From an uncultured Actinomycetes bacterium (GTDB lineage Bacteria; Actinomycetota; UBA4738; HRBIN12): 64,000 nt of DNA. Position 1 is the first letter of the stretch, and each line of letters opens with the position of its first letter. A program made the position numbers and the translations under genes. The DNA is taken from the NCBI GenBank assembly GCA_963710985.1, contig CAVQCI010000005.1, positions 111,892 through 175,891 of the forward strand, given 5' to 3'. The notes beneath the pieces were generated by a model that saw only the letters and a list, made by a program, of their open reading frames with translations, was not told the origin of the DNA and did not search any database. Shown here one piece after another: positions 1 to 64,000 of this stretch.

Positions 1-2
1 AC

Positions 3-206
3 GTCCTGCTCGCGGTCGAGGGCGTCCACGTCCTGGACAACCGGTGCATCTTCTGGCGCGAGGAGTGCTCGGCCGAGGAGCCGTGCGCGCTGCATTTCCG
101 GTGGGCGGCGCTCCGCCCCATGCTCGAGGCGTCGATCGCGGCGACCACCCTGGCGGAGATCTCCGCGGACCGACATCGTTTGACGACCCCCGCGATCCGC
201 GGGTAG
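3..206 (+). CDS. Rrf2-family transcriptional regulator, C-terminal part (5' end outside window)
   Basis: Frame 3 reads VLLAVEG...RCIFWREECSAEEPCALHFRW...TTLAEI, matching the three-Cys Rrf2 C-terminus; TAG at 204-206. Confidence 0.7.
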   Translation, partial: VLLAVEGVHVLDNRCIFWREECSAEEPCALHFRWAALRPMLEASIAATTLAEISADRHRLTTPAIRG

Positions 207-299
207 GTTGCCCGTGGGAAGGCTCGTGTCGGCATCGACCGAGCCTTCGTGCACGTCGCGGGTCGGCCCGAGATCCGTGGCGGATGCGAGCGGAGGCTG

Positions 300-1377
300 A
301 TGAGCGGAGCGAGAGGCAGGTTGGTGCGGCTGCTGGCGGCCGCATCGATCGTCGTCCCCGGCGTCCTCGTCTCCTTCTTGACCACCCCCTCCTCGGCGGC
401 TCCCTCGGCTGCGGACGTGGCCGCGGCGCAGTCGCAGCGCGATCAGCTCAACCACGACTTCGAGCGTGCGGCCGAGGCCTACAACGCCGCGAACGTCCGG
501 CTCGCCGACGTCCAGGCACAGCTCGCGGGTGCGAAGGCCGCGAAGGACGCCGCGGAGGCCGAGGCGTCGCGCACGCGCGCGCGGCTGTCCGATCGGCGCG
601 GTCGGCGCCTACACGTCGTTCGGCTCGCAGCTCGACATGCTGCTCGGCGCCACCGACATCAGCCAGTTCTCCGATCGCCTCGAGTACATGGGAGCGCTGA
701 CGCAGTCCGACGCCGAGCTGGCGGCCACGGCGGATGCCGCCGCGCAGCGGGCGCAGTGGGCGGCCGAGCGCTACGACGGGTTGGTCACGCAGCGCCAGCG
801 GGAGCTCGACCAGATGGCCCAGGAGCGCGCGCGGATCCAGGAGCTCCTCGGGAAGGCCGAGCAGCTGTACCGGACGCTCTCGGGTGAGCGGCAGCAGTAC
901 CTCGACGCGATCGCGGCACAGCGTGCCGCGGCCCAGGCGGCAGCCCAGCAGGAGCAGGCGGCGAGCACCAGCACCGTGCCCGACACCGGCACGATCCCCC
1001 CGCCGCCTCCGAGCGACGGGTCGGCCGCCGCGATCGCGATCGACGCCGCGCGCTCGGTGATCGGCACGCCCTACGTCTTCGGCGCCGCGGGTCCCGATGC
1101 GTTCGACTGCTCGGGTCTCACGTCGTGGGCATGGGCGCAGGCGGGCGTGTACCTGCCGCACTCGGCCGACGCGCAGTACGCGTCCTTCCCGCGGGTGCCG
1201 CTGTCGGACCTGCAACCCGGCGACATCGTCTACTACGGGAACTTCGGGCCCCACGTCGCCCTGTACATCGGCGGCGGCACGATCATCCACGCGACCCACC
1301 CGGGCCCCGGCGGCGGCCCGCACTTCGACTCGCTCTACGGCTACGACCAGCCGTGGGGCGCCGTCCGCCCGAACTAG
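300..1377 (+). CDS. Secreted coiled-coil NlpC/P60 (C40) peptidoglycan endopeptidase; frameshift near 595
   Basis: Signal peptide and coiled coil (ORF 249..887) continue into PYVFGAAGPDAFDCSGLT...HVALY...IHA (ORF 466..1377). Confidence 0.88.
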
Positions 1378-1480
1378 CTGTAGCCCTTCACGGGTCTCTC
1401 CACACGGCGTCCACCCGCCGCACACCCCACCCCCGCATCGCGCCCTCACGCTGGGCTCCTGACGATGCGAAGGGGCTTCG

Positions 1481-2293
1481 ATGATGTGGCACGACGGATA
1501 TCAGAACGCCTGGGTGTGGCCGGTGATCGTGCTGGTGATGGCCGCGGGCGCCGGCCTCGTGGCGTGGCTCCTGAACCAGGGTCGCAGGCCGCCGACGGGG
1601 AGCGACCAGGCCGCCGAGGTCCTGCGGCGACGGTTCGCGGCCGGTGAGATCGACGAGGCGGAGTTCCGCGAGCGGATGTCGGTCCTGGGCGCGGACGCGT
1701 CGAGCGCCGCGGGCCGATCGGGCGTGCTCCCGGTCGTGGTGGTGGTCGCCGTCGTGCTCGTGGTGATGCTCGTCGTCGCCCTGCTCGCGTCACAGACCGT
1801 CGACCGAGGGCACACGCCGATGATGTCGAGCGGGTTCCGCGCCACCTCGTCGTCGTGCGATGCGCCGTCGCTGCCCGGACAGACGGTCGACGTCACGCTC
1901 ACCGACATGGGCCGCGGCGCCGGCATGATGGGCGGGACCGGCAACGGCTACGGCCCCGGCATGATGAGCGTGCTCGCGAACCCCTCGGCGGTGAGCGCCG
2001 GCCAGGTCTCGTTCCTCGTGTGGAACGGGGGCATGATGGTGCACGAGCTGGTCGTGCTGCCGCTGCCCTCGGGCGGCGCAGGTTCGCGCACGGTCGGGGC
2101 CGACGGCACCGTGAACGAGGACGGCAGCCTGGGCGAGGCCTCGGCCACCTGCGCCGAGGGCACGGGCGAGGGGATCGCGCCCGGCTCGATCGGCTGGGTC
2201 ACGCTCGACCTGCCGGCAGGGCGCTACGAGCTGATCTGCAACCTGCCGGGCCACTACGCGGCGGGGATGTTCACCGAGCTCGACGTCGGGTAA
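1481..2293 (+). CDS. Membrane protein, SHOCT domain fused to C-terminal cupredoxin (sulfocyanin/plastocyanin-like)
   Basis: TM helix, then EVLRRRFAAGEIDEAEF (SHOCT), second TM, then HELVV...YELICNLPGHYAAGM type-1 Cu ligands. Confidence 0.8.
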   Translation: MMWHDGYQNAWVWPVIVLVMAAGAGLVAWLLNQGRRPPTGSDQAAEVLRRRFAAGEIDEAEFRERMSVLGADASSAAGRSGVLPVVVVVAVVLVVMLVVALLASQTVDRGHTPMMSSGFRATSSSCDAPSLPGQTVDVTLTDMGRGAGMMGGTGNGYGPGMMSVLANPSAVSAGQVSFLVWNGGMMVHELVVLPLPSGGAGSRTVGADGTVNEDGSLGEASATCAEGTGEGIAPGSIGWVTLDLPAGRYELICNLPGHYAAGMFTELDVG

Positions 2294-2318
2294 GCGTCCC
2301 CGGATCCCTCGTGCCGGA

Positions 2319-2768
2319 TCAGACGCGCTGGGCGAACCACGTCTGCATGCCGGCGAGCGCCTTCTTCCCCATCTCGCCGAACGCGCCCTTCAGCGCAGGC
2401 TCGGCCAGCTTGGCCACACCCTTGAGCCGCAGGTCGGCCTCGTAGACGACCCGCGTCCCGCCGTCGCCGGTCGCCTCGAACTCGATGGTGTCTCGAGCGG
2501 TGAGCCGCGGACCTTCGCCCTCCAGCACGACGCGCTTCGGCCGGACGTACTCGGTGGTGACGTAGGTCATCTCGGACCTGCTCCCGCGGAAGCTCACCGT
2601 GAGTCGGTAGCGGGCCCCGACGCCGCTCGGGTCGCCCTCGCCCTCCCGCACGCGTTCGGCGCTCAGGACGCCGGGATCCCAACCCTCCGCGCTGGAGAAG
2701 TCGGCCACGGCGTCGAAGGCCTCTTCCGGCGACTGCGCGATCTGGATGGCTTCATGAAGGACGGTCAT
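2319..2768 (-). CDS. SRPBCC (START/polyketide cyclase-like) family protein
   Basis: AFDAVADFS...WDPGV...GVGARY pattern, 149 aa. Confidence 0.8.
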   Translation of the reverse strand: MTVLHEAIQIAQSPEEAFDAVADFSSAEGWDPGVLSAERVREGEGDPSGVGARYRLTVSFRGSRSEMTYVTTEYVRPKRVVLEGEGPRLTARDTIEFEATGDGGTRVVYEADLRLKGVAKLAEPALKGAFGEMGKKALAGMQTWFAQRV

Positions 2769-2891
2769 CTGCTTCGCTCACTCCGGTTTCGATCCGCATC
2801 GTTTTCCCGACCGGAAGGCTAGCGGGCGGCTGCTACGTTCGCGGGGGTGGAACCCCTGCAACTCGAAAGGACGAAGGAGCGGCGCGTGGGG

Positions 2892-3861
2892 ATGAACGAG
2901 CTCAAGGAGCTCACGGACGCATCGCTCGAGGCACTCGTGGTCCCGAGCTTCACGCGGATCGGCCATGACGTGCGGCGGCGGATCTTCGACTGGGAGCCGA
3001 TCGAGGAGCTCTCGATGCAGGGCAGGGTCGTGGCGGTCACCGGGGCGACCTCGGGACTCGGGGAGTTGACGGCGGCAACGCTCGCTCGGATGGGGGCGGA
3101 GGTCCTGCTGCTCGCACGGAACGAACGGAAGGCCGCCGCCGCTCGGGAACGCATCGAGCTCGCGACCGGGAGGCACGCCGTGAGGACCTACCTGGTCGAC
3201 ATGAGCGACATCGAGGCCGTCCGCCGGGTCGCCGGAGAGATCCGCCGAGCCGAGCCTCGACTCGATGTCCTGATCAACAACGCGGGCGCGCTCCTGGCCA
3301 CGCGCGAAACGTCGGCGAACGGCTACGAGATGACCTTCGCGACGATGGTGCTGGGCCCCTTCGTCCTGACCCGAGAGCTGTTGCCTCTGCTCGCGCAGAG
3401 CCGCGACGGACGCGTGATCACCGGTGACCTCGGGGGGGATGTACACGCAGCCCCTTCACCTGGATGACCTCCAGATGGAGCGTGAGCCCTATCGGGGCGC
3501 GGTCGCCTACGCCCGCGCGAAACGGGCGCAGGTCGTGCTCACCAGGCTCTGGGCCCAGAGACATCGAGCGACGTCGGTCGTGTTCCATGCGATGCACCCG
3601 GGGTGGGCACAGACGCCGGGCCTCGAGGCCTCGCTCCCTCGGTTCCGCAGGCTGATCGGTCCCCTGGTCAGGACGCCGGAACAGGGTGTCGACACGATCG
3701 TCTGGCTCTCGGCCGCTCCCGAGGGTGCGGCGTCCAGCGGACGGCTGTGGCTGGACCGCCGACCGCGCCCGTTCGACAAGCTCCCCGGAACCCGGGTGAG
3801 CGCGGAAGAGGCAGCCGACCTGTGGGATGCCTGCGAGCGGCTGACGTCCCTCGCAGGCTGA
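2892..3861 (+). CDS. Short-chain dehydrogenase/reductase (DHRS12-like); frameshift near 3420
   Basis: TGATSGLG, NNAG, then SGGMY...YARAK...MHPGWAQTPG in the next frame. Confidence 0.88.
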
Positions 3862-3955
3862 CGGTCGCCAGCTGCATAGGTTCCGGGCCCTGAACCTCTG
3901 CACGGGCTGGAAGCATGGGACCCGTGGATATCGAGCGTTCCTCGGGGAGGACACC

Positions 3956-5255
3956 GTGCGGATAGCGGTCATCGGCAGCGGCATCTCGGGCTTGGGCGCG
4001 GCGTGGGCCCTGGCGCGGCATCACGACGTGACCGTCTACGAGGCCGAGGGGCGACTGGGCGGTCACGCCAACACGGTGGAGGTCCTCGACGCCGGCCGAT
4101 CCGTGGCCGTGGACACCGGGTTCATCGTCTACAACGAGCGCAATTACCCGAACCTGGTCCGGCTGTTCGAGCACCTCGGCGTGGGAACGGAGCCGAGCGA
4201 GATGTCGTTCTCCGTCTCCCGCGACGACGGGGCGTTCGAATATCAGGCACGCGCGTTCGGTCTGCTGACGCAGCCGTCGAACTTGGCTCGCCCCGGCTAC
4301 CTGCGGATGGTGCGTGACATCGTGCGCTTCACGCGTGGGGCCACGTCCGCCCTCGAGTCCGGCACCTCGGAGACGACGGCGGAGTTCCTCGATCGCGTGG
4401 AGCTGTCCACCGAGTTCCGGCGCGACTTCCTGCTCCCGATGATCGCGTGCATCTGGTCCTCGAGCCTCGAGACGATGCTGAGCTACCCCGCCGCGTCCAT
4501 GGTCCGCTTCCTGGACAACCACGGCCTGCTGAACGTGCTCGAACGGCCGCGATGGCGCACCGTCACGGGCGGCAGCCGCGAGTACGTGTCGCGGATCGCC
4601 GCGTCGTTGGCGGGCGGCACACGGCTCGCGACGCCGGTCGAGGCGGTCCTGCGATCCGACGACGGGGTCGCGGTGCACGACGCGAGGGGAGGCGTCGACC
4701 GCTTCGACCACGTGGTCCTCGCGACGCACGCGGACACGTCGCTGCGGATCCTGGGGTCGGATGCCTCGGCCGAAGAGCGCGACGTGCTCTCCGCGTTCCG
4801 CTACCAGACGAACCGGGCGGTCCTGCATCGCGATCCGATGCTGATGCCGAAGCGCCGCCGAGCGTGGTCGAGCTGGAACTACCTGGCCGACGGCACCGGC
4901 GACGGCGCGGAGCTCGTGTCCCTCTCGTACTGGATGAACAGGTTGCAGAACCTGAGGACGGAGCGTCCCGTCATCGTCACGCTGAACCCGTCGCGAGAGC
5001 CGCGCGACGTGGAGCGGGAGTTCACCTATCACCACCCCCAGTTCGACGCCCGCGCCGTGACCGCACGAGGGCGGATCCGGATCGCTGCAGGGCATCCGCA
5101 GGACCTGGTTCAGCGGGAGCTATCTCGGCAGCGGGTTCCATGAGGACGGTCTGCGTGCCGGTCTGGAGGTCGCGTCCGGTCTCGGGTCCCCGCCTCCTTG
5201 GGGCGAAACCGCAGCTCCGCCCCCGAGCAGGGTCTATGCGACGATGGGGGCGTGA
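3956..5255 (+). CDS. FAD-dependent oxidoreductase (amine-oxidase family, cfa-associated; UfaD-like); frameshift near the C-terminus
   Basis: GSGISGL, GGHANT, DTGFIVYNERNYPN, SYWMNRLQ; GSGFHEDGL tail in a shifted frame ending TGA 5253-5255. Confidence 0.88.
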
Positions 5256-5257
5256 GG

Positions 5258-6074
5258 ATGAGCACCTCATCCGCGCTGTACGTGGGAAAGGTCACGCACA
5301 CCCGCCATTTCCCGACGCGACACCGGCTGTCCTACCGCGTCTGGTACACGCTCCTGGACCTCGACGAGCTCGCACGAGCTCGACCGCACCGTGCCCGGGT
5401 TCTCCGTGGATCGACCGGGGCTCGTCAGCTTCCATACCCGCGACCACGGACCGCGCGACGGCTCCCCGTTGCGACCGTGGATCGAGTCCTACCTCGCCGA
5501 GGCGGGCATCGACCTGCAGGGAGGGCCGATCCGGATCCTCAGCTTCCCGCGGGTGCTGGGGTACACGTTCAACCCGCTGTCGGTCTGGTTCTGCCACGAC
5601 CGGAGCGGCTCGCTGCGGGCGGTCCTGTACGAGGTGTCGAACACGTTCGGCGAGGGGCACTCCTACCTCCTGCCGGTGCCGCCGGGGACGGGCGCGGGCG
5701 ACACCGTCGCGAGGACCTTCGACAAGGAGCTGTTCGTCTCGCCCTTCATCGACCTCGATGCGAGCTATGACTTCCGCACGAGGGTCCCCGACGAGCGTCT
5801 GTCCGTGGTCGTACGGGAGACCGTTCGCCAGGGCCGGGTCCTCGACGCCGCGCTCACGGCCCGCAGGGCGCCGCTCGACGGCCGGCATCTCGCCTCGGCG
5901 TTCGTCCGCCATCCGTTCGTCACGTTGAAGGTGATCGGCGGCATCCACTGGGAGGCAGCGCAGCTCTGGGTGAAGGGAGCGCCGTACCGGCGTCGCGGCG
6001 CGCCGCCGGCGCACCCCGTGACCGTCCTCACGCCGGCGGAGCCGTCTGCCCCGCGGATGGAGGCGGTCGCATGA
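5258..6074 (+). CDS. DUF1365 family protein; frameshift near 5375
   Basis: LYVGKVTHTR, PRVLGYTFNPLSVWFC, EVSNTFGE, FVSPF, IHWEA. Confidence 0.88.
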
Positions 6075-7252
6075 ACGTCGAGACGCTCGACCGTGCGCTC
6101 TTGGACGCGATCGGGGGACAGGTCCGCAAGGGGAGCCTCGCCGTCGAGCTTCCCGGCGGCGACCGGCGCCGGTACCGAGGCGAGGCCGACGGGCCGGCGG
6201 CCGAGGTACGACTGCACGACACGAAGCTGATGCGTCGTCTCGTGTCGCTGGGCGCGATCGGTCTGGCGGACGGGTACATCGAGGGAGACTTCGACGCTCC
6301 GGATCTCGCGGCGCTGATCGAGCTCGGAGCCTTGCACCTCGACCCCGGCGACGGCGCGCCGGCGCGCGCGGCGTTGGAGCGCGCGGGCAAGGCCATCTGG
6401 CGCCGGGTGGGCAAGGCGGCCGTCCCGCGCGGCCCGATCGCGCGCGCGGTGGAGCACTACGATCTCGGCAACGACTTCTTCACCCTCTGGCTCGATCCGA
6501 CGATGACGTACTCGTCCGCGGTGTTCGCGCGACCGGAGATGTCCCTGGAGGAGGCCCAGCTCGAGAAGTACCGCCGTCTGGCCGAAGCCACCGGGGTCCG
6601 TCAGGGCGAGGAGATCCTCGAGATCGGGTGCGGATGGGGCGGCTTCGCGGTCTACGCGGCCGAGCGGCTCGGGTGCCGGGTCACGGCGATCACGGTCTCC
6701 GCCGAGCAGCGTGACCACGTGGACAAGCTGATCGCCGACCGTGGGCTGAGCGACCGGATCCAGGTGCGGCTCGAGGACTTCCGCGCGACGCGGGGCACGT
6801 TCGATCGGATCGTCTCGATCGAGATGATCGAGTCGATCCCCCGGTCGCTGTGGCGCCCGTACTTCCGGCGTCTGCGCGACCTCACCCGGCCCGGCGGCAC
6901 GATCGGGCTGCAGGCGATCGTCGTGGACGACGCGCACTGGCGGTCCTCGGACCGGAACCCCGACTTCATCCGGCGCTACGTCTTCCCCGGCGGTCAGGTC
7001 CCGGCGCCCAAGGTGCTGCGAGCGCTCGCGCGCGAGCACGGGCTCGGCTGGGTCGAGGATCACGGCTACGGCGCCTCGTACGCACGGACGCTCCGGACCT
7101 GGCACGAGCGCTTCGACGCCCGCATCGCCGACGTCGCGGCCCAAGGCTTCGACGAGCGGTTCCAGCGGATGTGGCGGTACTACCTCTCGTACTGCGAGGG
7201 GGGGTTCCGGGCCGGTCGCACCGACGTCCGGCAGATCGTCCTGGCCCGTTGA
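6071..7252 (+). CDS. cfa: Cyclopropane-fatty-acyl-phospholipid synthase family SAM methyltransferase
   Basis: HYDLGNDFF, MTYSSA, LEIGCGWG, FIRRYVFPGG, YYLSYCEGGF. Confidence 0.92.
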   Translation: MNVETLDRALLDAIGGQVRKGSLAVELPGGDRRRYRGEADGPAAEVRLHDTKLMRRLVSLGAIGLADGYIEGDFDAPDLAALIELGALHLDPGDGAPARAALERAGKAIWRRVGKAAVPRGPIARAVEHYDLGNDFFTLWLDPTMTYSSAVFARPEMSLEEAQLEKYRRLAEATGVRQGEEILEIGCGWGGFAVYAAERLGCRVTAITVSAEQRDHVDKLIADRGLSDRIQVRLEDFRATRGTFDRIVSIEMIESIPRSLWRPYFRRLRDLTRPGGTIGLQAIVVDDAHWRSSDRNPDFIRRYVFPGGQVPAPKVLRALAREHGLGWVEDHGYGASYARTLRTWHERFDARIADVAAQGFDERFQRMWRYYLSYCEGGFRAGRTDVRQIVLAR

Positions 7253-7272
7253 GCGTGTAGCGTGCCGGCGCG

Positions 7273-7662
7273 ATGAACCCCGAGGCCGAAGGCACCGTCT
7301 ACCCCGACGTCGCGTTCGCGGTCGATCCCGAGCGCGTCGCGCGCTTCCGCGCGGTGTTCGGTCAGGACCAGGGCGTGCCGCCGACGTTCCTCACGGCCGC
7401 CGAGTTCGCGGTCTTCCCGCAGGTGATCGAGGACGCGAACCTCGGCCTGGACTTCACGCGCGTCATGCACGGGTCGCAGGAGTACACGTATGCGCGCCCG
7501 GTGCGGGTGGGGGAGACCCTCACCGTCCGGGCGCGCCTCGAGGGGGTCAAGCGCATGGGGATCAACGGGTTCCTGACGGTCGTGATGGAGTTCCTCGACG
7601 GCGACGGGGCGCTCGTCGCGACGGCGCGCTCGACGATGATCGAACGCGGGGCCGACGGATGA
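7273..7662 (+). CDS. MaoC-like hotdog dehydratase, HadA-type subunit
   Basis: VPPTF...MHGSQEYTYARPV; paired with the downstream HadB-type gene. Confidence 0.82.
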   Translation: MNPEAEGTVYPDVAFAVDPERVARFRAVFGQDQGVPPTFLTAAEFAVFPQVIEDANLGLDFTRVMHGSQEYTYARPVRVGETLTVRARLEGVKRMGINGFLTVVMEFLDGDGALVATARSTMIERGADG

Positions 7663-8084
7663 GTGTGCGCGCGTTCGAGACCGTATCGCTCGGCGACGAC
7701 CTCCCCGTGCTCCGCCGCGTCGTCACGCGCGAGGACGTGAAGGCCTACGCCGACGCCGGCGGGGACCAGAACCCGCTGCACCAGGACGACGCGTTCGCGC
7801 GCTCGGTCGGCTTCCCCGGGATCGTCGCCCACGGGATGTTCACGATGGGCCACCTGGGCGCCTGCGTCGTCGCGTGGGCCGGCGACGCCGACGCCGTCAC
7901 GCGGATCACCGCGCACTTCCGTGCCTCCGTGTTCATGGGGGAGGAGCTCGTCGCCGGCGGCCGCGTGCGCGCGCTGGACCCCGACGCGCGGACCGCCACC
8001 CTCGAGACCTGGGTGAGCGTCGAACGCGACGGGCAGACCGAGTGGCCCGTCCGCAAGGGCGAGGCGGTCGTCCGCCTGGCCTGA
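7659..8084 (+). CDS. MaoC dehydratase, HadB-type subunit
   Basis: Hydratase motif YADAGGDQNPLHQD...GIVAHGM; ATGA overlap with the upstream gene. Confidence 0.88.
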   Translation: MSVRAFETVSLGDDLPVLRRVVTREDVKAYADAGGDQNPLHQDDAFARSVGFPGIVAHGMFTMGHLGACVVAWAGDADAVTRITAHFRASVFMGEELVAGGRVRALDPDARTATLETWVSVERDGQTEWPVRKGEAVVRLA

Positions 8085-8130
8085 GTCCTCCCTCGGGACG
8101 GCCGGAGCGGCAAGCGCGGTCGACCTTCCG

Positions 8131-8158
8131 ATGAGAGCACGTCTCACGCTCCCCTCAT
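8131..8158 (+). promoter_or_regulatory. Putative response-regulator binding site (TGAGA-N5-TCTCA plus an 11-bp-period repeat)
   Basis: ATGAGAGCACGTCTCACG is identical to 50794-50811; both copies lie upstream of paralogous genes. Confidence 0.6.
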
Positions 8159-8247
8159 GGCTGCCCAAGGCCGCTGTTCGAGCATGAAGGTAGACGCGAG
8201 GAACGCGTTCGAGGCCCGGAAGGGTCACCGATCGAAGGAGGAGAGCC

Positions 8248-8638
8248 ATGAAGAACCGCCGGTTCCGCGGGATCGACCGTGGTGCTCTCGGCCCTGATGC
8301 TCCTCGGCACGCTGGTCGCCACCTCGGCGTTCGCCGACACCGGAGACGTCGAGAAGCGCGGCCAGTGCAGCGGCGCTGCGCACTGGGAGCTCGAGGCCGA
8401 CCACGAGAGCGGTCGGATCGAGATGGAGTTCGAGGTCAACGCCACGAAGGTCGGCGTGCCCTGGCACGTCAGGCTCAGTCACAACGGGAGCGTCTTCGAC
8501 CGCGTGGTCAGGACCACGAACCACGAGGGCAACTTCGAGGTCGACCGCTACGTGAAGAACACGTCCGGGCCCGACACCGTCGGTGCGAGGGCCATCAGCC
8601 CGAGCGGGCAGATCTGCAAGGGGCAGCTCAGCATCTGA
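8248..8638 (+). CDS. Small secreted two-Cys protein, paralog of 50874..51273; frameshift near 8275
   Basis: RBS GGAG; MKNRRFRG...AFAD signal peptide; GQCS...EFEVNAT...TTNHEGNFEV...C. Confidence 0.72.
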
Positions 8639-8665
8639 CCGTCCGCCCACCCCCCGAAGGCGCGA

Positions 8666-8687
8666 CCCCGGCGAGCGATCGCCGGGG
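8666..8687. terminator. Hairpin between convergent genes (probable terminator)
   Basis: CCCCGGCGA-GCGA-TCGCCGGGG perfect 9-bp stem. Confidence 0.55.
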
Positions 8688-8708
8688 CCGTCGCATGGAC
8701 CCGCCGCC

Positions 8709-10325
8709 TCAGCTCGCTTCGCGTCGGACCGTCGACATCGCGCGGATCGCGTCGGACATCCGGTCCACCACGATCTGGATGTCGTTGCCGACGCCCTCGT
8801 CGACGCGGATCGACAGCCGCTCGATCTTCTCGCTCAGCACCTCGGCGACCTTGAGCATCGCCTCGGCCTGCAGCTGCGCGTCGCGGTGCATCTGCTCCGA
8901 GATCGTCTGGAAGCGGTGGTCGACCGCGCCGATCACGTCGCTCGACATGCCGGCCTCGAGCTCCTTGATCGAGCGGACGAGCCCGCGGACCAGGTCGGCG
9001 TCCATCCCCGCCTCGCCGGTGACCGGCGCCGTCTGCAGCGCGTCGATCCGCTCGGAGAGCACCTTGTTGTCGGCCCGGATCAGGCGTGCGATCGCCGTCA
9101 GGCGGTCGTCGAGCTGGGCGCCCATCCGCTCCTCGAACGCCTGCTGGGACTCGGCGACCATCTCGTCGAGCCCGTTCACGGTCTCGGCCGCGTTCACCAT
9201 CCGGTCGAGGTTGCGCTCGACCGTGGCGGTCATCGCCATCGACAGCGCGAGCACCTGTTCCTCGAACGAGCGCTCGAGCGAGGACATCCGCTCCTCGACG
9301 ACCCGCTCCAGGACGCCCATCCGCTCGTCGATCGCCTGGACGATCGCGGTCTCGTCGAGCTCCGCGCCCTCGAGCGTCAGCGAGGACATCCGCTGCTCGA
9401 TCATGCCGCGAAGCGCCATCGAGTCCGAACGGACCAGCTCGGCCAGGCCGCGGACCCGCGCCTCGATCAGCCGCTCGACCGCGGCGCGCAGGTCGGCCTG
9501 CTCGCGCCCGTGCAGCCCCACCTTCTCGCGCACCAGCTCCAGCTGCTCGGTGAACTCGGCGGTCTGCTCCTCGACGATCCCCCGGACCGACTCGCTCAGG
9601 TCGTGGTCCTGCGCCACGAACGCCTGCGCGTGCTGCTCGATCCGCTGGGCGAGGTGGCCCATCGCCTCGGCGCCGCCCTGCACGTAGGACTGCATCGCCT
9701 CGACCACGCGCGTGGTCTCCGAGGCGATCAGCTCGCCGTGCTCGCGGACCTGGCCGAGGACGGTGTCGGTGAGCAGCTTCTCGCGCTCGTCGATGTGGGC
9801 GAACGCCTCCGCGATGTGCAGCTCGACCTGCTCGAGCTGCGAGCGGACCGTGTCCACCCCGTGCAGCGTGGGCGAGTTCGCGATCTCGCGGATCGCGTGC
9901 GCCGAGTTCTCCATCGCCTCGCGCGTGGACTTCGAGGCCGCCTGGAGCTCGTTCAGGTGGTCCTCCAGGCGCGCGGTCCGCACGGCCAGGGCCTGGAACC
10001 GTTCGTCGGAGGACGCGATCAGCGAGCGGATCGCCTGGTCGCGCGAGAGCAGCGAGACGATCCGCTCCTGCTCGGGGCGCACGTCTCGCGCGGAGGTCCG
10101 CCAGACCTCCTTCGCGACCTCCCGCATCAACGCGGTCGCCTGCTCCTCGAGCGTGCGGACGCCCGCGTCCATCCGCTCGTCGACCGCGTTCGCGAGACTC
10201 TCCGCCACCCGGTACTCGTTGGCGGACATCAGTGGCTCGGCCGGGGAAGGATCCCGACGGGCGAACAGCCCACGCCGGAGGATGCCGTCGTCCTCCGACG
10301 TACGGGATGGAACCGAGTTGGTCAT
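8709..10325 (-). CDS. Long coiled-coil / apolipoprotein-like hypothetical protein (538 aa)
   Basis: From MTNSVPS: E/R/A/L/M-rich heptad sequence, no TM segment or signal peptide. Confidence 0.8.
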   Translation of the reverse strand: MTNSVPSRTSEDDGILRRGLFARRDPSPAEPLMSANEYRVAESLANAVDERMDAGVRTLEEQATALMREVAKEVWRTSARDVRPEQERIVSLLSRDQAIRSLIASSDERFQALAVRTARLEDHLNELQAASKSTREAMENSAHAIREIANSPTLHGVDTVRSQLEQVELHIAEAFAHIDEREKLLTDTVLGQVREHGELIASETTRVVEAMQSYVQGGAEAMGHLAQRIEQHAQAFVAQDHDLSESVRGIVEEQTAEFTEQLELVREKVGLHGREQADLRAAVERLIEARVRGLAELVRSDSMALRGMIEQRMSSLTLEGAELDETAIVQAIDERMGVLERVVEERMSSLERSFEEQVLALSMAMTATVERNLDRMVNAAETVNGLDEMVAESQQAFEERMGAQLDDRLTAIARLIRADNKVLSERIDALQTAPVTGEAGMDADLVRGLVRSIKELEAGMSSDVIGAVDHRFQTISEQMHRDAQLQAEAMLKVAEVLSEKIERLSIRVDEGVGNDIQIVVDRMSDAIRAMSTVRREAS

Positions 10326-10399
10326 GTGCAGACGCCTCCGCTCGGTGGGGCCGCGCGTGGTCGTCGTCTGGCGCATCCTAGGCCCGAACGCACCCAGAC

Positions 10400-11716
10400 T
10401 CACGTATCTGACTGCGGAAATGCGGCGCGCCCGCCGGCGGGCCTCGGGCCGACGCCGGGGGCCGTCTCGTACATCCGAACCCCGACCACGACGCCGGAGA
10501 GCGCGGTCAGCGCCGCGACGGCCCACACCGCCGCGCGCAGGCCCCACGCGTCGGCGATCACGCCGGCGAGGATCGCCCCGACGGCGAAGCCGGCGTCGCG
10601 CCACAGCCGGTAGATCCCGATCGAGGACGCCCGCCAGGCGGGATGCGCGACGTCGCCGATCGCCGCGAGGAGGGTCGGGTAGACCATCGCGGTGCCCGCA
10701 CCGAGGAGCACCGCGCCGAGGGCCCACGGCGCGAACCCGGTCGACGCCGCGATCAGCCCGATCGCGGCACCCTGCACGAGCATGCCCCCGGCGATCAACC
10801 GCTTGCGTCCGACGCGGTCCGAGAGCGCGCCGGTGAGCAGCTGCCCCAGGCTCCACACGGCCGGGTAGAGGCCGGCCAGCAGCCCGATCGACGCCACCGA
10901 CAGGCCGCCCCGCGCGAACAGGAGCGGGAAGAGGCCCCATGCCATCCCGTCGTTCAGGTTGTTGACGAGCCCGGCTTGGCTGCACGAGGAGAGCGCGCGC
11001 TCCCGGAAGCTCGTGAGCACGAAGACCGCCCGGGTCGAGAGCCCTTCGTGCAGGTCCGCGGACCGCGGCGCGTGCGAGGAGGCTTCGAGCATCGCGTGGC
11101 CGCGCGTCTCGCGGACGAAGACCGTCGACAGGCCGAGCCCCAGGGCGACGTAGACCACGCCGAGGAAGAACGGCTCGGGCCGCAACCCCGCGCGCTCGGC
11201 GATGAACCCGGTCGCGATCGCGGTGAGCGCGACCGCCCCGTAGCCGGCGGCCTCGTTCACCCCCATCGCGAAGCCGCGCCGGGACGGTCCGACGAGGTCG
11301 ATCTTCATGTTGACCGTGGTGGACCAGGTCAGGCCCTGGTTGACCCCGAGCAGGACGTTCGCGAACACGATCCAGCCCCACGCCGGCGCCCACATCAAGA
11401 GCAGCGGCACCGGGACGCCCGCCAGCCACCCGGCGACGAGGACCGGCTTGCGGCCGTAGCGGTCCGAGAGCGTGCCGGCGGCGAAGTTCGTGAGCGCCTT
11501 CACGACGCCGAAGGCCACGATGAACGTGAGCGCAGCGGTGTAGGCGTCGAGGTGGAAGACGCGCCGGGCCATCAGCGGGAGGACGGTCCGTTCCTGGCCG
11601 ACCATCCCACCGACGAGCGCGTTGACGCCGACGAGCAGGAGGAACTGCGGGAGGTTCCGCCGGAGCCCCAGGCCGATGCCCGCGCCGCCGCCTGCCGTCG
11701 CGGGGTCGGTCCTCAC
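10400..11716 (-). CDS. MFS transporter
   Basis: About 12 TM helices, GTLSDRYGRK and GALSDRVGRK motifs; GTG start overlaps the upstream stop. Confidence 0.9.
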   Translation of the reverse strand: MRTDPATAGGGAGIGLGLRRNLPQFLLLVGVNALVGGMVGQERTVLPLMARRVFHLDAYTAALTFIVAFGVVKALTNFAAGTLSDRYGRKPVLVAGWLAGVPVPLLLMWAPAWGWIVFANVLLGVNQGLTWSTTVNMKIDLVGPSRRGFAMGVNEAAGYGAVALTAIATGFIAERAGLRPEPFFLGVVYVALGLGLSTVFVRETRGHAMLEASSHAPRSADLHEGLSTRAVFVLTSFRERALSSCSQAGLVNNLNDGMAWGLFPLLFARGGLSVASIGLLAGLYPAVWSLGQLLTGALSDRVGRKRLIAGGMLVQGAAIGLIAASTGFAPWALGAVLLGAGTAMVYPTLLAAIGDVAHPAWRASSIGIYRLWRDAGFAVGAILAGVIADAWGLRAAVWAVAALTALSGVVVGVRMYETAPGVGPRPAGGRAAFPQSDT

Positions 11717-13083
11717 GGGGCCACGCCGGTGCGGAGCGGAGCGCTCGCGGTGCGCGCCACGTCCTCGACCCCGCCGTGGACCACGGACACGTCGGTCCGT
11801 CCGAGGCGCTCGAGGACGCTCGCCGCGGTGGTCGCGCGCTCGCCGGCCCCGCAGATCATCGTGAGCGGACCGGCCGGGAGCGACGCCGCGCGCGCGGCCA
11901 GGTCGCCGAGCTCGAGGTGGACCGACCCGGGCAGGTGACCGGCGACCCACTCCTGGTCCTGCCGGACGTCGACCAGCGTGCCGGCGAGGGTGTCGCCGGG
12001 CTCGAGGAGCGGGGACCGCTCCTCCTCGAGCCCGGCCCGGCGCCAGGTCTCCATCCCGCCGTCCAGCTCGCCGGCGAGGTCCTCGTACCCGACCTGCAGG
12101 CACCGGCGGACGAGCTCGTCGCGGTCGTGCGCCGGATCGAGGACGAACACCAGGCGTGCCGGCGCCGGGACGAGCCAGCCGAGCCAGGTCGCGAAGGCCG
12201 GGCGCAGCGAGATCGCGAGCGCGCCCGGCACATGCCCGCGCGCGAACCCCTCGATCGGCCGCGCGTCGATCAAGGTCGCCCCCGCGTCCACCTCTGCGCG
12301 GACCCGTTCGAGCCCGAGCGGCTCGAGCCGTGGCGGCGAGGCGCCGAAGACGCGCGGCCCCGCGCGGTTCACGGCGCGCAGGCGCAGGAAGTAGTCGGGA
12401 TAGGTTCCATAGGTCCCGAGCAGCTCGCGCGCGAACGAGACGTCGTCGGGGGCGCGCAGCAGCGGGTTCGTCCGCCGCTCCCGGCCGATCGTCGTCGTCG
12501 GGTCGCCGTCGTCGGTCGGGGTGACCGAGCAGAACGTCTCGCCGGCGCCGTGCGTCGGGTGGACCGGGAGGTCGTCGGGCAGATCGAGGAGCCGGTCGTG
12601 GATCGAGCCGAACAGCGCGCGCGCCAGCGGCTCGGTCTGCTCGGGCGAGATCAGGTCGGTCCTGGCCACCGAGCCCCGGAGCAAGGACCCGCCGGTGAAC
12701 ACGCCGAGCGGGACCGATCCGTCGAGGAGCTCGTAGGAGAGGTGCTCGGGGGTGTGCCCGGGCGTCGCGATCGCTCGGAGGGTGAGGCCGCCGAGGTCGA
12801 CCCGCTCGTCGTCGCGGAGCGGCTGGTGGGGGAACGCCAGCTCCGCGCCCGCGGAGGCCAGCACGGTGGCCCCGGTGGCCTGCAGCTCGCGGGCGCCCGA
12901 GACGAAGTCGGCGTGCAGGTGCGTCTCCGCGACGAACGCGATCGTGGAGCCGAACCGACGCGCGGCCTCGACGTAGGGCGTCGGGTCGCGCCCCGGGTCG
13001 ACCGCGAGGGCGCGGCCGTCGCCGAGGTCGACCACGTAGGAGGCGTTGCCGAGCCCCTCGTCCACGATGGTCCCGACGTCCAC
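11713..13083 (-). CDS. MBL-fold persulfide dioxygenase fused to rhodanese domains (CstB-like)
   Basis: ETHLHADFVSG, TPGHTPEH, HPTHGAG, two rhodanese folds, the last with ICGAGERA. Confidence 0.88.
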   Translation of the reverse strand: MDVGTIVDEGLGNASYVVDLGDGRALAVDPGRDPTPYVEAARRFGSTIAFVAETHLHADFVSGARELQATGATVLASAGAELAFPHQPLRDDERVDLGGLTLRAIATPGHTPEHLSYELLDGSVPLGVFTGGSLLRGSVARTDLISPEQTEPLARALFGSIHDRLLDLPDDLPVHPTHGAGETFCSVTPTDDGDPTTTIGRERRTNPLLRAPDDVSFARELLGTYGTYPDYFLRLRAVNRAGPRVFGASPPRLEPLGLERVRAEVDAGATLIDARPIEGFARGHVPGALAISLRPAFATWLGWLVPAPARLVFVLDPAHDRDELVRRCLQVGYEDLAGELDGGMETWRRAGLEEERSPLLEPGDTLAGTLVDVRQDQEWVAGHLPGSVHLELGDLAARAASLPAGPLTMICGAGERATTAASVLERLGRTDVSVVHGGVEDVARTASAPLRTGVAP

Positions 13084-13124
13084 TGCCCGTTCGTCCCTCC
13101 CGCGTCCCGCTGCCGTTCGTACTA

Positions 13125-13146
13125 TCTTCCAAAGAGTATTGGAGGA
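13125..13146. promoter_or_regulatory. Putative ArsR-type operator in the divergent promoter
   Basis: TCTTCCAA-N6-TTGGAGGA (7/8 inverted repeat) in an AT-rich patch overlapping the RBS. Confidence 0.55.
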
Positions 13147-13153
13147 ATATCGG

Positions 13154-13849
13154 ATGGGTCAACGCAGCGGGCGGCCAAGCGGGCGGGAGGTCAAGGACGA
13201 GCTGTACGAGCAGTTCGCGCGTGTCGGCAAGGCGCTGTCCTCGCCGAAGCGCGTCGAGCTGATCGACCTGCTGGGACAGGCCGAGCGGACCGTGGAGGCC
13301 TTGGCCGAGGCCACCGGGATGGGGGTGACGAACACCTCCGCGCACCTGCAGGTCCTCAAGCGGGCGCATCTCGTGCGCACCCGCAAGGAGGGCACCCGGG
13401 TCTATCACCGGCTGGCCGACGACGATGTCTCCCTCCTGTTCGCCGCCTTCCGCGACGTGGCCACCCACCATCTGGCGGAGGTCGAGCGCGTGGCTCACGA
13501 CTACGTCTCGGCCCGCGACGAGCTGGAGCCGCTGACGCGCGCCGAGCTGGCGCGGCTGCTCGCGGCCGACGACGTGGTCGTCGTCGACGTCAGGCCGCGC
13601 GAGGAATACCTCGCCGGACACGTCGAGGGTGCCGTGTCGATGCCGCTCGACGAGCTCGCGGACCGGATCGGCGAGCTCCCTGCCGACGTCGAGGTGGTCG
13701 CGTACTGCCGGGGGCCCTACTGCGTGCTCGCTCCGGAGGCGGTCAGCCTCCTGCGGGCGCGTGGCCGACGCGCGAGGCGGATGGGCGACGGGTTCCCGGA
13801 GTGGCGGCTGGCGGGCCTGCCGGTGGCGGCCGGAGAGGGATCCCGATGA
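13154..13849 (+). CDS. ArsR/SmtB regulator fused to a rhodanese domain
   Basis: KALSSPKRVELIDLL...TSAHLQVL HTH; DVRPREEY...GH...AYCRGPYC. Confidence 0.9.
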   Translation: MGQRSGRPSGREVKDELYEQFARVGKALSSPKRVELIDLLGQAERTVEALAEATGMGVTNTSAHLQVLKRAHLVRTRKEGTRVYHRLADDDVSLLFAAFRDVATHHLAEVERVAHDYVSARDELEPLTRAELARLLAADDVVVVDVRPREEYLAGHVEGAVSMPLDELADRIGELPADVEVVAYCRGPYCVLAPEAVSLLRARGRRARRMGDGFPEWRLAGLPVAAGEGSR

Positions 13850-14196
13850 ACGTCCTGCTCGTGCTGAACGACCCGCCGTACGGCAGCGAGCGCTCCTACA
13901 ACGGCCTGCGGCTCGCGATGTCGCTGAGCAAGCGGGACGACGTGGAGGTCCGGGTGTTCCTGCTGGGCGACGCCGTCACCTGCGCGGTCGCCGGACAGAA
14001 GCTGCCGAACGGCTTCTACAACCTCGAGCGGATGCTCGGCGCGGTCGCCCAGCGCGGCGGCACGATCGGTTGCTGCGGCTCGTGCCTGGACGCGCGCGGC
14101 CTCACCGGGCCGATGCTCCTCGCCGAGGCACACCGCTCGTCGATGGACGAGCTGACGGACTGGACCCTCGAGGCCGACCAGGTCCTCACCTTCTGA
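13846..14196 (+). CDS. DsrE/YchN-family sulfur relay protein
   Basis: LNDPPYGSERSYNGLRLA, FLLGDAV, CGSCLDARG. Confidence 0.88.
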   Translation: MNVLLVLNDPPYGSERSYNGLRLAMSLSKRDDVEVRVFLLGDAVTCAVAGQKLPNGFYNLERMLGAVAQRGGTIGCCGSCLDARGLTGPMLLAEAHRSSMDELTDWTLEADQVLTF

Positions 14197-14265
14197 GCGC
14201 AACGCTCATCGGTGGGTGAGACGGTTCGCGTGGCCTTCGGCCCGGTGGCGCGACCCGGGCCTGCT

Positions 14266-14295
14266 TTGCCGGGCTCGGGGGACCACACCTATACT
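14266..14295 (+). promoter_or_regulatory. Housekeeping-sigma promoter for tRNA-Trp/secE/nusG
   Basis: TTGCCG-18 nt-TATACT, about 40 nt before the tRNA. Confidence 0.55.
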
Positions 14296-14335
14296 GTGGA
14301 ACCCGAGCGTCCCTCACCTCGGGGACCGGGAGCGA

Positions 14336-14408
14336 AGGCGCGTAGCTCAACTGGCAGAGCACCGGTCTCCAAAACCGGGGGTTGGGGGTTCAAGTCCCTC
14401 CGCGCCTG
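14336..14408 (+). tRNA. tRNA-Trp(CCA)
   Basis: AGGCGCG/CGCGCCT acceptor stem, TAGCTCAACTGGCAGAGC D arm, CCGGT-CTCCAAA-ACCGG anticodon arm, GTTCAAGTC T loop; directly before secE; 3' CCA not encoded. Confidence 0.96.
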
Positions 14409-14419
14409 CGAGGAGCACG

Positions 14420-14725
14420 ATGAATCGACAGATGAAGCGAGCGCAGGAGCGCGCCGAGCGGCAGCAGAAGGCCGCCGGGCTCGACCGTGCCTCGGCTCCC
14501 GCGGCCACCACACGCCGTGCGCAGCAACAGGAGAAACGCAAGCGCACGGGGGTCCGCCAGTTCCTCAAGGAGGTCCGCCAGGAGCTCCGCAAGGTCGACT
14601 GGCCCACCCGCAAGGAGCTCATCACCTACACGATCGTGGTGATCGTCACGATCACCGTGCTCACGGCCTTCGTGGCCGGTCTCGACTACGTCTTCGGGCG
14701 GCTGATCTTCAGCGTGCTCTCCTGA
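14420..14725 (+). CDS. secE: Preprotein translocase subunit SecE
   Basis: FLKEVRQELRKVDWPTRKE plus a single TM helix; synteny. Confidence 0.95.
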   Translation: MNRQMKRAQERAERQQKAAGLDRASAPAATTRRAQQQEKRKRTGVRQFLKEVRQELRKVDWPTRKELITYTIVVIVTITVLTAFVAGLDYVFGRLIFSVLS

Positions 14726-14740
14726 GAGGAACCTTCCGCA

Positions 14741-15736
14741 GTGTCCGACGAGTCCCCGAACCCCAACGGATCCACGCCCGAGGAGGGCGACGACACGCCG
14801 ATGGCCGACGCCCTCGAGGCGGCCGCCGAGGTCCATGACCTCGCGGAGGAGGCCGCCGACGTCACGATGGCCCAGGCCGCCGAGGAGGCCGAGCTGCTCG
14901 CCGAGGTCGGCGACGAGGAAGGCGCCGAGGAGGCCCTCGTCGAAGGCGCGGTCGAGGCCGCGGTGATGGAGGAGACCGCCGACGAGATCGGCCTGGAGCT
15001 CGTGGAGCAGGCGGCCGACCGCGAAGAGGCGATCGTGGAGGAGGAGTACCTCCTGATGGAGGCCGAGCAGGGCGACGGCGACCTGCCGGTCGCCGAGGCC
15101 GCCGCCCCCGCTGAGCCGGAGCCGGTTGCCGAGGCCAAGGCCCCCGAGCCCGAGCCGGCCCCCGAGCCCGAGGCCGAGGAAGACGGCGCCGACCCGTTCC
15201 GCGGGCCCGGCGACTGGTACGTGGTGCACACCTACGCCGGCTACGAGAACAAGGTGAAGGCCAACCTCGAGAGCCGGATCCATACGATGCAGATGGAGGA
15301 CAAGATCTTCCGCGTCTACATCCCGATGGAAGACGTGATGGAGATCAAGTCCGGCAAGCGTCAGATCGTGCAGAAGAAGGTCTTCCCCGGCTACCTGCTG
15401 GTGAAGATGTGGTACGACAACGACTCCTGGTACGTCGTGCGCAACACGCCCGGCGTCACCGGGTTCGTCTCGGCCGGCACCGGGTCCAAGCCGACGCCCC
15501 TTTCCAAGCGCGAGGTCGAGAAGATCCTCGTCGTGAAGAAGGAGGAGCAGAAGCCGGCCGTGCGCCTGGGCTACGAGGCCGGCGACGTCGTCCGCATCAT
15601 CAGCGGCCCGTTCGCCGACTTCAACGGGACGATCGCCGAGATCAACGCCGAGCAGGCCAAGCTCAAGGTGCTCGTCAACATCTTCGACCGGGAGACGCCG
15701 GTCGAGCTGTCCTTCGACCAGGTGGCGAAGGTCTAG
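14741..15736 (+). CDS. nusG: Transcription termination/antitermination factor NusG with long acidic N-terminal extension
   Basis: [36 protein letters not shown] motif GPFADF. Confidence 0.96.
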
Positions 15737-15796
15737 ACCCCTACGACGCGGGAGGCTCGGCCACCGAGCCGCACGGACCGCAGGAGGTGCAGCAGG

Positions 15797-16229
15797 ATGG
15801 CAGTCAAGAAGAAGGTCGTGGCGCTCGTCAAGCTCCAGATCAAGGCCGGAGCGGCGACGCCCGCGCCGCCCGTGGGCACGGCCCTCGGTCAGCACGGCGT
15901 GAACATCATGGAGTTCTGCAAGCAGTACAACGACGCCACCCAGGCGATGGGCGGGCAGGTCGATCCCCGTCGAGCTCACGATCTACGAGGATCGCTCGTT
16001 CACCTTCATCACGAAGCAGCCGCCGATGGCCGAGCTGATCAAGCAGGCGGCCGGGATCGAGAAGGGCTCCGCGATCCCGCACCGCGACAAGGTCGCGACG
16101 CTCTCGGCGTCGCAGGTCCGCGAGATCGCCGAGAAGAAGATGCCCGACCTGAACGCGAACGACGTCGAGGCCGCGATGCTGATCGTCGCCGGCACCGCGC
16201 GCAGCATGGGCGTGGAGGTGGAGCGATGA
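15797..16229 (+). CDS. rplK: 50S ribosomal protein L11; apparent frameshift near 15965 (sequencing error)
   Basis: [23 protein letters not shown] then [13 protein letters not shown]...GTARSMG in the next frame. Confidence 0.95.
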
Positions 16230-16963
16230 CGACCGGCCAGCACGGCCAAGGACATGGGAAGCGCTACCGCGACGGCGCCAAGGGCTTCGACCGCACCCAC
16301 GAGTACCTGCCCGGCGACGCGATCCGGCTGCTGAAGTCGTTCCCCGACGCGAAGTTCGACGAGACCGTCGAGGTCTCCTTCCGCCTCGGCGTCGACACCC
16401 GCAAGCAGGACCAGGCGCTGCGCGGCACCGTGACCCTGCCCAACGGCACCGGCAAGAGCGTCCGCGTGGCGGTCTTCGCGCAGGGCCCGAAGGCGAACGA
16501 GGCGCGCGAGGCCGGGGCCGACGTCGTGGGCGCCGAGGATCTCCTCGAGGAGGTCCTCAAGGGCAACATCGACTTCGACGCGGCGATCGCGACGCCGGAC
16601 ATGATGGCCACGGTCGGCAAGGCCGGTCGCGTGCTCGGTCCGCGCGGGCTGATGCCGAACCCCAAGACCGGCACGGTGACCAACGACATCGCCAAGGCGG
16701 TGAGCGACATCAAGGGCGGCAAGATCGAGTACCGCGCCGACCGCACCGGCAACGTCCACCTCGTGATCGGCAAGAAGTCCTTCGGCGAGCAGCAGCTGCT
16801 CGAGAACTACCTCGCCGTCGTCGACGAGGTGCTCAAGGCCAAGCCCTCCAGCGCGAAGGGGCGCTACATCCGCTCGCTCGTGCTCTCCTCCACGATGGGC
16901 CCGGGCGTGCGGATCGACCCGACCAAGCCCAAAGAGGTCGACCAGGCCGTCGCTCCGGCGTGA
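16226..16963 (+). CDS. rplA: 50S ribosomal protein L1
   Basis: [37 protein letters not shown]. Confidence 0.97.
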
Positions 16964-16970
16964 GCGGTCG

Positions 16971-17546
16971 CTAGCCGCGTCCGCGGCTCGAGCGTCGGGT
17001 GAGGATCAGCGCCACGCCGCCGAGGAAGAGCAGCGCCACCAGGATCGTGGCCACCACGGCCAGATCCGACCCGGCGAGCGCGGTGCCGGAGGCCGCGGAG
17101 GAACCTTCGGCGGCGAGCACCGAGGTGGTGCTCTTGCCGTGCGCGCCCTTGACCTTGACCCGATGCACCGGCGAGACCGACGCGGCGCAGAACCGCTCGT
17201 TCGGGTGGGTCCCGATCGTCGAGCCGGCGAAGCTGGTCTGGAACGACGTGGTGGCGTTCACCGTGCGCGTGAAGGAGTAGTTGCCGCTGCCATCGGTCGT
17301 GGTGGTCCCGACCGTCCCGACCCCCAGCTCGGTCAACGAGATCTGCTGGTTCCCACGGCACTCGGGTCGTCCCACGAGCCGCCCGAAGATCGTCACGGTG
17401 GCGCCGGAGCTCACCTGCCCGGGCGGGCTGTGGTGGATCGTGAGGTTCGTCTGCCCGACGAGCGGGTCTGCGGACGCGGCGCTCGCCAGCAGAAGCACCA
17501 ACGGGAGAACCAGCGGAACCAGGAACCATCTACGCACAGGGACCAC
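16971..17546 (-). CDS. Secreted protein with C-terminal membrane anchor (possible sortase-like tail)
   Basis: Signal peptide, beta-rich domain with two Cys, LAGSD then TM helix then RRSSRGR. Confidence 0.68.
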   Translation of the reverse strand: MVPVRRWFLVPLVLPLVLLLASAASADPLVGQTNLTIHHSPPGQVSSGATVTIFGRLVGRPECRGNQQISLTELGVGTVGTTTTDGSGNYSFTRTVNATTSFQTSFAGSTIGTHPNERFCAASVSPVHRVKVKGAHGKSTTSVLAAEGSSAASGTALAGSDLAVVATILVALLFLGGVALILTRRSSRGRG

Positions 17547-17595
17547 GCCTTTCGTCCGACCCTACTCCTGTGGTCATGCGAAAGGGAACCCCCCC

Positions 17596-19655
17596 TCACA
17601 TCCCCCCTTCGGGCGAGTCGGGATCGATCGGACCGATCCGGTAGGGCCGCATCATCTCGTTGTCCTCGTGGGAAACGATGTGGCAATGCCAGACGTAGTT
17701 CCCGGCGCGCGTGAACCGCAGTTTCACGCGGGTGACCTCGCCCGGGTAGGAGATCACCGTGTCCTTCAAGCCGAGCTCCCACGCTTCCGGCCCCCGGGTC
17801 GGGCCGACGGTGGCCACGGGCTGTGCGACCTCCCCCTCGGGCGTGAGGCGGAGACGCTGCCGGTTGACCACCTTGAACTGGGTCTCGTGGATGTGGATCG
17901 GGTGCGCGTCGACGGTCGTGTTGAAGATCTCCCACACCTCGACCGCCCCGACCGCGGGGTTCTCGGTGATCGCGTCGTCCCACATCTTCGTCTGCACGAT
18001 GCCGTCGGCGCCGAGGACCCCGAGCAGCCCGGCCACCGGGGCGTCGTCGAAGAACTCCGAGGCCGCCTCGGCGACCGCCACCTTCCGCCGGACGCTCGGG
18101 GCGGCCAGTCCCGGCACCGGAGGGAGCCGGAGGAACCGGGGCGGGGTCGATGGGTCCGATCCGGTCGTGTGCGCGACGTCGAACGCCATCACCTTCCCGG
18201 TGGTCTCCGCGTTGGCCTGCGCATCGGGGTCCGCCGCGCCGTTGAACGGCTCGTCCGGACCGATGTTCGTGAGCAGCACCCGTTCGGAGCTCGCGCCCTT
18301 GAAGTCCACGATCACGTCGGCGCGTTCGGCCAGGCCGAGCAGGAGCGTCGCGCGCCCCCGGTGCTGGGGGTCGTAGGCGTTCAGCAGGACCGGTTCGAGC
18401 AGGAACCCGCCCTCGTTGCCGATCTGCCACACCTGCACGTCGGGATCGGCGAAGCGAAGGATCAGGAACCGTGAGTCGCAGCCGTTGAGGAAGCGGAAGC
18501 GGTAGCGGCGCCGCTCGACGCGCAGACGCGGCCACACCTTGCCGTTGACCACCATCGTGTTGCCGAAGAACTCGGGGTTCCAGTAGGGGGGGACGTCGGT
18601 GTCGGGCTCGAACTCCGGCTCGTCGACGTCGCCGAAGAACTCTCGCGACGTCGGGTAGAACAGCGAGCCGTCGTCGTTGAACGAGCGGTCCTGGACCACG
18701 ATCGGGATCTCCCGGTACGTGATGCCGGGCGGGTCGTTCGGCTTCGGCGCGGGGCCGGGGAGCACGGCGGGCGAACCGTCGCGGGTGTCGCGGACCCGGT
18801 CGCCGCTGCCCCCGCGGAGGAGGTAGAAGCCTGCGGGGCCGGCGTACACGTTGAGCCGCGTCATGCCCAGCACGTGGTCGTGGTACCAGAGCGTGGCCGC
18901 GCGCTGCTCGTTGGGGTACACGGCGACGAACCCGTCGTCGGGCCAGGTGTCGTTCCCGGGGGTCCCGTACAGCGAGATCCACTTGGCGCGGAAGAAGTCG
19001 TACCAGGTGCCGTGCTCCGCGAAGCCGGCGGGCACGCCGGCGTTCGCCGGCAGGTACCAGGCCTCCGCGTACCCGTCGCTCTCGTCGCCGACGCCCGCCG
19101 CGCCGTGCAGGTGGGTGACCAGCGGCACGGGCCCCGTGTAGGATCCGGCGTCGTGGCGAACTCGGGCGTGCTGTCGCGTCCCGCGTCGCCCCCGGGAGGG
19201 TTCGCCCAGTGGATCGTCGGGTCGACCGTCAGCAGGTGCGGCAGGTAGTGGCCGTTCTCGACCAGCTGGTTGTGCCACGTGACCTGGACCGGACGCTTCG
19301 CGCGGGCCTCGATCGTGAACGCGGGGTAGTTGAACGTCTCCGGGTGGGCGATCGAGCCGTAGCTCCACACGGTCGTCGACAGGCCGGGGACGATCTCCTG
19401 GGAGAACTGGCGCACCGCCAGCTCGTACCAGTCGACCTTCGTGCCTCCGCGGATCGTCCGCGTCCCCGACCGCGGCATCACCGGCGGGATCACGAGGTCC
19501 AGCACGTACTTGTCGATCGTCGTGGGGTCGAGCGAGCCGCCCGGGAGCGGCTCGGGGGAGGCCGCTCGCACGCGCCGCACGATCAGACCGTTGGGGAGCA
19601 GGAGTACGCCGCCCGCGAGGGCGGAGGCGCCGAGGAACTGGCGTCGGGTCAGCAT
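17596..19655 (-). CDS. Tat-exported multicopper oxidase (CotA/bilirubin oxidase type); frameshift near 19145
   Basis: LTRRQFL Tat motif; THLHG, WYHDH, HPIHIH, WHCHIVSHEDNEMM. Confidence 0.92.
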
Positions 19656-20041
19656 CGGTTCACCCTCCCGTGCTTCGAGATCCAGTTGCTCTCGTCTATA
19701 ACCCTCGGCCGAAGATCTGGGAAGGGCCAACGGACGTATCTCGAAGGACGAACGGACCGGACCGGTGCGAGCGATCCGATGGACGTGACGTACGGCGGGT
19801 CGCGCGCCGAGAGACCCCCGGATACGTTGAACGTTGCCCTCCGCACTCAGGTCGTCGGCATCCGGGGGAGCGGGGGTCCGCGCGGTGGGCGCCTGTAACC
19901 AGGTCGCTGTAGCTGAACTACCTCCCACTACTGATTGCCGCCTCACGGTCCTTGCCTAGCGTCACCCGAGGCGCGCCGCGCGCGTCGGTCGCGTACGTGC
20001 GGTTCGAGGGTGGAGGGACAACGTGGATACTTCAAGGTACG

Positions 20042-23000
20042 ATGCGGCGGACTGCCCGGCAGCCGTCTCTGCTCGTCCGGTCGCTCGCTGCGATCGTTTC
20101 GCTCGGGCTTCTCGCAGCCGGGACCCTCGCGATCGCGCCGCAGGTCGCGGCGGCCGGCCTGACCCAGGTCAGCCTCACCTTCGACAACAACTCGATCAGC
20201 CAGTACACGCTCGGGTACCAGCAGGCGCTCCAGCCGCACAACGCGCACGCCACCTTCTTCGTGAACTCCGGCACCGTCAGTGGCGGCCCTAGCCAGATGT
20301 CGTGGACGCAACTTCAGACGCTCGCCGCAGCCGGCAACGACATCGGCGGCAAGTCCGTGAACGCTACCAACCTCACGACCGACCCGAACCCGACCGCACA
20401 GGTGTGCGACGACAGGACCGCGATCCTCGCGCATACCCTGACCCCGGTCGGGTTCGCGTACCCGGGCGGGGCGAACAACGCGACCGTGCAGGCCATCGTG
20501 CAGGGGTGCGGCTACGGCAGCGCCCGCACCGCCGGCGGACTCTCCGCGACGGGCGCGACGTGGGCCGAGACGCTGCCGCCCGCGAACTGGTTCGCGACGC
20601 GTGCCTACGCGCCGAGCGCAGTGACCCTGGCTAACATGCAATCCCTCGTGAACGGCGCGGCCTCGCACGGCGGCGGATGGGACCAGGATCGTGATCGGGA
20701 GGGTCTGTTCGTCGACCCTCGACCCCACCAACTACACGTCGTGTAGCGGCGCCTCGGGTCACATCGAACTGGCCGATCTCAACGCGTTCCTGGACTGGAT
20801 GGCGAACGCCGGCCAGGTCGGCGGCGCGCCCGCCGGGGCGGTCCTTTCGACGGTCGGCGGTGTCGTCCAGTCCGCGGACACGTCCACGCCGACGACGACC
20901 ATCAGCTGTAACGGCGCGCCCTGCTCGAGTTCGCCCTACTCGGGCGTCGTGTCCGTCACCCTGGCCGCGACGGACATCGGCTCCGGTGTCTCCGTCACTC
21001 GATTCACGGTCGACGGGACGGATCCCACCACCACGAGTCCGACCTACACAGGGGCGTTCAACGTCAACGGGAGCAACACGTCGACGACCGTGAAGTTCCG
21101 CTCGTGGGACCTGGCGGGCAACGTAGAGGCCACGAACACGCAGGTGATCCAGGCGCCGCCGGACACCGTCGCTCCCACCACGACGATCGCGTGCAACGGC
21201 GCTGCATGTACGCCGTCGTACGTGGGTTCCGTGAGCGTGTCGCTCTCGGCGACCGACACAGGCGGCTCCGGTGTCGCCGCCACCTACTACACGACGGACG
21301 GCTCCACGCCCACGACGTCGAGCACCCTGTACGCCTCGGCCTTCACGCTCTCGAACCCGGGGGCGTACACCGTCCAGTTCTTCTCGACGGACGTGGCCGG
21401 CAACGCCGAGCAGGTGCAGTCGCAGCAGATCCAGGTGATCCCGGTCAGGACGGCCGTCTCGCTCACGTTCGACAACGGGACCGTCGCTCAGTACACCCTT
21501 GGGTACCAGCAGGCGCTGCAGCCGCACAACGCGCCGGCGACGTTCTTCGTGAACACGGGGAACGTGGGCGTGTCGGCCCAGATCATGACCTGGCCGCAGC
21601 TGCAGGCGTTGGCCGCCGCCGGCGACGAGATCGGGGGCAAGAGCGTCAGCGCGACGAACCTCACCACGGACCCGGACCCGACCGGCCAGGTGTGCGATGA
21701 CCGTGCGACGCTCGTCGATCACGGGTTCGACCCGGTCACGTTCGCCTATCCCGGTGGTGCCTTCAACGGTGCCGTGGAGGCGATCGTGAAGGGCTGCGGG
21801 TACGGGACTGCGCGCACGGCTGGTTCGCTCTCACCGAGCGGACCCACGTACGCGGAGACCTTGCCGCCCAAGGACTGGTTCGCAACGCGCGCCTACGCAC
21901 CGAACGGGCAGGTCACGCTGGCCAACATGGAGTCGCTCGTGACGGGTGCCGCCGCCCACGGTGGGGGCTGGAGCCAGATCGTGATCGGGAGGGTCTGCTC
22001 GCAGACCGCCGACCCGGCGAACTACACGACATGCACGACGTCCGCGGGGTGGATCGAACTGTCCGACCTGAACGCATTCCTGGACTGGATGGCGAACGCC
22101 GGACAGCCCGGAGGCGCTCCGGCCGGCGCGGCGCTGGGGACGATGCGGTCGATCGCCGCCTCGGCGGACACCGTGGCGCCGGTTTCGACCGCGCAGTGCA
22201 ACGGCGGCGCGTGTCAGGCCACCGACTACGGTGCGCCCGTGTTCGTCACGCTCGCCGCGACCGACGCCGGCAGCGGTGTCGGGAGCATCCACTACACGCT
22301 CGACGGGTCCGACCCGACGCTCGCGTCCCCCACCTACACCGAGGTCTTCCGACTGACCGCCCCGACGACCGTGAAGTACGCGGCGTGGGACGAGGCGGGC
22401 AACCCCGAGGCCGTCCACACGATGACGATCAGCGCCGCGCCCGGGCCGCTGGACACGACGGTGCCCGTGACCTCGATCACCTGCAACGGCGGGTCGTGCG
22501 ACGCCGCGTCGCCGGGCAAGGTGACCGTGACGCTGCCCGCGACCGACGACATCTCGGGCGTCCAGCACACGTACTACACGGTGGACGGCAGCATGCCCGA
22601 CACGAACAGCACCGTCTACAAGAAGCCGTTCACGGTGCTCTCGACCTCCACGATCCGCTTCTTCTCCGTGGACTGGGACGGCAACCAGGAGACGCCACGG
22701 TCCCAGCAAGTGACGATCCAGACGATCATCTCCCTCACGTTCGACGACGGGACGACGAGCCAGTACGACCTCGCGTTCAAGCAGGCGCTGAAGCCGCACG
22801 GCATGCGTGGCACCTTCTTCATCCCGAGCGGTCTCGTCGGGACCGAGGACCACATGACGTGGGACCAGTTGACCGGCATGACGAACGGTGCGCAGGAGAT
22901 CGCTGGCCACACGGTGGACCACAACGTGAACCTGAAGACCGAAACCGACTACCAGACCAAGGTCCACGAGGTCTGTGACGACCGAACCACGCTGCAGAAC

Positions 23001-26000
23001 CATGGATTCGATCCGGTCCTCATGGCCTACCCGTTCGGCGCGTACGACACGACGGCGGAGCAGATCGTGCAGTCGTGCGGCTACCTCGGTGCTCGCGCCG
23101 CTGGTGGGATCGACGTCAACGGCCCGGGCGCCGGGCCCATCTACGCCGAGACGGTCCCGCCCAAGGATCCAGTACGCGATCCGCACGGTGACGGATACCT
23201 CGGGCGGTGCGGTCAAGACGCTCAGCGAGCTCCAGACGCCGGTGACAACCGCGGCCGCGAACGGCGGCGGGTGGGTGGTCCTCGTGTTCCACCTCGTCTG
23301 CGACCAGACCCTCGATCCGGCCAACTACGCGTCCTGCATGGCCGACTACGGTGCGACGCAGCTCAGCACGCTGAACTCGTTCCTGGACTGGCTGAGCAAC
23401 GCGGGCCAGCCGAACGGCGCACCCGCCGACATCGTGGTCCGAACGATGGGCCGGGTGCTGCGCGGGCCAGACACCACGCCGCCGACGACGTCCGTGACCT
23501 GCGAAGGTGGGTCGTGCCGAGTCCTCGTACGGCGGGTCGGTCTCGGTCGCACTCCGCGCGACCGACACGGGTGGCGCCGGCGTCGCGGCCACGTACTACA
23601 CGACCGACGGAACCGTGCCGACGACCAACAGCACGCGCTACGACGGGCAACCGTTCCTGCTGACCTCGACGACGACACTGACCTTCTTCTCGGTGGACAA
23701 CGACGGCAACGCCGAGTCGCCGAATCTCCCAGGTCGTGCAGGTCGCAGCCGAACCCCGATCCGGTCCTCGCGGCCGCGGGCGACATCGCCTGCGACCCGA
23801 CCGCGCCCGCCTTCGAGAACGGTGACGGGACCGCGACCGACTGCCGCGCGAAGGCCACCGGCAACCTCATCACCGGAGTGGACGGCGTGCTCGCGGTCGG
23901 CGACACGCAGTACGAGTGCGGCGGTTCGAGCGCGTACCAGCAGTCGTACGACCCGGCGTGGGGCCGCTTCAAGCCGATCACGCACCCGGTCCCCGGCGAC
24001 AAGGAGTACGGGACGACGGGGACCGACTGTCCCCAGACCCCCGGCGCCGGCTACTTCTCCTACTTCGGGTCATCGGCGGGCGATCCGTCCAGGGGCTACT
24101 ACAGCTTCAACGTCGGCGCGTGGCACGTGATCGCCCTGAACACCGGCCCCTGCGTGAACGACCCGACGTTCTGTGCACCGGGGAGCGCGCAGGATCTCTG
24201 GCTGCAGCACGACCTCGCCACGGCGAACCAGAGCTGCACGCTCGCCTACTACCAGAACCCGCGTTTCGCCTCGACGCCGGGCGGTGGGGACACGACCTAC
24301 CAGCAGTTCTGGCAGGATCTCTACGCCGGAGGCGCCACCGCCGTGCTGAACGGCGACTCGCACTGGTACGAGCGGTTCGTGCCGATGGATGCCACCGGTG
24401 CGGCCTCGACCGGGGGCATGACGGAGTTCATCGTCGGGACCGGCGGCGCCGGCCTCGACACTCCCTCCACGCCGCTGTCCACGAGCGCCGTGCTGAACGC
24501 CGACACGCACGGCGTCCTCAAGCTGACCTTGCGCAACGGCAGCTTCGACTGGACGTTCGTGCATGACAGCGACGGCACGTTCACCGACAGCGGGACGGCG
24601 CCCTGCCGCACCCCGCAGCCCGACACGACGCCGCCGACCACGACGATGTCGTGCAACGGCGGCTCGTGCAACGGCGTGTTCGGCGCACCGGTGTCCGTGA
24701 CGCTCAGCGCGACGGACACCGGCGGCTCGGGGCTCGACAAGACCTACTACACGATCGACGGATCCACTCCGACGACGAGCAGCACGGTCTACACGGGTCC
24801 GTTCACGCTGTCCGCATCGGCCACCGTGCAGTTCTTCTCGATGGATACGGTGGGCAACGCGGAAACACCGAATTCACAGGCGGTGGCGATCGACACGACC
24901 GCACCGACGACCACGGCCTCGTGCGACGGGGGCGCCTGTTCGGGTGGCTGGTACACGTCGAACGTCACGTTCGCGCTCAGCGCGTCGGACACCGGCGTCG
25001 CCGGTGTCGACAAGACCTACTACACGACCGACGGATCCGCTTCCGACGACGAGCAGCGCGGTCTACACCGGCCCGTTGACGCGTCTCCGGGACCACCACC
25101 GTCAGGTTCTTCTCGACGGACGCGGCGGGCAACAGCGAGGCGAACCAGTCGGTGACGGTCCAGATCGACACCGACGGCCGCGCCGACGACCACGATCACA
25201 TGTGGGGCCTCCGACGTCGGGTGCACGCAGACGTACACCTCGAGCGTGACGGTGCACGTTGTCCGCCTCGGACACGGGTGGGTCGGGCGTGGCGCGACCT
25301 ACTACACGACCGACGGCTCCACGCCCACGACTCGAGCGCCCGGTCTACACGGGTCCGTTCAACGTCGGGGCGACCACGACCGTCAGGTTCTTCTCCATGG
25401 ACATGGCCGGGAACGCCGAGACGCCGCAGTCGTCGAAGCGGTGACCGTCGAGCAGGACGCCGAAGGACACGACGGCGCCGGTCACCACGATCAGCGTGCA
25501 ACGACGGGGTGTGCGCCGGATGGTTCCGGTCCACTCCGGTCACCGTCACGTTGACGCGCGACGGACACCGCGGGTCCGGGGCTGAACAAGACCTACTACA
25601 CGACGAACGGGTCCACACCGCCGACCGGTCGAGCACCGGTCTACACGGGACCGTTCAGCGTCTCCACGACCACGACGGTCAAGTTCTTCTCGACCGACAA
25701 CGCCGGGAACGCCGAGGAGGCCGTCCAGACCGCCGCGATCCAGATCGACACCGCCGCGCCCACCACGACGATGAGCTGCAACAACGGAGGGTGCAACGGG
25801 TGGTTCACGCCCGCCGTGACGGTGCGGCTGTCCGCGACGGACACGGGCGGCTCCGGCGTGGCGACCACCCGGTACACGCTCGACGGCACGAACCCCAACA
25901 CGAGCGCGACGGCGATCGTCTACACGGGGCCGTTCACGGTCGCGAGCACGCAAACCGTGCGGTTCGCCAGCACCGACGTGGCCGGCAACCAGGAGGGTGC

Positions 26001-26328
26001 GAAGTCCCAGCAGGTCAGGGTCGACGGCGCGGCGCCGACCGTGGCGATCACGCAGCCGGCCGACAACTCCTCGTTCGTGCGCGGGACGAAGATCGCGATC
26101 ACCGTGAGCGCGACCGACGCCGGCACCGGCGGCGCGGCGGCTTCCGGCGTCGCGAGGGTCGCTCTGTACATCGACGGCTCGCTCCAGGCGACCGACCGGA
26201 ACTCGCCGTGGACGTTCACGTGGACGCCGAGGAAGGGGGACGTCGGTACACACGTCCTCACGGCGGTAGCGACGGACGCGGCGGGCAACGCCGCGACCTC
26301 GGCGCCGATCACGGTCCGCCTGACGTGA
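20042..26328 (+). CDS. Giant secreted modular protein (~2,100 aa; several frameshifts): 3 NodB deacetylase domains, a metallophosphoesterase-like domain, ~10 chitobiase-C/FN3-associated repeats and a C-terminal Ig-like domain
   Basis: One signal peptide; ORFs 19952, 20691, 22975, 23507 and 25771 join through shifted frames; repeated DTxxPTTxxxCNGxxC...YYTTDGSTP...FFSxDxAGN. Confidence 0.8.
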
Positions 26329-26362
26329 ACGGAACGGAACGCGACCGAGGGCGGCGTCGTCG

Positions 26363-27400
26363 GTGAGTGACCGGGCGGTGGCGGTGCGGGGGCCCGTCGC
26401 CGCGCTGGTCGCCGCGGCGCTCGCCCTCGTTGCGTTCGCGTTCGCGCGAGCGGCGCCGGCCGGTGACCCGGTCGCGTACGCCGGACGCGCCGAGCTCGTC
26501 CGCACGGTGGGGAGGCCGCCGCCACCGGGCGGGTACTTCCGCCTGCAGGGCATCGGCGCATGGAGGTCGCTCCGCGGCGATCGTGCGTGCGCCGGCGCCG
26601 TGCACCGCTCCACGTGGGAGCCACGGCCGCTGAACAAGGTGCCGAACCACGTGAGCCCGAAGCGAGCGAAGGTCCGTGCGGCGTTCGCGGCGCGCCCCCG
26701 CTCCGGTGACGGCTCGTTCGCCGCTCGCTGGGACACCTGGTTGCTGCCCCGCGTGAGCGGCGGGTACACGGGTAGGACCGACGAGATCTTCCAGTGGGGG
26801 GCCTGCAAGTGGGGGCTGCCCGACGACCTGCTCCGAGCGATCGCCGTGCGCGAGTCCACCTGGTACCAGTACCCGACCTACACCTCGGGGGCCTGCGTCG
26901 TGGACTGGGGGTGCGGCGACATCTTCGATGCCGCGAGCACGGCCTCTCGCAGGTACTGCAACGGCATCGCGAAGCTCGGCGGCTACGACTACCAGGCCGA
27001 CTTCGCGCCCGGCATCTGCCCGAAGACCTTCTCGATCGCCGGCGTGATGTCGTGGGAGGACCCCGCCTGGGGCCTGATGCGCGGGAACCAGAACGGCACG
27101 TTCCCCTTCAACCGGGACTCGACCGCGTTCGCGGTCGATTACCTCGGCTCGGATCTCCGCGGCTGCATCGAGGGATGGGAGCGCTGGCTGGTGGAGGGCA
27201 CCGGCTTCAAGCGGCTGAGCGCGAAGCAACGGATGTGGGGCTGCGTCGGCGCCTGGTACGCGGGGGAGTGGCGCTCGGCGGCGGCCGACGGCTACATCGC
27301 CCGTGTGCGGCGCGCGTGGCGCCATCACGTGTGGCTGAAGCCCACCTTCGCGAAGATCCGCCCCCCGTGCGCGAGCGCCGGAGGATGCGTGAGCGGGTGA
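26363..27400 (+). CDS. Secreted Cys/Trp-rich protein with a lysozyme/transglycosylase-like core
   Basis: Signal peptide; WGACKWGLPDDLLRAIAVRESTW, an SLT-like helix ending in ES. Confidence 0.65.
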   Translation: MSDRAVAVRGPVAALVAAALALVAFAFARAAPAGDPVAYAGRAELVRTVGRPPPPGGYFRLQGIGAWRSLRGDRACAGAVHRSTWEPRPLNKVPNHVSPKRAKVRAAFAARPRSGDGSFAARWDTWLLPRVSGGYTGRTDEIFQWGACKWGLPDDLLRAIAVRESTWYQYPTYTSGACVVDWGCGDIFDAASTASRRYCNGIAKLGGYDYQADFAPGICPKTFSIAGVMSWEDPAWGLMRGNQNGTFPFNRDSTAFAVDYLGSDLRGCIEGWERWLVEGTGFKRLSAKQRMWGCVGAWYAGEWRSAAADGYIARVRRAWRHHVWLKPTFAKIRPPCASAGGCVSG

Positions 27401-27407
27401 GTGTGAG

Positions 27408-28924
27408 CTAGCGAGCCGGCACGGTGGCCGTGGGCTCGTCCGCCGAACGGTCGCGGCCTGCGGGCGTCTCCTCGGCGTGTCGCGCGATCCGTCGGCGCTC
27501 CGCGATCACGGCGCCGATCAGCCGGACCGACGCCTGGTCGAGCGCCGAGCGGACCGCGACGATCTCATCGCGGGTGACCGAGCGCCGATCCACGACGACC
27601 ACCACGGCGTCGGCTGCGGCCGGCAGCGTCTCGCCCGCGAGGCCGGACAGGACCGGCGGCGGATCGACGATCACGGGAGCTCCGAGCTCTGCGGTGCGGT
27701 CAAGCGCGGTGCGGACCCGGGTGAGGGGGACCAGATCCTCGGGTCGCAGCGGCGCGGTGCCCGGCGGGACGACCACGACACCACCGCTGACCCGCAAACC
27801 CATGCCCTCGACATCTCCCTGATCCCGCAACAGGTCGCTCAGACCGGGACGGCCGCGCAGGTCGTTGCCGTCCGGCGCCGGGGCGGCGTCGTCCGCGTGG
27901 ACGAGCACCACCGGCTCGCCGCCGACGCGGGACCGGCGCGAGGCCCACGCGCGCGCGATCGCCACCACGGGCACGCGCCCGCGCTGCCGCGAGGTGCAGT
28001 GCGCGACCGCGAGCCGGCTCGGCTCGGCGCCGGCGGCCAGGACGATCCGGGCCGCGAGCTGCCGGTACGGCGTCGTGGGCACCGCCCCCCCGCGCCGGGC
28101 CACCGGCACGGAGCCGAGCACCGGCACCGCGAGCAGCTCCTCGACCTCGGCGTCGGAACGGGGGCGCCGGTCGGTGCGATCCAGCGCGAACGCGAGCCCG
28201 ATCCCGAGCAGCAAGCCGACGAGGATCCCGACGGCCCCGTCGACGAGGTGGTTCGGGCGCGCCGGAGCGGTGGGGAGCTGCGCGGCGGCGATCACCCGGC
28301 CCTCGAACGCCCCCGGCATGTCGCGCAGGGCCAGCAGGTCCTGCTGCCGTGCGCTGATCTGCGCGACGTAGGAGGCCGCCTCGGCACCGAGCACCGTCTG
28401 CAGCTGGGAGCTCGCGCCGCCGGATGCCGCCCGCCGCTCGACGTCCTCGAGCTTGTGCTCCAGACGCGCGATCGCGTCGGCGGTCTCCTGTTTCCTGGTG
28501 ACGAGCTCCTCGTTCGCGGTCTCCGTGCGGAACCGTACGTACGTGTCGGCGAACGCCTGCGCGCGGACCTGCGCGACCTGCGGGTCGGTGTGCGCGTACG
28601 TGATCGAGAGGATGTCCGTGTTCACGGGGACGTCCACGGAGAGGGCCCCGAGCATCACGTCGGGCGGCACCCCGAAGCGGTAGTCGGCCGCGACCTGCTC
28701 CGCGACGCCCAGGGAGTCGGCGATCCGCTTCTCGTTGTCCATGTTCGGCTGGACGTCGACCCCGGCCTGCGGACGCATCCCGACGAGGACCTGCGCCGTG
28801 GACGTGTACACGGGCGTACGCGAAGCCGAGGCGAACACGCCGCGGCGGTGACGATCGCCGTGGCCGCGAGCACGGTCCAGCGCCGCTTCCACAGGAGCGA
28901 GTGGTTGAAAGGGGGGGCATCCAT
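27408..28924 (-). CDS. Wzz/Wzc-like polysaccharide co-polymerase with degenerate kinase domain; frameshift near 28840
   Basis: LWKRRW plus TM, PVYTSTAQVLV, coiled coil, P-rich/TM2, VPVLGSVP, VIVDPPPVL. Confidence 0.8.
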
Positions 28925-29089
28925 CGAACCCCACGAACGGTAGGTGTTCGGCTGCGCGGGGCGTTCATCCAACCGCTCAGCGAACGTACTGCGAACCGAC
29001 CATCTCGACCTCCGCGGTCCGTTCCTACCATCCCTGCGAACGTGCCTCCCCCGGGGCACCACGTGCAGGCGCGCTTGAGGAGGGATGAC

Positions 29090-30147
29090 GTGCAGATCGC
29101 CGTTCTCGGCTGCGGCTACTGGGGGTCCAAGCACGTCCGCGTCCTCCAGGGGCTGCCCGACGTGGAGCGCGTGATCGCGGTCGATCAGAACGTCGATCGC
29201 CTGATCTCGCTGCAGAAGGTGTTGCCCGGGCTCACGTCGCGCACCGGTTGGAGGACGCGCTGGAGGAGGTCGACGCCGTGATCGTCGCGACGCCGCCTCG
29301 CACCCACGCGCCGATCGCGATGACGGCCCTCGAGGCCGGCAAGGGCGTGCTCGTCGAGAAGCCGCTGGCCACGAGCGGCTGCCGACGCACGCAGCTCCTG
29401 GTCGACGCGTCCAGGCGCGTGGTCTGACGCTGATGGTCGGCCACACGTTCGAGCACAACGCGGCGGTGTGGAAGCTGCGCGAGCTCGTGCAGAGCGGGCG
29501 AGCTCGGCGAGGTCTCACTACCTCGACTCCGCGCGGCTGAACCTCGGCCTGTACCAGTCCGACGTCAACGTCATCTGGGACCTCGCGCCCCACGACGTCT
29601 CGATCTTCAACTACATGCTCGGCTCGACGCCGTCGTCGGTGCAGGCATGGGGCTCGACGGCACGCGCACCGATCGCTCGAGGACGTCGCGTACCTGCGTC
29701 TGTCCTACGCCGACCTCGACGTGACCGCCAACATCCACGTGAGCTGGCTCGACCCCTGCAAGGTCCGCCGCGTCACGGTCGTGGGCAGCCGAGCGCATGG
29801 TCGTCTACAACGACCTCGCGACCGAGGAGCGGATCCGCGTCTTCGACAAGGGCGTGGCGCGCGCCGGCCGACGGCCGACACCGAGACGCAGGCGCCGGCT
29901 GTCCTACCGCTACGGCGACATCTCCTCGCCGTACCTCGTCCGGTTCGAGGAGCCGCTCGACTGTCCAGGACCGACAGCTTCGTCGCCGGCGTCTGCGACG
30001 GCTCGGGCCGGTCACCGACGGCGCGCACCCGGGGCCGCGGTGGTGCGACGTGCTGGAGTGCGCGGAGCGATCTCGCTGGCGCGAGGGCCGGTCGGTGTCC
30101 CGTGGACGAGGTGAACGGCCGCAGCGCACCTGGTGGAGGTCGGCTGA
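29090..30147 (+). CDS. Gfo/Idh/MocA oxidoreductase (WbpB-like); many frameshifts
   Basis: GCGYWG, VLVEKPL, VGHTF, VIWDLAPHD, SWLDPCKVR fragments. Confidence 0.8.
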
Positions 30148-30149
30148 GG

Positions 30150-31317
30150 ATGCGGGTGACTCGCCGAACGGCAGGGCACCGTCGTGCCGTTCCTCGATCT
30201 CGGAGCGATGGCGCGCGAGGTCGCCGACGAGCTCGACGCCGCGTGGCGCGCCGACGCGTCGGTGCTCCGGCGTTCATCGGCGGGCGCGGCGGTCGAGCGG
30301 TTCGAGACCGCGTGGGCGACGTACTGCGGCACCGCGCTACGCGGTCGGCGTCGCCAACGGCACCGACGCGATCGCGAGCTCACGCTGCGCGCGCTGGGGA
30401 TCGGCCCCGGCGACGAGGTGATCGTGCCCGCGAACACCTTCATCGCGACGGCCGAGGCGGTGGTCCTCGCCGGCGCGACGCCGCGGTTCGCCGACGTGGA
30501 CCCGCGCACGCTGCTGGTGACGCCGCGAGCACGTCGAGGCGGCGATCACGCCCGCGACGGCGCGCGCGTGATCCGGTGCAGCTCTACGGCAACATGCCGA
30601 CGATGGAGGGCATCGTGCCGCTCGCCGCGCGCGCGCGGGCTCGCGCTGATCGAGGACGCGGCGCAGGCGCACGGCGCGACGTGGGCCGGGCGCGCACGCC
30701 GGGCTCGTTCGGCGACGCCGCGGTGACTTCAGCTTCTACCCGGGGAAGAACCTCGGCGCGTTCGGCGACGGCGGGCGGTCGTCACCGACGACGCGCTGGC
30801 TCGCGGCGCGGATGCGCTCGATGGCGGACCACGGCCGCGCCGCCGACGCGCGAGTACGTCGCATCCCCTGGTCGGGCGCGAACAGCCGTCTCGACGCGCT
30901 GCAGGCGGCGGTGCTGTCGATCAGGCTCGCGCGGCTGGCCCGATGGAACGCGCGCGCGAGCGGCGATGGCCGCGGCTACCGCGCGCCACCTTGACCCGGC
31001 GCGCTCGCGCTCGTGCGAGGCCGACCCGGCGGCGTTGGCGCGTGGCACCTCGTCGTGTCGGGTGCCGCGACCGTGAGCGCGTGCGTCGAGCGTCTGGCCC
31101 AGGGCGGCGTCGAGACCGGCATCCACTACCCGGTCCCGTGTCACGTGCAGGAGGCGTACGCGCGGTGTCGCCGGGGGCCGCTGCCGGTCGCCGAGGCGGC
31201 CGCCGATCGGGTCGTGTCGCTCCCGATGTTCCCGCACATCGCGAGGAGCGGGTCCTCACGGTCTGCCGGGCGCTCGAGCGTGCCCTCGCGGAGGTCCCCG
31301 ATGGCCTCGCCGGCTGA
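30150..31317 (+). CDS. DegT/DnrJ/EryC1/StrS sugar aminotransferase (WbpE-like); many frameshifts
   Basis: VPFLDL, GDEVIVPANTFIATAEAV, IEDAAQAHG, SFYPGKNLGAFGDG, NSRLDALQAA, HYPVP. Confidence 0.85.
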
Positions 31318-31958
31318 GACGTCCGTCGGCGCTCCCGGTCCGCACGATGGCCGGGGTCCTGCTGGCTATCCGAGCACGCGCGCCGGGTCGAGCCGCGGGT
31401 TCCTGATGCCCTCGGACGCGACCGCTGCGACCGGAACGGTCATCTACGCCGGCTCGACGATCGGCGCGCCGGTTCGAGACGGGCCACAACGTGGTGGTCC
31501 GCGAGGAGTCGACGATCGGCGACGACGTAGCGATGTGGAGCAACACGGTGATCGACTACGGCGTGCTGGATCGGTGACCGCGTCAAGATCCACTGCAACT
31601 GCTACGTCGCGCAGTACACGGAGATCGAGGACGACGCGTTCCTGGCTCCCGGCGTGACGTCGACGAACGACCTCTTCCCGGGCTCGGGCGGTGTCGGCGA
31701 AGGCGATGTGCGGGCCGCTGATCGAGCGCGGGCGCGCAGATCGGCGTGAACGTCACGATCCTGCCGTACGTGCGCATCGGCGCAGGGCGCCATCGATCGG
31801 CGCGGGGTCGGTCGTGACGCAGCGACATCCCGGACGGCGTCGTGGCCTACGGCAACCCCGCGGTCGTCGCGGCGACGGGTCGAGGAGATGGGCGACGTCG
31901 AGGCCCGGTTGTGGGACGGCGATCGCGCCGGCGCGGCGGGCGCGGCGAGGACGACTGA
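31301..31958 (+). CDS. Hexapeptide-repeat acetyltransferase (WbpD-like); many frameshifts
   Basis: [36 protein letters not shown] fragments. Confidence 0.72.
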
Positions 31959-32676
31959 TGCCCGATCCCCGGGAGCTGGCACACGCCTCCGTGGCGATCG
32001 GCGGGAGCGTGCGAGGTTGCGTCGCGGGCACGGCTCCTCGGATCGGCGGTCAAGCGCGCGGTCGACGTCGCGCTCGCGACGCTCGCGGTGCTGGTGCTGC
32101 TGCCGGTGTTCCTCGTGGCCGCCGCGCTCGTGTCGGGCTACGAGCCCGGGGCCGGCGTTCTTCCGGCAGACGCGGGTCGGTCGCACGGGCGTCCGTTCGT
32201 GATGTGGAAGTTCCGCACGATGTACGACGGACAGCGACGACGCGATCCACCGCGCGTTCGTGGCGGGGCTCCGCGAGGACGTCCCGAGCGACCACGTCGA
32301 CGGCGAGGACGTCTACAAGCTCGACGCACGATCCCGCGGATCACGCCGGTCGGCGGCTGGCTCGGCGGCTCAGCGTCGACGAGCTGCCGCAGCTGATCAA
32401 CGTGGTCCGGGGCACGATGTCCCTGGTGGGCCCGCGGCCCGCGCTGTCCTGGGAGCTCGAGCTCTTCGGGGACCTCCCGCGCTACCACGTGCGGTTCGAG
32501 GTCAAGCCCGGCATCACCGGTCTGTGGCAGGTCAGCGGGCGCGGCGATGTCTGACGATGCGCGAGGCCGTCGCGCTCGACGCCGAGTACGTCGAGCGGCG
32601 CTCGAGCTTGGGCTCGACGTCGCCATCATCTGCGGACCGATCCCCGCGGTGCTGTGGCGCACGGGGCGCGTACTGA
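31958..32676 (+). CDS. Priming sugar transferase (Bac_transf/WcaJ-type); frameshifts
   Basis: [49 protein letters not shown]. Confidence 0.88.
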
Positions 32677-32708
32677 GCGGCCGCCGAGGTCAGCCGAGCG
32701 AAGAAGCC

Positions 32709-34353
32709 GTGCAGACCGACGCGCGGACACGCCGTCGGCGCGGGTCTCGTCTCGAACTCCGTGGCGGGGGCGGCCTGGACCACCGTCAGCCGCCTGAGCG
32801 GGTTCGCGCAGACGATCACGGTCGGCGCCGTGCTGGGCGCGACGTACCTCGGCAACAGCTACCAAGCATCAACTCGCTCCCGAACATCATGTACTACCAG
32901 CTGCTTGTCGGGGTCGCTGTTCGCGTCGATCCTGGTCCCGCCGCTCGTGCATCAGCTCGACGCCGGAGACCGCGCGGCGCGCAGGCGTCTGGCCCGCGGG
33001 TTCTTCGGCGTGGTGCTGGTGCTCGCCGTCGCGCTCGCGGCTCCTGCTCCTGTGCGCCGGGCCGCTGCATCGTGCGCGCTGCTCACCTCGGCGTGCCGGA
33101 CCCGGCCGCCGCCGCAGCAGCGCGTCAGATCGGCTCGTGCTGCTCGCGATCTTCGTCCCCCAGGTCGTCCTGTACCGGTCGCGGGGAGCGGCGCCGCCGT
33201 GATGAACGCCACGGCCGGTTCGCCCTGGCGGCCGGGGCGCCAGACGTCGAGAACGCGGCATCATCACCACGCTGTTCGTCGCCGGCGCTGATCTTCGGCA
33301 CGGCTGGGAGTCGCCACCGTGACCGACTGCCGAGCTCCTCCTGCTCGGGCTGGGCACCACGGCCGCGGTGGGCGTCCACGCCGGGCGTCGTGGCTCGGGG
33401 CGCGCCGCACGGGCCTCGCCTCGTGCCGCGGCGCGGGTGGCGCGACCCGGAGGTGCGGGTCGTGGTCCGGCCGGGTCGTGCCGACGCTCGCGGTACACGG
33501 GGCTCGAGGCGGTCCAGGTCTTCGCGATGTTCATGGTGGCCGACCGGGTGCGGGCGGCCTCGTCGCCTTCCAGCTCGCGATCGAACTTCTTCATACCTGC
33601 CGGCGGCGGTCGTGACCTGGCCGATCGCGCGCGCCGCGCTTCCCCAGCTCGCCCGGCTCGACCACGCCGGGGAACAGACGGGTTCCGCGACGAGCTCTTC
33701 CGGGCGACGCGGCTGGCACGCGTTCATCACGATGCCCGCCGCGCTCGCCTACCTCGTGCTCGCCGTGACCGCTCGCGCGGGCGGTCTCGTTCGGGCAAGC
33801 TCGGCCACGCCGTCGGGCGTCGCGCTCGTACGCGCTCTCGCTCGCCTCGCTCGCCCCGGCGTGATCGGCGACGGGGCTGGTTCATCCTCGGCACCTACGC
33901 GTTCTACGCGCGGATGGACGCCCGCGACGCCGCTGCGGTCGATGGTGGTCCGGGGCGTGAGCGCTGGGGTTCCTGGCCGCTCACGTGGGCACTCGAGCTG
34001 CCCGTGCTGCCGATCCTCGGGCTTGCGCTCTCGGCGGGGAGCCTCGTCGGCGCCGGCCATCTGTGGCGCGCGGTGCTCCGGGACGCGGCGGTCGCCGGTC
34101 CCGACCCCGGGGTCCGCCGGCTCCGGCGATCGCTCGCCCGGACGGGGCTCGCGTCGCTCGCGATGGCCGGCCCGGCCGCGCTCGTGGCGGTCGGGCTGGG
34201 CCGGACGCTGCACGGTCAGGCTCGGCGAGGTGCTGGCGGTCGCTGGTGGCGCCGCCGTGGGCGCGGCGGTGTACTTCGGGGTCCAGCGGCGCGGCCGGAG
34301 GCGAGGAGGTCTCCTCGCTGCGCGACGCCCTGCGCCGGCGGGGGGTCCGCTGA
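32709..34353 (+). CDS. MurJ/MviN-like flippase; many frameshifts
   Basis: WTTVSRLSGF, LGATYLGNSYQ, NSLPNIMYYQLL..., FYARMDAR fragments. Confidence 0.7.
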
Positions 34354-35794
34354 TGGACGTCGGTCTGCCGGTGGCGGGGACGTCGCGGCGTTGGGTCCGC
34401 GCGGCGATCGTCGCGGCGATCTGCGTGGGTCTGTTCGCGGTGGGCGCCCTCGTGCCGCGGTCCCGGCCGAGGCGGTCGCGCTCGGCGCGGTCGCGGCCGC
34501 GCTCGCCCTCGCGATGGCCCTGCACCCGCCGCTCGCCGCGTACGCGCTGGTCGGCATCACGCCGCTCGTGGCGGGCATCGACCGCGGGCCGGCTCTTCCC
34601 GGTGCTGCGCCCGCCGAGGCGCTCGCGCTCGCGCGTGGCGCCGCGCTCGTGCCCGCGGCCTCTTCTGGTTGCGCACGGGGGCACGTGCCGCGCATGAGGA
34701 TCGTCCGCTCGACGTGGCCATCCTGCTGCTCGCGTTCACGAGCTCGGTCCTGCCGCTCGCATGGATGGCGGCCCGGCGCGTGAGCATGACCCAGGACGAC
34801 CTCCTGTACGCGCTGATGATCTGGAAGTACTACGGGGTCTTCCTGATCGTGCGGTGCAGCGTGCGCACCCGGCCGCGAGATCGGCCGGTGCCTGCTGGGT
34901 CTCGATGGGCAGCGCGGCGATCGTGGCGGTGATCGCGATCCTCCAGTCGATGCAGCTGTTCGGGATCCCGAGGTTGCTTCGTCAGCCTCTACTCCGCCTA
35001 CGGCGACACGAGCGTGCTCACGAACAGCCGCGGGGGCGCGACGCTCTCGCTGCCGATCGCGGTGGCGGACCTGATGATCCTGAACCTCGGCGATCGCCGT
35101 CGGGCTCGTCCTGCCGTCGCCTGCTCTCGCGCGCGGGCTGCTCGGTGGGCGCGTCCGGCCTGTTCGTCGACCGGCGTGCTGGCCTCCGGGCAGATCTCGG
35201 CCTTCATCGGCCTGGTCGTGGCGGTCGTGGCGCTCGCCGGCGTGACCGGCGCTCCGGGACGCTCCTGCGGCGTTCTGCCGCGCGCTGCTCCTCGCCGGGG
35301 ATCCTGCTGCGGCCGGTGATCCAGCGCGGCTTGGGGTTCCAGACCGCGAGCGGGCTCCCCGGTGAGCTGGCAGGGCCGCTGGTTCAACCTGACCAACTAC
35401 TTCTGGCCGTCGCTCTTCTCCCACTGTCAACTTCTTGCTGGGCGTGCGTGTCGGCGCGCGTGTCCACCTCCGCGATCGCCACCGGCTACATCTGGATCGA
35501 GTCCGGCTACACGTGGCTGCTGTGGGCCGGCGGCATCCCGCTGCTCGGGGCGTTCCTCTACTTCCTGTGGGTGGCGCTCGTCTCGCGCGCCGTGCCGCTC
35601 TCGCCGCGGCGAGGGTCCCGTCGCCGTGGCGGGCCTGGCGGTCGCCACGGGGCTCGTCATGGTGTGCCGTGCTGATGACGATCGACCCGCACCTCACCTA
35701 CCGGGGCTCGGCCGACCTCCTGTTCGCGTTGCTGGCCGTCTGCTCGACGCCGATCGCGCTCGGGTCGACGCCTGCACAGGAGCCGCGAAGATGA
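34353..35794 (+). CDS. Polytopic membrane protein, probable polysaccharide polymerase/O-antigen ligase; many frameshifts
   Basis: Hydrophobic fragments; SWQGRWFNL and [14 protein letters not shown] loop; position in the cluster. Confidence 0.6.
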
Positions 35795-37014
35795 CCCGCC
35801 GTCGCGATCGTCGTCGCGGCCACGTCCTGCTCGTGATCGAGAACGTGCCCTTCTCCCGCGACCACCGGGCCCGCAAGCAGGCCGACGCGCTGGCGCGTGC
35901 CGGCCGCCGGGTCACCGTCCTCACGCAGCGCGATCCCGACAACGCCCGCTACGCCTCCGGCGCCGTTCGCCTCCTCGAGTACCGAGCGCCGCGCGAGGCG
36001 TCCGGCGCCCTCGGCTACCTCCTGGAGTACGGGTGGTCCCTGACGGCGTGGCTCGTCCTCGCGGTCCGGCTCTACGTGCGGGAGCCGTTCGGCGCGATCC
36101 AGGCCGGACAGCCGCCGGACATCTCGCCGGCGCTGGCGCTGCCGTTCCGGTTGCTCGGTGTCCGCTACGTGGTGGACCAGCGGGACCTCTCGCCGGAGCT
36201 CTTCGCGACCCGCTTCGGCGCGCGGACCGGCTGGCTGCCGGCGTTCCTCCGGCTCCTGGAGCGCACGTCGTGGAGGCTGGCGGACCGCGTGCTGTGCGTC
36301 AACGAGTCGCTGCGTGACACGATCGTGGGGCGGGGGGGCGTCGATCCCGCGAAGGTCACGATCGTCGGCAACGGCCCTGTGTTCGCGCGGGTCGCGCGGG
36401 CGCGGCCCGATCCGGCGCTACGCGACGGTGCGGCGCATCTCGTCTGTTGGGTCGGCGTGATGGGCGCTCAGGACCGGCTCGATCTGGCGCTCCACGCCGC
36501 AGCCGACGTCGTGCATCGGCTCGGCCGGCCGGACGTGCGGTTCGCGTTCATCGGCGAGGGGGAGTCGCGTGGCGAGGCGCAGGCGCTGGCCGGCCGGCTG
36601 GGGCTCGAGGACCGCGTGGCGTTCCCCGGTTGGCTCGACGAAGCGGCCTGCTTCGCCTACCTCGCGACCGCGGACGTGGGGATCGACCCGAACCTGCAGG
36701 AAGAGGTGTCCCCGGTCAAAGGGATGGAGTACCTGGCGTTCGGGCTCCCGTTCGTCGCGTTCGACCTGCCGCAGACGCGAGCGATGGCCGGGGACGCGGG
36801 TTCCTACGTCCCGAGGGGGGATGCCTCCGCGTTCGCCGACGAGATCGCCCGGGTGCTCGAGGACCGGGAGCGCGCGGAGCGGATGGGCCGGGCAGGCGTG
36901 GAGCGCGTCCGGACGATCTTGGCGTGGGAGCGTCAGGAGGAGCGGTACGTGGAGGCGTACGGTTCGTTGCTGCCCACGCCCGCGATGCCGGTCTCGCGGC
37001 CGGCAGGCGTGTAG
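35791..37014 (+). CDS. Glycosyltransferase family 4
   Basis: [40 protein letters not shown]. Confidence 0.9.
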
Positions 37015-37184
37015 CGCGCTCCGCGTCGCACCGTTCCACACACGACGACGTAGGAAGGGTGGTCCATCGGCCCTACGGCCACCCGGGGGATGGCCCATCC
37101 CCTATCCGGCTTACGGAGACTAGCGTATCTGCCCCGTGTGCTGTAGCCTTTCGCCCTCGAACAACCGGCCGGGGAAGGGCAGCG

Positions 37185-37937
37185 ATGATGGTGTCGGTGA
37201 TGGTGGTCGATGACGACCTGATGTTCGCGGACGCGCTCCGCGTCGCGATCGAGCACATCTTCGACGTCGCCGGTGTGGCGGTGTCGCTCGAGGAGGCGGC
37301 CGCGATCGCGGCCCGCGCGGCGCCCGATGTCGCGCTCGTCGCGCTGGACCATCTCCACGGCGACGGTGTCTCCGATGTCGGGGCGACGATCCTCGAGGCC
37401 AGCCCGGCGACGGTCCTGGTCGCGATGGCCGCCGATGCCGCGACGCACCCGATCGAGGATCTGCTCCGGGAGCGGTTCTGCGCGATCATCTCGAAGGACG
37501 TCGCCCTGGATGCCTTCGTCGCCGCCGTCGTGGACGTCATCTCCACGGGATGCCCGGACGGCGTCGTGGTGGTGGGCGGAAGCCCCAGGAGGCGGCTCCG
37601 CGACGGCTCCGAGCTCGTGGTCGACCTGACCCGCCGCGAGCGTGAGGTCCTGGAGCTCCTGGTGGAGGGGGCGAGCGGTCCCGAGATCGCCGAAGAGCTT
37701 CGGATCAGCATCAACACCGTGCGCTCGCACATCCAGTCGCTCTTCGCGAAGCTCCACGTCCACTCGCAGCTGGAGGCCGCTGCCTACGCCGTGCGGGTGG
37801 GCCTCATCGACATCGCCGGGCTCCGCTCGCCCGCTGTCTCCGCAGCGCCTCGCGGTCCCGGGGACCCTGGCGACCGGAGCGAGGGCGTGGGCGCGGTTCG
37901 GAGCGGGGGTCAGAAGGTAGAGAAGCGTCCGGCGTGA
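37185..37937 (+). CDS. LuxR/NarL-family response regulator (atypical receiver)
   Basis: VVDDD...PDVALVAL; LTRREREVL...IAEELRISINTVRSH HTH. Confidence 0.88.
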   Translation: MMVSVMVVDDDLMFADALRVAIEHIFDVAGVAVSLEEAAAIAARAAPDVALVALDHLHGDGVSDVGATILEASPATVLVAMAADAATHPIEDLLRERFCAIISKDVALDAFVAAVVDVISTGCPDGVVVVGGSPRRRLRDGSELVVDLTRREREVLELLVEGASGPEIAEELRISINTVRSHIQSLFAKLHVHSQLEAAAYAVRVGLIDIAGLRSPAVSAAPRGPGDPGDRSEGVGAVRSGGQKVEKRPA

Positions 37938-38044
37938 TCCGGGCGGGGGAGGGGGGTCGCGATCGCTTCCTCAGGTCACAGTAGTCGGACTACACCCGGA
38001 TGAGGGCCACGGGGTTCCGGTCCGCGCCTAGCGTCCATCGCACG

Positions 38045-38757
38045 ATGACGCTCACCCACGCGCCCCTGAGCGAGGTCGCCCCGCCCGGCGAGCTGCGCGT
38101 CCTCGTCGCGCTCGAGCAGGTCCTGTTCCGCGAGGCCGTGCGGACCGCCCTGGAGCGCGAACCCGATCTCTCGGTGGTCCTCGCGCTCGATTCCTGCTCG
38201 TCGATCGTCGATGAAGCCGGGCGCGTCCGGCCGCGCGTCGTGGTCATCGACGCCGGCCTGGGGGGCGGGAGCGTGATCGACACGGTGCGGGCGCTCCGCG
38301 CGCAGCCGCACCCTCCGGCGGTCGTCTGCATCGGGGTGGGCAACGACCATCGGTTCGTCGTGCAGGCGATCCGCGCAGGCATGAACGGGTACGTGACGCG
38401 CGGCTCGCCGGTGACCGAGCTGATCTCGGTGGTGCGCGCGGTCGATCGAGGAGAGCTGGCGATCCCCGAAGGATGCTCGCGGGCGTCGTCCAACGTCTCC
38501 TCGGCCGCGACGACATCCGCGAGGATGCCCTCGCGCGGATCTCACGCCTGACGCAGCGAGAGCGCCGGGTGCTGGCGCTGCTGTCCAAAGGCGCCACGAA
38601 CGCCACGGTCGCCTCGGCGATGTTCATCAGTCCGCTCACGGCGCGGACCCACATCCAGAACGTGCTGACGAAGCTCGGCGTCCATTCGCGCCTGGAGGCC
38701 GCGATGTTCGTGGCGCAGAACGACATCGTCCACGAGCTCGAACGCGCGCCGCGCTGA
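38045..38757 (+). CDS. LuxR/NarL-family response regulator; frameshift near 38470
   Basis: Receiver-like N-terminus; LTQRERRVL...ISPLTARTHIQNVLTKLGVHSRLEA. Confidence 0.85.
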
Positions 38758-38877
38758 GCAGGGGATCGGTGCATCCATCCGTCCGGAGTAGCGAACTACA
38801 CCGTTTCGACCGTTCCCGTCCCGCGCCCGCTCCTTACCGTCGGCGCACAACGTGCCGGTGGAACGGGGAGGGTATCG

Positions 38878-39531
38878 ATGACGGTCCTGCGCGACGCTCC
38901 CGGGGTCGTCCCGACCCGGGCCGCGGATGACATCTGCACGCTCTACCTGGTGCGTCACGGCACCACGACGATGAACGTCGAGAACCGCTACCGCGGGCGC
39001 CGCGACGTACCGTTGGACGCGCAGGGGTACCAGGATGCGGTGGACGCCGCGCGGTACCTGTCGGACGTCGGCGTGCACGCCGTCTACACGGGGCCGCTGC
39101 GTCGCACGATCGCGACGGCGCAGATCATCGCGGACGAGGTCCGTGTCCCCGACATCCGGATCCTGCACGGCCTCAACAACATCGACTACGGGGCGTGGGA
39201 GGGCCTGACCGCCAGCGAGGCGCAGATGTACGACCCGCAGGCCTTCGAGACCTACCGGACGTCTCCCTCGACCGCGGTGTGTCCGGCGGGGGAACGTCTG
39301 CGCGACGGACAGCAGCGGGTCCTGGACGCGATCGCGCTGATGGCGGCCCGTCACCGGGGCGAGACCGCGGTCGCGGTCACGCACGCGGTCATGATCCGGC
39401 TCGCCGTCGCCGCGATCCAGGAGGTCGAGGGAGAGCAGTGGCGGCTCCCGCTCGGTCGCGGGTCCCTGTCGAAGTTCGAGATCGGCGAGGACATCACGAT
39501 CTCGCTGCCCGAGGGCGGAGACGTCGACTGA
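38878..39531 (+). CDS. Histidine phosphatase (phosphoglycerate mutase family)
   Basis: LVRHGTT, DYGAWEG, AVTH. Confidence 0.9.
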   Translation: MTVLRDAPGVVPTRAADDICTLYLVRHGTTTMNVENRYRGRRDVPLDAQGYQDAVDAARYLSDVGVHAVYTGPLRRTIATAQIIADEVRVPDIRILHGLNNIDYGAWEGLTASEAQMYDPQAFETYRTSPSTAVCPAGERLRDGQQRVLDAIALMAARHRGETAVAVTHAVMIRLAVAAIQEVEGEQWRLPLGRGSLSKFEIGEDITISLPEGGDVD

Positions 39532-39533
39532 GG

Positions 39534-40418
39534 ATGGCGTTCCGAACCGAGCGGCGGTCGGCGCCGGACACGAGGCCGGCGAGCGATGACGACGTGGTGG
39601 CGCGCCGCGGCGCGCATCCACGGCACGTCCTCCGCCGCTACCTCTCGGAACGTCCGTCGCTGTACCTGCCGTTGGCCCGCCGTCGGTACCCGGGACCGAG
39701 CCCGATGGTGGTCACGCGCGACACGGACCTGGTGATCGACGGGTACACGCGCTCGGCGACGACCTACGCGGTGTACGCCTTCCAGGTCGCGCAACCGCGG
39801 CCCGTGCGTCTGGCGCACCACCTGCACGCCCCTGCGCAGATCCTCGCCGCGGCGCGGTGGGGCATCCCGACGATCCTGTTGATCCGCGACCCCGAAGGGG
39901 CGGTGCTGTCGCAGGTCGTGCGTGAGCCCGGCGTCACCGTGCGCGACGCGCTCGTGTCGTGGCGGCGCTTCTACGAGGTGACGCTTCGCCGCCCCGGCGC
40001 GTTCGTCGTGGGGGAGTTCGCGCAGGTGACGACCGACATGGGCCGCGTGACCCGCGACCTGAACGAGAGGTTCGGGACGTCGTTCGCGGAGTTCGAGCGG
40101 ACGCGGGGCCACGAGCGGGAGGTGCTCGAGCTCATGGGGGAGCGACCGACCACGATCCCCGAGTGGTCGTCGATCCTGCTCGGCTTCGAGTCGGGTCTGG
40201 TCTCGCGGGAGGAGGTGCTCGCGGCGCGCGAGCGCTTCCGGGGCCGATCGGACCGCGGCGCGCGACCGACGTGGGTCCCGTCGCAGGAACGCGACGCGGC
40301 GAAGGAGCGGTTGGGGGCCGAGTGGGCCGATCGTGCGCTCGATCGGGAGCGGGCGCGCGCGTATCGCGTCTATGAAGACGTGGTGGCGCGGTCGCATTTC
40401 GGTTCCCACGTAACCTAA
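39534..40418 (+). CDS. Putative PAPS-dependent sulfotransferase
   Basis: DGYTRSATTY (5'-PSB loop-like) and LIRDPEGAVLS (3'-PB-like). Confidence 0.65.
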   Translation: MAFRTERRSAPDTRPASDDDVVARRGAHPRHVLRRYLSERPSLYLPLARRRYPGPSPMVVTRDTDLVIDGYTRSATTYAVYAFQVAQPRPVRLAHHLHAPAQILAAARWGIPTILLIRDPEGAVLSQVVREPGVTVRDALVSWRRFYEVTLRRPGAFVVGEFAQVTTDMGRVTRDLNERFGTSFAEFERTRGHEREVLELMGERPTTIPEWSSILLGFESGLVSREEVLAARERFRGRSDRGARPTWVPSQERDAAKERLGAEWADRALDRERARAYRVYEDVVARSHFGSHVT

Positions 40419-40675
40419 GGACGGCGGGAGCAAGGCCGGTTGGGCGATGACTCCCACCGCCCTCTTGTCCTCTGGACGGGCGTTGCGTTCGGGACCCCGC
40501 TCGAGGGTATCGACGGCCTGACTTGCCTGCGCCGTCGTTCGCCCATCCTCGTTGTTCCGGGCATGGAGGGCCCGAGTGAACCCGAGCCCACCGTGCCGAC
40601 GCGCGACCGGTTCATGACGGGTGCGACCCGTACGGTGCGTGCTGCCTTCTTCTTGCGGTTCCGATTACACGCCAG
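40419..40675 (-). ncRNA. Candidate structured non-coding RNA (~260 nt), family not recognised
   Basis: Six stems whose imperfections are mostly G-U pairs on the minus strand; upstream TTGACG-17 nt-TAAGTC; no credible ORF. Confidence 0.6.
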
Positions 40676-40840
40676 ACCGACTTAAGGGCCGTACCGGCGG
40701 TCGTCAACGTTGGGTGAAACATCCGACACCTTCGTGGAGGGCGGAACCATACAGCCCGAGGTGCCACCCGATGAGTGAGGAGACCCCGCGATGACTGAGA
40801 ACGTCGGGTGGGCGGGAGGCGGCGCTGGTAGCGTCGCGCC

Positions 40841-41269
40841 ATGGCTCGCGCGACACCGGTCCTCGGTCCCTCGCAGCGCGAACGTCTGCTGGACCTCGTG
40901 CTGTGGACCGTCGCAACAGTTTCGCTCGCGTTGACGTCCGTGTTGTCGTTCTTCGCAGAGCCCCCCGGTTCGGGGTTCGGCCACGGCATCGACAAGGTCG
41001 AGCACGCCTTGGCCTACTTCATGACGACGCTCGCGGTGCTGCTCGCCGGGGTGTGGCGACCCGGACGCGGACTGGGCCGGTTCCCGGGCGCAAGGTGGTG
41101 GATCGCGGGCGCGGCGCTGGCCGCCGGCGCGCTGATCGAGGTCCTGCAGAGCGCGCTCACCACGAACCGCCAGGGCGACGTGCGCGACTGGCTCGCGGAG
41201 CTGGTCGGTGTCGGGCTGGCGCTCCTGGCGCTCCGCCTGCTCGAGCGGCGGGAACCCGCCCCGTCCTGA
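40841..41269 (+). CDS. VanZ-family membrane protein
   Basis: DKVEHALAY, IEVLQ, RQGDVRDWLA. Confidence 0.85.
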   Translation: MARATPVLGPSQRERLLDLVLWTVATVSLALTSVLSFFAEPPGSGFGHGIDKVEHALAYFMTTLAVLLAGVWRPGRGLGRFPGARWWIAGAALAAGALIEVLQSALTTNRQGDVRDWLAELVGVGLALLALRLLERREPAPS

Positions 41270-41289
41270 CGCTGCTACGGTCGAGCGCG

Positions 41290-41712
41290 ATGCGCCGCGT
41301 CCGTCGGTTCCTCGCCCTCCCCGCCGCCGACCGCCTGCTCCTCGTGCGCGCGCTGGGCTGGGTCGGCCTCGCGCGCGCGGCGCTGTGGTTCGTGCCGTTC
41401 ACGAGGCTCCGTACCGCGGCCGACCGCCTGCGCGCCTCCGGCCTTCGGCGGGGGACCGACCCCGCGCGCGTGGCCTGGGCGGTGCGGACCGCGGCGCGCG
41501 CGGTGCCGGAGGCGACGTGCCTGTCGCAGGCGCTCGCAGCCGACGCGATGCTCCGCCGCGCGGGACGCACGCCGACGCTCCGGATCGGCGTCGCGAAGGA
41601 CGGCGACGCGCTCGAGGCCCATGCCTGGCTCGAGCTCGACGGCGCGGTCCTCCTCGGCGACCACGACCTGCACCGGTACACGCCGCTCGAGTCGCGGCCC
41701 GAGACGTCCTGA
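41290..41712 (+). CDS. Lasso-peptide B2-like transglutaminase-fold protein
   Basis: ATCLSQALA, LRIGV, LEAHAWLELDG. Confidence 0.85.
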   Translation: MRRVRRFLALPAADRLLLVRALGWVGLARAALWFVPFTRLRTAADRLRASGLRRGTDPARVAWAVRTAARAVPEATCLSQALAADAMLRRAGRTPTLRIGVAKDGDALEAHAWLELDGAVLLGDHDLHRYTPLESRPETS

Positions 41713-41769
41713 CCGACGCGCCGCCCGGGGGGCGGCTGTATGGTCGGCATGTCCGCACGGGGAGGGGGT

Positions 41770-42867
41770 ATGTCCGACGCTGACCTGGCGAACGCGATCG
41801 CAACGGCCGCCGGGCGGGTCCCCGGGGTGGCGGTCGCGATCGTGGAGGCCGACGGGCTGCGGGCGGCTGCCGGCGTCGGGACGGCCGACCTCGCATCCGG
41901 TACACCCTCGTCTCCCACCATGGTCTGTCCGTGGTTCTCGATGACGAAGATCGCCACGGCGACCCTGGCGATGCGGCTCGTCGAGGAGGGGCGTCTCGAC
42001 CTCGACGAGCCGGTGTTCCGCCAGGCCCCGCAGCTCGAGCGGCTGCGGCCGCGGGCGCGGGCCGAGCGCATCACGTCCCGGCACCTGCTCTCCCATACCG
42101 CGGGCATCGCGAACCCGATCCCGGTCTCGTGGACTCCACCCGGCCGACGAACCGGGTCCGGATCCGGCGGTGTTCCTCGACGGGCTGCTGGCCAAGCACG
42201 GCAAGCTCCACTCCGAGCCAGGCGGGCGTTCGAGCTACTCGAACCTCGGGACGCTCGTCCTCGGCCAGGTGTTGAGCTCTGTGGCGGGGAGGCCTTACGT
42301 CGATCTCGTCCAAGACCTGGTTCTGCAGCCGCTCGGGATGGCTGCGTCCGGGTTCTCCTACACAGACCCGATGGCCGGCGCCTCGGCGACCGGCTACCAC
42401 CCGCGGTTCAGCCCGATGCGGGCGCTCCTTCCCCGGTGGGTGTCGGCCCGCCGCACGGCCGTTGGATGTCGTTGCGGCGGTTCCTCCTCGACGGGTCGGC
42501 GTACGGCGGACTCGTGGGTTCCGTGACGGACGCGGCTCGCTTCCTCCGGATGCACCTGCGCGACGGTGACCTGGACGGGGTGCGGCTCCTGTCCGAGGCA
42601 GGGTCGCGCAGGATGCGCGAGATCGGCGCGCCGGGGCGCCGCTACGACCTCGGGCTCGGGTGGTTCCGTCCCACCGACGCGCGCGACGCGGATCCGCCGT
42701 TCGTGGAGCACCTGGGCGGGGGAGCAGGATTCCTCGACGTGATGCGCCTGTACCCGACGCGCGGCGTCGGGATCGTCGTGATGGGAAACGCGACCAGATT
42801 CGCGATCGACCGTGTCGCGGCGCTCGCCCTCCGTCCGTGGCCGACCGGGACGCCCTCGCCCGCCTGA
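41770..42867 (+). CDS. Serine hydrolase (beta-lactamase class C-like); compensating frameshifts ~42140-42450
   Basis: SMTK, LLSHTAG, YSN (ORF 42170), HLGG. Confidence 0.85.
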   Translation: MSDADLANAIATAAGRVPGVAVAIVEADGLRAAAGVGTADLASGTPSSPTMVCPWFSMTKIATATLAMRLVEEGRLDLDEPVFRQAPQLERLRPRARAERITSRHLLSHTAGIANPIPVSWTPPGRRTGSGSGGVPRRAAGQARQAPLRARRAFELLEPRDARPRPGVELCGGEALRRSRPRPGSAAARDGCVRVLLHRPDGRRLGDRLPPAVQPDAGAPSPVGVGPPHGRWMSLRRFLLDGSAYGGLVGSVTDAARFLRMHLRDGDLDGVRLLSEAGSRRMREIGAPGRRYDLGLGWFRPTDARDADPPFVEHLGGGAGFLDVMRLYPTRGVGIVVMGNATRFAIDRVAALALRPWPTGTPSPA

Positions 42868-42897
42868 GGCTTGCCCCGCTCCGCCGCGGAGGCGAGG

Positions 42898-44220
42898 ATG
42901 CGCGGCGTGGACATGCCGGAGACCCGCTACGCCCGGACCGACGACGGCGTCTCCGTCGCGTACAACGTCGCCGGCGACGGCCCCGTCGACCTCCTGTGGC
43001 TCCACGCCTTCATGGGCGGCCTCGAGGTGATCTGGGAACAGCCGCTGATGCGCGAGCTGACCGAGCGCCTGGCGTCGTTCGCGCGGGTGATCCGCCACGA
43101 CATACGGGCGACGGGGCTGTCGGGCCGAGCCGCATCGCTGCCCGATCTCGAGACCCAGGTGCAGGACGTGGTGACGGTCCTGGACGCCGTCGGGTCGCGC
43201 TCGACCGTGATCGTGGGGGCGGGGCCCGGCTCGCATCTGGCGATCATGTTCGGCGCGACCTACCCGTCGCGCACCCGCGCGCTCTGCCTCTACGACCTGC
43301 AGGCCTGGTCCGGCCAGGCGTTCCAGGAGCGCGACCTCGGCATCATCACGCGGACGTGGGGGACGGAGGCGGCGGCCGCGGCCACGATCGCCGACGTGGC
43401 GCCCACCCTCCTCGGGGACCGCGACTTCCTGCGCTGGCACGCGAGGATGCAGCGGCACTTCGTGCCGCCCGACGCCGCCGCCGACCTGATGGGGATGATG
43501 TTCGCGACCGACATCCGCCCGGTGCTCCCTGCGATCCACGTACCCACGCTCGTGCTGACCCGCGAGCTGCCCGGCCGCGAGCAGGACGAGGCGCTCACCG
43601 CGGAGATCGATGGGCGCGCGGTTCCAGGTCGTGCCCGGGCGGGACCGCGCGACGTTCGGGGAGCGCCAGGACGCACTGCTGCGACGCGATCCGCGACTTC
43701 CTCGGGCTCGAGCCGCGCGCGCCCGGCGGCCCAGCGCCTGCTCCGAGCGGTCCTGTTCACCGACATCGTCTCCTCGACGGAGCAGCTCGCGCGCGTGGGC
43801 GACGAGGCGTGGCGCGAGGTGATCGTCGAGCACGACGCGCGCGCGAAGGCCGCGGTCGAGGCGCACGGCGGGCGGGTCGTCAAGAGCACCGGCGACGGCG
43901 TGCTCGCGACGTTCGAGGGGCCCGCGCAGGCGGTGCGCGGCGGGCGCGCGATCGGCGAGGCGGTGCGCGACCTCGGGATCGCGATCCGCGCCGGCGTCCA
44001 CGTCGGGGAGATCGAGGCGATCGGCGAGGACGTCGCCGGCGTCACGGTCCACGTGGCGGCGAGGGTCTCGGCGCTCGCCGGCGCCGACGAGGTGCTCGTG
44101 TCCTCCACCGTCAAGGACCTGATCGCGGGGAGCGGCCTCGCGTTCGAGGAGGCGGGGGAGCACGCGCTGAAGGGCGTGCCGGGCACCTGGGCGTTGTTCC
44201 GCCTGGCGCCCGATCAGTAG
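42898..44220 (+). CDS. Alpha/beta-hydrolase-fold plus class III adenylate/guanylate cyclase (LipJ/Rv1900c-like)
   Basis: ETRYART...AYNVAGDGP; LFTDIVSST, KSTGDG, GVHVGE, VHVAARV; local frameshift pair ~43610-43720. Confidence 0.88.
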   Translation: MRGVDMPETRYARTDDGVSVAYNVAGDGPVDLLWLHAFMGGLEVIWEQPLMRELTERLASFARVIRHDIRATGLSGRAASLPDLETQVQDVVTVLDAVGSRSTVIVGAGPGSHLAIMFGATYPSRTRALCLYDLQAWSGQAFQERDLGIITRTWGTEAAAAATIADVAPTLLGDRDFLRWHARMQRHFVPPDAAADLMGMMFATDIRPVLPAIHVPTLVLTRELPGREQDEALTAEIDGRAVPGRARAGPRDVRGAPGRTAATRSATSSGSSRARPAAQRLLRAVLFTDIVSSTEQLARVGDEAWREVIVEHDARAKAAVEAHGGRVVKSTGDGVLATFEGPAQAVRGGRAIGEAVRDLGIAIRAGVHVGEIEAIGEDVAGVTVHVAARVSALAGADEVLVSSTVKDLIAGSGLAFEEAGEHALKGVPGTWALFRLAPDQ

Positions 44221-44230
44221 GCGACCGGCT

Positions 44231-45439
44231 TCAGGCGGCCGGCGACGCCGACGGCGGCCACGGGTCGACCACCTTCGCCTCGCCGATGTCGATCCGCACG
44301 AGGACGTTGGCCAGCTTCTCGGGCCGGAGCGCCCACGCGAGCGTCGGGCTCGCCGACGCGAGCCCGCTGAGGGGAAGTGCGCCGACCGAGATCGCCGCCC
44401 ACCCGCGCGTGTCGCCCTGGTGCACGTACCGGTACACGAAGCGGTTGCCGGGGGAGACCCAGGATCCGTCGACCCCGGTGACGGCCGTGTCGACGCCGGG
44501 CCACATCGCGTTCGGGTGGGGGGCCGCGCCCGACCAGATCCGCACGACCGACCAGGTGGTCCCGCCGTCGGTCGATCGCTCGAACGCGACCTTCGCGTGC
44601 GATCCCCGCCGGTAGGTGACCGCCACCTCGAGCGACCCGTCGGCGAGCCGGGTCGGCACGCCGGGGTAGGCGGCGCCCTTCGCCCCGGACGGCGGCCGGG
44701 GGAGGGTGACCGCCGTCCAGGTCCGGCCGCCGTCGGTGGAGCGCTGGAGGACGCCTCCGACGAGGCCCGCCATCCATCCGTCGGTGGGGGACGTGAAGGC
44801 GATGTCGTGAGGGGCGCCCACGACCTTCCAGTCGACCGGACGCCAGGTCTTGCCACCGTCGGTCGACCTGGAGAGGTCGGCCCCAGGGCCGGTCGGCTCG
44901 ACGTGGATCAGCCAGCCGTTCAGCGGGTCGACGAAATCGGGCTGGATCTTCGCGCCTGCGTTGCAGGTCTGAGCGCCGGCGATGGCGCTGTTCCAGGTGT
45001 TGCCTCCGTCGGTCGTTCGGAAGAGCAGGGCCCGCCCACCGGTGCAGCTCGAGGCGACGACCCAGCCCGTGGTCGGATCCAGGAAGAACGGGTGCTCGAG
45101 CGCGAACGAGTGCGGGATCCCGGGCGGGGTCATCTCGTACCAGGTCTTGCCGGCGTCCTGGGTGCCCATCAGGTGCTGACGGCAGCGCGCGTCGTCGCGC
45201 GGGCCGACGCATGTGCCGAGCGCGACCACCGTGAACGACGGGCTCACGGCGTCGACCCCCGAGACCACCTGCCAGCGCGCCGTCGCCACGGGCGTGGGCG
45301 ACACCGAGGACGGGGTGACCGCGGGTGCGGAAGACGGGGGTGAGGGGGAGGAGGCGGAGGTGGTCGTCGTGTTCGACGTGCACGCGGCGAGCAGCACCGT
45401 CGTCCCCGCGAGCGCGAACGCTCGGAACGTGCGACCCAA
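44231..45439 (-). CDS. Lipoprotein with BNR/Asp-box repeats (beta-propeller)
   Basis: LAAC lipobox; five (S/T)xDxGxTW repeats. Confidence 0.8.
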   Translation of the reverse strand: MGRTFRAFALAGTTVLLAACTSNTTTTSASSPSPPSSAPAVTPSSVSPTPVATARWQVVSGVDAVSPSFTVVALGTCVGPRDDARCRQHLMGTQDAGKTWYEMTPPGIPHSFALEHPFFLDPTTGWVVASSCTGGRALLFRTTDGGNTWNSAIAGAQTCNAGAKIQPDFVDPLNGWLIHVEPTGPGADLSRSTDGGKTWRPVDWKVVGAPHDIAFTSPTDGWMAGLVGGVLQRSTDGGRTWTAVTLPRPPSGAKGAAYPGVPTRLADGSLEVAVTYRRGSHAKVAFERSTDGGTTWSVVRIWSGAAPHPNAMWPGVDTAVTGVDGSWVSPGNRFVYRYVHQGDTRGWAAISVGALPLSGLASASPTLAWALRPEKLANVLVRIDIGEAKVVDPWPPSASPAA

Positions 45440-45569
45440 GGACGTCGTCTCGGCGATCCTCGAACGCTACACCCGGTCGCGATGCGCCGCGAGGGAGCGA
45501 GCCTGCGACGCACGACGTCCCGGCGTACGATGGGTGCGGCCGGCCCATCGTCGGCGGAGAGGTCGGAGG

Positions 45570-46016
45570 ATGCCGGACGAACTTGACGCGCTGCTCGATG
45601 CGTTCGACGAGGCCGAGCGCAGCCGGAGCGAGCGCCAGGCCGACGCGGCCGCGAAGATCGAGGCGCAGAACGCCGCGGCGGCCAGGCGGGTCGCCGAGGA
45701 GATCGTGCCGGTCCTGGAGGACATCGCGTCGCGGCTGCGCGCCCGCGGTCACTTCGCCGACGTCGAGTCGAGCGGCTCGAGCGCGGAGATCAGGTTCGTG
45801 CCGAAGAACGCGGTCGGCGCCTCGGAGCGCCCTCATCTCCTGTTCACGGTGAACGACGACCTCATCGTCGTGCGCGGCAGCATCGTCTCGTCCACGCGGA
45901 CCGGGTCCTCGCGCGCCGGCGACTCGTTCCCGCTCGACGCGTTGTCCGAGCAGCTCCTGCGCGAGCGGACCGTGGCGTGGATCGGCGAGGTGCTCGCCGT
46001 CGGTCAGCGGTCCTGA
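45570..46016 (+). CDS. Hypothetical protein (148 aa)
   Basis: ATG directly after GGAGG; GC3-rich codons. Confidence 0.6.
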   Translation: MPDELDALLDAFDEAERSRSERQADAAAKIEAQNAAAARRVAEEIVPVLEDIASRLRARGHFADVESSGSSAEIRFVPKNAVGASERPHLLFTVNDDLIVVRGSIVSSTRTGSSRAGDSFPLDALSEQLLRERTVAWIGEVLAVGQRS

Positions 46017-46050
46017 CCTCCCGGGCCGCTGCTGCTATCCTTCCCCGGTC

Positions 46051-46170
46051 GCCGTAGACAGCAGGGGCGCTCGCGCGCGTAATCCCGGCAACGGGCACCT
46101 GCCGAGGCAGCGAACCGGATGGGCACCGCACCGTGCGCGTCTCCGCTGTCTGCGGGGGCGCGTCGTTCAT
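46051..46170 (+). promoter_or_regulatory. Ribosomal protein L10 leader RNA
   Basis: CCGTAGACAGCAGG...TAA...CCTGCCGAGG directly upstream of rplJ; TGnTATCCT extended -10 at ~46033-46041. Confidence 0.85.
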
Positions 46171-46183
46171 GTGAGGAGGCGCG

Positions 46184-46785
46184 ATGCCCAGCACCCAGAA
46201 GGTCGAACGGGTCGCAGCACTGAAGGAGCGGATCGAAGGATCCAACGCCTTGCTGCTCGCGGAATACCGTGGCCTGAGCGTGTCCGAGATCACCGAGCTC
46301 CGCCGCTCGCTCCGCGAGGCGGACACGAGCTTCGCCGTGATCAAGAACACGCTGATGGCGCGGGCCGCGGTGGACGCCGGCATCGAGGACCTCGAGAGCT
46401 ACCTCGAGGGACCGAGCGCCGTCGCGTTCATCCACGGCGACCCCGTGGCGGCGGCCAAGAGCATCAAGGCCGCGTCGAAGCTGTACCCCGCCCTCGTGCT
46501 GAAGGGCGGCTTCATGGAGGGCCGGGTCCTCACGGCCGAGGACGCGAGCGCGCTCGCGGACCTCGAGTCCCGCGAGGTGATGCTGTCCAAGATCGCCGGC
46601 CTGATGAAGGGCGAGATGTCCCGCGCGGCGTCGATGTTCGTGTCCGCGCAGTCGAAGTTCCTGTCGCTGCTCGAGGCCTACAAGGAGAAGCTCCCCGGCG
46701 AGACCGTCGCCGAGGAGCCCGCCCCCCGAGGCCGAAGCGAGGAGCCCGAGGCCGAAGCGAAACCGAGAGCCCTGAGGAGGAGTGA
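46184..46785 (+). CDS. rplJ: 50S ribosomal protein L10; frameshift in the acidic tail
   Basis: [29 protein letters not shown]; real stop probably ...PEEE* at 46785. Confidence 0.94.
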
Positions 46786-46790
46786 CCCAG

Positions 46791-47177
46791 ATGGCGAAGA
46801 TGAGCACGGACGACCTGCTCGAACGGTTCAAGGAGATGACCCTCCTCGAGCTGTCGGAGTTCATCAAGCGGTTCGAGGAGACCTTCGACGTGACGGCGGC
46901 CGCCGCGGCGCCGGTCATGATGGCCGCCCCGGGCGCCGCCGGCGGCGGCGAGGAGGCCGAGGAGCAGACGGAGTTCGACGTCATCCTCACCGGCGCGGGC
47001 GACCAGAAGATCCAGGTGATCAAGGAGGTGCGCGCGCTCACGAGCCTCGGCCTGAAGGAGGCCAAGGACCTCGTGGACGGCGCCCCCAAGCCCGTCCTGG
47101 AGAAGGTCAACAAGGAAGCCGCCGACAAGGCGAAGGAGCAGCTCGAGGGCGTCGGCGCCACCGTCGAGGTCAAGTAG
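46791..47177 (+). CDS. rplL: 50S ribosomal protein L7/L12
   Basis: [27 protein letters not shown]. Confidence 0.97.
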
Positions 47178-47195
47178 CTCCGAGCGTCAAAGCGA

Positions 47196-47225
47196 AGAGG
47201 GGGCCGCGTGCTCGCGGCCCCCTCT
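47196..47225. terminator. Terminator hairpin after rplL
   Basis: AGAGGGGGCCGCG-TGCT-CGCGGCCCCCTCT perfect 13-bp stem between convergent genes. Confidence 0.75.
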
Positions 47226-47242
47226 CGCGTGCGGGCGGCCGG

Positions 47243-47881
47243 TCAGAACCCCGGCACGACGAGATCCGCCCGGCTCCGGGGGTCGTCGTGCTCGAAGTAC
47301 CAGTCCTCGGCGGCCGTCCACGTCTCGATCAGGGTGTGGACGCGGGGGGCTCGCTTCGCGGCCACCCGCTCCCGGCACAGCTCGCGTGGCGTCTGGACGA
47401 AGATCCGGACGTCGAGGAACGCCTCGAGCTCCCGGCGCGTCGACTGCACCCCGTCGAGGATCACGATCCCTCGCGGATGCAGCGGGACCGGCGTGCGGTC
47501 CACCACGCAACGCCTCCGGTCGTAGCGCCGGTACCTCGTGTCGGACCCCTTGCGCAGCGGCTGCAGCACCTCCGCACGCAGCCGGCGCCAATCCTGGAGC
47601 GAGGCCGCGGCCTCCTCGGGCGCCAACGAGATCCGTCGCTCGTACGGCATCGGGCGGTAGAAGTCCTTGGTGTCGACGATCGTGGCGCCGAGCTCGTCGG
47701 CGAGCCGGCGCGCGAGCACGCTCTTGCCCGCGCCGCAGTGGCCGTCGATCCCGACCAGGGTCACCGGCCCGGTGCAGGCGCCCCGTATCAGCCCGCAGGC
47801 GCGGCGGAAACCCTCGTCCTGGGCTACCCGTTCGGCGACGTCAAGCAGCTGCAACCCGCGGCCCTTCCTTCCGTCCGACAT
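47243..47881 (-). CDS. Uridine kinase-like P-loop protein
   Basis: GIDGHCGAGKS, DFYRP, ILDG. Confidence 0.78.
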   Translation of the reverse strand: MSDGRKGRGLQLLDVAERVAQDEGFRRACGLIRGACTGPVTLVGIDGHCGAGKSVLARRLADELGATIVDTKDFYRPMPYERRISLAPEEAAASLQDWRRLRAEVLQPLRKGSDTRYRRYDRRRCVVDRTPVPLHPRGIVILDGVQSTRRELEAFLDVRIFVQTPRELCRERVAAKRAPRVHTLIETWTAAEDWYFEHDDPRSRADLVVPGF

Positions 47882-47987
47882 CCTCGCGGACGAGCGGGAC
47901 CGCCTGCCGTGCCGGTGGTCCCGCCTCCGAGGGACGACTCGGCTATTGGCGTTCAGCGCAACCTGTGGGCCGGATCCCCGGGTCGGA

Positions 47988-48470
47988 TCAGCCCGTGCGG
48001 ATGCAGAGGTGGTCGACGTTCGGGTCGGTGTAGACCACGCCTCTCGCCTCGTCGGCCAGCCGCGGGTTCGTGAAGCACACGCGGAGCAGGTGCGCGCGCT
48101 GCCTGCCCGGGCAGTTCGGGTAGACGAGCGCCGGGTCGAGGTAGGCGGTCTCGGTGAAGACGCCCGAGGCCGCGGCCCGCCCGCTCACCTTCGAGGAGCG
48201 CGGTCCGGCGTTCACCGTCACCTCGGTGCCCGAGGCCTTGCCCGTGGGCAGCAGGCACGCGTACCGCGCCCGCGAGGACGCGCGGAAGCGCACCGTCACG
48301 TCGGCCGCGGGCTTCAGCCCGACCTCGCTGAACGACGCCACCAGCGTCACCAGATCGTTCGTGAACGTGACGCCGCGGAACCGCACCGCCGCGCTCGCCT
48401 CGCCGACCGTGGCGCCGAGCAGGGCCACCGCGACCCCCGCCACCACCAGACCACGCACGTACCCGTTCAT
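47988..48470 (-). CDS. Secreted hypothetical protein (four Cys)
   Basis: Signal peptide ending ASA; RBS GGAGG. Confidence 0.62.
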   Translation of the reverse strand: MNGYVRGLVVAGVAVALLGATVGEASAAVRFRGVTFTNDLVTLVASFSEVGLKPAADVTVRFRASSRARYACLLPTGKASGTEVTVNAGPRSSKVSGRAAASGVFTETAYLDPALVYPNCPGRQRAHLLRVCFTNPRLADEARGVVYTDPNVDHLCIRTG

Positions 48471-48554
48471 CAGACCCTCCCGTGACCGACGGAGCCTCCA
48501 GTTTCGCAGGGCGGCATCCCCGAGCGCTACGTCGAACGCCGCAGATCCGCCTGC

Positions 48555-49217
48555 TCAGCGCGCCTCGAGGACGTAGCCCATCCCGCGCGCGGTCCGCAGC
48601 CGGCCGCTGCCGAGCTTCTTGCGCAGGTAGCTCACGTAGACGTCCACGACGTTCGAGCCGGGGTCGAAGTCGTAGCCCCAGACGTGGCTGAGGATCTGCT
48701 CGCGGCTGAGCACCTGCCCCGGGTGCTCGAAGAACAGCTTGGCCAGCGCGAACTCGCGGGCCGACAGCTCCACCATCTGCCCGTCGACGAACGCGCGCTT
48801 CGTGCGGAGATCCAGTGACGCACCCCCGACCGTCAGGGTCGCGGCGTCGGGCGCGCGCTCGGGCCGGAGGCGCGCGCGCACGCGCGCGAGCAGCTCGTCG
48901 AAGTGGAACGGCTTGGTCACGTAGTCGTCGGCGCCGGTGTCCAGGCCCACCACGGTGTCGGCGACGCTGTCGCGCGCGGTGAGGATCACCACCGGCAGCC
49001 GCCGGCCCTCGCGACGCAGCTCCTCGAGCACCGTGAGCCCGTCGAGCTCGGGGAGCCCGAGGTCCAGGACCAGCAGGTCGAACTCGCCCGAGCGCACCAG
49101 CGTGAGCGCGTCGTCGCCGCGCTCGGCGACCTTCGCGGTGAATCCCTCCGCCTCGAACCCGCGCTGCAGGAACGACGCGATGCCGGTCTCGTCCTCGGCG
49201 ATCAGGATCCGCGTCAC
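48555..49217 (-). CDS. OmpR-family response regulator
   Basis: ILIAEDE, VLDLGLP, GADDYVTKPF, VVDVYVSYLRKKL. Confidence 0.93.
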   Translation of the reverse strand: MTRILIAEDETGIASFLQRGFEAEGFTAKVAERGDDALTLVRSGEFDLLVLDLGLPELDGLTVLEELRREGRRLPVVILTARDSVADTVVGLDTGADDYVTKPFHFDELLARVRARLRPERAPDAATLTVGGASLDLRTKRAFVDGQMVELSAREFALAKLFFEHPGQVLSREQILSHVWGYDFDPGSNVVDVYVSYLRKKLGSGRLRTARGMGYVLEAR

Positions 49218-50734
49218 GGGGCGCCTCCGAGCGGCTGGTCCACCGGGACCTGGATCGTGAACGTGGCGCCCTGCCCGGGCGCGCTCCGCACCGAGACGCT
49301 CCCGTGGTGGGCCTCCGCGATCGCGCGCACGATCGCGAGCCCGAGCCCCGCGCCCTCCCCGCGGCGCACGTCGGCGCCGCGCGTGAACCGGTCGAAGATC
49401 CGCTCCTGCTCGGCGGGCGCGATCCCCACGCCTTCGTCGCGGACCCAGAACAGCGCGGCGCCGTTCGTGACCGAGGACCCGATCGCGATCGCCGCGCCGG
49501 GCGCCGTGTGCTTCACCGCGTTGTCGGCGAGCTGCATCAGCGCCTCGGTGAGGCGCTGGCGGTCCGCGACGATCACCCCGCGCCCGGCCGCCTCCTGCTC
49601 CCACCGCCGGTCCCCGAGCGCGGCCGCCTTGGACGCGACCTCGGCGGTGAGCGTGGCGACGTCGACGGTGTCCAGGCGCAGGAAGTCCGGACGCTGGGCC
49701 TTCGCGAGCAGCAGCAGGTCGTTCACGATCCGCGTCATCCGGTCGAGCTCGTCCATCACGAGCGCGAGCGTCTCCTCGCGCCGCGCGGGGTCGTCCTGCA
49801 GCAGCTCCAGCTGGCCGGTCACGATCGTGATCGGCGTCCGCAGCTCGTGGCCGGCGTCGTCGAGGAACGCGCGCTGCGCGACGAACGCGGACTCGAGCCG
49901 GTCCAAGACGTCGTTGAAGGTGGCGGCCAGCCGCGCGATCTCGTCGCTGCCGCGCACCGGCACGCGCCGCGACAGGTCCGAGCCGGTGATCGACCGCGCC
50001 GTCTGGGTCACCGCCGCGACCGGCCGGAGCACCCGCGACGCCAGGCTCCACGCCAGGATCGATCCGACCAGCAGCGCGATCAGCGCGACGCCGATCGCCG
50101 CGTCCACCGCCTCGTTGACCTCCCGCATCTCGGCGTCGCGGAACAGCGCGACCGCGTACACCCCGTGGGCCGGGCTCGGCCCCTCGATCGGGGCCGCGAG
50201 GTACTCGTACGTCCCGTCGGCCGTCGTGAGGACGCCCCGCTCCTGGTGGTCGAGCTTGCCCCACCCCTGCGCGATCGCCACGTCGAACTCGAGCGGCGGC
50301 GCCACGGTCCGGTCACCGACCTCGCGCATCTGCGGCCAGCCGTTCACGAACGTGAAGTCGGTCTCCGCGGGCTCGGGCGGGTCGGTCGGCAGGAACGCGA
50401 GGAAGAAGCTCCGCATGTGCGCGCCGTAGGGCTGTCCCGTCTCGGGGTCGGTCATCGCGGCGACCGCCTGCACCTCCTGGATCTCGTGGGTCAGGCGCAC
50501 GTCGATCCGGTCGTCCACGCGGGTGAGCAGCACCTCGCGGACCACGAGGATCGCCGCGAGCAGCGTGAGCGCGAGGAGCGCCACGTAGCGGAACAGCAGC
50601 CGCGCCCGGATCCCGGTCAGGGCTCGCCGCAGACGCGTCGCGCGGTCGGGCCGCTGCTCCTCCGGCACCGGCGGGAACCGGGCAGGCGCGGGCGGCGACG
50701 GCACATCGCGGACGGAACCGGTGCGTGCAGACAT
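49214..50734 (-). CDS. Membrane sensor histidine kinase (HAMP-HisKA-HATPase)
   Basis: Two TM helices, AGHELRTPIT, NAVKH, DEGVG, GAGLGLAIV. Confidence 0.93.
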   Translation of the reverse strand: MSARTGSVRDVPSPPAPARFPPVPEEQRPDRATRLRRALTGIRARLLFRYVALLALTLLAAILVVREVLLTRVDDRIDVRLTHEIQEVQAVAAMTDPETGQPYGAHMRSFFLAFLPTDPPEPAETDFTFVNGWPQMREVGDRTVAPPLEFDVAIAQGWGKLDHQERGVLTTADGTYEYLAAPIEGPSPAHGVYAVALFRDAEMREVNEAVDAAIGVALIALLVGSILAWSLASRVLRPVAAVTQTARSITGSDLSRRVPVRGSDEIARLAATFNDVLDRLESAFVAQRAFLDDAGHELRTPITIVTGQLELLQDDPARREETLALVMDELDRMTRIVNDLLLLAKAQRPDFLRLDTVDVATLTAEVASKAAALGDRRWEQEAAGRGVIVADRQRLTEALMQLADNAVKHTAPGAAIAIGSSVTNGAALFWVRDEGVGIAPAEQERIFDRFTRGADVRRGEGAGLGLAIVRAIAEAHHGSVSVRSAPGQGATFTIQVPVDQPLGGAP

Positions 50735-50793
50735 CGCCCCTCTGCCACCGAGTCTAGGAACGACCCGATCGGCCGGCACCGCGGTTCGGCCCC

Positions 50794-50821
50794 ATGAGAG
50801 CACGTCTCACGGCCCTCTCAC
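50794..50821 (+). promoter_or_regulatory. Putative response-regulator binding site
   Basis: ATGAGAGCACGTCTCACG followed by a second TCTCAC 11 bp later (TCTCAC-N5-TCTCAC). Confidence 0.65.
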
Positions 50822-50873
50822 GCAGGGCTGATGCGCGGGCGGTGAGATGGAGTCAGGAAGGAAGGAGGACATC

Positions 50874-51273
50874 ATGAAGACCAGACGGCTCCGCGGGATG
50901 ACCGCGGTGCTCACGGCCCTGGTGCTCGTCGGCACGATGTTCGTCGCCACGGCGTTCGCCGACGACGACGGCCGCGAGGTGCACAAGCACGGCGTGTGCA
51001 GCTCCGGCGCGCTGTGGAAGATCGAGGCGGAGGACGATGGCCGGGCGGCTCGAGTTCGAGTTCGACGTCAACGCGACGGTGGCCGGGCAGGATTGGCGCG
51101 TGCGGCTCCGCCACAACGGCGAGGTCTACGCGCGGATCATGAGGACCACGAACCACCGTGGCAACTTCGAGGTCGAGCGGATGGTGACCGACGTGCTCGG
51201 CACCGACACCCTGGGCGCACGGGCGGTCAACCTGAAGACCAGCCAGGTGTGCGCGGGACATGTGTCGATCTGA
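50874..51273 (+). CDS. Small secreted two-Cys protein, paralog of 8248..8638; frameshift near 51043
   Basis: MKTRRLRG...AFAD; GVCS...EFDVNAT...TTNHRGNFEV...C. Confidence 0.75.
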
Positions 51274-51279
51274 CGGTCC

Positions 51280-52627
51280 TCAGGGGCTCCAGGAGTACCC
51301 GGGCGGTCCGGTGTCGCAGAGGCTCTCCGCGGTGGTGTGCAGACGAGCGAGGTCGGTCGCGTCCGTCGAGGCGAGGTTGGTCAGCTCGTCGGGCTCGGCG
51401 TAGAGCTCCTCCCGGTAGGTCGACGTGCCGTCGCCGTTGAGGAACTGGAAGCGGACGTACAGGAGGTCGTTGCCCTTGGCCGGGTCGATCTCCCGGATGC
51501 CGCAGTACGAGGGGACGTGGCTCGGATCGCCCGTGCCCAGCTCCTGATAGTGCTCGATCAGGAACCGGGTGCGCGGCGTGTAGGTCGGTCTGAACCAGTT
51601 GATGCCCTCCGTCGAGGTGAGCGGGGCGATGCCGGCCGCATGCGTCAGGCTGGTGCGCAGGTCCACGTTCAGCACGATGTCGTCCGTCCCGGCCAGGGGC
51701 TGGGGCAGGCCCGGGTCGAGCGTCTCGTAGATCATCGGGATGCGGGTCGATCCGTCGTACGGCCACTGCTTGCCCGTGACGGGGACCCCACGTTCCCTCG
51801 CTCTCGCCCCAGAGCAGCCCGTTGTCGGACAGGTACACCACGATCGTGTTGCTCGGAAGGACGGAGAGCAGCTTGCCGACGGCCCGGTCCACCCCGAAGG
51901 CCGACTCCAGCATCTGCTCCCTGACGATCGGGGTTCCCGTATCGGCGGACGTCACCCAGGAGAAGCGGCCCACGTCCTGCGGCGACGGGATGGAAGGGCC
52001 GTGCGGCGCCGTGAAGGCGTAGTACAGGAAGAACGGGGCGTTGGCCGCGACTGCGTGACCGACGAAGGTCTCGGCCTGCTGCTCGAGCACGTTGGTGATG
52101 TAGTCCTTGAACGGTCGGCTGCCGTAGTGGAGCAGCTTCCCACCGGTGGCCGTCACCCCGTAGTTGTAGTAGGCACCCGTGTTCGTGGCGAACCACTTGT
52201 TCCAGCCCGGCGGGACGTAGGGATCCTTGCCGCCCAGATATCCGTTGAGGTACTTGCCGATCATGGCCGTGCGGTAGCCCTGCTGCTGGAAGTCCACCGC
52301 GATCGTGTGCTTGTCGTCGAACGCCTGGAAGCCGCCGTAGGGGCCGCCGTTGTACCAGACGCCCGTGGTGTGGCTGTAGTCACCGGTCAGGATCGAGGTC
52401 CGCGACGGACAGCACAGCGGGTTCGGCACGAACGCGTTGGTGAAGGCGGAGGGGTTCCCCGCGACGAGCTTCTTGTAGATGCGCGGGGTGAACGTGGGCG
52501 TCACCATGTCGAAGCGCTGATCGTCCGACATCAGGATCACGACGTTCGGGTGCGTCGTCGCCGCGGAGGCACTCCTGGGGACCAGGACGGTCCCGGCGAG
52601 CACGAGCAGTGCGATGAGCTTCCTCAT
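51280..52627 (-). CDS. Secreted Cys-type sulfatase; frameshift near 51780
   Basis: Signal peptide, PNVVILMSDD, CCPSRTSILTG, IGKYLN, SDNG. Confidence 0.9.
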
Positions 52628-52847
52628 GCCTTGGCCTTTCGCGCTCGTGAGCCCGCATACCGTATGCCCTTCGACCCCGGACGTGCGTATGCCGCACAAC
52701 AAGCCTAGTCTGGATGTAGTAGAGAGATACCGGGAGGTTGGCCGTTATGGATGGCTGTCCTCCGGAAGGGCGCGTGCTACGTTGCGCGTGCCGTGAAGGG
52801 GGAGGCTCCGGTTCCTTGTTAACCGGCCACGAGAACCGAGGAGGTTC

Positions 52848-53189
52848 ATGGTGAGCACCGAACGGCATTTCGGCACACGACTGCGCGAGTCCCGCCTCGC
52901 GGCAGGGCTCAGCCAGTCCGAGCTCGAAGACCTGTCGGGCATCCCCAAGGCGCGGCTGTCGCGGTACGAGAACGGGCACGTCGAGCCCTCGATCCAGACG
53001 CTCAACCGTCTGGCGCGGGCCCTGAACGTCTCCGAGGCGTCGCTCCTGGGCGACGAGCGGGCGGCGATGGAGGAGTTCTTCCTGCGCCTGGCCGAGCGCG
53101 GCATCACGATCTCGTCCAAGGACGAGGCGCGCGAGCTGGCGGACCGCCTCGCGGCGTCCCTCGGCACGCACAGCGACTCGCTCGTCTGA
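52848..53189 (+). CDS. XRE-family HTH regulator
   Basis: GLSQSELE...LSRYENGHVEPS. Confidence 0.88.
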   Translation: MVSTERHFGTRLRESRLAAGLSQSELEDLSGIPKARLSRYENGHVEPSIQTLNRLARALNVSEASLLGDERAAMEEFFLRLAERGITISSKDEARELADRLAASLGTHSDSLV

Positions 53190-53199
53190 AGCGCGGAAC

Positions 53200-54281
53200 T
53201 CAAGAAGCGTCGACGTCCGCCGTGGTCGGGATCTCGACCACGGCGGTCGTGTGTCCGGACCGGACCTCGTCCGGCTCGGGGTGCGGCATCCGCAGCAGCA
53301 GCACGAGGCCCGCCAGCCACACGACCGCGCGGTGACCACGACCATCGCCTGCGACCGTGTCCTGCGAGGCCGCGCGCACGAACAGGGCCGCGGCGATGCA
53401 GACGGCCTGCGCCGCGATGAAGGCCAGCGCGATCCCCGTGCGCCCCACGCCGCCGGAGCGCCATCCGGTGCGAGGTGTGGTCGGTCGCGCCGAGCCACGG
53501 CGGGTGACGCCGGCGCAGCCGCGCGATCACCACCAGCGTCATGTCGAACAGCGGCACCGCCACCAGCAGCACGATCGTCAGGCCCCGCGTGAGCGCGGAG
53601 TCCACCGCGCAGGTCCAGGTGCAGCGAGAGCGCCGCCAGGAAGAACCCGAGCGCCATCGAGCCGGCGTCGCCGAGGAAGATCCGGGCCGGCGGGAAGTTG
53701 AAGCACAGGAACCCGAGGCTCGCGCCGGCCACCGCGAGCGCGAACGACCCCGTGTGGTAGTGGCCCTGCTGCGCGGCCGCGAGCGCGATCCCGAGCGCGG
53801 CGACGAACGAGACCCCGCCGGCGAGCCCGTCCATGTTGTCGACCATGTTCACCGCGTTGACCAGCGCGACCACCCAGACCACCGTCAGCACGAGGTCGAG
53901 CGCCGCGATCCCGAACACGCCGGCCCGCACGCCGACGAGCCACAGCGCGACCCCGCAGGCCGCCTCGGCCGCGAGCCGGAGCACCGGGGAGAGGCTCCGG
54001 AGGTCGTCGACGACCCCCACGGCGCCCAGGAACACCGCGCAGAGCAGGATCACGAGCAGCTCGCCCTTGGCGCCGGCCGCGACCGCGGCGACCAGCAGCA
54101 GCCCGCCCACCACCGCCGCGCCGCCCAGCGTGGGGGTGGGCAGCCGGTGCGAGCGGTGCCCGGTCGGCTGGTCCACGAGGCCGACCCGGCGCGCGACCCG
54201 GGCCGCGAGCGGGGTCAGCGCCACCGTCGCCAGCGAACGGGACGAGGAAGGCCAGCAGGTAGCGGACGCCTCGTTCGTCAT
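53200..54281 (-). CDS. MraY/WecA-like undecaprenyl-phosphate GlcNAc-1-phosphate transferase; frameshifts
   Basis: PTPTLGG, VVDD, NAVNMVDNMDGL, NFPPARIFLGDAGS, DHTSHR. Confidence 0.88.
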
Positions 54282-54975
54282 GCGGTCCCCACCTGGCCCG
54301 CTCGAAGGCGATCACGTCGGCGAGGATGTCCTCGAGCGAGCACCTGGGCTCCCACCCGGTGAGCTCCCGCAGCTTGGTGGTGTCGGGGATCCGGCGCTCC
54401 ATGTCCTCGAACCCGGCCTCGAACGCCACCTCGTAGGGCACGAGGTCGACCTCCGAGCCGGAGCCGGTCCTGCTCGATCACCAACCGCGCGAGGTCGGCG
54501 ATCGTGACCTCGTTCAGCGCGCCCACGTTGAAGACCTCGCCGGCCGCCTGCGGGTGGTCGAGCAGCGACACGATCGCGGCCACGGTGTCGTGCACGTGGC
54601 AGAACGAGCGCCGCTGCTCCCCGGTGCCGTGCACGACGATCGGCTCGCCGGCCAGCGCGCGGCGGACGAAGGTCGGCACCACCATCCCGTACTCGCCGGT
54701 CTGCCGCGGCCCGACGCAGTTGAACAGGCGCACCACGATCGTCTCGAGGCCCTTCTCGCGCCAGTAGGCGTTGGCGAAGATCTCGTCGACCGCCTTCGAC
54801 GTGCTGTACGACCAGCGCGCGACGTAGGGGGAGCCGAGGATCCGGTCCGAGTCCTCGTGCAGCGGCCCGGTGGCGTTCTTGCCGTAGATCTCCGAGGTGG
54901 AGGTGAGCAGGACCCGCCGGCCGTGCCGGTCCGCGGAGGTGAGCACGTTCTCGGTGCCGCGGATGTTGCGCTCGG
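54278..54975 (-). CDS. NAD-dependent epimerase/dehydratase, N-terminus missing
   Basis: NIRGTENVL, STSEIYG, WSYSTSK, RLFNCVGPRQ; no GxxGxxG before the sequence switches to another gene. Confidence 0.85.
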
Positions 54976-55789
54976 GGCCGCAGCCCTGCGCGGCTCATCG
55001 CCGGCCTGCTCCTGGTCGGGATCGGTCATCGTCATCGCGGTCGTGTCGCTGGTGTGGCTGCCCTACGATCCGAGCGACACGTCGGGCGGCCGACTGGAGG
55101 GCCCGGGGCCATCCACTGGCTGGGCACGGACCGGCTCGGCCGCGACCTCTTCACGCAGATCATGGTCGGCGCGCGCATCGCCCTGGTGGTCGGCCTGGGG
55201 GCCGTCGTCGTGGGCGCCGCGGTCGGCGTGCCGGTCGGGCTGATCGCGGCGTTCGCCGGCGGCTGGCTGGACGACACGCTGTCGGCGGGCATGGACATCC
55301 TGATCGCCTTCCCGCTGCTGCTGCTCGCCATGCTGTTCGTGGCCGTGACGGGGGCATCGCTGGTCACGGTGACCGTGGCGATCGGGCTGTCCGTGTCCGC
55401 GATCGTGGCCCGGCTGACCCGCGGCGTCTCCAAGCGCGTCCTGGCGCAGCAGTACATCACCGCCGCGCGCACGTCCGGGACCGGCCGGCTGGGGATCGTC
55501 TGGGAGCACGTCCTGCCCGAACATCTGGCCGACCATCAGCGTCAACCTGGGGCTGCTGTTCGGTGTCGCGGTGCTCGCGGAGGCGAGCCTGTCGTACCTC
55601 GGGCTGGGAGCGCCGCCGCCCAACTCCTCGTGGGGCCGCCTGCTCCAGGAGGCGCAGGGCACGGTCATGACCGCGCCGCTGGGGGCGATCGCCCCGGGCG
55701 TCGTCCTCGTGGTCCTCGTCATCGGGGTCAACCTCCTGGTGGATGGCCTGCGGGATGTCACCGATCCGACCCAGGCCCGAGCCCGATGA
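54976..55789 (+). CDS. Peptide/nickel ABC transporter permease (DppC-like), 5' end missing; frameshifts
   Basis: HWLGTDRLGRD, YITAARTSG (EAA loop), EASLSYLGLG. Confidence 0.85.
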
Positions 55790-56602
55790 ACCTGCTGGAG
55801 GTCGACGTCGCTCAGCGTCACCTCGTCCGACGGTGTCGCCCGGGTGCGGGACGTCTCGTTCACCGTCGCACCCGGCGAACGGCTCGGGCTCATCGGCGAA
55901 TCCGGCTCCGGCAAGTCGCTCACGGCGTTCGCCGTCATCGGACTGCTGCCGGCGGGACTGACGGCGCACCGGGCAGCGTCGTGCTCGACGGCACCCAGGT
56001 CGTCGGCGCACCCGAGAAGCAGCTGGTGCCGTTGCGCGGCCGCGTCTGCGCCTTCATCTTCCAGGAGCCGCTGACCGCGCTGGACCCGCTGATGAAGCTG
56101 GGCCGCCAGCTGGCGGAGCCCATCGCGCGTCACCAGGGCCTCCGCGGGCGCGGCCCTCGAGCGAGCCGTCCTGGAGGCGCTCGACGAGGTGCACCTGCCC
56201 GAACCCGAGCGCATCGCGGCGTCCCGCTCGTACGAGATCTCCGGCGGACAGCGGCAGCGGGTCGCCATCGCGATGGCGCTCGCGTGCCGTCCGCGACTGC
56301 TCATCGCGGACGAGCCCACCACCGCCCTCGACGTGACCGTCCAGTCCGAGGTGCTCGCGCTCCTCGATCGCCTGGTCGCGGAGCGGGACATGGCCCTGAT
56401 CTTCGTCAGCCACGATCTCGCGGTCGTCTCGCGCATGACCGACCACGCCCTGGTGATGCGGGCCGGCGAGGCGGTCGAGCGGGGCACCATCGCGGCGCTC
56501 CTCGCGTCGCCCCAGCACCCCTACACGGCGGCGTTCGCGGCGAGCGCGTACCGCATCGAGACGGGCTTCGCGGCGGCGATCGCCCAGGGGCAGGACGGAT
56601 GA
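55786..56602 (+). CDS. Peptide ABC transporter ATPase (DppD-like); frameshifts
   Basis: [34 protein letters not shown]. Confidence 0.88.
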
Positions 56603-57435
56603 CCGCGATCCTGGCGCTCGACGACGTGAGCTACGCCTATCGGGGCGCGCCGCCCGGGACAGTACGCGGTGCAGGGCGTCTCGCTCGGCCATCGAACCGG
56701 GACAGAACACCGGCCTCGTCGGCGAATCCGGCTCCGGCAAGAGCACGCTGGTCAAGCTGCTGCTGGGCCTGATGCGAGCCGACGCACGGGCCGGGTCCTG
56801 TTCGACGGGGTGCCCGCTCGACCTGGGCGACCGGGCGCAGGTGCGCTCGTTCCGCCGCAGCGTGCAGACGGTCTTCCAGGACCCCTGGTCGTCGCTCGAC
56901 CCGCGGCAGCGCGTCGGGCCGCATCGTGGGCGAGCCGGTGCGCTCGCTGCGGATCGCCCGCGGCCGTGCGGCCGACGCGCTCGTCGCGGAGGCGCTCGAA
57001 TCGGTCGGGCTGCCCGCCGATGCCGCGTCCCGCTACCCGCACGAGTTCTCCGGCGGGCAACGCCAGCGCATCGCGATCGCGCGGGCCATCGTCAGCCGGC
57101 CGCGCGTCCTCCTGGCCGATGAGCCGGTCAGCGCCCTCGACGTGATCACCCGCAGCCAGGTCATCGCCCTGCTCGGCGAGCTGGGCGCAAGCCGGGACCT
57201 GACCGTGCTCATGGTCTCCCACGACCTGGGCGTGGTCGCGGCGCTCTGCCAGCGCACCATCGTCCTGCAGCGTGGGCGGGTCGTCGAGCAGGGGACGACG
57301 GCGGCCGTGCTGGGGGCTCCCAGCGAGCCCTACACGCGGCAGCTGCTGGCGGCGGTGCCGCGGCTTCCCCGGGTCCCGCCCCGCATCGACACCATCAACG
57401 AGCCCGGCGACCTGATCACCCGGAGGGAAGCATGA
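56599..57435 (+). CDS. Peptide ABC transporter ATPase (DppF-like); frameshifts
   Basis: [30 protein letters not shown]. Confidence 0.88.
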
Positions 57436-57924
57436 CCGAGAAGACCGTCACCATCCATCTCGAGGACGCGATGCGCCTGGTCGCGCAGACGGGCTCGGGC
57501 CACGACCGTCATGGACGACGCCAACGGTGACGGCGGGGCACGACCCACCGAGCTGCTGCTTGCCGCCCTGGGCGGATGCACCGGTATGGACGTCATCTCG
57601 ATCCTGCGCAAGAAGCGCCAGGACGTGACCCGCTTCGATGTCCAGGTGGGGGCGACCCAGCGGGCCGCGTACCCGCGGATCTTCACGGACATCGACATGG
57701 TGGTCGAGGTGGAGGGTCCGCGCGTGAGCGTCGCGGCCGTGCGCGAGGCCATCGGCCTGTCAGCCAGGAAGTACTGCCAGGTGGGCGCGATGCTCGCGGC
57801 CGGAGAGACGGTCATCCACCACCGCTACCGGGTGATCGGTACGGGCGACGCCCCGTTCGAGGAGGCCGGTGAGGTCGGCGTCAGCGGCCCTTCGCCCGAT
57901 CGAACGAGCCCTGACGGTCGATAG
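57432..57924 (+). CDS. OsmC/YhfA family protein; frameshift near 57495
   Basis: RPTELLLAALGGCTGMDV...KYCQV. Confidence 0.85.
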
Positions 57925-57935
57925 GAGGTACCCCG

Positions 57936-58536
57936 ATGGGATCGACCTACGCGAACATGTCGATGTCGCTCGACGGGTTCATCGCCGGTCCCAACGTCGG
58001 CGTCGGCAACGGGATGGGCGACGAGGGCGACCGACTGCACGACTGGATGTTCGCCGGCCGATCCGACGAGGAAGCCAGCGCATTCCTGGAGGCACAGTTC
58101 GTCAGCGTCGGTGCCGTGCTCATGGGCCGCACGATGCTCGATGTGGGCATCGGCCCATGGGCGACGACCCGACGTTCCATGCTCCGGTCTCCGTCGTCAC
58201 GCACCGACCGGCCGAGCCCATCGTCAAGGCAGGCGGCACGACCTGCACGTTCGTGACCGATGGTCCCCAGGAAGCCCTGCGCCGGGCCCGGCAGGTGGCC
58301 CGCGACAAGGACATTCGCGTGGAGGGCGGCGCTGCCATCGTGCGGCAGTACCTCCTGAGCGGCGTGATCGACGAGCTGCGGCTCCACGTGGTCCCCATAC
58401 TGCTCGGCGGCGGGACCCGGCTCTTCACCGACCCGGACAGGGTCCAGTCGAGCTCACGGCGACCGGCGACGTCGACGAGGCGGGTGTGGCCCACCTCATC
58501 TACCGGACACGTGGCGTGACCCCCGAAGCCGCCTAA
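57936..58536 (+). CDS. Dihydrofolate reductase/RibD C-terminal family protein; frameshifts
   Basis: MSLDGFIAGP, MGRTM, VEGG, IDEL, PILLGGG. Confidence 0.85.
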
Positions 58537-58563
58537 CCCGACACGTGATCGACAGGAGGCCCG

Positions 58564-58848
58564 ATGCCCGCCGCCCCCACAACGACGGGCCCGAGCGCCC
58601 TCACCATCTTCGGCGTCGACTGGTGCGAGGACACGACCCGCGCCCGACGGCATCTGTACACGGCGGGTGTCCGATATCGCTACGTTCGGCTCGACGAGGA
58701 TGACGCCGCGAGGGCCGAACTCCACAACGCGGGCCAGATGGCGACACCCGTCGTCGTGACGCCGTCCGGTCTGGTCTTCGTGGAACCGTCGGACGAACAG
58801 CTCGAGGCCATCGTCGCCGAGATGGCACAGGGTGATTCCCGGTCCTGA
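58564..58848 (+). CDS. Glutaredoxin/mycoredoxin-like protein (monothiol CxxT)
   Basis: GVDWCEDT...TPVV...EPS. Confidence 0.72.
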   Translation: MPAAPTTTGPSALTIFGVDWCEDTTRARRHLYTAGVRYRYVRLDEDDAARAELHNAGQMATPVVVTPSGLVFVEPSDEQLEAIVAEMAQGDSRS

Positions 58849-58907
58849 CGGCCACGATGATCGCGCCCGCTGGTGGCCGCGTTCGACAGACTGCCGATAC
58901 TCGGGTG

Positions 58908-59611
58908 ATGGCGACGTACGTCCTCATCCACGGCGCGGGCGATAGCGCCTGGTACTGGCACCTGGTGGTGCCCGAGCTCCGGGCTCGGGGCCACGACGTG
59001 GTCGCTGCCGACCTGCCGTGCGAGGACGACTCCGCCGGCTGGACCGACTACGGCGACGCCGTGGTCCGGGCCATCGGCGAGCGGACCGATCTGGTCGTCG
59101 TGGCGCAATCGCTCGGGGGGTTCACCGCGCCCCTCGTCTGCGCTCGGCGGCCCGCGCAGCTGATGGTGCTCGTGGCGGGCATGATCCCGGCGCCAGGTGA
59201 GGCCGGCGACGACTACTGGACGAACACCCGCTACGCAGAAGCCCGCCGCGACGTGGTCGCGCGCGATGACATCGAACTCTTCTACCACGACGTGCCCCGG
59301 GCACTCGCGGAGGAGGCCATGCGCCACGGCCGACGGCAGGCCGAGTCGATCGGGCACGAGCCGTGGCCGCTCGATCGGTGGCCGGACGTCCCGGTCCGGT
59401 TCCTGCTGTCTCGGGACGACCGGCTCTTCCCGGCCGAGTGGCTGCGGGGGGTGGTCCGCGACCGACTCGGTATCGAGGCCGACGAGATCGAGGGTGGTCA
59501 CTGCCGGCCCTCGCCCGACCGAAGACGCTGGTTGAGCGCCTGGAGGCGCTCCGCTCCGAGCTCCTCGCGAGAACGCTCAGACGGACATCGCAAGAGACCG
59601 GTCGGACCTGA
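58908..59611 (+). CDS. Alpha/beta hydrolase; frameshift near 59500
   Basis: LIHGAG, AQSLGG, DDRLFP, GGH. Confidence 0.85.
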
Positions 59612-59725
59612 CGCTCGAGGGAGGGCCGCCGATCGCTCGGCGGTCCCCCGTGACCCTCCGGGGCGGTTGGAGCACCCCACCGCCGTCGTCCGACGGTCTG
59701 GCGGAGTCGCGCCTGGCTCGTTACC

Positions 59726-60043
59726 TCAGAGCCTCGCGAACACCGCGTAGGTGGTGACGATCGCGAGCAGGGCGATCAGGGCGGTCAGACCTCCCAGGCG
59801 CGCGCTACCGTCCGATGGGTCTTCGGCGGCGGGTGCAGCGAAGGGGAGAACGGTCCCCGGGTCGTGCAGCTCGGGCCATACCCTGCCGTAGATGACCCGG
59901 AGCGACCCATGCGACTGGAGGTCGCTGGTGAGGGGTACCCACCCGCGCGTCATGGAGTCGGTCTCGTCGGCGACCCACGCGGACACGAGCTCGGGCGTGT
60001 CCACCCCGTAGAGCTTCTCCTGCGTCTCGGCCACTTGCCACAC
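59726..60043 (-). CDS. Hypothetical protein with C-terminal TM helix
   Basis: ORF with plausible composition and hydrophobic tail. Confidence 0.45.
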   Translation of the reverse strand: MWQVAETQEKLYGVDTPELVSAWVADETDSMTRGWVPLTSDLQSHGSLRVIYGRVWPELHDPGTVLPFAAPAAEDPSDGSARLGGLTALIALLAIVTTYAVFARL

Positions 60044-60148
60044 CTGCTCGTCCCCCGTCCTGCGGCGTCCGATATACAGGAGCTCGGATGGAGCCGGTTG
60101 ATACAGCCTCGAAGGCGCGCGATCCGCCGACCGGCCGAAGGGGATTGC

Positions 60149-60386
60149 TCAGTCCGTTCGACGCCCGGGCTCGGGTGGCACGCCTGGCACGAGACTGAAG
60201 CGCCAGGACCCCTCGGACGGCCTGTCGGCCACCACCGAGACGCCGCCCGCCGTATCGCTGCTCGAGCGCCGCGAGCTCGTCCTCGGTGACCGTGATGGTG
60301 CCCCCGACACGGTCGAGCAGCACCGGCAGCACGAGCTGGGTGATGGCCTCCATGGTCACCACTCCCCGCCGCATCGGATCGCGCAT
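60149..60386 (-). CDS. Small hypothetical protein (frameshifted)
   Basis: GAGG RBS; MRDPMRRG...TEDELAALEQRYGG. Confidence 0.35.
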
Positions 60387-60475
60387 CACCCACCTCGTGC
60401 CCTGGCTCGTCCTGCCCACCATAGGAGACCCGCAGGAGCGCGCCGGTGACGTGCTCCGCGACGACACCCTGCTCC

Positions 60476-60580
60476 CGTGCACCATGGATTCGAGCTCGGC
60501 TGGACCTCGGCGGTGACGGCCCGGAATCGGCGGCTCGTGCACCATGAGACCAGCTCGGCCGCCGCTCGGCGGTGACGGCC
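60476..60580. repeat. Two-copy imperfect direct repeat, ~60-bp period
   Basis: CGTGCACCATG...AGCTCGGC...CTCGGCGGTGACGGCC at 60476 and 60536. Confidence 0.75.
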
Positions 60581-60629
60581 GACTGGTCCCAGGGTCGGAT
60601 GCCCTCGGGCCTGCGCCCTCGGGCTGCTG

Positions 60630-61931
60630 CTAGGGAGCGAGCCGCTGCCAGCTCACCTGCTGATTCGAGAGGCCGGCGTACGGGATGACCTCGACCGGGG
60701 CCGTCCCCGACACATCTATGAGCAGCATCGATCCACCGGTGTCCTCATGGCCGACGGGCCCGTCCGCGTATGCGGTCACGACCGTGCCGTCGGGGGACCA
60801 CCCCACGCCGCAGTTGCAGCCCAGCGGAGGGTGATCCAACGTGATCGGGTTGGAACCATCAGGGTCGACGGTCACGACCTGCCACGCGCCCGGATGGCTG
60901 GATGGTCCGTCGTAGGCGATGCGAGTCCCGTCAGGAGACCACACCGGCCAGACCTCGCTCGTGGGGTCGTGCGAGATCGCCGTGACACCGCTTCCGTCCA
61001 CGTCCGCCACGTATACGTCGTACTGGCCGCTGTTCCCGGCGTGGTACGCGAGTTCCCGCATGTCCGGACTCCATTGCGGATGGGCGTACGTGTACGGGAT
61101 GTCCGTGTACCGACCGTCGACGAGCCGCTGTCGGACCCATCGGCCCTGATCACGCTCAGGCCTGGTGGATCCGTCGTGCCGTCCCTGGTCATGCCACCGC
61201 TCCGATAGCCGATGAGCGTGTCATCCGGCGACCACGTCGGCGCCCGGCCCGGGCTCACGAGTTCCACGGGTTCACCTCCGGCGAGTGGGACGACCATGAG
61301 GCGGTTCACCCTCGCCCGGCGGCGCCGATCGTGTCCGAGTACGCCAGGAACCGGCCATCGTGTGACCACGACGGGAGCGTGGTCCATTGCGACAACCTCA
61401 GGTCGTTCGCGAGCGTCCTGAGGTTCGTCCCGTCGGCGTCCATGACGTTCAGTGACGCGATGCCGTCCTGCTTCGAGTCCGGCTCCGACCAGTAGGCGAG
61501 GTGCGTGCCGTCCTGCGACCAGATCGGGTCGACATCCCACTCGGGCGTCGCCATCAGTCGTCGACGATCCGTGCCGTCCGGGTTCGACGACCCAGATATC
61601 GCCGCCGTCGTCGAAGGCGATGAGGCCGTTCCGCGCCACGCCGAGCGGTGGCGGGAGCTTGACGCTGGGCTGCTGCCCGACGGCGATGGCGCTGACCACC
61701 GCCAGCAGCACGCCCAGGATGACCAGGATGATCGCGGTCCGGGGGACCGCCCCGAACTTGTATGTCGTCTGCATGGGGAGCCACCTTTCGAGGGTGGCCC
61801 AGCCGGGGAGCCGGCGCGTGCGTCGGGTCCGTGCCAGGACCGCGTCAGGCAGGCCGTCGGGCTCGCGCATGGGCGCCTGCTCGTCCAGCCAGGCGGTGAG
61901 TGTGTCGGTCGAAGTCGAGGGAGGAGCTCAC
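60630..61931 (-). CDS. Putative anti-sigma factor: short N-terminal domain, TM helix, TolB/PD40 beta-propeller; frameshifts
   Basis: AWLDEQAP...VLARTRRTRR, TM helix, repeated PxWSPDG; GTGA overlap with the sigma gene. Confidence 0.75.
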
Positions 61932-62482
61932 GGCGGCCTCCTTCGACGAGCGGCAGGCGCGCGTCGGCATCGAGGGCCGCGCGCATCTGCTGGGTGGCTC
62001 GGAAGAGCCGGGACTTCACGGTGCCGACGGGCAGGCCGAGGATCTCGGCCGTCTCCTGCATCGGCAGCCCCAGGTAGTAGTGCAGCACGATGAGCGCCCG
62101 TTGCTCGGGCGACGAGCCGGCTGAAGCCGCGCTCCAGCTCGTCCCGGTCGGCGAGGGCGATGCCCGGGTCGGCGCCATCCATCGCGAGGGGCTGGACCTG
62201 GGCCTCGAGCCGCCGCCAGTGCTGGTCGCTTGCCTGCTTCGCGATAGCAGGCCCGGACCAGCAGCCGCCGGAGCCAGGCGTCGAAGCGGTCCGGGTCGCG
62301 CAGCGAGCGAGAGCTGCCGCCAGGCGGCGACGAGCGCCTCCTGGGTGGCATCCTCGGCCTGCTCGTCGTCCCGGAGGATGAGACGCGCGATGGCATAGAG
62401 CTTGGTCGATCGAGCCACGCGTCAGCTCCGAGAACGCCTCGTGATCGCCTGCCATCGCCCGTTCCACGAGGTCCCGATGCAT
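61928..62482 (-). CDS. ECF RNA polymerase sigma factor; frameshifts
   Basis: DLVERAMAGDHEAF, AEDATQEA, RFDAWL, LGLPVGTVKSRL. Confidence 0.88.
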   Translation of the reverse strand: MHRDLVERAMAGDHEAFSELTRGSIDQALCHRASHPPGRRAGRGCHPGGARRRLAAALARCATRTASTPGSGGCWSGPAIAKQASDQHWRRLEAQVQPLAMDGADPGIALADRDELERGFSRLVARATGAHRAALLPGAADAGDGRDPRPARRHREVPALPSHPADARGPRCRRAPAARRRRPP

Positions 62483-62674
62483 CGGGCCTCCCGCTCCGTC
62501 GCGGCGTGTCCGCCGCCGAAGGCACGACCTTGGTGGCCGCGCTCCAGCATATGTGCGCCGTCGATGACCTCCGGTTCCCGAAATCGTCCGAGCGACCTCG
62601 GTTCGCCGACCGCGCGATGGTCGCGTCGCTGGACATACCGGGCCGGCATCGTCGAGGGCCGTACCATCCCGGTC

Positions 62675-63547
62675 ATGGTCGGCGAGTCGGCTGCTGCGTG
62701 GGCAACCGAGCAGGTGGAGCGGGTGCGTGACGACCCGGGCGCGCGGATGGCGCTCCTCTCGCGCACCTACGACCGCCTGTGTCGACCCCGCCACGTCGCA
62801 TACCGGCGGGCGGCGTTGTCCTTCATGCGCTGGCAGGCGGAACGCGGTGTCCTCCGCGACCCGGATACGGACCCGCCCGGAAGCCCGTGGTGGCGAGCGG
62901 TCAACGAGCGACTGCTCCGGGACGGGTGCGAGGCGCTGGCACGAGCCATCGGCATGGGCGGATCGCCGTCCTCGCCCTCGATCGCTCCGTGGATGTCGTT
63001 CATCGAGGCTCCGTCGGCCCGCAGGTGGTATCGCGCTCACAACGGCACGGTCGTCGCCGCCTACCTCGATAATCGTGGCCTCGCCGAGGCGGAGAGCCGA
63101 CCGGAGCGCTTCTTCCTCAACGTGGCCCTCCTCCGCGTGCTGTATGTGCACGCGCTGGTCGCGGCCCCGCGGCTCGCGCTCGGCCGCCTCGGCGCGGTCG
63201 GGCCGGTCGTCGGTGACCCGCGCCTCGGAGGCGTCGGTGCCTACCTCTCGATGGGCCGCGTGCTACCGGATCGCTATCCCCTCGTCGCCGACCTGGAGAC
63301 CTACCTGATCGATGAGCATGACCTCGGCCGATTGATCGACTACGGCGTGATCGCACCGCGGACGCAGGCGCTGTACGACTGGTCGGCGCGGGAGCTCGGC
63401 CACCCCGGGCTGCGCGAGCTCGCACGCGCCGGTGCCCCGGTCTACGCGTGGTCGCAGGAGGACCGAGGCTACTGGACCCTCAGCCGTGAATCGCTCGGGA
63501 TCCGGGTCATCCGTCGCGTGACGCGCCCCACGACGTCAACCGCGTGA
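62675..63547 (+). CDS. Conserved-looking hypothetical protein (290 aa)
   Basis: Long ORF with typical codon bias (SFMRWQ, PWWRAVNERLL, WYRAHN). Confidence 0.68.
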   Translation: MVGESAAAWATEQVERVRDDPGARMALLSRTYDRLCRPRHVAYRRAALSFMRWQAERGVLRDPDTDPPGSPWWRAVNERLLRDGCEALARAIGMGGSPSSPSIAPWMSFIEAPSARRWYRAHNGTVVAAYLDNRGLAEAESRPERFFLNVALLRVLYVHALVAAPRLALGRLGAVGPVVGDPRLGGVGAYLSMGRVLPDRYPLVADLETYLIDEHDLGRLIDYGVIAPRTQALYDWSARELGHPGLRELARAGAPVYAWSQEDRGYWTLSRESLGIRVIRRVTRPTTSTA

Positions 63548-63868
63548 CCGCCCCGACGTGGCCCGTCACCTGCGCCACCGCCCGCTGGCGCGCCTTCCGG
63601 GCGGTTTGCGCGTGGTCCATGGACTCGGTGCGAGTCGGTGATCCGTGCCGCCGTCGACTGTCGGCTGAGCGCTGGAAGCTGACCCGCCCGGCCCCGGACC
63701 GCGACCCTTGCCGTGACCATATCGTCGGCGGATCGATCGTCGCTTCGCTAACGTCGTGGCACCCTGATCGTTGATGGTCGCGGCCTACGATGGTCGGCGG
63801 CATGGGGTCATCGGCCATCCGCCAGATGGTCCGGCGCGACAAATGAGCGGGTGGAGTCGGTCGCAGTG

Positions 63869-64000
63869 ATGGCGCGGGGAAGGTCGGGAGGCACCGGCAC
63901 GGCGCTGGACAGCGCGGCCATCCTGCCGAGGAGGCCCGGCGTCTATCGCTTCCGCGACACACGCGGACGAGCGCTGTACCTCGGCCGCGCGGCTGGACCT
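63869..64000 (+). CDS. GIY-YIG nuclease (UvrC N-terminus-like), runs off the window
   Basis: LPRRPGVYRFRD...LYLGRA. Confidence 0.7.
   Translation, partial: MARGRSGGTGTALDSAAILPRRPGVYRFRDTRGRALYLGRAAGP

Follow-up and report, generated by a model that had tools for sequence, protein, structure and literature searches.

The QUAD/Sib repeats of E. coli, which occur with the Ibs toxins, are a repeat family that was later shown to consist of small-RNA genes. The pneumococcal BOX, RUP and SPRITE elements are, in the account of them in PMC10969869, short, non-coding, multicopy and structured, are built of interchangeable modules and occur clustered or nested, and SPRITE is presented there as an element resembling a rho-independent terminator. 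Certain MITEs carry promoters or small RNAs, such as Correia in Neisseria and QMITE1/2 in Coxiella (Cbsr3, Cbsr13 and Cbsr16), according to the sections of PMC10969869 and PMC5896051 that deal with them. REPINs, as outlined in PMC3337134 and PMC3116915, consist of two short REPs in inverted arrangement, are served by RAYTs and are numerous.

In this study, a structured element on the minus strand of a 64,000-nt stretch of DNA from an uncultured Actinomycetes bacterium (GCA_963710985.1, contig CAVQCI010000005.1; hereafter the window) was analyzed by folding, genome comparison and covariance models. The original prediction had described a structured RNA that would act in trans, and had noticed neither repetition nor insertion. 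The element is not a single dedicated RNA gene, since it is one of 15 related copies in its own genome and arrived at this locus as a 429-bp insertion. It is certain that the feature is a modular, non-coding, strand-specifically structured repeat that was inserted here, and it should be annotated as a repeat and not as a unique RNA gene.

Structure of the element

The hexamer pair, leader, hairpins, junction and 12-bp stem that had been predicted are all present on the minus strand at the positions in Table 1, and every one of the predicted helices appears in the ViennaRNA minimum-energy fold. The six G-U pairs, counted by hand on the sequence and the fold, are also there: two in the long hairpin, one in the closing stem of the junction, one in the ACCCU/GGGGU helix and two in the 12-bp stem. 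In the 5′ part of the fold, P1 (40642-40633 paired with 40609-40599) encloses P2 (40631-40617, ACGGGU/ACCCGU) and an unpaired CAUGAAC. The minimum-energy and centroid folds are both multi-branched, with five separate helical domains.

Table 1. Features of the element and its flanking genes in the window
Feature	Coordinates	Strand	Basis or remark
Repeat unit, long form (leader module, P1-P2, P3, 3′ extension)	40399..40727	-	blastn against own genome
Promoter-like pair (TTGACG 40707-40702, 17-nt spacer, TAAGTC 40684-40679)	40679..40707	-	
Purine-rich leader, variable module	40643..40678	-	10-copy alignment; four differences from C3a
P1-P2 domain	40599..40642	-	near-invariant among family-1 copies
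P3, long terminator-like hairpin	40560..40597	-	structure kept, sequence variable
Three-way junction of 3′ extension, closed by GGAUGGGCG/CGCCCGUCC	40474..40548	-	seen in folds
12-bp stem of 3′ extension	40419..40462	-	seen in folds
3′ tail of unit	40399..40418	-	repeat boundary at 40399; overlaps last codons and stop of 407-aa gene
Convergent flanking gene, 407 aa	39195..40418	+	GC3 0.9-1.0 in frame
VanZ-like flanking gene, upstream of and divergent from element	40841..41269	+	frame signal, weak PF04892 match

For a 262-nt stretch of the element, the minus strand gave a folding energy of -123 kcal/mol (z = -1.97, with nine of 200 shuffles as good), and the plus strand one of -115.5 kcal/mol (z = -0.27, with 71 of 200 as good). 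The full 274-nt unit (40399-40672, minus) reached -132.3 kcal/mol (z = -3.14), and none of 200 shuffles was as stable; the sister copy C3a gave a similar result (z = -3.37). At its 3′ end the unit has GGAACCGA (40397-40406), which repeats the leader word GGAACCGC (40653-40662). In the full-length fold the nucleotides of this end are paired to the 3′ arm of P1, as an alternative to P1, and the pairing is weakened in one of the three long copies.

Signals resembling a promoter and a terminator were compared between copies. The window copy and C3a show 20 differences, five of them in the 17-nt spacer and none in the hexamers (P about 0.002, calculated post hoc). A scan of 40200-41000 for the sigma-70 consensus gave no promoter-like site, and the TAAGTC hexamer fails the sigma-70 criteria because its last position is not T; likewise, no promoter or terminator was called by the consensus scan at the element in the window or at two other copies. 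Three classes of 5′ leader occur among the copies. Those of class C are without the -10-like hexamer, and those of class B have about 100 conserved, foldable nucleotides upstream of it, an arrangement that suits a promoter there poorly. Past P3, the tails of nine distinct short copies are enriched in U on this strand only (34 of 90 positions, hand count), and in the three long copies none of the first ten positions is U. Inspection by eye found no conserved antiterminator pairing for P3.

Repeat family in the source genome

The source genome (3.7 Mb in eight contigs, completeness 81.6%) holds 15 related copies, ten of family 1 and five of a diverged family 2. The closest to the window unit (40399-40727) is C3a (C3:1052484-1052810), at 94% identity over 330 blastn columns. 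Partial copies lie at C3:1002620-1002864 (C3b; 90%, spanning 40399-40642) and C6:356912-357081 (79%, spanning 40571-40724), and the core of about 65 nt (40578-40642) recurs in six further places on contigs C3 and C1. A covariance model of this core, R1, recovered ten copies and three weak matches in the source genome, the latter being members of a second, diverged family of the same layout; a second model, R2, built from the R1 copies and these weak matches, detects all 15. The family-2 copies are C3:1003369-1003459, C3:1049560-1049650, C1:412686-412779, C1:1450096-1450191 and C3:1074186-1074280. Two of them precede identically oriented family-1 copies by about 500 nt.

Common to all copies is a core in which P1 encloses the 6-bp P2 and the unpaired CAUGAAC and is followed by P3. 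The 5′ domain of family 2 differs, with a GGGG..CCCC hairpin and then UCUCC, whereas P3 and its GUCU tail are closely similar. In the short copies, of about 100-250 nt, P3 is followed by a tail such as GUCUUCGUC. The 170-nt 3′ extension, with the three-way junction and the 12-bp stem, is confined to the window copy, C3a and C3b, so that the length of about 260 nt predicted for the window element is owed to a part that is rare in the family. Four C3 copies carry a second upstream module, which folds with G-U pairs on the same strand.

The segments that bear copies on C3 and C1 (L016, L017, L021 and L022) are low in GC (64-68%) and share further short repeats of 50-140 nt with 75-93% identity. 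They also share segmental duplications (0.6-1 kb); a pterin dehydratase-glyoxalase fusion gene is among the duplicated sequences, and copies lie at the edges of such duplications, adjoining other short repeats. The two C1 copies lie within an 815-bp repeat that adjoins ChrB-like genes. The neighbours of the copies have no common function (ChrB-like, pterin dehydratase-glyoxalase fusion, PIN/Phd, ADH and hydrolases), and by our own GC3-based gene calls six of about 12 classifiable copies are antisense to both neighbours, with the downstream one convergent. A riboswitch or attenuator leader was considered and rejected, as no consistent class of same-strand downstream gene exists across the copies. 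At the window locus, as had been predicted, no gene lies downstream of the element on its own strand.

The original prediction also treated the region as non-coding. A conserved open reading frame was looked for and none is shared between the copies: the only recurring ATG-led frame is short and polar and is lost in some of them. Coding on either strand was rejected; an extended-looking tblastn match failed when compared frame by frame.

Covariation and strand selection

Pair counts were taken from an alignment of the 15 matches (13 distinct rows, all paralogs of one genome). In this alignment, which was fitted to the model and whose paralogous rows make the figures lean towards structure, 95.5% of 352 core cells hold standard pairs, compared with 36-47% when the partners are slid by 1-3 columns. 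Both sides have changed in 13 of the 29 pairs (5/9 in P1, 2/6 in P2 and 6/14 in P3), the changes in P1 and P2 being found in diverged copies, and none of 500 shuffles reached any of five structure measures. The cells that are not Watson-Crick comprise 30 G-U in ten pairs, one A-C and 15 others, and of the forward strand and its reverse complement, the former gives the more stable fold in nine of ten copies. The G-U excess and the forward-strand stability indicate that the fold belongs to a minus-sense RNA or to a single DNA strand of that sense. A structure selected on the minus strand, which the original prediction had proposed from G-U pairs in the window copy, is thus upheld by 30 G-U against one A-C cell and by compensatory changes in P1, P2 and P3.

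The two parts of the core are constrained differently. Among eight distinct family-1 copies, P1-P2 varies in three of 41 columns (mean identity 97.7%), whereas P3 varies in 22 of 41 (mean identity 76.6%) with its pairing kept. In the alignment used for the pair counts, 96.5% of the P3 cells are paired. P1-P2 is therefore constrained in sequence and P3 in structure only.

For the 3′ extension, the structural evidence is much weaker than for the core. The three-way junction is identical in all three copies that have it and thus yields no covariation signal, and the 12-bp stem shows three one-sided changes among these copies, all of which give G-U pairs on the minus strand. No pair in the extension has changed on both sides in the three copies.

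The locus and its empty site

The window has a GC content of 71%. Between the two flanking genes, codon-position GC gives no strong coding signal. The 407-aa gene matched no Pfam family. It has an ortholog with 69% identity over residues 1-398 of 407 in G002, which is the closest congener holding one. The VanZ-like gene matches PF04892 with E = 6.4e-05 and 24 bits, short of the curated cut-off of 30.1. Three paralogous matches to the 407-aa gene occur in the source genome (C6:81540-82304, C5:95164-96021 and C5:87020-87442), and in the congeners G009, G010, G032 and G061 there are two or three adjoining matches per contig, some with in-frame stops.

In G002, locus L035 aligns with 38000-40389 (81%) and with 40819-41250 (72.5%) of the window, and only 27 nt lie between the two aligned parts. 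This marks the 429 bp at 40390-40818 as an insertion (or a replacement), in which the 329-bp repeat unit is flanked by 9 nt and 91 nt. The GC content of the segment is 65.5%, against 72.4% and 71.8% in the flanking genes, and resembles that of the 64-68% segments in which other copies lie. The two flanking genes, parted by the insertion in the window, are about 45 nt apart in G002, a spacing which indicates that the insertion splits a probable operon. The 407-aa gene, whose plus-strand frame ends at 40418, also takes its final codons and its stop from the inserted DNA. A probable two-gene operon in a polysaccharide block was thus divided, and the C-terminus of one of its genes rewritten.

Comparison of the junctions with the empty site of G002 revealed no target-site duplication, the insertion having replaced the 27 nt. 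Ten inverted-repeat pairs lie in 40370-40850, but none links the two ends of the unit (40399/40727) or those of the insertion (40390/40818), and terminal inverted repeats are thus absent. Within the 91 nt carried by the insertion, a GAGGAG box is followed after 7 nt by the ATG of a 47-aa ORF (40791-40934, plus), which overlaps the start of the VanZ-like gene in a different frame.

Mobility genes

In the source genome, no match was found to Y1_Tnp/RAYT (PF01797; the control matched 6 of 14 genomes), to the TnpB zinc ribbon (PF07282; control 8 of 14), to IS110 (PF01548; control 6 of 14) or to DDE_Tnp_1; for Y1_Tnp/RAYT, the completeness of 81.6% means that absence is not proven. In the Y2_Tnp search the control matched nowhere. 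The mobility genes that were found are tyrosine recombinase matches at three C1 sites and one rve match on C7. None of these lies beside the copies on C3, C5 or C6, and at one C1 site, which is separated from copy C1b by about 7 kb, there are only fragments. Guide-RNA transposon ends (TnpB omega RNA or IS110 bridge RNA) were rejected as an identity, there being no TnpB or IS110 gene in the genome or beside the copies, and so was a retron, for which the only RVT_1 match has 24 bits, lies under the cut-off and is distant from any copy.

Searches in other genomes and databases

The original prediction recognized no RNA family in the element, and Rfam agrees, with no match to it. At gathering scores, Rfam 15 found only a tRNA (14336-14408) in the whole window; with E up to 10, the segment 40100-41100 gave only a 16.6-bit match to a frameshift element, by chance, and six other copies gave nothing relevant. 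ARAGORN reported no tRNA or tmRNA at the element.

The distribution searches were samples and pattern scans and not exhaustive, and their 'not found' tallies include the unpublished genomes G017, G041, G316, G342 and G426, on which no positive result depends. Within the genomes and collections searched, no confirmed relative of the family came to light. With blastn, the 461-nt region gave only matches of 30-42 nt (E from 2.8e-4 to 9.8e-4, in five genomes) among 60 relatives. Model R1 found nothing in 37 congeners or in 150 genomes of the order, and R2 nothing in 37 congeners or in 150 genomes of the class. In five chosen genomes only G002 matched, with 27.5 bits; the match is to a perfect palindrome of a generic kind, with scores on both strands. 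This palindrome (L133, G002:C4:282756-282833) is a GC-rich hairpin, GAAGGCCCCGGG..CCCGGGGCCUUC, that resembles P3 and probably represents a type of bidirectional terminator native to the genus.

Scanning with a 22-base core pattern gave no match in contigs of species-representative genomes or in metagenome contigs. A second pattern had 27 matches in the genome contigs and 16 in the metagenome contigs, and since R1 scored none of these 43 at E up to 1, they are attributed to chance. In viral contigs two patterns matched one and nine stretches, and six R2 matches (17.5-18 bits) lay away from the pattern sites; blastn against plasmids and phages gave no match. ChrB-like homologs were drawn from 400 genomes of the phylum, and the 24 loci surrounding them gave a single match, of 14.8 bits (E = 0.99).

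In the source genome itself, a 17-nt perfect complement to the CAUGAACCGGUCGCGCG stretch, which covers unpaired and 3′-arm nucleotides of the invariant domain, occurs at C3:445108-445124 (plus), inside a permease-like CDS (..ILARDRFMPSQF..). By our own estimate, roughly 0.01-0.1 such complements are expected by chance, and this one is a probable chance match and not a target.

Discussion

The copies form a multicopy family with a strand-specific, covarying core that codes for no protein, and one member of it entered the window locus by insertion. The reading that each unit is a modular small-RNA gene that travels as DNA together with low-GC accessory segments is the most likely one and stands, in our judgement, at even chances. 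The 15 copies with their covarying core, the empty site, the near-invariant P1-P2 beside the variable P3, the conserved hexamers with a variable spacer, the U-containing tails past P3 and the upstream module folded on the same strand were counted for it. Counted against it were the mosaic modules and the gene-less 429-bp insertion, typical of DNA repeats, the consensus scans that called no promoter or terminator, the leaders of classes B and C, the extension with no compensatory change, the comparison of paralogs only, and the neighbours with no common function. Transcription, the promoter, termination at P3, action in trans and any target are inferred. The leader module, with its promoter-like pair, would drive a minus-strand transcript opening with the near-invariant 41-nt P1-P2 domain, which would be the sequence-specific working part and might be recognized as a handle by a protein or by a pairing partner. 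In the short copies the transcript would end at P3 with its U-containing tail. In the three long copies, including that of the window, the 170-nt extension would replace this tail, and at the window transcription may continue to about 40410; the resulting RNA, about 270 nt long, would face the convergent gene at its 3′ end.

If the units are transcribed, they constitute an uncatalogued small-RNA family of an uncultured actinobacterium, in which a domain fixed in sequence stands beside a terminator kept in structure only, and they would show how such RNA genes enter core operons. A more far-reaching proposal, which we rate as unlikely, is that of a regulatory-RNA cassette system private to accessory DNA, consisting of the 41-nt handle, the terminator and exchangeable modules, that copies itself into new sites, among them a core polysaccharide operon. 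If true, it would point to an undescribed route of mobilization, one that needs no inverted repeats, target duplication or recognizable transposase.

The main rival explanation, less likely than the small-RNA gene, is that of an interspersed repeat at the DNA level, REP/BIME-like or MITE-like, whose single-stranded hairpins serve a recombinase or transposase, or which spreads by recombination, any RNA being incidental. The mosaic build and number of the copies, their position in low-GC segments, at duplication edges and beside other short repeats, and an insertion of foreign GC whose empty site survives in a congener are all in keeping with it. The invariant hairpin domain could reflect the need of a site-specific enzyme, and wobble pairing on one strand, read as G-T, also suits a strand-specific single-stranded DNA intermediate. 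However, the element has neither terminal inverted repeats nor a target duplication, no Y1_Tnp/RAYT, TnpB-type, IS110 or DDE_Tnp_1 match is present in the genome as assembled, the mobility genes on C1 and C7 leave the C3, C5 and C6 copies without one beside them, and the copies number only 15. Furthermore, a DNA repeat leaves unexplained the one-sided U-tail at P3 and the conserved hexamers around a variable spacer. If the copies are nevertheless DNA repeats only, they provide an example from a high-GC actinobacterium of structured repeats that are known mainly from Proteobacteria and Firmicutes.

It appears decidedly unlikely that the units are cis-acting punctuation cassettes whose hairpins act as terminators or insulators for neighbouring genes, and the local form of this explanation, by which the reverse complement of the 12-bp stem ends the 407-aa gene in the window and uncouples the VanZ-like gene, we hold to be just as unlikely. 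On the plus strand this stem does begin 5 nt past the stop codon and is followed by UCUUGUCCUCU, the genes that the insertion separates probably formed an operon, and P3 resembles the palindromic hairpin of terminator type in G002. However, in the window two pairs of the stem are A-C mismatches when read on the plus strand, the three changes in it among the copies keep pairing on the minus strand only, about half of the classifiable copies are antisense to both neighbours, and the invariant P1-P2 domain is left unexplained.

The size and layout of the window copy had also been likened to RNAs of the 6S/Ms1 type. RNAs of this type fold into a long irregular hairpin, shaped like a rod and opened by a central bubble, and as housekeeping RNAs they occupy a single locus and are conserved across relatives. 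The element shares with them its size range, at about 270 nt, a stable fold and the lack of a same-strand downstream gene, but it matches no Rfam model for them, is branched rather than a rod with a central bubble, is present in 15 copies and was found in its own genome only, with none in 37 congeners. The likeness thus fails for each feature that can be tested (model, fold shape, copy number and presence in congeners), and a single-copy, trans-acting RNA that binds RNA polymerase is highly improbable here.

Least tenable of all is a small protein-coding gene on either strand as the cause of the conservation, for although an ORF of 66 aa exists on the minus strand (40415-40615) and one of 81 aa on the plus strand (40440-40685), and the frame equivalent to the plus sense is open for 85 aligned residues in two other copies, the 66-aa ORF shifts frame among copies, the plus-strand frames of the window copy all contain stops, its similarity to C3a is near equal in three frames (89-92%, tblastx), C3a and C3b agree less in amino acids (76%) than in nucleotides (90%) in their sole shared open frame, and there is no Pfam match.

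The QUAD/Sib family likewise has several near-identical intergenic copies, each of them possibly a stand-alone small RNA with its own terminator; the present element differs in having no conserved small hydrophobic ORF opposite it. REPs and REPINs, as they are outlined in the cited accounts, are similarly intergenic, palindromic and multicopy, with a hairpin conserved in sequence, whereas the element combines two different hairpin domains in one orientation, has 15 copies and is accompanied by no Y1_Tnp match. With MITEs in general it has in common its small size (329 bp), the lack of coding capacity, the 15 copies and an insertion polymorphism relative to a congener, but not the terminal inverted repeats or the target-site duplication. 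To Correia and QMITE, as portrayed in those sources, it is closer, being a small insertion without genes that has promoter-like hexamers, folds stably, is polymorphic between relatives and may be a source of small RNA, although it has neither terminal inverted repeats nor a target duplication, and no parent insertion sequence was found. In comparison with the descriptions of BOX, RUP and SPRITE, it is also short, non-coding, multicopy, highly structured and modular, and P3 with its tail recalls SPRITE; it belongs to another phylum, is unrelated in sequence, has 15 copies and, unlike the elements so described, carries a near-invariant 41-nt domain of two helices ahead of the terminator-like hairpin. 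By analogy, and as far as these descriptions extend, the element would seem to work most like BOX, RUP and SPRITE and like the MITEs that bear promoters or small RNAs, such as Correia and QMITE. It is an uncatalogued element of a familiar kind, modest in significance unless expression or a new route of mobilization is shown.
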